Of a stretch of 17,779 nt of DNA, positions 1 to 17,779 are shown in pieces. The notes under the pieces were generated by a model. That model ran no database searches and was not told the DNA's origin. It saw only the letters and a program-made list of their open reading frames with translations. The translations under genes were made by a program, and so were the position numbers. The stretch lies in the IMG/VR virus record IMGVR_UViG_2698536449_000001, one strand, 5' to 3'. This stretch comes from a virus (lineage: Duplodnaviria; Heunggongvirae; Uroviricota; Caudoviricetes). The number at the start of each line of letters is the position of its first letter. Positions within the stretch are counted from its first letter, which is position 1.

Positions 1-439
1 AGCCACCGTTACGCTGTATCTGAACCAGCAGGCGAACTTCAGACGGATTCCTGTCTCCCTTTGAGGTGGTTTCCACCAGTGCCTGTACACCGAAGGTAAA
101 ACGCAGTCGGTCAATGTTTGCCGACGTGATGGTCCGGGTGATCGGCGTGTCATATTTCACTTCCGTACCCAGCACCGTCTCGGAGCCGGAGGATTCAAAT
201 CCCTCCGGCGGTGACTGCTCCTGCTCACCTGCCCGGAACACCACCGTGACGCCGGAGATGTTGGTATTCCCCTCACTGTCCAGCACCGGCGTACTGTTCA
301 GCAGCACGCTTTTTAATCCATCCACCGGACCTTCAACCGGCCCTTCGCTGATGGCATCGATCACACTCAGCAGCTGCGTGGACTTCAGGTTGTCCTTCGC
401 TTCGCGCGGGGTATGCCCCTTACTGCTGCCTTTACCCAT
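1..439 (-). CDS. J: Central tail fibre / host-specificity protein J, 5' portion only (about 146 codons; gene runs off the window start)
   Basis: Minus-strand frame is open from the ATG at 439-437 to the window edge and translates as MGKGSSKGHTPREAKDNLKSTQLLSVIDAISEGPVEGPVDGLKS..., the lambda gpJ N-terminus as I recall it. Absent from the ORF track only because there is no stop in the window. Sits downstream of I, as in lambda. Confidence 0.9.
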   Translation of the reverse strand, partial: MGKGSSKGHTPREAKDNLKSTQLLSVIDAISEGPVEGPVDGLKSVLLNSTPVLDSEGNTNISGVTVVFRAGEQEQSPPEGFESSGSETVLGTEVKYDTPITRTITSANIDRLRFTFGVQALVETTSKGDRNPSEVRLLVQIQRNGG

Positions 440-499
440 TCGTCATGCTCCATAAACGATAAAACCGCCCGGAGGCGATTTCACATAAAACATTTTGCA

Positions 500-1171
500 T
501 CAGCGACCAATCACCACAACCTGACCACCGTCCCCTTCGTCTGCCGTGCTGATCTCCTGAGATACCACACGTGACCCCACGCGCATTTCACCATACAGAA
601 CAGGCATAACATTGCCCTGGGCAACCATGTTATCCAGTGAGGAGAAATAGGTGTTCTGCTTACCGTTATCCGTTGTCTGTGTGCGGGGAGTTCTGGCTTT
701 CGGTGCCAGCATCTGAGCCACACCGCCGAGCACCATACTGGCACCGAGAGAAAACAGAATGCCGGTCATACCACCGGCACCAATGGCAGCCCCCCATGCT
801 GCAAGGGTGGCTCCGGCGGTAAAGAATGATCCGGCAATGGCGGCTGCTCCCAGGACAATCTGGAATACACCACCTGACTTGGCCCCGGCGACTCTGGGAA
901 CAATATGAATCACAGCGCCGTCAGGCAGAGCCTCATGTAACTGTGCCGTTAATCCGGACGTGCTAACATCCTGCCCGGCAATACGCACCTGATACCAGCC
1001 GTCGCTCAGCTTCTGACGAAACGCAGGGAGCTGTGTGGCCATCGCCCGGATGGCTTCGGCACCCGTTTTCACACGAAGGTCGATGCGGCGGCCAAATCGT
1101 TGCAAATCCCCGTAAAGGCAGATGCGTGCCATGCCCGGTGACGCCAGAGGGAGTGTGTGCGTCGCTGCCAT
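500..1171 (-). CDS. I: Tail tip assembly protein I
   Basis: 223-aa ORF (MAATHTLPLASPGMARICLYGDLQRFGRRIDLRVK...) with the length and sequence of lambda gpI from memory. Its start overlaps the 3' end of K by 103 nt in another frame, as in lambda. Confidence 0.92.
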   Translation of the reverse strand: MAATHTLPLASPGMARICLYGDLQRFGRRIDLRVKTGAEAIRAMATQLPAFRQKLSDGWYQVRIAGQDVSTSGLTAQLHEALPDGAVIHIVPRVAGAKSGGVFQIVLGAAAIAGSFFTAGATLAAWGAAIGAGGMTGILFSLGASMVLGGVAQMLAPKARTPRTQTTDNGKQNTYFSSLDNMVAQGNVMPVLYGEMRVGSRVVSQEISTADEGDGGQVVVIGR

Positions 1172-1617
1172 TTGTCGGTATACCTCTCTCGTTTGCTCAG
1201 TTGTTCAGGAATATGGTGCAGCAGCCCGCCGTCACCGCAGTAAATGGCGGCATGATTCGGCACCGATGAACCAAAACAGCACAGCAGCACATCGCCCGGC
1301 TGCGCCGCTGACAACGGCACCTGATACAGCCCTGTGGCCTCCAGATTATCCAGATAGAGATTCTGACCGTGACGCCACCAGTCATCCTCACGATGAAAAT
1401 CCGGCATCTCAATCCCCGCCAGATGGTAAGCATCCCGGAACAGCGTGTAACAGTCCGTCACCCCGTGCTCAAAGCGCCGCCCGGTAAGATGTGGCACACA
1501 GCGGAACTTGTGAATCGCCCCCCGGCAGACCAGCCACCACGGCAAATCACTCTGCACCTGCAGCCGCCGGTCGGCCTCACTCAGCCAGGGCAGACCACCG
1601 GGGTGGCTGTGGACCAG
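1069..1617 (-). CDS. K: Tail tip assembly protein K, 3' segment (codons ~66-247: JAMM motif onward plus NlpC/P60-like region), cut at the ambiguous base at 1618
   Basis: In-frame translation LVHSHPGGLPWLSEAD...TDCYTLFRDAYH...AAASTFV* ending at the stop at 1069-1071. The HxHx7Sx2D JAMM motif is visible. In the ORF track this segment is fused across the n at 1618 to I codons 1-26 from the duplicated block. Confidence 0.8.
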   Translation of the reverse strand: MVHSHPGGLPWLSEADRRLQVQSDLPWWLVCRGAIHKFRCVPHLTGRRFEHGVTDCYTLFRDAYHLAGIEMPDFHREDDWWRHGQNLYLDNLEATGLYQVPLSAAQPGDVLLCCFGSSVPNHAAIYCGDGGLLHHIPEQLSKRERYTDKWQRRTHSLWRHRAWHASAFTGICNDLAAASTFV

Positions 1618-1618
1618 N

Positions 1619-2302
1619 CCAAATCGTTGTAAATCCCCGTAAAGGCAGATGCGCGCCATGCCCGGTGACGCCAGAGGGAGTGTGTGCGTCGCTGCCATTT
1701 GTCGGTGTACCTCTCTCGTTTGCTCAGTTGTTCAGGAATATGGTGCAGCAGCCCGCCGTCACCGCAGTAAATGGCGGCATGATTCGGCACCGATGAACCA
1801 AAACAGCACAGCAGCACATCGCCCGGCTGTGCCTCTGTCAGTGCGACACGGTAAAAACCCGTCACCTCCATATTGTCAAGATAGAGATTCTGACCGTTAC
1901 GCCACCAGTCATCCCCGCGATGAAAATCCGGCATCTCAATCCCTGCCAGATGATAAGCATCCCGGAACAGCGTGTAACAGTCCGTCACCCCGTGCTCAAA
2001 GCGCCGCCCGGTGAGATGCGGCACACAGCGGAACTTGTGAATCGCCCCCCGGCAGACCAGCCACCACGGCAAATCACTCTGCACCTGCAGCCGCCGGTCG
2101 GCCTCACTCAGCCAGGGCAGACCACCGGGGTGGCTGTGGACCAGTGCCACAATCTCACCCTGCATCTCTGCCTGCAGCCAGTCTTCCGGCGACATACGGA
2201 AATACGCCTCCGGCTCACCGGAGATATTCACGCAGGGGAAATATCTTTCCCCCTCCGGCGTTCTTACCACGAAGCCGCACGACTCCGCTGGAGCACATCG
2301 CC
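1619..2302 (-). repeat. Divergent duplicate copy of an internal K/I segment (K codons ~13-239 plus the overlapping start of I), bounded by n at 1618 and the N-run at 2303-2334
   Basis: About 527 bp at 1090-1617 recurs at 1618-2144 with scattered substitutions, and about 165 bp at 2140-2302 recurs at 2345-2516. Translation gives RCAPAESCGFVVRTPEGERYFPCVNISGEPEAYFRMSPEDWLQAEMQGEIVALVHSHPGG...IYNDL. A second I start (MAATHTLPLASPGMARICLYGDLQRF) is present at 1698. Confidence 0.85.
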
Positions 2303-2334
2303 NNNNNNNNNNNNNNNNNNNNNNNNNNNNNNNN
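2303..2334. other. Assembly gap: run of 32 N (a further single n at 1618)
   Basis: Literal n characters in the sequence, both exactly at the junctions of the duplicated K segments. Confidence 0.99.
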
Positions 2335-2547
2335 GGGATGACTGTGGACCAGCGCCACAATCTCACCCTGCATTTGTGCCCGCAGCCAGTCCTCCGGAGC
2401 CATCCGGAACCGTTCCTCCGGCTCACCGGAGATATTCTCGCTGGGAAGATACCTGTCTCCCTCCGGCGTTCTTACCACGAAGCCACACGACTCCGCTGGC
2501 GCACATCGCCGGGCGTGCGCCAGAATCGCTGATTCTGTCTCTGTCAT
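2335..2547 (-). CDS. K: Tail tip assembly protein K, 5' segment (codons 1-71, ending at the LVHSHP JAMM motif where the N-run begins)
   Basis: ATG at 2547-2545 lies 5 nt downstream of the L stop. Translation is MTETESAILAHARRCAPAESCGFVVRTPEGDRYLPSENISGEPEERFRMAPEDWLRAQMQGEIVALVHSHP, then Ns. Confidence 0.8.
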
Positions 2548-2552
2548 GGGAT

Positions 2553-3251
2553 TTACTGCGAAAGTTTGTTAATGGAAAGGAAGCCGCCAAAGTTGCCGAC
2601 GTTATTGCGAAACTTACAGCCACTCAGGCATTTGCTGCATTTATCCTTCGTGATGTCGGACGTTGGCTGGTCATATTCATCCGCGACCGCCGGACCGTGA
2701 TAACCGCACTCATCGCCGCGATAGGTCCAGGTGCAGGTGTTGGCCAGCATGATACGTCCCGGAAAAACAGCGCCATCTGTTTCCGTCGGCGTGGACAGTA
2801 CAAAAGAGGCACTCACCGCGCTCAGTTCGCTGCACTGCTCAATGCGCCAGCGGCTGATCACCTCCTGCTCCGGATCGGCGTCACTGTTTCCGTTGACGAA
2901 GTTCACCGCATCCAGAAAACGGGCGTAAACCTTACGCCGGACCACCGTTCCGCCGACCAGACTCTGTAGATCTTCCGCCATCCCGGTGACCATACCGTAC
3001 AGGTTAGAAACCATCAGCGTGGGGCGCGTACTGGTGCCTTTGCCATTCAGTTCAAAACCACTCCCCTGAATGGGATACGGCTGATACTGTCGCCCCTGCC
3101 AGGTGACCGGCTCACCTTTTTCGTTCTGCTCATTACAGAAAAAATAACGTTCTCCACCGACCTCTGTCAGATCGATTTCCCAGAGCACCACGCTGGCCGA
3201 CTGCTCCGCACGGGTGCATTCATTCAGTGTTTCCTGCCGGATATCCTGCAT
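2553..3251 (-). CDS. L: Tail tip protein L
   Basis: 232-aa ORF (MQDIRQETLNECTRAEQSASVVLWEIDLTEVGGERYFFCNEQ...) matching lambda gpL from memory, with C-terminal cysteines (CSKCLSGC). Its start shares one nucleotide with the M stop, as in lambda. Confidence 0.93.
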   Translation of the reverse strand: MQDIRQETLNECTRAEQSASVVLWEIDLTEVGGERYFFCNEQNEKGEPVTWQGRQYQPYPIQGSGFELNGKGTSTRPTLMVSNLYGMVTGMAEDLQSLVGGTVVRRKVYARFLDAVNFVNGNSDADPEQEVISRWRIEQCSELSAVSASFVLSTPTETDGAVFPGRIMLANTCTWTYRGDECGYHGPAVADEYDQPTSDITKDKCSKCLSGCKFRNNVGNFGGFLSINKLSQ

Positions 3252-3580
3252 CAGTTCACCACCTGTTCAAACTCTGCGCTGAACTCAACACGCAGCATAC
3301 TGACCCGCGACGACCATTTTGCGCAGGTCACCTTTATCTGCCGCCACTCATAAGGCGGCGTCCACAGAAAGGCTTTCCAGCCCCCGTGCTCTTCCAGAAA
3401 CGACTCCAGTACCATGGCCTCCTCACGGGGGACAGAAAGCGTCACGCTGTACGTTTTCAGGTTGGCATTCAGCCCGGCAGGCGCTCGCTGGGAATAGCCA
3501 TCACCAAAGCGCACCTTTCTTACAGAAGGGGCCGAAGCCACATCCATACCGGGTTTCACTTTCCAGCGGAAGGTTTTCAT
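3251..3580 (-). CDS. M: Tail tip assembly protein M
   Basis: 109-aa ORF (MKTFRWKVKPGMDVASAPSVRKVRFGDGYSQRAPAGLNANL...) matching lambda gpM. Its start overlaps the H stop by 4 nt. Confidence 0.93.
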   Translation of the reverse strand: MKTFRWKVKPGMDVASAPSVRKVRFGDGYSQRAPAGLNANLKTYSVTLSVPREEAMVLESFLEEHGGWKAFLWTPPYEWRQIKVTCAKWSSRVSMLRVEFSAEFEQVVN

Positions 3581-6138
3581 CGTCCACCTCCGGAGAACAG
3601 GCCACCATCACGCATCTGTGTCTGAATTTCATCACGGGCACCCTTGCGGGCCATGTCATACACGGCCTTCATCATCTGTGGACCTGGCAGACCATTCGTA
3701 CCGTCGTTCTGAATCACCACGTGATTGTTCTGATTAAAATTAATGCCTTCAGCCCGCCGCATCTGCGCCGGACTTCCGGCACCGCCCACATAACCACCTT
3801 CCGCATAGCCGCGCATCAGCCGGTAGAGATTCCCCACGCCAATCCGGCTGGTTGCCTCCTTCGTGAAGACAAATTCACCACGGTGAACAATCCCCGCTGG
3901 CTCATATTTGCCGCCGGTTCCCGTAAATCCCCCGGTTGCAAAATGGAATTTCACCGCAGCGGCCTGAATGGCTGTACCACCTGACGCGGATGCGCCGCCA
4001 CCAACAGCCCCGCCAATGGCGCTGCCGATACTCCCGACAATCCCCACCATTGCCTGCTTAAGCAGAATTTCTGTCATCATGGACAGCACGGAGCGGGTGA
4101 AGCTGCGCCAGTTCTGTTCACTGCCGGTCAGCATCGCCGCCATATTCTGTGCAATACCATCAAAGGTCTGCGTGGCTGCACTTTTAACCTGTGACATACT
4201 GTCCGTGGCGCTCTCTTCCCACTCACTCCAGCCGGACTTCAGGCCTGCCATCCAGCTCCCGCGAAGCTGGTCTTCAGCCGCCCAGGTCTTTTTCTGCTCT
4301 GACATGACGTTATTCAGCGCCAGAGGATTATCGCCATACTGTTCCTTCAGGCGCTGTTCCGTGGCTTCCCGCGCTGCCTGCCGGTCAGTCAGCCCCCGGT
4401 TTTTCGCATCAATGGCTGCCCGTTTTGCCCGTTGCTGCTGTGCGAATTTATCCGCCTGCTGCGCCAGCGCATTCAGGTGCTCCTGATACGTAACCTTGTC
4501 ACCAAGTGCAGCCAGCTGGCGTTTGTACTCCAGCGTCTCGTCTTTATGCGCCAGCAGGGATTTCTCCTGTGCGGACAGCTGGCGACGTTGTGCCGCCTCC
4601 TCCAGTACCGCGAACTGACTTTCTGCCTTCCACAAATCCCGGCGCTGCTGGCTGATTTTCTCATTCGCTCCGGCATGCTTCTCCAGCGTCCGGAGTTCTG
4701 CCTGAAGCGTCAGCAGGGCCGCATGAGCACTGTCTTCCTGACGATCGCCCGCATACACCTTCACGCCGGACTGTTTCGGCTTTTTCAGCGTCGCTTCATA
4801 ATCCTTTTTCGCCGCCGCCATCAGCGTGTTGTAATCTGCCTGCAGGATTTTTCCGTCTTTCAGTGCCTTGTTCAGTTCTTCCTGACGGGCGGTATATTTC
4901 TCCAGCGGCGTCTGCAGCCGTTCGTAAGCCTTCTGCGCCTCTTCGGTATATTTCAGCCGTGACGCTTCGGTATCGCTCTGCTGCTGCGCATTTTTGTCCT
5001 GTTGACGCTGTTGATCTACCCTCTTTTGGGCTGCATCCCGCTCCAGGCGTTTTTTTTCACGATCATCCCAGTAACGCGCCCGTGCTTCATCGTTAACGAA
5101 ATAATCATCCTTGCGCAGATTCCAGATGTCGTCTGCTTTCTTAAACGCAGCCTCTGCCTTAATCAGCATCTCCTGCGCGGTATCAGGACGACCAATATCC
5201 AGCACCGCATCCCACATGGATTTGAATGCACGTGCAGTCCTGTCTGCCCAGGTCTCCAGCGTGCCCATGTTCTCTTTCAGGCGGCGGGTCTGGTCATCAA
5301 ACCCTTTCGTTGCGGCCTCGTTCGCCGCCTGCAATGCCCCGGCTTCATCGCCGGAACGCTGCAACTGAGCAACATACGCAATCTGCTCCGCCGTCACGTT
5401 ATGGAACTGGCGTGCCATCGCCGTCAGCCCCGACGTCGGGTCTGTGGTCAGCTTCCCGAAGGCTTCAGCGACCTTGTCCACCTCCACGCCGGATGCATAG
5501 GAGAAACGCGCCACACTCTGGCTGATGGACGCAATCTGAGCCTCACCGCTTACCCCCGCCTTAACCAGTGCGCTGAGTGACTCGCTGGTCTGGTTAAACG
5601 TCAGCCCTGCCGCCTGCCCGGCTCTGGACAGGACCAGCATACGATCTGCCGTCAGTCCCGCCTGATTACCGGAAAGGACCAGCGTTTTGTTGAAATCGGA
5701 CAGGGTTGAGTTGCCCTGATACCAGGCATACGCCAGCGCACCGGTCGCCACCGCCAGCGAGGTGGCCCCCACCATCGGCAGGGTGATCGCGCCGGCAAGC
5801 CCCCTGAACATGGGGATCATCCCGCCGAAGGAGTCCTTAACCTGACCACCCTGTTGCAGCAGGATCAGCCAGGGATTCTGCCCCCCTGCAAGCTGCGTGG
5901 CCACGTCGGTGAACTGTGCAGGCAGCATACGCATGGCGGCTTTATACTGCCCGACGGAAATCCCCGCTTTCTGTGCAGCCAGCGCCTGTCGGCTCAGCGA
6001 CTGTTCAACGACTGCCGCTGTTTTTTTCGCATCACTTTCCGTACCGGAAAAATGACGCCTGACTCTGGCCATCTGCTCGTCAAATCTGGCCGCATCCAGA
6101 CTCAAATCAACGACCAGATCGCCTACCGGTTCAGCCAT
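3577..6138 (-). CDS. H: Tail tape measure protein H
   Basis: 853-aa ORF, the same length as lambda gpH, with an N-terminus (MAEPVGDLVVDLSLDAARFDEQMARVRRHF...) I recognise. Long coiled-coil-like central region and a Gly-rich C-terminal part. Overlaps the T ORF by 8 nt. Confidence 0.95.
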   Translation of the reverse strand: MAEPVGDLVVDLSLDAARFDEQMARVRRHFSGTESDAKKTAAVVEQSLSRQALAAQKAGISVGQYKAAMRMLPAQFTDVATQLAGGQNPWLILLQQGGQVKDSFGGMIPMFRGLAGAITLPMVGATSLAVATGALAYAWYQGNSTLSDFNKTLVLSGNQAGLTADRMLVLSRAGQAAGLTFNQTSESLSALVKAGVSGEAQIASISQSVARFSYASGVEVDKVAEAFGKLTTDPTSGLTAMARQFHNVTAEQIAYVAQLQRSGDEAGALQAANEAATKGFDDQTRRLKENMGTLETWADRTARAFKSMWDAVLDIGRPDTAQEMLIKAEAAFKKADDIWNLRKDDYFVNDEARARYWDDREKKRLERDAAQKRVDQQRQQDKNAQQQSDTEASRLKYTEEAQKAYERLQTPLEKYTARQEELNKALKDGKILQADYNTLMAAAKKDYEATLKKPKQSGVKVYAGDRQEDSAHAALLTLQAELRTLEKHAGANEKISQQRRDLWKAESQFAVLEEAAQRRQLSAQEKSLLAHKDETLEYKRQLAALGDKVTYQEHLNALAQQADKFAQQQRAKRAAIDAKNRGLTDRQAAREATEQRLKEQYGDNPLALNNVMSEQKKTWAAEDQLRGSWMAGLKSGWSEWEESATDSMSQVKSAATQTFDGIAQNMAAMLTGSEQNWRSFTRSVLSMMTEILLKQAMVGIVGSIGSAIGGAVGGGASASGGTAIQAAAVKFHFATGGFTGTGGKYEPAGIVHRGEFVFTKEATSRIGVGNLYRLMRGYAEGGYVGGAGSPAQMRRAEGINFNQNNHVVIQNDGTNGLPGPQMMKAVYDMARKGARDEIQTQMRDGGLFSGGGR

Positions 6139-6565
6139 ACCGGACTCCTCCTGCGATCCCTTCTGATACTGTCATCAGCATTACGTCATCCTCCGTCATG
6201 TCCGCCACATCCGGGGAAGCGGGGATAACTTCATTCCCGTCCGGGCCAAAGCGGACACCTCCGGCAAGCCCTGCCGCTTTCTGCATCAGCACATCATCTT
6301 CAGGCTCTTCGTCAGCCTCGCGCCGGTTCAGCAGACTGAAATCCAGCGGATGCATCTCCGGATCGCTGAAAAACAGGCTGAGCACGGTGTACGTCAGCCC
6401 GGAAAAGTGCATATCCAGCAGAACATCATGAAAATAATGGGTACTGTAAAAGCGGTGCCAGTCGGCATACTCCGTGGATGACATCCCGGCAAGCATGGCG
6501 CGCCAGTCGGGTCGCCCCATCTCACGCGCCAGTTTCAGGGCAAAACTCAGCTCACCGTCGAACAC
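6131..6565 (-). CDS. T: T segment of tail assembly chaperone gpGT; expected to be translated only as a G-T fusion after a -1 frameshift, not from its own start
   Basis: Open frame in the -1 frame relative to G, beginning inside the slippery site. The ORF-track start is a GTG rendered as M. Position and product match lambda T. Confidence 0.85.
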   Translation of the reverse strand: MFDGELSFALKLAREMGRPDWRAMLAGMSSTEYADWHRFYSTHYFHDVLLDMHFSGLTYTVLSLFFSDPEMHPLDFSLLNRREADEEPEDDVLMQKAAGLAGGVRFGPDGNEVIPASPDVADMTEDDVMLMTVSEGIAGGVRYG

Positions 6566-6969
6566 TTTCCCGCAGAAACAGGCTCTGCAGGCCCGGCGTC
6601 CTCTGCCTGTTCAGGAGCATCATTCACCACAAACTCATACATACCGGACAGCCGGTACACCACGTTTTCAGCATGAGAAATTGCCTCTGTGGGCCAGGTG
6701 GTAAGCACTTCCTGCTCAATCTGTTTAACGGCTTCATTCATGGACGGCATCTGCGTCTTCTTCGGATGGTTATGCCACAGGGACATCGCAACCACAAAAG
6801 CGCCGGTTCTGATGGCGTCTTCCACAGTAAACTTCCGGTTGCTGTCTGACTCCGCCTGTTCTGCCTGCCGTTTCATCAGGTCGAGATGCTCAATACGCTG
6901 CAGGGCTGACAGTTCAGAAAGCGTGACGGTCACACCGTTATGTTCAAATGATTCGGTTTTCAGGAACAT
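6547..6969 (-). CDS. G: Tail assembly chaperone G
   Basis: 140-aa ORF (MFLKTESFEHNGVTVTLSELSALQRIEHLDLMKRQ...SAGKCSTVS) matching lambda gpG, with the frameshift site near its 3' end. Confidence 0.92.
   Translation of the reverse strand: MFLKTESFEHNGVTVTLSELSALQRIEHLDLMKRQAEQAESDSNRKFTVEDAIRTGAFVVAMSLWHNHPKKTQMPSMNEAVKQIEQEVLTTWPTEAISHAENVVYRLSGMYEFVVNDAPEQAEDAGPAEPVSAGKCSTVS
6565..6571 (-). other. Programmed -1 ribosomal frameshift slippery heptamer G GGA AAG (G to GT)
   Basis: Plus strand 6565-6571 is ctttccc, so the minus strand reads GGGAAAG. In the G frame it falls as xxG GGA AAG, 6 codons before the G stop at 6547-6549. The -1 frame then continues open through T. Confidence 0.85.
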
Positions 6970-6984
6970 CGCTGACTCTCCGGA

Positions 6985-7725
6985 TTAACTGGCGGTGACG
7001 TTGATTTCTGCAACCGCAGCAAACTCACCATTACCAGATACGACCGGAATGTTGACCTTGCCTGCAGCAACACCTTTCACGGTGATGGTCATACCACTGA
7101 CCGACACGGTGGCTTTTGTTTTATCCGCAGACACCGCACGGAAGCTCTTGTCGGTTGCGCCATCCGGCTGGAATGCCACGGTCAGCGTGGTGCTCTGCCC
7201 TTTCACTACGGAAGCACTGGCGGGTGTCACCGTCATGCCGGTCGTCGCCGTCACCGTGCTGCGATCTTCTGCCATCGACGGACGTCCCACATTGGTGACC
7301 TTCACCGTGCGGGTAATCACCTCCTTCGCCGTCACCGCCTTACCGATACTGCTGACCCAGCCACGGAACACATCGACCGTGCCGTTCGGGAAGCGGATTT
7401 TATAGGCACGGGTATCACCTTCATTAAACCACGCCAGCAGCGCCTGCTGCCCCTGCTCTCCGGGCATCCACGCCAGCGTGAAGCTGGTATCTCCGGCAGA
7501 TTTCTGCCCCTGCCCGGTCGCAGTCCAGTCTGCATCTTCATCATCGAGATAGCTGTCGTCATAGGACTCAGCGGTCAGTTCGCCGGGCGTCAGGTCTTTA
7601 ACTTTTGCCAGACGCGACCAGTCAACGTCTGAAAGCGGGTTCGCATAAGGGTCACCGCTCCCCTTATAAACCCACAGGGTGGTCCCGGCACCTTTCACCG
7701 GCATTGTAGGATTTGGTACAGGCAT
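6985..7725 (-). CDS. V: Major tail tube protein V (C-terminal Ig-like domain)
   Basis: The ORF-track entry 6985..7755 starts 10 codons too early. The lambda gpV N-terminus [22 protein letters not shown] begins at the ATG at 7725, preceded by a GAGGA Shine-Dalgarno and lying 8 nt after the U stop. 246 aa. Confidence 0.92.
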
Positions 7726-7732
7726 AGCGTCC

Positions 7733-8128
7733 TCACATTTCATAGATAATGACATAAGTCAGATCGGCTGAACTCCACAGGCCCGCATCATCGTCGCGCC
7801 GGTAGTCATAGCCGCTGGCCACCATACTGGTGATCAAATCTGACAGTGCCGGGATATCGCTCATCACCGGATAAATCCGGGACTCCATCCACGAATCCAG
7901 CTCTGAATCCGGCACCTGAGCAGGCAGGAAAACTTCAATATGCAGCTCCGCCTGCCAGGTATCGCTGTCCAGCTCTTCGCCCGTGTATTCAGCGCCGGTG
8001 AGATAAACGGCAATTGCCGGAAAATCTTCCTCATCAAAAACAGCGGGGCGACCATCAAAAAGCGTCGCCCCGGTGTCATGCTTCTCCAGTGCATCCAGTA
8101 CGGCTGCACGGAGTTCAGTATGTTTCAT
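7733..8128 (-). CDS. U: Tail terminator protein U
   Basis: 131-aa ORF ([36 protein letters not shown]...) matching lambda gpU. Its start overlaps the Z stop by 4 nt. Confidence 0.93.
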
Positions 8129-8703
8129 CGCTTTATTACCATTCTCAGTTGATGCTGCAGCGCATAGCCCAGCTCTTTCGGAAGACGTTCACGCCGTATC
8201 CGTTCAATATTCTGTTTAAACGCCGTGGTCAGCGGCACCGCCATCGGGATTTTCACCACATCAATGGGGTAACGGTTTTTCCCGGCCACACGCTGCATAA
8301 CATGCCACCGGCCGTTTTTCAGTTGCTGAATAAACGCGCCGGGAATACGACGGTTACCCACCACAAGCACGCTGCCGCCACCTTTCAGGGATGAACGCTG
8401 CCCCTTTTTATGACGCCTGCGGCGGGACAGGACAACCCGCGCATTACCCAGCTTGATTACGGGCAAATCCCCCCGGTTAACTTTGATTCTGGCCTGCGGA
8501 TTTTTGACCGTGGCCCTTTTCAGCCTGGCCCTTTCCTTTACCAGTTTCCGGCGTACCTTTGTCTCACGGGCAACCTGTGACGCAGACTGCGATATCGCGG
8601 ATGAAGCAACGCGGTTAATGGCCATTGCGGCGGCACCGGGCACCGCCGTTTTGCTGATACGGCTGAGGTTTTCAACGGCCTGCTCAAGACCTTTTATGGC
8701 CAT
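8125..8703 (-). CDS. Z: Tail completion protein Z
   Basis: 192-aa ORF (MAIKGLEQAVENLSRISKTAVPGAAAMAINRVASS...) matching lambda gpZ. Confidence 0.92.
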   Translation of the reverse strand: MAIKGLEQAVENLSRISKTAVPGAAAMAINRVASSAISQSASQVARETKVRRKLVKERARLKRATVKNPQARIKVNRGDLPVIKLGNARVVLSRRRRHKKGQRSSLKGGGSVLVVGNRRIPGAFIQQLKNGRWHVMQRVAGKNRYPIDVVKIPMAVPLTTAFKQNIERIRRERLPKELGYALQHQLRMVIKR

Positions 8704-8714
8704 ACATCCCCCTT

Positions 8715-9068
8715 TCAGCGGCGACGGTTAACGGCAGGCGGTACGCCCCGTCCAAGCCAGAGATGACAACTTCCGCCATCATCCGGCGAAACCCGATCTA
8801 CCCAGAAATTTTCCTCACCGATGGTCAGCGTGTCTCCACGCCGCAGCTGCCGCACCTCATCAGTCCGGACAAACAGGGACGGGCTGGAGCCTTCAACGCG
8901 CACGCCCTGTCCGGCATAGCTGATATTTTCAGGGTCATCAAAAACACCACGTATCACCGCACCTGACTGCTCACCGGATGTCATGGTGGCTGACGTTCCC
9001 ATGTACCCGCGTATCGTTTCATCGGCGCGGGCAATGGCAGCATCGAACAGGTTATCGAAATCAGCCAC
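8715..9068 (-). CDS. FII: Head-tail joining protein FII
   Basis: 117-aa ORF (MADFDNLFDAAIARADETIRGYMGTSATMTSGEQ...) matching lambda gpFII. Confidence 0.92.
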   Translation of the reverse strand: MADFDNLFDAAIARADETIRGYMGTSATMTSGEQSGAVIRGVFDDPENISYAGQGVRVEGSSPSLFVRTDEVRQLRRGDTLTIGEENFWVDRVSPDDGGSCHLWLGRGVPPAVNRRR

Positions 9069-9079
9069 AGCGCCTCCCG

Positions 9080-9478
9080 TTATTGCATTCTGGCCAGGCC
9101 GCGCTCTGTCATTTCGGCTGCCACACCGGCAGAGACACGAAACGCCGTTCCCGGCAGCACAAATGCCACAGGTTTATCCCGCGTGGCGTGAAGTGCATCA
9201 GTATGCAGCGTCACCAGTGCCACGACCGTGACCAGTTCAGCCGTATCCTGAATCACGGTATCCGGCTGCGCTGATACCACCTCATTTTCATGCCCGGTCA
9301 GCACATTTTCCCGGCTGAGAGGGGTGTCCTGACCGGCAGTTTCATCCGTGTCATCAAGCTCTTCTTCCAGCTCTGCCACACGAAGCGCCAGTTCTTCTTT
9401 CGTTCCCGTCAAACTGACATCGCGGTTCAATTGCTCACCCAGCTCCTGAAGACGGGCAATCAGTTCATCTTTCGTCAT
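9080..9478 (-). CDS. FI: DNA packaging / head completion protein FI
   Basis: The ORF-track entry 9080..9517 is N-terminally extended. The lambda gpFI N-terminus MTKDELIARLQELGEQLNRDVSLTGTKEELALRVAEL begins at the ATG at 9478, preceded by GGAGGAG. 132 aa. Confidence 0.9.
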   Translation of the reverse strand: MTKDELIARLQELGEQLNRDVSLTGTKEELALRVAELEEELDDTDETAGQDTPLSRENVLTGHENEVVSAQPDTVIQDTAELVTVVALVTLHTDALHATRDKPVAFVLPGTAFRVSAGVAAEMTERGLARMQ

Positions 9479-9519
9479 GAACTCCTCCACAGAGAGAAAA
9501 TGGCCCCGAAGGGCCATGA

Positions 9520-10545
9520 TTACGCCAGTTGAACGGACACGAACTCATCAGGATCAGCCAGCAGCATCAGCGGTGCTGACTGAATCATGGTGAACTCACG
9601 CGCCGGATCGCCGGTGGTCACCCAGTTTTTCGGGTAACGGGCAGAAGCGTTAATGCCTTCGCGCTGTGCGTCCGCATCCTGAATGCAGCCATAGGTGCGC
9701 AGACCGCGAGCCTGAGTGTTCCCCAGCACCATCGTGTTGTCCGGCAGGAAGTTCTTTTTGACGCCGTTTTCCACGTACTGTCCGGAATACACGACGATGG
9801 CCACATCGCCATACATTCCCTTATAGGACACCGCTTTGCCCAGGTCTTTTACCGCTGTCTCCAGCTCGGAATGAGAGCCGCGACGGGTATCCAGCTTCTC
9901 CTTGACGGCTTTGAAGGAACGGAACAGCGCCCAGCCTTTCGGGTCAAACACGATGATATTCACCACACCGCTGGCGTTCAGCGCGTAGGCTTCGATATCG
10001 TCGGTCGGGTCATACGTGGACTTGTCACGCTTGCTCCACTCCGTGACGCCGGACTGTGTGATGTTGTTCGCCGCACTGCGGCCCATATCCACCTCAACCG
10101 GATCGAAGGCTTCACCGGTCATGGTGTATTTGCCCTTGAGCACGGCAGAAACTGCCTGCATCTCTTCGACCTGAGCAATGGCCAGCTCTTCGTCACGCAT
10201 GTTCTGCATGATGATGCGACGGCGGCGGTAAGCCGGGTCCGCCAGATTCTGCGGATCTTCATCCGGCAGGCGACGCAGGGTCATCTGCGGATTCACCTCA
10301 TGCTTGGGTTTGACATATCCCGGCGTAAATTCAGAGGTGGAGCCGCCACGGGAACGGATAACCTCACCGGAAACAATCGGCGAAACGTACAGCGCCATGT
10401 TTACCAGTCCCGGAATTTGTGAGAGATAGACTTTCTCCGTAGTGAAGGGATAGCTCTCACGGAAAAAGAGACGCAGAAACAGCGGATCAAACTTAAATTT
10501 CTGCTCATTTGCCGCCAGCAGCTGGGCGGTTGTGTACATCGACAT
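9520..10545 (-). CDS. E: Major capsid protein E
   Basis: The ORF-track entry 9520..10572 is extended. The lambda gpE N-terminus MSMYTTAQLLAANEQKFKFDPLFLRLFFRESYPF begins at the ATG at 10545. 341 aa. Confidence 0.95.
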   Translation of the reverse strand: MSMYTTAQLLAANEQKFKFDPLFLRLFFRESYPFTTEKVYLSQIPGLVNMALYVSPIVSGEVIRSRGGSTSEFTPGYVKPKHEVNPQMTLRRLPDEDPQNLADPAYRRRRIIMQNMRDEELAIAQVEEMQAVSAVLKGKYTMTGEAFDPVEVDMGRSAANNITQSGVTEWSKRDKSTYDPTDDIEAYALNASGVVNIIVFDPKGWALFRSFKAVKEKLDTRRGSHSELETAVKDLGKAVSYKGMYGDVAIVVYSGQYVENGVKKNFLPDNTMVLGNTQARGLRTYGCIQDADAQREGINASARYPKNWVTTGDPAREFTMIQSAPLMLLADPDEFVSVQLA

Positions 10546-10600
10546 AAAAAAATCCCGTAAAAAAAGCCACACAGGCGGCCTTTAGTGATGAAGGGTAAAG

Positions 10601-10933
10601 TTAAACGATGCTGATTGCCGTTCCGGCAAACACGGTCCGTTTTTTCGTCTCGTCGCTGGCAGCCTCCGGCCAGAGCACATCCTCATAACGGAACGTGCCG
10701 GACTTGTAGAACGTCAGTGTGGTGCTGGTCTGGTCAGCAGCAACCGCAAGAATGCCAACGGCAGCACCGTCGGTGGTGCCATCCCACGCAACCAGCTTAC
10801 GGGTGGAGGTGTCCAGCATCAGCGGGGTCATTGCAGGCGCTTTCGCACTCAATCCGCCGGGCGCGGTTGCGGTATGAGCCGGGTCACTATTGCCCAGCGG
10901 CTGGTAATGGGTAAAGGTTTCTTTGCTCGTCAT
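10601..10933 (-). CDS. D: Head decoration protein D
   Basis: [40 protein letters not shown]... from the ATG at 10933 (AAGGG Shine-Dalgarno at suitable spacing; the ORF-track start at 10939 sits too close to it). 110 aa, matching lambda gpD. Confidence 0.93.
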
Positions 10934-10942
10934 AAACATCCC

Positions 10943-11548
10943 TTACACTGGTGTGTTCAGCAAATCGTTAACGGCATCAGATGCCGGGTTACCTGCAGCC
11001 AGCGGTGCCGGTGCCCCCTGCATCAGACGATCCAGCGCAGTGTCACTGCGCGTCTGTGCACTCTGTGGTGCTGCGGCCAGAATACGGCGGGCCGTTTCCA
11101 CGGTCATACCGGGGGTTTCGGCCAGCACGCGTGCCTGTTCTTCGCGTCCGTGAGCCTCCTCACAGTTGAGGATCCCCATAATGCGACTGTTTTCTGCCGC
11201 AACCGCTGCGGTGATCTGCGCGTTCACGTCCGGCTGCGCCGCGCTGGCGTTCTCGCCCTCCGTCGCTTGCACCACGCCAGTAACGTCAGCCTGCGAAGCA
11301 GTGGCTGAAACAGTTGTTGATTGAGTCTCTTTGGTCATTCGCCCTCCTGAGAGACGGGATTTACGTGCATCCAGTGCATCACGCATGACGGTGATCGCAT
11401 CGGTACTGTTAACAAGTTCATCAGCCAGTCCGGCATCAATGGCCTCCTGACCGCTGTACACTGCAGCCTCGGTATCCAGCACAGCCTGCACGGACAGGCC
11501 GGTATATGCCGACACCTTCTGTGCAAACATCCGGCGGGTTGCATCCAT
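10943..11548 (-). CDS. Nu3: Scaffolding protein Nu3, nested in-frame in the 3' part of C
   Basis: An in-frame internal ATG at 11548-11546 (MDATRRMFAQKVSAYTG...) lies 238 codons after the C start, where I recall the lambda Nu3 start. It shares the C stop. No strong Shine-Dalgarno is visible. Confidence 0.6.
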   Translation of the reverse strand: MDATRRMFAQKVSAYTGLSVQAVLDTEAAVYSGQEAIDAGLADELVNSTDAITVMRDALDARKSRLSGGRMTKETQSTTVSATASQADVTGVVQATEGENASAAQPDVNAQITAAVAAENSRIMGILNCEEAHGREEQARVLAETPGMTVETARRILAAAPQSAQTRSDTALDRLMQGAPAPLAAGNPASDAVNDLLNTPV

Positions 11549-12242
11549 CCGGGACTGCAATGTTTCCCGGACATCATCCGGTAGATGGCTGTAGGGGTTG
11601 CCATCCACCTTATGGCTGCCGCTGTAAATCAGCGTGATTTCCACGCCCTGTTTCTCCAGTGCAGCGCCGTAATTACTGTGAGCCATCATGACGCCGATGG
11701 AGCCTGTCCGGGCGGTCTGCGTGACCAGACGCCGGGAGGCGGCACTGGCAAGCAGCTGACCTGCGCTGCAGTTCATGTCATTGGCCAGCGCCCATACCGG
11801 CTTTATGTCACGCACACGGGCGATGATGTCAGCGCAGTCAAATGCTCCCGCCACCATTCCGCCCGGTGTGTCCATATCGAGCAGAATGCCGTCCACCATC
11901 GGGTCGCTGGCAGCCTGTTGCAGACGGGCGATAATGCCGTTGTAACCGGTCATCCCCGAGTACGGCTGCAGCGCCCGCGTCCGGCTGACCAGCGTGCCGG
12001 ACACCGGCAGCACGGCGATGCCGTTCATTACCTGATAACTGCGGGCCTGTCGTGGTCCGTCATCATCACCGGATAACGCCAGCGCCGCGGGTGCCTCTCC
12101 GGCAGTCAGGCTGTCGCCGGATACTGCATCCGTCAGGCAGCTGATCCCAAGCTGGCCTGCAAGCGCACAAAAGAAAACCCGCGCATAGGCGGGTTCAAGC
12201 ATCAGCGGCTCATTAAAAGCCATGCTGGCAATATGCGGGAGA

Positions 12243-12262
<20 letters not shown>
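10943..12262 (-). CDS. C: Head maturation protease / scaffold C (GTG start)
   Basis: The ORF-track entry extends upstream through the B overlap. The lambda gpC N-terminus (M)TAELRNLPHIASMAFNEPLMLEPAYARVFF begins at the GTG at 12262-12260, preceded by GGAGGAG. 440 codons, overlapping the B 3' end by 20 nt as in lambda. Confidence 0.9.
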
Positions 12263-15943
<3,681 letters not shown>

Positions 15944-15969
<26 letters not shown>

Positions 15970-16489
15970 TCAGCAACCCCGGTATCAGTTCATCCAGCGC
16001 GGCTGCTTTGTTCATGGCTTTGATGATATCCCGTTTCAGGAAATCAACATGTCGGTTTTCCAGTTCCGGAAAACGCCGCTGCACCGACAGGGGGATCCCG
16101 TCGAGAATACTGGCAATTTCACCTGCGATCCGCGACAGCACGAAAGTACAGAATGCGGTTTCCACCACTTCAGCGGAGTCTCTGGCATTTTTCAGCTCCT
16201 GTGCGTCGGCCTGCGCACGCGTAAGTCGATGGCGTTCGTACTCAATAGTCCCTGGCTGGAGATCTGTCTCGCTGGCCTGCCGCAGTTCTTCAACTTCCCG
16301 GCGCAGCTTTTCGTTCTCAATTTCAGCATCCCTTTCGGCATACCATCTTATAACGGCGGCAGAGTCATAAAGCACCTCATTACCCTTGCCACCGCCTCGC
16401 AGAACGGGCATTCCCTGTTCCTGCCAGTTCTGAATGGTACGGATACTCGCACCGAAAATGTCAGCCAGCTGCTTTTTGTTGACTTCCAT
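15944..16489 (-). CDS. Nu1: Terminase small subunit Nu1
   Basis: 181-aa ORF (MEVNKKQLADIFGASIRTIQNWQEQGMPVLRGGGKGNEVLYDSAAV...) matching lambda gpNu1, with an N-terminal helix-turn-helix. Lies immediately downstream of cos on the minus strand. Confidence 0.95.
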
Positions 16490-16513
16490 TGTTCATTCCA
16501 CGGACAAAAACAG

Positions 16514-16626
16514 AGAAAGGAAACGACAGAGGCCAAAAAGCCCGTTTTCAGCACCTGTCGTTTCCTTTCTTTTCAGGGGGTGTTTTAAATAAAAACATTA
16601 GGTTACGGCGAAGAAGAACGGAAACG
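16514..16626 (-). promoter_or_regulatory. cosB: three Nu1-binding R elements (core CGTTTCC) between cosN and the Nu1 start
   Basis: agaaaggaaacgacag at 16514-16529, ctgtcgtttccttt at 16556-16569 (opposite orientation) and cgaagaagaacggaaacg at 16609-16626. Arrangement and sequences match my recollection of lambda cosB R1/R2/R3. Confidence 0.7.
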
Positions 16627-16666
16627 CCTTAAACCGGAAAATTGTCATAAATAGCGAAAACCCGCG

Positions 16667-16678
16667 CGCCTTCCGCCC
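16667..16678 (-). other. cosN cohesive-end 12-mer (minus strand GGGCGGAAGGCG), a variant of lambda GGGCGGCGACCT
   Basis: Flanks are identical to lambda as I remember it: CGACAGGTTACG on the right-end side and CGCGGGTTTTCGCTATTTATG on the Nu1 side. Only the second hexamer of the 12-mer differs. Confidence 0.75.
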
Positions 16679-16702
16679 CGTAACCTGTCGGATCGCCGGA
16701 AA

Positions 16703-16709
16703 GGACCCG
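16703..16709 (-). other. Candidate cosQ (minus strand CGGGTCC), about 25-30 bp from cosN
   Basis: Minus strand reads TTTGCGGGTCCTTTCCGG here. Placement is from my memory of lambda cosQ; exact boundaries are unverified. Confidence 0.4.
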
Positions 16710-16714
16710 CAAAA

Positions 16715-16729
16715 TGATAATAATTATCA
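16715..16729. promoter_or_regulatory. Perfect 7-1-7 palindrome TGATAATAATTATCA; Fur-box-like (function unproven)
   Basis: Directly visible. Matches the Fur box core TGATAATnATTATCA and about 16/19 of the 19-bp consensus GATAATGATAATCATTATC. Lies between cosQ and the divergently oriented right-end genes. Confidence 0.35.
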
Positions 16730-16877
16730 TCTACATGTCACAACGTGCATCTACGCCATCAAACCACGTCAAATAATCAATTATGACGCAGGTATCGTAT
16801 TAATTGATCTGCATCAACTTAACGTAAAAACAACTTCAGACAATACAAATCAGCGACACTGAATACAGGGCAACCTC

Positions 16878-17111
16878 ATGTCAACGAAGAACAGAACCCG
16901 CAGAACAACAACCCGCAACATCCGCTTTCCTAACCAAATGATTGAACAAATTAACATCGCTCTTGTTCAAAAAGGGTCCGGGAATTTCTCAGCCTGGGTC
17001 ATTGAAGCCTGCCGCCGGAGACTGTGCTCAGAAAAAAGAGTTTCGCCTGAAGCAAACAAAGAAAAGAGTGACATTACTGAATTGCTCAGAAAACAGGTTA
17101 GACCAGATTGA
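16878..17111 (+). CDS. Small basic ribbon-helix-helix-like protein; resembles YlcI/YnfO (DUF3950) proteins of E. coli lambdoid prophages
   Basis: 77-aa ORF with an Arg/Thr-rich N-terminus (MSTKNRTRRTTTRNIRFP), then a short beta-strand-like RNIRFP and two predicted helices (NQMIEQINIALVQKG, NFSAWVIEACRRRL). Weak AGGG Shine-Dalgarno 7 nt upstream. Family assignment is from memory. Confidence 0.6.
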   Translation: MSTKNRTRRTTTRNIRFPNQMIEQINIALVQKGSGNFSAWVIEACRRRLCSEKRVSPEANKEKSDITELLRKQVRPD

Positions 17112-17168
17112 AGCAATTTAGATAATCGTGCAGACTACGCCCCCTCATATCACATGGAAGGTACTACA

Positions 17169-17579
17169 ATGGCTCAGGTTGCCATTTTTAAACAAATATT
17201 CGATAAAGTGCGAAATAATTTAAACTATCACTGGTTTTATTCTGAACTAAAACGTCACAATGTCTCACATTACATTTACTATTTAGCCACAGAGAATATT
17301 CATCTTGTTCTTGAAAACGATAATACGGTTTTAATAAAAGGACAGGGTAAGGTTGTAAATGTAAGATTTTCAAAAAATAAATGCCTTATAGAAGCCACCT
17401 TAAAAGGATTCAAATCAGGAGAGTTATCATTTTACGAATACAGGAAAAATCTTGCTACAGCAGGGGTTTTCAGATGGATTACAAATATCCACGAAAACAA
17501 AAGGTATTACTATACCTTTGATAATTCATTACTCTTTACTGAGAACATACAGAACACTACACAAATATTTCCGCACTAA
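17169..17579 (+). CDS. Hypothetical AT-rich accessory protein (136 aa from the second ATG); possibly YbcV/YdfO-like (DUF1398), unverified
   Basis: ORF-track entry 17154..17579. The ATG at 17169 has a GGAAGG Shine-Dalgarno 7 nt upstream, so I prefer it. Roughly one-third G+C by eye, against clearly GC-richer structural genes. Same strand as, and 42-57 bp downstream of, the RHH-like gene. Confidence 0.5.
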
Positions 17580-17624
17580 ATCATAACGTCCGGTTTCTTC
17601 CGTGCCAGAACCGGACTCGCTGGC

Positions 17625-17779
17625 ATGATGAAATATGTGTACCCGGTAACCCCGGTGTGCATCGTTTTTGATTATTCCCGCACACTCGCGCAGAAGGAGT
17701 TCCCCGTCGGGCTACGGTCTCTGTTAATACGGGAATACGGCGACGATTGGATTTGCCCCTATATTTCCAGACATCTGTT
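17625..17779 (+). CDS. Possible 5' end of a further gene running off the window (MMKYVYPVTPVCIVFDYSRTLAQKEFPVGLRSLLIREYGDDWICPYISRHL...)
   Basis: Frame open from the ATG at 17625 to the window end, but no clear Shine-Dalgarno. A minus-strand frame is also open across this stretch, so the coding strand is unresolved. Confidence 0.2.
   Translation, partial: MMKYVYPVTPVCIVFDYSRTLAQKEFPVGLRSLLIREYGDDWICPYISRHL

Follow-up and report, generated by a model that had tools for sequence, protein, structure and literature searches.

The locus analyzed here is best compared with three described systems: the J-I-K-L-M-H tail module of phage lambda, the mosaic recombination of co-resident lambdoid prophages, and the insertion of redundant contigs, whether haplotigs or paralogs, by short-read scaffolders. 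In the output of scaffolders such as SSPACE and ABySS, a single n denotes an overlap between neighboring contigs that was expected but not detected. Single-N insertions have been described as "indicative of construction anomalies" (PMC5902842). The window, that is, the whole stretch of DNA that was analyzed, comprises 17,779 nucleotides of a Caudoviricetes genome (IMG/VR record IMGVR_UViG_2698536449_000001) and is filled by head and tail genes, the late region, of a lambda-like prophage, encoded on the minus strand in the order J', I, K (interrupted), L, M, H (3577-6138) and then on to A and Nu1 (Table 1). Outside the K region, the window is collinear with lambdoid phages: positions 1-1617 align in one piece with phage 434 and others at about 96% identity, and positions 2335-17748 align as a single piece with phage Chlobot (97.7%) and as two joined pieces with lambda (96.6%).

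Within the K region, the record contains an apparent extra copy of K that is almost certainly a scaffolding artefact. A preceding sequence-only reading of the window had noted that its collinearity with lambda is broken only by an n at position 1618 and by 32 Ns at 2303-2334, and this is borne out both by the alignments and by the count of non-ACGT letters, which are confined to these two runs. The block between them (1619-2302, 684 bp) is a collinear second pass over the I/K region, in agreement with the divergent second copy described in that reading. When compared without gaps, positions 1619-2144 of the block and 1092-1617 differ at 29 of 526 sites (94.5% identity), with the final 125 bp identical, and the last 176 bp of the block (2127-2302) differ from 2335-2510 at 24 sites (86% identity). 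If every position is expressed as a locus position, i.e. the window coordinate of contig 1 (1-1617), then contig 1 ends at 1617, the block (contig 2) covers 1092-1775 and contig 3 starts at 1600, and the only two step-backs on this map are exactly the two ambiguous runs. The block had been assigned K codons ~13-239 and the start of I; the codons are corrected here to 13-241, and the start of I is included only if position 1171 is used; current annotations begin I at 1072 or 1132. Altogether, three annotated starts of I are seen in close relatives, at 1072 (190 codons), 1132 (210 codons) and 1171 (a 223-codon ORF).

As written, K is split into three overlapping pieces (1069-1617, 1619-2302 and 2335-2547), as had been pointed out, and reading through the n or the N run produces spurious ORFs, for example 1069-1698, in which 27 codons of I are fused to K codons 66-247; an exact look-up of this chimeric ORF returned no record. 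Where the window has positions 1-4000, lambda and the best complete E. coli genomes have 3265 bases; the 735 extra bases equal the length of 1618-2352, and the longer form was found in none of the listed complete E. coli genomes. Deletion of 1618-2352, the repair suggested in the sequence-only reading, does give an intact K of 744 nt (247 codons) and does restore the lambda spacing. What has been inserted repeats sequence of its flanks, and an alternative repair considered below likewise gives 3265 bases.

Table 1. Features of the interrupted tail region, in window coordinates (informative sites are those that distinguish haplotypes P1 and P2; ranges given as locus are locus positions)
Feature	Position	Strand	Remarks
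Tail-tip gene J, 5' part	1..439	-	Cut off by the window's left edge; collinear with J in L003 and in L001
Tail assembly gene I, 190 codons in the annotation of relatives	500..1072	-	Pfam Lambda_tail_I on the product of a relative
Contig 1 end, K codons 66-247 and stop	1069..1617	-	P1 at 40/42 informative sites; 2/549 mismatches to L003
n, join of contigs 1 and 2	1618	.	526-base step-back on the collinear map
Block left, K codons 107-241, P2	1619..2019	-	31/31 informative sites P2 (locus 1103-1492, against L050)
80-bp stretch common to P1 and P2	2020..2099	-	P2 to P1 switch within; no informative site (locus 1493-1572)
Block right, K codons 13-80, P1	2100..2302	-	26/26 informative sites P1 (locus 1573-1765)
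32-N run, join of contigs 2 and 3	2303..2334	.	176-base step-back on the collinear map
Contig 3 head, K codons 16-71, P2	2335..2500 (166 bases)	-	24/25 informative sites P2 (locus 1603-1765)
K codons 1-16, start ATG at 2545-2547	2501..2547	-	Contig 3 back to P1 within 2501-2540, where the two alleles do not differ
Tail gene L	2553..3251	-	Intact, 100% identical to L003

The origin of the three pieces was traced with the closest relatives of the prophage, which were obtained by exact look-up of its tape-measure protein H: a complete chromosome (L003, CP104423.1) and three further loci (L004-L006), all of which are 100% identical to window positions 2501-16138, a comparison that for L003 comprises 13.6 kb with zero mismatches. 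Over the slightly longer range of 2335-16138 (13.8 kb), L003 has 24 mismatches, all of which fall within 2335-2500, and these are the very sites that separate the right part of the block from the head of contig 3. Haplotypes were called site by site, with L003 as the reference for the first version of K (P1) and an IMG/VR contig (L050) as the reference for the second (P2). The calls change from P2 to P1 inside the block and again near the beginning of contig 3, which is pure P1 from locus position 1806 on (Table 1), and both switches sit in stretches in which P1 and P2 are identical, 80 bp long at locus positions 1493-1572 and 40 bp long at 1766-1805. In a draft assembly of the same prophage (L006), a contig ends at locus position 1573, the edge of the 80-bp common stretch.

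The left part of the block (1619-2019) has 2/401 mismatches to E. coli FDAARGOS_944 (L007) and 26/402 to L003, and the former genome carries the second allele also in the region of the contig 3 head, where 2353-2510 is matched with 2/158 mismatches. The right part of the block (2100-2302) is identical to L006 over 203/203 bases, and its segment 2145-2302 is identical to all of L003-L006 (158/158), and it probably represents the prophage's own, authentic sequence. Contig 1 contains two P2-type sites only, 1226 and 1237, which lie 11 bp apart with flanks that are identical in both alleles; K at these sites differs from that of L003 by a single residue (GDGG vs GDGE), and a sister scaffold (L042) shows the reverse swap. 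These two bases may result from a bubble collapse in the assembler or from real variation.

The natural occurrence of the haplotypes was assessed by an exact pattern scan of IMG/VR that links a left segment (locus positions 1420-1495) to a right one (1601-1682). The P1 combination (contig 1 type with block-right type) was found in 10 stretches and the P2 combination (block-left type with contig 3 head type) in 4, and both are present in uninterrupted natural contigs. The block as written occurs in one stretch, L042, itself an n-containing scaffold with three copies of K, and the combination that results from deleting 1618-2352 occurs in none. The fragment predicted for P2 (1619-2126 + 2335-2510) differs from uninterrupted IMG/VR contigs at 2/684 (L050), 3/684 (L051) and 5/684 (L048) bases; a 100% match was not found among the contigs examined, the best in IMG/VR being the one with 2/684. 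Among complete E. coli genomes the best match of this fragment is 98.7% (FDAARGOS_944), a value that was set aside as not decisive alone for P2, the IMG/VR contigs being closer. The corresponding P1 fragment is matched by many uninterrupted natural contigs at 2/684 differences. The 684 bases of the block as written have at least 26 differences from every compared locus except L042 (2/684), and the hybrid made by the deletion has at least 15 differences from all loci compared. As a separate observation, none of 5,426 complete RefSeq E. coli genomes contains the prophage type of the window at >97% identity, and the tape-measure H protein of this prophage is found in 6,744 indexed blocks of the assembly collection, mostly on contigs of 10-50 kb, which suggests that a heavily sequenced lineage outside the 5,426-genome set carries it.

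The arrangement is very probably explained by contigs of two haplotypes, P1 and P2, laid in series, a reconstruction drawn from sequence comparison. The sample would have held two versions of K, with P1 belonging to the prophage of the window and P2 most likely to a further lambdoid prophage of the same genome. A short-read assembler would have lost track of each copy in the stretches that they share, at locus positions 1493-1572 and 1766-1805, with the result that three contigs ended inside K. Contig 1 would represent P1 up to position 1617, contig 2 (1619-2302) would begin as P2 and cross to P1 in the first shared stretch, and contig 3 (from 2335) would begin as P2 and cross to P1 in the second. 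The scaffolder, guided by read-pair links, would then have strung the three contigs in series, writing a single n for an expected overlap and 32 N for an estimated gap. Since contigs of P1 and P2 would merely follow one another in the record, nothing would be duplicated in the DNA. Both this behavior of the assembler and scaffolder and the placement of P2 as a paralog in the same genome, rather than in a second strain, are what we infer from the pattern. This segment is repeated in E. coli genomes, with a median copy number of 2-3 and a maximum of 14, and confusion between repeats is therefore to be expected here. One feature counts against this account of the assembly, namely that the contigs share 80-125 identical bases, unlike the output of a plain unitig assembler. 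On this reading, 1-1617, 2145-2302 and the sequence from 2511 onward most probably make up the true P1 locus, and joining 1619-2126 to 2335-2510 would give the true fragment of the P2 gene, with the P2 flanks residing on other contigs.

The sequence-only reading had likewise attributed the arrangement to mis-scaffolding between near-identical copies of lambdoid prophages rather than to real duplication, and in this it stands. It had also treated the whole 684-bp block as derived from a paralogous prophage, with contigs 1 and 3 abutting and the true K restored by removal of 1618-2352, and in this form the explanation is unlikely. The deletion does yield 247 codons and the lambda spacing, contig 3 runs without a break in the assembly, and lambdoid phages are mosaic, so that a P2-type patch in a P1 prophage is possible. 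Against this, the block is not simply foreign but a hybrid, the right 203 bp of which are 100% identical to the closest relatives, and it is the segment retained by the deletion, 2335-2500, that holds all 24 differences found over 13.8 kb. Although the motif LVHSHP is, as had been observed, encoded on each side of the block, the flanking 18-mers are not identical (GGGGTGGC... vs GGGATGAC...); within this 18-base overlap, contig 1 and contig 3 carry different letters at 2 sites (locus positions 1603 and 1606), and therefore the two contigs are not simply joinable. The K haplotype made by the deletion has, as described above, no occurrence in IMG/VR, where the natural haplotypes are found in 10 and 4 stretches.

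A direct comparison of the two repairs leads to the same result. Over 3265 bases, the product of the deletion (1-1617 + 2353-4000) differs from L003 at 24 sites, whereas the alternative (1-1617 + 2145-2302 + 2511-4000) differs at 2, which are the above-mentioned positions 1226 and 1237. K codons 16-71 read EGERYFPCVNISGEPEAYFRMSPEDWLQAEMQ under the alternative repair and EGDRYLPSENISGEPEERFRMAPEDWLRAQMQ under the deletion. The best repair is most probably to keep 2145-2302 and to drop 1618-2144 and 2303-2510, and the repair proposed earlier is probably wrong in detail.

Similar joins are found in other scaffolds. In the L/K/I/J region of L037, L038, L042/L049 and L051, joins written as a single n are accompanied by step-backs of 0.5-2.6 kb; L037 contains four single n in 14.4 kb, with a step-back of 529-1233 bases on the collinear reference at three of these, and P1-like and P2-like pieces are joined both in L038 and in L042/L049. 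A further IMG/VR isolate prophage contig, L044, belongs with these, and all such joins lie in the lambdoid H-to-J tail region. The single-n step-backs in the tail region are artefacts that scaffolding introduced systematically into a batch of isolate assemblies. The junction pattern that spans the n of the window (CTGTGGACCAG-N-CCAAATCGTTG) has no match in 185,579 species-representative genomes and none in IMG/VR. A looser pattern, in which the I-start segment comes 15-45 bases after the middle of K, has no match in JGI metagenome contigs and one in IMG/VR, the isolate contig L037, where the junction is again a single n. A scan of the species-representative genomes for a conserved 29-mer recovered 29 stretches, none with two copies.

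The second piece of L042 is the same P2-to-P1 hybrid K as the block, with 2/684 mismatches. Because a second assembly has it, the hybrid could be a real recombinant allele, for instance that of a third prophage in the lineage, rather than a cross-over made by the assembler, or else recombination between co-resident lambdoid prophages could have made a genuine, partly repeated K. This is quite unlikely. If true, a recombinant or repeated K would be a small example of ongoing exchange of tail genes between resident prophages.

The same artefact could also have arisen with P2 supplied by a mixed culture or a contaminating strain instead of by a second prophage of the same chromosome, a variant that appears very unlikely. 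A paralog and a second strain are indistinguishable from sequence alone, and lambda-like contamination is common in public assemblies. The presence of several lambdoid prophages per genome is, however, the norm, as the median of 2-3 segment copies indicates; P1-like and P2-like pieces occur together in scaffolds of at least two other isolates (L038 and L042/L049), and P2 differs from lambda itself. In the course of the analysis, contigs identical to lambda (100% over the compared stretch) were encountered in species-representative assemblies of unrelated bacteria (L008, L009, L011-L013, L016, L018, L021, L024-L026, L028, L030, L035 and L036), including those of Neobacillus, Oceanobacillus, Pseudomonas, Shewanella, Chromatium, Bradyrhizobium, Paenibacillus, Kitasatospora and Marinifilum. 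Several of these contigs are ~48.4-48.5 kb long or have ~1x coverage in their names, and they look like contamination of public genomes with lambda DNA.

One step-back free of ambiguous bases is known, in an isolate contig (L045, positions 13380-13800 of IMGVR_UViG_2663762886_000011) that contains a seamless 479-bp step-back within K, without N. Its joint is an 11-bp microhomology (GGCGATGTGCT), the reverse complement of which (AGCACATCGCC) equals the last 11 bases of the block, 2292-2302. Different prophage lineages meet at this joint, one side being 99.96% and the other 98-90% identical to L003. The step-back in this contig is probably a false contig merge, and a real duplication is possible. 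That the window, for its part, holds a genuine tandem rearrangement, with K partly triplicated and the n and Ns as mere low-quality bases, is highly improbable: real bases do occur at the step-back in L045, but that joint, with its short microhomology between different lineages, looks like a false merge; the 17.8 kb contain just two ambiguous runs, and two different junctions would each need to fall on one of them; no junction is readable, being an n here and in the sole IMG/VR match, with none in the 185,579 species-representative genomes or the JGI metagenome contigs; the 3265-base form is the one present in the listed complete E. coli genomes; and the copies are neither near-identical nor evenly diverged, as fresh duplicates would be, but follow two known natural, pre-existing alleles in blocks, in the order P1 / P2-P1 / P2-P1.

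With the arrangement read as P1 and P2 contigs in series, the consequences concern annotation. As written, the record yields a broken K and spurious fusion ORFs, and the prophage could be called tail-defective; it is most probably intact. Excision of an N-flanked block fails here to recover the true gene, as sequence derived from a paralog can reach into the neighboring contig, and repairs of this kind should be checked against close relatives or reads. The importance of the case is limited to annotation hygiene.

With respect to the known systems, the locus resembles the mosaic recombination of co-resident lambdoid prophages in that P1 and P2 alternate between identical stretches and stretches of ~86-92% identity, as is classic for lambdoid mosaics; no recombination event in this strain is needed to account for the window, however, the switches being located at contig ends and in stretches shared by the alleles. 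With redundant-contig insertion by a short-read scaffolder, which is marked by a single n or a short N run, the window shares ambiguous bases at precisely the points of joining, an inserted piece that on the collinear map overlaps the sequence on either side, a canonical gene order and length that return once the redundancy is removed, and the recurrence of such joins in further draft scaffolds at this repeat. The window differs from this system in that the inserted contig and the next one are each hybrids of alleles, and because of this, plain excision of the block recovers neither natural sequence. Once repaired, the locus shares with the J-I-K-L-M-H module of lambda the gene order and the gene lengths (K, 744 nt; L, 699 nt; I, 573 nt), at ~95% nucleotide identity. 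The repaired K is a protein of 247 aa encoded between L and I, contains the HSHP motif and differs by 1 residue from K of L003, which carries the Prok-JAB (MPN, with an HxH motif; PF14464) and NlpC/P60 (PF00877) domains. The repaired locus is thus an ordinary member of the lambda tail-tip module, with no biological novelty, and the three overlapping pieces by which the window as written differs from lambda K are an artefact rather than a property of the phage.

Follow-up and report, generated by a model that had tools for sequence, protein, structure and literature searches.

The question raised by this locus is what has become of a lambda-type cos site whose cohesive-end sequence departs from that of phage lambda at five of twelve bases. 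The window, that is, the whole stretch of DNA analysed (17,779 nucleotides of the IMG/VR virus record IMGVR_UViG_2698536449_000001), had been read earlier from its letters alone. That sequence-only reading located the changes in the second hexamer of the minus-strand 12-mer, where five of the six bases differ, described the flanks, the cosB R elements and Nu1/A as lambda-like, and proposed a cos variant with altered cohesive ends, a packaging-defective prophage or a sequencing artefact. Alignment to the lambda record PV340536.1 (locus L004, from the phage collection) bore out the description. The minus strand from 16678 to 16667 reads GGGCGGAAGGCG, bounded by ...TCCGACAGGTTACG and CGCGGGTTTTCGC..., and the lambda record has GGGCGGCGACCT inside identical flanks, exactly the 12-mer that the sequence-only reading had given for lambda. 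The mismatches fall at positions 7, 8, 9, 10 and 12 only, while positions 1-6 and the C at position 11 (C11) are unchanged. The nick-site context is ...TTACG/GGGCGGAAGGCG/CGCGGG..., with CG kept on both sides. The features of the site and of the adjoining terminase genes are as follows.

16667..16678, minus strand: cosN cohesive-end 12-mer GGGCGGAAGGCG (sequence and lambda alignment)
16678-16673, minus strand: cosN positions 1-6, GGGCGG, identical to lambda (sequence)
16672-16667, minus strand: cosN positions 7-12, AAGGCG as against CGACCT in lambda (sequence)
16679..16680, minus strand: conserved CG dinucleotide just 5' of the top-strand nick (sequence)
16665..16666, minus strand: conserved CG just 3' of position 12, adjoining the bottom-strand nick (sequence)
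16702..16708, minus strand: cosQ, GGGTCCT, the packaging-termination signal, identical to lambda (alignment)
16609..16626, minus strand: R3-like Nu1 binding element of cosB, CGTTTCCGTTCTTCTTCG, the same as lambda bp 53-70 (alignment; boundaries by lambda homology)
16559..16574, minus strand: R2-like element of cosB, inverted, GAAAAGAAAGGAAACG, identical to lambda (alignment)
16511..16525, minus strand: R1-like element of cosB, CGTTTCCTTTCTCTG, identical to lambda (alignment)
15944..16489, minus strand: Nu1, the terminase small subunit, 181 aa, 98.3% identical to lambda (K48R, A75T, L132I)
14044..15969, minus strand: A, the terminase large subunit with the cosN nuclease, 641 aa, 99.4% identical to lambda (T151S, D185E, L404R, T466I)

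The GGGTCCT heptamer is the one that, from established knowledge of lambda, we take to be cosQ, and the boundaries of R2 and R1 were likewise set by homology to lambda. Between cosQ and cosN the alignment is free of gaps and the spacing is that of lambda. From cosN to the start of Nu1 there are no indels relative to lambda, and R3, R2 and R1 stand at the lambda distances. The minus strand from 16708 to 16511 is a complete lambda-type cos, and a stagger of 12 bp would follow, as the unchanged spacing implies.

The distribution of the differences was evaluated first against the nearest lambda-type relatives (L075 and L023), from which the window differs at 5 of the 12 cosN bases and at 6 of 308 flanking bases (Fisher p = 1.2e-5). 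The figures for the comparison with lambda were 5 of 12 and 17 of 308 (p = 5.6e-4). The concentration of differences in cosN is more than chance. The nearly identical background that had been noted earlier has to be qualified in one respect, in that across the population the spacer between cosQ and cosN is polymorphic as well. Variability was assessed with a flank-only pattern, TACG-N12-CGCGGGTTTTCGCTAT, which recovered 131 loci from IMG/VR and the species-representative genomes (GTDB); the pattern itself fixes positions -4 to -1 and +13 to +28 and is uninformative there. The lambda 12-mer was present at 125 of these loci, the AAGGCG variant at 4 (about 3%), and GGGCGGCGACCG and GGGCGACGACCT at one each. 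Positions 1-5 and 11 were invariant among the 131 loci and position 6 was changed once, GGGCGG being kept in 130. In the same set cosQ was nearly invariant: positions -29 to -26 and -24 never change, and -30 and -25 change in fewer than 1% of the sites. The spacer was variable, with minor-allele frequencies of 8-20% at -5, -7 to -11 and -17. This segment (16683-16695 on the minus strand, positions -5 to -17) has more than 20 haplotypes across lambda-like cos sites. The TTCC adjoining cosQ is nearly invariant, with change reaching about 5% at -20.

The earlier reading had called this concentration of change unexpected, a judgement that the published work on lambda does not sustain. Feiss, Min, Sultana, Patel and Sippy (PLoS One 2015, PMC4669245), whose paper also underlies the naming of the GGGTCCT heptamer as cosQ, found that lambda-like phages commonly differ from one another at bp 7-12, that changes in this right half do not measurably affect cos cleavage, and that "Maintenance of bp positions 7-12 is not" under selection. 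The asymmetry between the halves was attributed to Nu1 bound at R3, which anchors gpA beside the right half. At both nicks the adjoining CG pairs were highly conserved, and cosQ was also conserved. Lambda terminase used the cosN sites of lambda and N15 equally well, and lambda and N15-hybrid terminases displayed no cosN specificity in the experiments. Virion ends mismatched at 2 of 12 positions still cyclised, at an approximately 4-fold lower yield, and both alleles segregated among the progeny. The G2C change lowered the yield about 10-fold, whereas the symmetric C11G had no phenotype. Right-half mutations made earlier by Xu and Feiss (1991, as cited in PMC4669245) were also of minimal effect. 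Those engineered lambda mutants resemble the window in being changed at positions 7-12, with cleavage and phage yield essentially unaffected, and differ in being individual laboratory base changes (C11G, for example) rather than a natural block of five. They provide the mechanistic basis on which AAGGCG is read as functional. The published tolerance data comprise single and double changes and the N15 allele, which has two differences, as against five of six bases in AAGGCG. The pattern in the window, in which everything is kept save positions 7-12, is what the model of that study predicts.

The 12-mer is thus very probably a functional cosN, at which a lambda-type terminase would nick at the usual positions and leave predicted 5' overhangs of GGGCGGAAGGCG at the left end of the virion DNA and CGCCTTCCGCCC at the right end. 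In the proposed mechanism, Nu1 would bind R3, R2 and R1 of cosB and thereby set gpA at a fixed distance, and gpA would make two nicks 12 bp apart. The nick far from cosB would rely on cosN positions 1-6 and the adjoining CG, all of which are kept in the window. The cosB-side nick would be placed by the Nu1-R3 anchor and be largely indifferent to bases 7-12, so that those six bases could change without loss of cutting. Since both virion ends come from one duplex site, changed ends would stay self-complementary automatically. The calculated nearest-neighbour melting temperature of the overhang duplex is 46.3°C, compared with 47.8°C for lambda, and the G+C content is 10 of 12 in both; the variant ends should anneal to one another about as stably as those of lambda do, and should fail to pair with lambda ends at 5 of the 12 positions. 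Efficient cutting of the AAGGCG allele by lambda-type gpA is inferred from its distribution. The sequence, the distribution, the independence of flank and terminase and the spectrum of alleles come from the present analysis, and right-half tolerance and anchoring from published experiments.

The distribution was determined with a 40-base query centred on the variant, using megablast with a 28-base exact word, so that a lambda-type cosN could not seed a match. Of 5,426 complete E. coli genomes, at least 158 (about 3%) matched the variant, at 153 chromosomal places and at 16 places on plasmid records of about 46-68 kb. Two matches were found in the phage collection, PhiR46_1 (host field E. coli ECOR13) and YDC107_1 (Ravinvirus, N15-like). 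The 12-mer was exactly GGGCGGAAGGCG in every fetched record. A minimal-flank scan for the variant gave 86 IMG/VR contigs. The full tally is 87 loci, nearly all of them IMG/VR viral contigs, and takes in four E. coli or phage-collection records and one contig of a GTDB species representative, Escherichia sp. E1V33. Variant-bearing E. coli genomes usually hold one such site, and strains hold up to 13 lambda-like cos regions. The proposal of a cos variant with altered cohesive ends was therefore upheld in the form of a widespread natural allele. AAGGCG is an ordinary natural allele.

Some records met in these searches call for separate comment. Phage-plasmids of about 46 kb of the N15-like Ravinvirus group, such as pAH01-1 (NZ_CP055252.1, locus L005) and YDC107_1 (L003), carry lambda-type Nu1, A and cosB together with AAGGCG, and are without N15's own terminase, its simple cosB and its CGTCCG allele. 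The lambda-type packaging genes in these elements indicate that the packaging module has been exchanged between lambda-like prophages and phage-plasmids. A literature search found no publication describing PhiR46_1 or the PV3405xx phage set, and the viability of PhiR46_1 is judged from the 'host' field of its record only. A search of the literature for the exact 12-mer and its complement found no mention of either as a phage feature, the matches being unrelated (Ginkgo, Streptomyces). An exact lambda-type cos, 12-mer and flanks included, was also present in the assemblies of Raphidiopsis brookii D9, Aeromicrobium sp. PE09-221 and Archangium violaceum Cb vi76 and in a plasmid of Alicyclobacillus fastidiosus (loci L134-L137 in all); these four most likely represent contamination by lambda, cosmid or fosmid vectors or control DNA.

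The possibility was considered that the changed hexamer kills cosN and that the window belongs to a decaying, packaging-defective prophage. The five changes do lie where the nicks are made, and K is disrupted or duplicated in this prophage. However, decay would be expected to be random, yet the identical 12-mer recurs in the at least 158 E. coli genomes and the 87 loci, in association with varied cosB types and flanks. Deposited phage genomes have it, as do phage-plasmids, which need packaging to spread. The remaining cos subsites and the terminase genes are intact, and published mutagenesis shows that the right half tolerates change (PMC4669245). When the lambda proteins were compared with the window by tblastn, Nu1, A, W, B, C/Nu3, D, E and FI were full-length, free of stops and 94-100% identical, and the same was true of FII, Z, U, V, G, T, H, M, L and I; J extends past the end of the window. 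A dead cosN is accordingly very improbable, and the suggestion of a packaging-defective prophage found no support as regards cos and the terminase, given the wide conservation of the 12-mer and the intact cos subsites, Nu1, A, W, B, C, D, E and FI.

The tail-tip gene K is the exception among these genes. It is expanded and rearranged (1072-2547, minus strand), and lambda K is found there in three overlapping pieces.

2547-2335, minus strand: K residues 1-71
2300-1620, minus strand: K residues 14-240
1620-1072, minus strand: K residues 65-247, the frame changing at 1620

Direct repeats lie within the region, 1092-1391 with 1619-1918 (92%) and 2127-2302 with 2335-2510 (86%). All three pieces fall on one locus of about 885 bp in the complete E. 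coli genomes listed as best matches. The expanded arrangement was not found among the complete E. coli genome matches listed, none of which exceeded 95.6% identity. The expansion, of about 735 bp, appears to be unique to the window, and reflects either recombination between diverged K genes or an error of assembly. This prophage may be unable to build tails, and hence infectious particles, through K, for a reason unrelated to cos. On the other side of cos, two small genes lie upstream on the opposite strand (16878-17111 and 17154-17579, plus strand); by position they are the counterparts of two genes of the nearest E. coli prophage (strain 582), which are annotated as encoding YlcI/YnfO family and DUF1398 proteins.

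The state of K is also relevant to a second possibility, that the 12-mer is spurious, a product of sequencing or assembling across packaged ends, such as mis-joined or poorly polished termini. The cos site forms the physical ends of virion DNA and can be mis-assembled, and the K arrangement, unmatched in the complete E. coli genomes listed, could itself be a mis-assembly. However, the identical sequence lies within integrated prophages of many independent complete chromosomes from different laboratories, as well as in IMG/VR contigs and in Escherichia sp. E1V33. An artefact, moreover, would not give rise to a single discrete allele accompanied by neighbours one step away. The artefact that had been suggested from the sequence is on this evidence hardly credible.

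The possibility was also considered that the nuclease co-evolved with its target and shifted in specificity, a situation like that of lambda and phage 21 but located at cosN. Such a cluster of five changes in a nuclease target could point to a corresponding change in the nuclease, and two of the four gpA substitutions in the window (L404R and T466I) lie in the C-terminal nuclease half. The comparison drew on 641-aa gpA proteins, 44 of them from carriers of the variant and 38 from lambda-type carriers, with an identity to lambda gpA of 97% or more throughout. No column had disjoint residues between the alleles, either in this set or in a smaller one of 7 against 37. Three gpA sequences were exactly common to both alleles, the gpA of some variant carriers was 100% identical to that of lambda, and several Nu1 sequences were common to two or three alleles. 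T466I was tried as a marker of the allele; it seemed associated in the small sample, yet was present with both alleles there, and position 466 was absent from the residues most associated with the allele in the larger set. The occurrence of identical gpA and Nu1 with both alleles indicates that the terminase has not changed to match, and no matching change in the large subunit is needed for the AAGGCG allele. These comparisons, together with the lack of cosN specificity in lambda and N15-hybrid terminases (PMC4669245), make a co-evolved nuclease very improbable.

The flanks gave a similar picture. The AAGGCG allele was seen with about 25 haplotypes on the cosQ side and with cosB sequences of at least three unrelated kinds, and several cosB/Nu1 types carry the variant 12-mer. 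Furthermore, the lambda allele and the variant are both found on one and the same flank haplotype: several loci of lambda type agree with the window in all 120 bases of the left flank and in about 181 of the 188 on the right. The allele is independent of flank and terminase type.

The spectrum of natural alleles at positions 7-12 was then tabulated from three further scans, which excluded the lambda allele and held GGGCGG fixed, together with the earlier loci. At least 14 alleles were found.

CGACCT: at least 127 loci; lambda, a count not comparable with those of the other alleles
AAGGCG: 87 loci; the variant in the window
CGTCCG: 64 loci; N15
CAGCGG: 22 loci
CGTCCT: 14 loci
AGACCT: 7 loci
CAGGCG: 4 loci; one step from AAGGCG
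CAGACG: 3 loci
GAGCGT: 3 loci
AAGGCT: 1 locus; one step from AAGGCG
AAGCGT, AGACCG, CGACCG and CTGACG: 1 locus each

Several early ideas about the allele were rejected. From the flank-only sample it had seemed that there were no intermediates between the lambda allele and the variant, a view overturned by the targeted scans, which found the one-step neighbours. The idea that C11 was kept because it is critical for nicking was discarded, since C11G is without phenotype (PMC4669245) and the natural alleles CAGCGG, GAGCGT and AAGCGT have G at position 11. Neither a simple inversion nor a reverse-complement swap, as judged by eye, converts CGACCT to AAGGCG.

Compared with known cos systems, the site has the cosQ-cosN-cosB architecture of lambda, with cosQ, GGGCGG, the CG pairs at the nicks and R3, R2 and R1 identical; it differs in having AAGGCG in place of CGACCT, and the predicted overhangs of the two are not complementary. 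The cosN of N15 and phiD326 (GGGCGGCGTCCG) is likewise a natural right-half allele with GGGCGG intact, and has G at position 12 as in the window. The N15 record annotates its first 12 bases as a sticky end unlike that of lambda. Only positions 9 and 12 of that allele differ from lambda (PMC4669245), compared with five in the window, and N15 has a diverged terminase (TerL about 65% identical to lambda, PMC4669245) and a simple cosB, whereas the terminase and cosB of the window are essentially those of lambda. The cosN of the Salmonella phage Gifsy-1 is also a natural right-half variant, with bp 8, 9 and 11 changed relative to lambda (PMC4669245); by the published description it has three differences rather than five, with positions 7, 10 and 12 as in lambda. 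The polymorphism as such has already been described and explained. AAGGCG itself is unusually divergent, with five differences as against at most three in the natural alleles named in that study (PMC4669245).

Full neutrality of positions 7-12 might be predicted to leave more scatter than the two alleles that dominate among lambda-type sites of E. coli. One explanation would be that AAGGCG is maintained as a cohesive-end compatibility type, a barrier to end-joining with lambda-type chromosomes. Mixed concatemers, tandem polylysogens or cos-bearing satellites would then give rise to chromosomes whose ends do not anneal and which would be lost. The alleles at lambda-type cos sites of E. coli are strongly bimodal (125-126 lambda-type and 4 variant among 131), a mismatch at 2 of 12 positions already lowers the viable yield about 4-fold (PMC4669245), so that 5 of 12 should be much worse, and variant genomes usually hold one such site though strains reach 13 lambda-like cos regions. 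However, bimodality is also expected from common descent and recombination, one-step intermediates exist, and the free reassortment of the allele with flanks and terminases indicates that exchange around cos continues. Shared ancestry and recombination could be the simple cause of the dominance of two alleles, and maintenance as a barrier is an unlikely, if conceivable, addition. If it were true, the carriers would be partly isolated from, or protected against, co-resident lambdoid elements, though their terminase would cut both types.

The preferred reading, a functional cosN that is one natural allele among many, carries little general biological weight, and has mainly practical consequences. 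The ends of the carriers will not anneal to lambda ends, which bears on cos-ligation assays and on cosmid or in vitro packaging. Terminus-finding software keyed on GGGCGGCGACCT would be affected, and annotation that expects the lambda 12-mer misses cos sites in roughly 3% of E. coli genomes. For the lambda-like phages themselves, the at least 14 alleles amount to a natural mutagenesis table for positions 7-12, in which AAGGCG is a further, and so far the most divergent, natural example of a cosB-proximal half of cosN that is free to vary.

Follow-up and report, generated by a model that had tools for sequence, protein, structure and literature searches.

A probable Fur operator next to the cosQ packaging signal of a lambda-like prophage and its linkage to lambda-type cos sites

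The stretch of DNA analysed here, referred to as the window, comprises 17,779 nucleotides of a Caudoviricetes virus (IMG/VR record IMGVR_UViG_2698536449_000001) and represents a lambda-like prophage whose orientation is reversed relative to the lambda map. In the non-coding gap that separates its terminase genes from its right-end accessory genes, a palindrome resembling the operator core of the host ferric uptake regulator Fur is found. This raises the question of whether the palindrome is a Fur-binding site and, if it is, whether Fur would act there on the neighbouring genes or on the packaging site that lies beside it. The initial annotation had put forward both possibilities, namely an iron-responsive control of the right-end accessory genes, or a packaging or architectural site (part of cosQ, or IHF-like) unrelated to Fur. 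The features of the region are collected in Table 1.

Table 1. Features of the right-end region of the window.
Feature	Position	Strand	Basis or remark
Terminase small subunit (Nu1 / NohA / NohD homologue)	15944..16489	-	Pfam Phage_Nu1 2e-101
cosN cohesive-end segment, 12 nt	16667..16678		Lambda and 434 right-end alignment
cosQ, AGGACCC (reverse complement of GGGTCCT), packaging-termination signal	16702..16708	-	Aligned to cosQ as annotated in phage 434
Extended conserved block AAA-TGATAAT-A-ATTATCA-TCTACAT	16712..16736		Information profile, 24 flank contexts
Promoter-like site, sigma-70 type, GTGACA-16-TATCAT, 10/12, toward cos and Nu1	16714..16741	-	Consensus scan only
Core 7-1-7 palindrome TGATAATAATTATCA, Fur box core	16715..16729		Exact match
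Perfect FNR-consensus box TTGATCTGCATCAA	16804..16817		Exact match; 61 bp upstream of the ylcI-like start codon
77-aa YlcI/YnfO-family gene, homologue of the lambda right-end ORF	16878..17111	+	Pfam DUF3950 2e-20; NCBIfam YlcI_YnfO_N
PdhR-like box AACAGGTTAGACCAGAT	17092-17108		Resembles the Qin ynfO-ydfO PdhR SELEX site AAcaGGTcagACCAgaT
141-aa DUF1398 gene, YbcV/YdfO family	17154..17579	+	Pfam DUF1398 3e-43

The palindrome and its surroundings

The arms of the palindrome form a perfect 7-1-7 inverted repeat in which the two strands disagree solely at the centre base. The pattern TGATAATNATTATCA is matched exactly in the window at this position only, with 14 of the 14 specified 7-1-7 positions in agreement, while matches to the 15-mer with two mismatches or fewer are expected 0.01 times in the shuffled window. 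The classical 19-bp Fur consensus GATAATGATAATCATTATC is likewise matched at 16 of 19 positions (16710-16728; 0.01 expected), and the extended block in which the palindrome is embedded reads as a putative series of Fur hexamers that could accommodate overlapping dimers. The palindrome starts 6 bp outside cosQ and 36 bp from the cosN nick, that is, from the mature right end at 16679, with which the last base of the linear lambda and phage 434 records aligns, and it ends 149 bp before the start codon of the plus-strand YlcI/YnfO-family gene. The initial annotation had described a perfect Fur-core palindrome about 40 bp from cosN and about 150 bp upstream of this gene, and had supposed a near-identical element in lambda; at the homologous place, lambda carries the one-base variant TGATAATGATTATCA (lambda bp 48452-48466). 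The exact 15-mer, the alignment to 434 and lambda and the measured gene distances therefore bear out both the observation and its geometry.

The cohesive end of the window reads GGGCGGAAGGCG on the minus strand and that of lambda reads GGGCGGCGACCT, the two differing only at five of the six positions 7-12, and the same variant was also observed in another IMG/VR locus (L080). Base pairs 7-12 of the cohesive end are reported to vary freely (PMC4669245).

On the other side of the palindrome, the 77-aa gene aligns to ynfO and ylcI of K-12. It had been labelled RHH-like, and it falls instead into the DUF3950 / YlcI-YnfO family; the single-sequence AlphaFold model of its product has a pLDDT of 55, too low for its fold to be judged, and no homologue of solved structure was found. 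The FNR box upstream of it is invariant across 78 fetched loci and follows ylcI rather than cos, remaining beside ylcI where an insertion sequence parts that gene from cos. In one IMG/VR locus (L025), a transposase-like ORF about 100-430 nt after cosQ lies between the Fur palindrome and ylcI, and ylcI together with its FNR box is shifted about 420 bp further from cos. An FNR ChIP-seq peak has been reported in the corresponding intergenic region of Qin, where Fur was proposed to mask FNR activation (Myers et al. 2013, PMC3688515); the summit of this peak (1634625) falls on the Fur site rather than on the FNR box, from which it is about 89 bp away. A PdhR site between ynfO and ydfO was described by Anzai et al. 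(PMC7660256), who found ybcV to be 10-fold lower in a pdhR mutant, and upstream of the DUF1398 gene in the window the PdhR-like box overlaps a promoter-like sequence, TAGACC-16-GATAAT (17099-17126). An imperfect inverted repeat was also observed in the interval from the Fur array to the FNR box, with ATCAATTATGACG at 16776-16788 and CGTATTAATTGAT at 16796-16808 (13 nt, 85% complementary, 7-nt gap); the block that contains it does not vary among K-12, 434 and lambda.

Orthologous Fur sites and published binding data

Alignment revealed that the 15-mer and its flanks are identical in the window, in DLP12 (nohD-ylcI) and in phage 434, while Qin (nohA-ynfO) and lambda carry a centre-G variant that is one base off the window. 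In all of them the centre of the palindrome lies 233 bp from the start codon of the Nu1/noh gene. Chen et al. (2007, PMC2189734) picked nohA as a predicted Fur-controlled promoter and reported clusters of 3-4 overlapping Fur sites within 25-28 bp at both nohA (22.3 bits at -233, and a further site 6 bp from it) and nohB (25.3 bits, ranked third strongest in the K-12 genome, predicted only). In the same work an oligonucleotide from nohA was gel-shifted by 150 nM purified Fur, and the nohA region is stated there to lie on a Sau3A fragment that Vassinova and Kozyrev (2000) had selected in vivo for Fur binding. The Qin coordinates agree with the published nohA distance (1634624 - 1634391 = 233), and the DLP12 copy was equated with nohB through sequence identity, because the distance of '-133' given in the paper uses an older gene start. 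The palindromes of DLP12 and Qin appear to be these published nohB and nohA sites. Since the window copy is identical or orthologous to sites that have been tested, iron-loaded Fur would be expected to bind it, and the block at 16712-16736 is very probably a genuine Fur-binding site. As such the palindrome is already known, being of the nohA/nohB type, and as a Fur site the window copy adds nothing to the E. coli Fur literature.

Occupancy of a related copy in vivo was found in CFT073, where a Fur ChIP-exo peak obtained under iron-replete conditions (1424699-1424711; Gao et al. 2023, PMC10164565) overlaps CGAGAATAATTATCA, a sequence with two mismatches relative to the window that is located directly past the cosQ of a different lambda-like prophage. 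Log2 ratios of fur deletion to wild type in CFT073 are +2.33 and +2.95 for the divergent gene pair and +1.34 and +2.13 for terminase-operon genes (PMC10164565). The flanking genes are hence 2.5- to 8-fold higher in the fur deletion, with the divergent pair 5- to 8-fold higher, a rise that could in part represent prophage induction in the fur mutant. In this prophage (1423700-1425700) an unrelated 106-aa secreted-looking ORF and a 117-aa ORF replace ylcI and ydfO, and a gene for a TonB-family protein is found some 700 bp away from the Fur site.

The K-12 data gave a different picture. In MG1655, neither K-12 copy has an entry in the Fur ChIP-exo peak lists, and in W3110 the DLP12 copy has none, possibly because the near-identical repeat copies may have hidden reads. 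In the MG1655 fur deletion, nohD, nohQ, ydfO and ybcV were unchanged at very low counts, and in the W3110 fur deletion ybcV, ybcW, ylcI, nohD, ynfO and ydfO decreased, also at low counts; ydfO is absent from the Fur iModulon and is a member of an iModulon of horizontally acquired genes. Two Fur ChIP-exo peaks of Sakai, P27 and P60 (PMC10164565), were considered as candidate peaks at cos and discarded, as both lie inside tail tape-measure genes; these belong to prophages Sp3 and Sp10 of E. coli O157 Sakai and the peaks are not at promoters. The search of published Fur ChIP data at lambdoid right ends that the initial annotation had suggested was rewarded in CFT073 and drew a blank at the MG1655 copies and at the DLP12 copy of W3110. 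Its reading of the palindrome as a Fur box was upheld by the CFT073 peak, by the gel shift of the Qin copy and, as recounted by Chen et al., by the in vivo selection of that copy.

Distribution of the array among lambda-type cos sites

The cosQ context GGATCNNCGGAAAGGACCC was scanned for in IMG/VR and in one genome per species of GTDB, and the motif was scored as present where a sequence with three mismatches or fewer to TGATAATNATTATCA occurred within 14 nt after cosQ, true cos sites being those with the cosN flank present. The motif was detected in 124 of 143 lambda-type cos sites, as against 1 of 85 chance matches to the cosQ pattern, the single one being a truncated lambda contig. This negative control consists of matches from the GTDB scan, which are mostly chance matches or lambda contamination. 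Contigs of about 48.4-48.5 kb with a lambda right end were noticed in several non-enteric assemblies (L137, L186 and others; among them Pseudomonas sp. 30_B and Shewanella canadensis); contamination by a lambda spike-in is the most likely source of these contigs, whose coverage, where stated, is low.

With directly fetched records included, 148 cos sites were sorted into 29 right-hand flank contexts, of which 24 carry the motif (about 20 unrelated flanks after sub-variants are merged) and five do not. The sites that lack it amount to 19 of the 143 (13%) and fall into these five contexts; the main flank type among them had no match in the phage collection. Across the motif-bearing contexts the conserved block takes the form AAA-TGATAAT-r-ATTATCA-nTTrCAT, extending from -10 to +14 around the centre, and beyond about +14/+15 the sequence is random, while the spacer between palindrome and cosQ varies both in sequence and in length (3-8 nt). 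Anchoring the profile alignment on the best match makes the core scores too high, but the near-zero chance-match control shows the enrichment to be real. In phi80 a perfect palindrome was found 5 nt after cosQ, and in N15 the sequence after cosQ is CGATAATAGTTATCG; in both phages the neighbouring gene, as annotated, reads toward cos and terminates at the palindrome. The phi80 record (44309-46150) also contains, about 0.9 kb from cos, a 76-aa product (ABF05_gp51) that is annotated as a 'putative Fur-regulated protein'.

Because the motif is kept across unrelated flanks, while the FNR box is found only with ylcI, the Fur array is part of the cos module rather than of the accessory genes. No report of such cos-linked inheritance was found in the literature covered. 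Selection is clearly at work on Fur binding next to cosQ, since the motif is frequent at true cos sites and nearly absent from chance matches, and since both arms are conserved while the spacer and the outer flank are not. Two ordinary explanations fit this pattern, namely that in lysogens the array silences stray transcription entering cos and the terminase genes, or that it controls whichever cargo gene sits alongside.

Candidate roles of the array and comparison with known systems

The only promoter-like site detected next to the palindrome points leftward, toward cos and Nu1, and its -10 element and spacer are overlapped by the Fur array; on the plus strand, a consensus scan detected no promoter between 16700 and 16878. 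As this leftward site stands alone and the accessory genes have candidate control elements of their own, occlusion of the leftward promoter by Fur is the best-supported reading. The palindrome would form the core of a high-affinity operator of about 25 bp (16712-16736) for host Fur, and under iron-replete conditions Fur, probably as at least two overlapping dimers, would cover the -10 element and spacer of the promoter-like site (16741-16714). Transcription from beside cos toward cos and Nu1/A would thereby be off in the lysogen, its release would depend on low iron and perhaps also on FNR, and any effect on the plus-strand ylcI-like and DUF1398 genes would probably be weak or indirect. A Fur operator beside cosQ that represses leftward transcription into cos and the terminase genes is, on balance, the probable explanation overall, though repression of the leftward cos-proximal promoter as its specific output is proposed more tentatively, at somewhat less than even confidence. 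Only roughly half of the remaining flank contexts contain an equivalent of the leftward site (≥9/12); many, CFT073, phi80 and N15 among them, do not conserve it, and the site is good only in flanks of the window/434/DLP12 type. A promoter co-conserved with the palindrome was looked for across the flank contexts and none was found.

Among the alternatives, the one raised in the initial annotation is that Fur at the palindrome represses a promoter of the ylcI-like and DUF1398 genes, so that they are expressed only when iron is scarce. The CFT073 prophage speaks for it, in that its divergent genes rise in the fur deletion beside a Fur ChIP-exo peak, as do the Fur masking of FNR activation proposed for Qin and the perfect FNR box upstream of ylcI. 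However, 156 bp separate the palindrome centre from the ylcI start codon and about 89 bp separate it from the FNR box, distances too large for simple occlusion; any plausible ylcI start site is about 130 bp off the palindrome, and no plus-strand promoter is apparent in between. Nor are ynfO, ydfO, ylcI and ybcV derepressed in the K-12 fur deletions, where MG1655 shows no change and W3110 a decrease; moreover, in K-12 the DUF1398 gene is under separate, PdhR-linked control, the FNR box follows ylcI whereas the Fur box follows cos, and in phi80 and N15 the adjacent gene reads toward cos. Direct iron control of the right-end genes is accordingly unsupported in this arrangement, and we regard it as unlikely. 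Still less probable is a part for Fur as a host packaging factor upstream of cosQ, for example as a roadblock that slows terminase, or as a device that ties maturation to iron. The array is inherited with cos, a few nucleotides from cosQ, in about 20 unrelated flanks (lambda, 434, phi80, N15, DLP12, Qin and the CFT073 prophage among them) and without a co-conserved promoter. Packaging runs toward cos from the palindrome side, and there is room for a role of bound Fur because the motor would reach the palindrome immediately before cosQ; IHF at I1 provides a precedent for a host DNA-binding protein in cos (PMC4669245). Against this, cosQ is only 7 bp, termination is described as requiring cosQ, cosN and I2 only, and I2 is located in the cosN-cosB interval, with cosN separating it from the palindrome (PMC4669245), while the motif is missing from five flank contexts and its spacing to cosQ is variable. 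No link between Fur and cosN or cosQ was found in the literature covered, the cosQ mutagenesis studies of Cue and Feiss (1993) and Wieczorek and Feiss (2001) being outside that coverage. That the array is kept beside cosQ because bound Fur joins in packaging, or couples packaging to iron, would therefore be a rather improbable reading; if it were true, Fur would be a host factor for lambda-type packaging termination, for example a speed bump that aids recognition of cosQ and cosN.

The remaining readings are more doubtful again. One would make the palindrome the operator of the phage's own YlcI/YnfO-like DNA-binding protein, or else an extension of cosQ or an IHF site. The palindrome does lie in a divergent intergenic region near a small, possibly ribbon-helix-helix protein, and it is close to cosQ. 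Nevertheless, an operator for the YlcI-like protein was rejected because the palindrome persists where ylcI is absent, as in the CFT073 prophage, phi80, N15 and many others, and the low-confidence model leaves the ribbon-helix-helix fold unconfirmed. As to the suggestion in the initial annotation that the palindrome is part of cosQ or IHF-like, the palindrome starts beyond the end of cosQ at 16708, a cos subsite at fixed spacing in all family members does not fit the varying spacer and the contexts without palindrome, the IHF consensus WATCAANNNNTTR has no match anywhere in the window, and I2 is beyond cosN. This family of readings is the least probable of all. Scarcely more credible is a Fur sink, in which the many palindrome copies on replicating phage DNA would titrate Fur and derepress host iron uptake during lytic growth. 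Selections for Fur-binding fragments work by a multicopy cloned site that titrates Fur off a chromosomal reporter, but Fur is abundant, and a sink leaves the fixed position next to cosQ unexplained. The Qin fragment, by the account of Chen et al., came from such a selection in vivo.

Repression of leftward transcription into cos and the terminase genes remains the preferred reading, and what gives the locus its interest is that a strong operator for a host iron regulator lies within a few bases of the termination signal in lambda, 434, phi80, N15 and most lambda-type cos sites. This cos-linked conservation contrasts with the weak and inconsistent transcriptional effects that have been published. 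It would point either to the silencing of transcription into cos and the terminase genes or to an unrecognised link between Fur and cos, both of which are testable in lambda.

Compared with known systems, the palindrome shares with classical Fur operators such as fepDGC-entS and fepB-entC a GATAAT-type hexamer array with overlapping dimer sites, a divergent intergenic position and an overlap with a -10 element, which here is a putative one. Unlike them, it has no iron-related flanking genes and is tied to a packaging site, and Fur-dependent transcription at the palindrome is inconsistent between strains. In Stx1 phages, a Fur box in the stx1 promoter makes a phage-borne gene iron-responsive; that box is likewise a host Fur site on a lambdoid phage, but it is part of a defined cargo gene's promoter, whereas the palindrome lies beside cos and is tied to no particular gene. 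With cosQ the palindrome has in common adjacency, co-inheritance and the side from which the packaging motor arrives, yet it is a separate element, with a variable spacer, contexts in which it is missing, and a different sequence and symmetry. The IHF site I1 in cosB is also a site for a host DNA-binding protein in the cos region, although the likeness is a functional analogy only, since I1 is across cosN from the palindrome, is known to act in packaging initiation, and involves another protein and motif. The closest counterparts are the nohA (Qin) and nohB-nohD (DLP12) sites, which occupy the same position 6 bp past cosQ at the shared distance from the terminase small-subunit start and from which nothing of substance differs. 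The window thus holds another copy of this site in a different and apparently more complete lambda-like prophage, one whose cohesive end departs from that of lambda within base pairs 7-12.

Follow-up and report, generated by a model that had tools for sequence, protein, structure and literature searches.

The two plus-strand genes beyond cos in the window (the whole 17,779-nt stretch of DNA that was analysed) form part of the usual right end, next to cos, of a lambda-like phage or prophage. Sequence comparison indicates that the pair is a backbone gene followed by an AT-rich insert, and not a single acquired unit. The best-supported model, to which we assign a probability of about 0.6, is that the backbone gene encodes a ribbon-helix-helix (RHH)-like regulator (ynfO) and that the insert is an AT-rich moron carrying a DUF1398 gene. 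Both genes are already known, being catalogued as ynfO/ylcI and ydfO/ybcV at lambdoid right ends. The value of the analysis is mostly one of clean-up: the apparent cassette resolves into a backbone gene and an insert, and a toxin-antitoxin (TA) reading becomes unlikely. Genes of the ynfO/ydfO type are among the few lambda-borne ORFs without an assigned function, and a real phenotype would interest phage biologists.

Layout and composition of the right end

In the window, the late region is lambda-like and occupies the minus strand; cos comes next, and two plus-strand ORFs lie beyond it. The features of the right end are as follows.

14044-15969, minus strand: terminase A, a late gene in the opposite orientation to ORF1 and ORF2
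15944-16489, minus strand: Nu1, a late gene in the opposite orientation to ORF1 and ORF2
16667-16678: cosN 12-nt cohesive-end sequence, CGCCTTCCGCCC on the plus strand, GGGCGGAAGGCG in lambda orientation
16680-16877: conserved cosN-ORF1 spacer, GC 0.40, the right end on the cosQ side, presumed to act as the control region upstream of ynfO
16878-17111, plus strand: ORF1, 77 aa, YlcI/YnfO family (DUF3950), just past cos
17031-17590, plus strand: AT-rich variable block, GC 0.336, comprising the YnfO tail, the ORF2 control region and ORF2
17096-17108, plus strand: PdhR-type box GGTTAGACCAGAT, within AACAGGTTAGACCAGAT (17092-17108), upstream of ORF2
17099-17126, plus strand: sigma-70-like promoter candidate TAGACC-16-GATAAT, upstream of ORF2 and overlapped by the PdhR-type box
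17169-17579, plus strand: ORF2, 136 aa, DUF1398 family (YdfO/YbcV type; 'lambdap78' in lambda)
17591-17747: conserved downstream element, GC 0.548, common to lambda, ev099, Stx2a_WGPS8 and E. coli A65EC
17748-17779: IS2 terminal inverted repeat TGGATTTGCCCCTATATTTCCAGACATCTGTT, inserted in the downstream element

The first-pass annotation had reported two plus-strand ORFs at 16878-17579, and the coordinates are confirmed, as is the length of 136 aa that it gave for the second protein. It had also described the genes as non-structural and antisense to the late operon, and both descriptions hold; as read from the sequence, the genes lie on the strand opposite to Nu1 and terminase A. An alternative ATG at 17154 would extend ORF2 to 141 aa. 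We favour the start at 17169 (136 aa), since GGAAGG is found 7 nt upstream and K-12 YdfO and YbcV have the same length.

The GC content of ORF2 is 0.314, against 0.570 +/- 0.026 (minimum 0.506) for same-sized windows within positions 1-16489. The composition of the right end is uneven, with values of 0.484 in the ORF1 core (16878-17030), 0.336 in the block at 17031-17590 and 0.548 at 17591-17747. As GC rises again after ORF2 and the ORF1 core stands at 0.484, the AT-rich island comprises only ORF2 and the ORF1 tail. The sharp drop in composition previously ascribed to both genes thus holds for ORF2 and the ORF1 tail, but not for the ORF1 core.

We placed cosN by alignment to the lambda-type phage HK629 and to the end of the ev099 record. 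The sequence is a minority variant of lambda GGGCGGCGACCT, from which it differs at 6 positions; among the fetched loci, 13 carry this variant and 122 the lambda type. The adjacent spacer contains a palindrome, GATAATAATTATC, at 16716-16731 and an inverted repeat (16776-16788 / 16796-16808). Over 344 nt, the spacer and the ORF1 core together share 96% identity with lambda-type DNA, against about 87% in the flanks.

At the other border, homology to ev099 and other relatives ends at 17747, where IS2 cuts the locus; matches at 17748-17779 are annotated as 'IS3-like element IS2 family transposase'. The downstream element is kept with or without a DUF1398 gene. A 54-aa ORF annotated in ev099 starts at 17625, and its first 41 codons fall within the element. 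This ORF was considered as a third gene of the cassette and rejected: the DNA is conserved, but the reading frame is broken in lambda and Stx2a_WGPS8. Rfam searches gave nothing in the region or in three related loci.

A conserved ynfO core and a variable AT-rich block

The borders of the variable block were defined by alignment of the window with E. coli A65EC and Stx2a_WGPS8. The two conserved flanks are the ynfO core through codon 49 and the downstream element from near 17590, and the DNA between them differs from one genome to another. Nothing separates them in A65EC, where ylcI leads straight into the downstream element and then into iss. The same flanks enclose an AT-rich non-coding stretch in Stx2a_WGPS8, a DUF1398 gene in this window, and ybcW plus a DUF1398 gene in lambda. 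Stx phages carry a DUF3950 gene at this same junction, between the lysis genes and a packaging module of a quite different kind (HNH-TerS-TerL), without DUF1398. The ynfO/ylcI gene is a backbone gene at the lysis/packaging junction of many lambdoid phages, always antisense to the late transcript. Since it is missing or replaced in other phages, the block behaves as a moron. It is present or absent between conserved flanks, and its composition is distinct: GC is 0.336 across the block and 0.314 in ORF2, compared with 0.484 and 0.548 in the flanking segments and 0.57 in the late genes. The earlier proposal of separate acquisition thus stands for ORF2, which is AT-rich and present or absent between the flanks, and falls for the pair as one cassette, the ORF1 core being backbone.

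Lambda and the window share the cos-ynfO spacer and the ynfO core, the downstream element, and the way in which the genes are oriented with respect to the late operon. The lambda right end has the order ylcI - ybcW (lambdap79) - ybcV (lambdap78) - bor promoter - bor, and DLP12 is alike. An insertion of ~560 bp with the opposite-strand ybcW lies between ylcI and the DUF1398 gene in lambda and is absent here. Because of this insertion, lambda YlcI, an unannotated ORF, has 64 aa and a different tail, whereas ORF1 has 77 aa. The lambda DUF1398 protein is 76% identical to ORF2. Further downstream lambda continues into bor, while the window continues into the truncated 54-aa ORF and then IS2. The ynfO-ydfO locus in the Qin prophage of E. 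coli K-12 is a different allele (L088-type, 76% identical in ORF2). In contrast to Qin, the prophage analysed here keeps intact terminase and head genes, and its locus is cut downstream by IS2.

Lambdoid morons such as bor/iss and lom are lysogenic-conversion genes that have promoters of their own. Like them, the ORF2 block is AT-rich relative to the backbone, present or absent between flanks, and antisense to lytic transcription. It also resembles them in having a promoter-like site, and it lies immediately upstream of the bor/iss slot. Unlike bor, iss and lom, ORF2 is without a detected terminator, and its product is predicted to be cytoplasmic and not an outer-membrane protein.

The product of ORF1 is small and basic (pI 10.9), and its gene has a weak Shine-Dalgarno sequence. 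Sequence profiles place it in the YlcI/YnfO family: PF13132 (DUF3950) matches with 72.8 bits (cut-off 25) over residues 21-50, which take in the region of the conserved NFS motif, and NF041551 (NCBIfam YlcI/YnfO) matches with 35.2 bits (cut-off 30). The PHROG match is phrog_949, and the protein is 96% identical to proteins named YlcI/YnfO. Codons 1-49 (16878-17024) form the conserved RHH-like core, and family alignments show a hypervariable C-terminal tail. The left edge of the variable block codes for the tail, which explains why the first 50 residues are near-invariant across the family and the tail hypervariable. Between the core of ORF1 and those of the Stx2a_WGPS8 and JLK-2012 alleles, dN/dS is 0.07-0.10.

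ORF1 had been called RHH-type at first reading, and such a fold is plausible, if on weak evidence. The protein has the order basic arm, beta-strand, helix, G-x-x-x-S turn, helix, and its NIRFP...G-x-x-x-S (GSGNFS) parallels the NLRWP...G-x-x-x-S (GRSVNS) of Arc. The AF2 monomer has an extended N-terminus followed by a two-helix core (helices 19-32 and 34-54), with a mean pLDDT of 68.6 overall and 82-85 in the core. An hhalign comparison with a small RHH profile, entered by hand, is in register with E=0.005, above 30 of 30 column-shuffled controls, although at a probability of only 7%. Comparisons with single RHH sequences, likewise entered by hand, are weaker (best E about 0.03). Foldseek with the ORF1 model gave no matches, and searches of PDB sequences (phmmer, profile hmmsearch) returned chance matches only. 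ORF1 thus differs from the Arc/Mnt/CopG repressors and antitoxins in having no significant sequence or fold score against them, and from RHH antitoxins in that its tail is unlinked to a cognate toxin.

In the model of a backbone regulator followed by a moron, YnfO would be a DNA-binding dimer of the RHH type. A conserved operator, likeliest in the spacer upstream of ynfO itself, would be contacted by the basic N-terminal arm together with the beta-strand, and this would lead to autoregulation. The variable block, starting just after ynfO codon 49, also supplies the variable C-terminal tail of YnfO.

The DUF1398 gene, its control and its distribution

The PF07166 (DUF1398) profile matches ORF2 with 147 bits (cut-off 22) over positions 1-119 of 119. 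With the DUF3950 match of ORF1 (72.8 bits), this Pfam search bears out both family guesses made earlier. ORF2 is about 75-76% identical to E. coli YdfO, the structure of which has been solved (PDB 2HH8) and matches ORF2 at E=1.4e-69. ORF2 is thus a DUF1398 member with the YdfO fold, an internally duplicated (alpha2-beta3) x 2 arrangement, and the DUF1398 fold is unique. The protein is soluble, with neither a signal peptide nor a hydrophobic segment. Nuclease, NTPase and membrane features are absent from DUF1398. The dN/dS of ORF2 is 0.21-0.30 (against the Qin and lambda types) and, taken with the value for the ORF1 core, indicates that both are real genes and not chance ORFs.

The 57-nt gap between ORF1 and ORF2 contains a promoter-like site. 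This candidate agrees with the consensus at 9 of 12 positions; the scan found 4 sites in total against 2.9 expected from shuffles, and the site is weak when taken alone. The overlapping PdhR-type box is the one match in the window, with 0.04 expected by chance. Both the promoter-like hexamers and the box are conserved in lambda-type DNA and in ev099, as seen in the alignment. A consensus scan of 16680-16877 found no plus-strand sigma-70-like site upstream of ORF1, and no intrinsic terminator was found after ORF2.

Published expression data exist for the K-12 homologues. Genomic SELEX (gSELEX) identified near-identical PdhR boxes in ynfO>ydfO and between ybcV and ybcW, and deletion of pdhR lowers ybcV and ybcW mRNA about 10-fold (PMC7660256). 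Overexpression of T4 MotB, an H-NS-associated DNA-binding protein, raises ybcV/ybcW more than 1000-fold (PMC7827196). The ydfO gene is strongly induced by ionic liquid in a growth-phase-dependent manner (PMC4077768). By analogy, the K-12 findings are consistent with an accessory gene that is transcribed independently and controlled by the host. DUF1398 would accordingly be expressed apart from the late operon and under host control, and the K-12 data point to H-NS-type silencing of AT-rich DNA combined with PdhR activation of the DUF1398 gene. The product may be small, soluble and cytoplasmic, acting alone through partner binding and not catalysis. It would confer a host benefit of the lysogenic-conversion type, much like that of the neighbouring bor/iss.

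The literature searched contains no functional study of DUF1398 or DUF3950 and no phenotype tied to ydfO, ybcV, ynfO or ylcI. Overexpression of YdfO has been said to raise oxidative-stress resistance, with Wang et al. 2010 cited as the source (PMC4077768). Wang et al. 2010 names YfdK, YfdO and YfdS of CPS-53 and never mentions ydfO. We reject this phenotype of YdfO as a mix-up of names, given that the source names YfdO. For a test of function, the window is no easier a system than K-12 or lambda.

Phages PhiR49_1, Kati and ev099 share 98-99% DNA identity with a 1.28-kb region of the right end, and lambda shares 87%. Matches occur in 4429 of 5426 complete E. coli genomes (median 2 copies), and 2649 of those have at least 80% query coverage; they are annotated as YlcI/YnfO plus DUF1398. 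The E. coli loci are ynfO-ydfO in Qin and ylcI-ybcW-ybcV in DLP12. The genes are retained in cryptic prophages. A tblastn search against phages detected YnfO (DUF3950) in 155 phage records and DUF1398 in 43. The DUF1398 family is small, with 189 representatives at E<=0.001 out of 1.84 billion. In a one-genome-per-species GTDB scan it is confined to Enterobacteriaceae, the exception being a 4-kb contig of a 'Nanosynbacter' MAG that is 100% identical and shows the same YnfO/Nu1 context. More distant homologues (28-39% identical) in Kluyvera, Pseudocitrobacter and S. diarizonae stand alone among variable neighbours, with no YnfO, terminase or conserved neighbour beside them. Stand-alone DUF1398 genes occur in 21 loci of other Enterobacteriaceae, and DUF1398 homologues are found in non-phage chromosomal contexts.

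All 77 of the 77 loci with the exact ORF2 allele also carry YnfO, a linkage that is due to shared ancestry and not to dependence. The IMG/VR scans (with ORF2 and with a YnfO alignment) returned near-identical alleles only and are used for linkage counts; for diversity we relied on the GTDB scan and on the tblastn search of phages. The ORF2 allele is near-invariant across many prophages. The ubiquity of both genes could partly reflect hitch-hiking next to cos.

Alternative explanations

We consider it unlikely that the two genes are without a current function and persist in conserved cos junction DNA that is exchanged by recombination. The higher identity of the spacer and ORF1 core (96%) than of the flanks (~87%) fits a recent exchange at a module boundary, and the 54-aa ORF downstream clearly shows no conservation at the coding level. 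Set against this, the dN/dS values between diverged alleles (0.07-0.10 and 0.21-0.30) amount to purifying selection at the protein level, and DUF1398 homologues that have diverged to 25-40% identity are still full length.

An anti-phage defence or superinfection-exclusion function carried by the prophage, which the first-pass annotation had itself marked as speculation, is improbable. The cos-lysis interval does carry variable cargo (bor/iss, KilA-N and TonB-like genes), and the two genes face away from all lytic transcripts and have been retained in cryptic prophages. There are also sub-threshold weak matches to HEPN_AbiA_CTD (E=0.014) and Csx23 (E=0.025). However, both fall far short of their cut-offs, and in PADLOC-DB 2.0 ORF1 has no match and ORF2 matches Csx23 only (12.6 bits). 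The lack of nuclease, NTPase or membrane features in DUF1398 and its unique fold also argue against such a role, and the literature searched gave no defence phenotype. Moreover, a near-invariant allele across many prophages is unlike fast-turnover defence islands.

Lambda DNA enters the cell right end first, so that ynfO and then ydfO, reading inward, would be the first genes to arrive. By analogy with the leading regions of conjugative plasmids, one could imagine an early-entry pair with its own promoters that counters host defence or primes the host ahead of either programme, lytic or lysogenic. On this view, the part of ynfO beyond codon 49, its 3' end, would serve as a dedicated hotspot where such cargo is inserted and exchanged. 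We regard this scenario as quite improbable.

The first-pass annotation had also raised TA and regulator-effector modules. A TA or obligate regulator-effector module is unlikely because each gene is found without the other. As a type II TA system in particular, with YnfO as RHH antitoxin and autorepressor and DUF1398 as a toxin neutralised by the YnfO C-terminal tail, the pair is very hard to defend. The genes are not strictly linked, as the 155 and 43 phage records show: E. coli A65EC and Stx phages have ylcI but no DUF1398, and DUF1398 occurs alone in the 21 enterobacterial loci. In lambda and DLP12 the 560-bp insertion with the opposite-strand ybcW parts the two genes. The YnfO tail is wholly different between alleles while DUF1398 is still 76% identical. 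Nor do the genes show the adjacent or overlapping ORFs that are usual in the operons of such modules, given the 57-nt gap with its separate promoter-like site, and Pfam and PADLOC gave no toxin-family matches.

Annotation as a structural protein has the least to commend it. ORF2 homologues are labelled 'head protein' in RefSeq lambda, HK629, ev099 and Kati, phrog_413, which matches ORF2 at E=1e-89, bears the same label, and GenBank lambda derivatives say 'putative envelope protein', as an old lambda annotation does. Yet a head or envelope role is barely credible. The gene runs antisense to the late operon, the source of all head proteins, and it is missing from Stx phages as well as from phages and prophages whose terminase and head genes are of the same lambda type. 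It has homologues in non-phage chromosomal contexts, and its product has no signal peptide or hydrophobic segment; the 177-aa 'envelope' form requires an unconserved GTG extension. The DUF1398 protein is not known to be among the lambda virion proteins (E, D, B, C-derived, W, FII and the tail proteins). Both labels are unsupported and are spreading through RefSeq and PHROG annotation.

Cargo downstream of the variable block

Past the AT-rich block that holds ORF2, the right end of the window consists of two features.
17591-17747: conserved element of ~160 nt, GC 0.55, directly after the variable block
17748-17779: IS2 terminal inverted repeat, TGGATTTGCCCCTATATTTCCAGACATCTGTT, the final 32 nt of the window

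The conserved element is common to lambda, ev099, one Stx2a phage and one E. coli prophage, with or without DUF1398, and was located at approximately 915-1075 in L001, 1655-1815 in L002 (HK629, lambda type), 3905-4075 in L190 and 2790-2945 in L192. Its conservation looks non-coding, because the 54-aa ORF that the ev099 annotation places within it is not maintained as a reading frame elsewhere. In lambda, the bor promoter falls inside the element. An Rfam search of the element returned no match.

Between this element and Rz is a slot whose contents vary from phage to phage, with cargo at L001 1254-1775, L190 4445-4942 and L191 4851-5348, and in 24 of the 80 IMG/VR loci (L004-L083). In lambda it is occupied by bor, in the E. 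coli prophage locus A65EC by iss and in JLK-2012 by a TonB-family gene; ev099, like many IMG/VR contigs, has KilA-N there. The site where cargo genuinely varies lies downstream of the ORF1-ORF2 cassette.

Homology to ev099, lambda and Stx phages ends at 17747. Together with the terminal IS2 repeat, this shows that an IS2 has inserted just downstream of the DUF1398 gene in this phage copy, which is probably a disrupted prophage.

The cos region

Three features were identified on the other side of the cassette.
16667-16678: cosN 12-mer, GGGCGGAAGGCG in lambda orientation
16716-16731: near-perfect palindrome, GATAATAATTATC, ~40 nt from cosN
16714-16743, minus strand: promoter-like GTGACA-16-TATCAT (10 of 12 matches)

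The 12-mer differs from lambda cosN (GGGCGGCGACCT) at 6 of 12 positions, whereas the cos flanks around it are otherwise conserved. Among the fetched loci, the variant was found in 13 and the lambda type in 122; phage Kati, 98% identical, has a lambda-type cosN. The palindrome near cosN is conserved in lambda. It overlaps the promoter-like site, the best of its kind in the region, which is directed toward cos and Nu1.

Annotation errors and misassigned records

Three annotation problems were found in lambda, at L002 1117-1650 (HK629) and at J02459 47048-47452 and 48139-48303. The lambda DUF1398 gene is given as a 'putative envelope protein' of 177 aa that starts at an unconserved GTG, and is renamed 'head protein' in RefSeq and PHROG 413; the 64-aa ylcI ORF adjoining cos is unannotated in J02459. 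Overexpression of YdfO has been said to raise oxidative-stress resistance (PMC4077768, citing PMC3105296). We reject this claim as a confusion of ydfO (Qin) with yfdO (CPS-53); ydfO is mentioned nowhere in PMC3105296.

A 4030-bp contig in a GTDB record labelled as a Candidatus Nanosynbacter MAG (L084) carries an identical E. coli lambdoid segment, including ORF2 at 100%, YnfO and Nu1, and is almost certainly a binning contaminant. The 'Campylobacter phage CJLB-4' record likewise holds lambda DNA.
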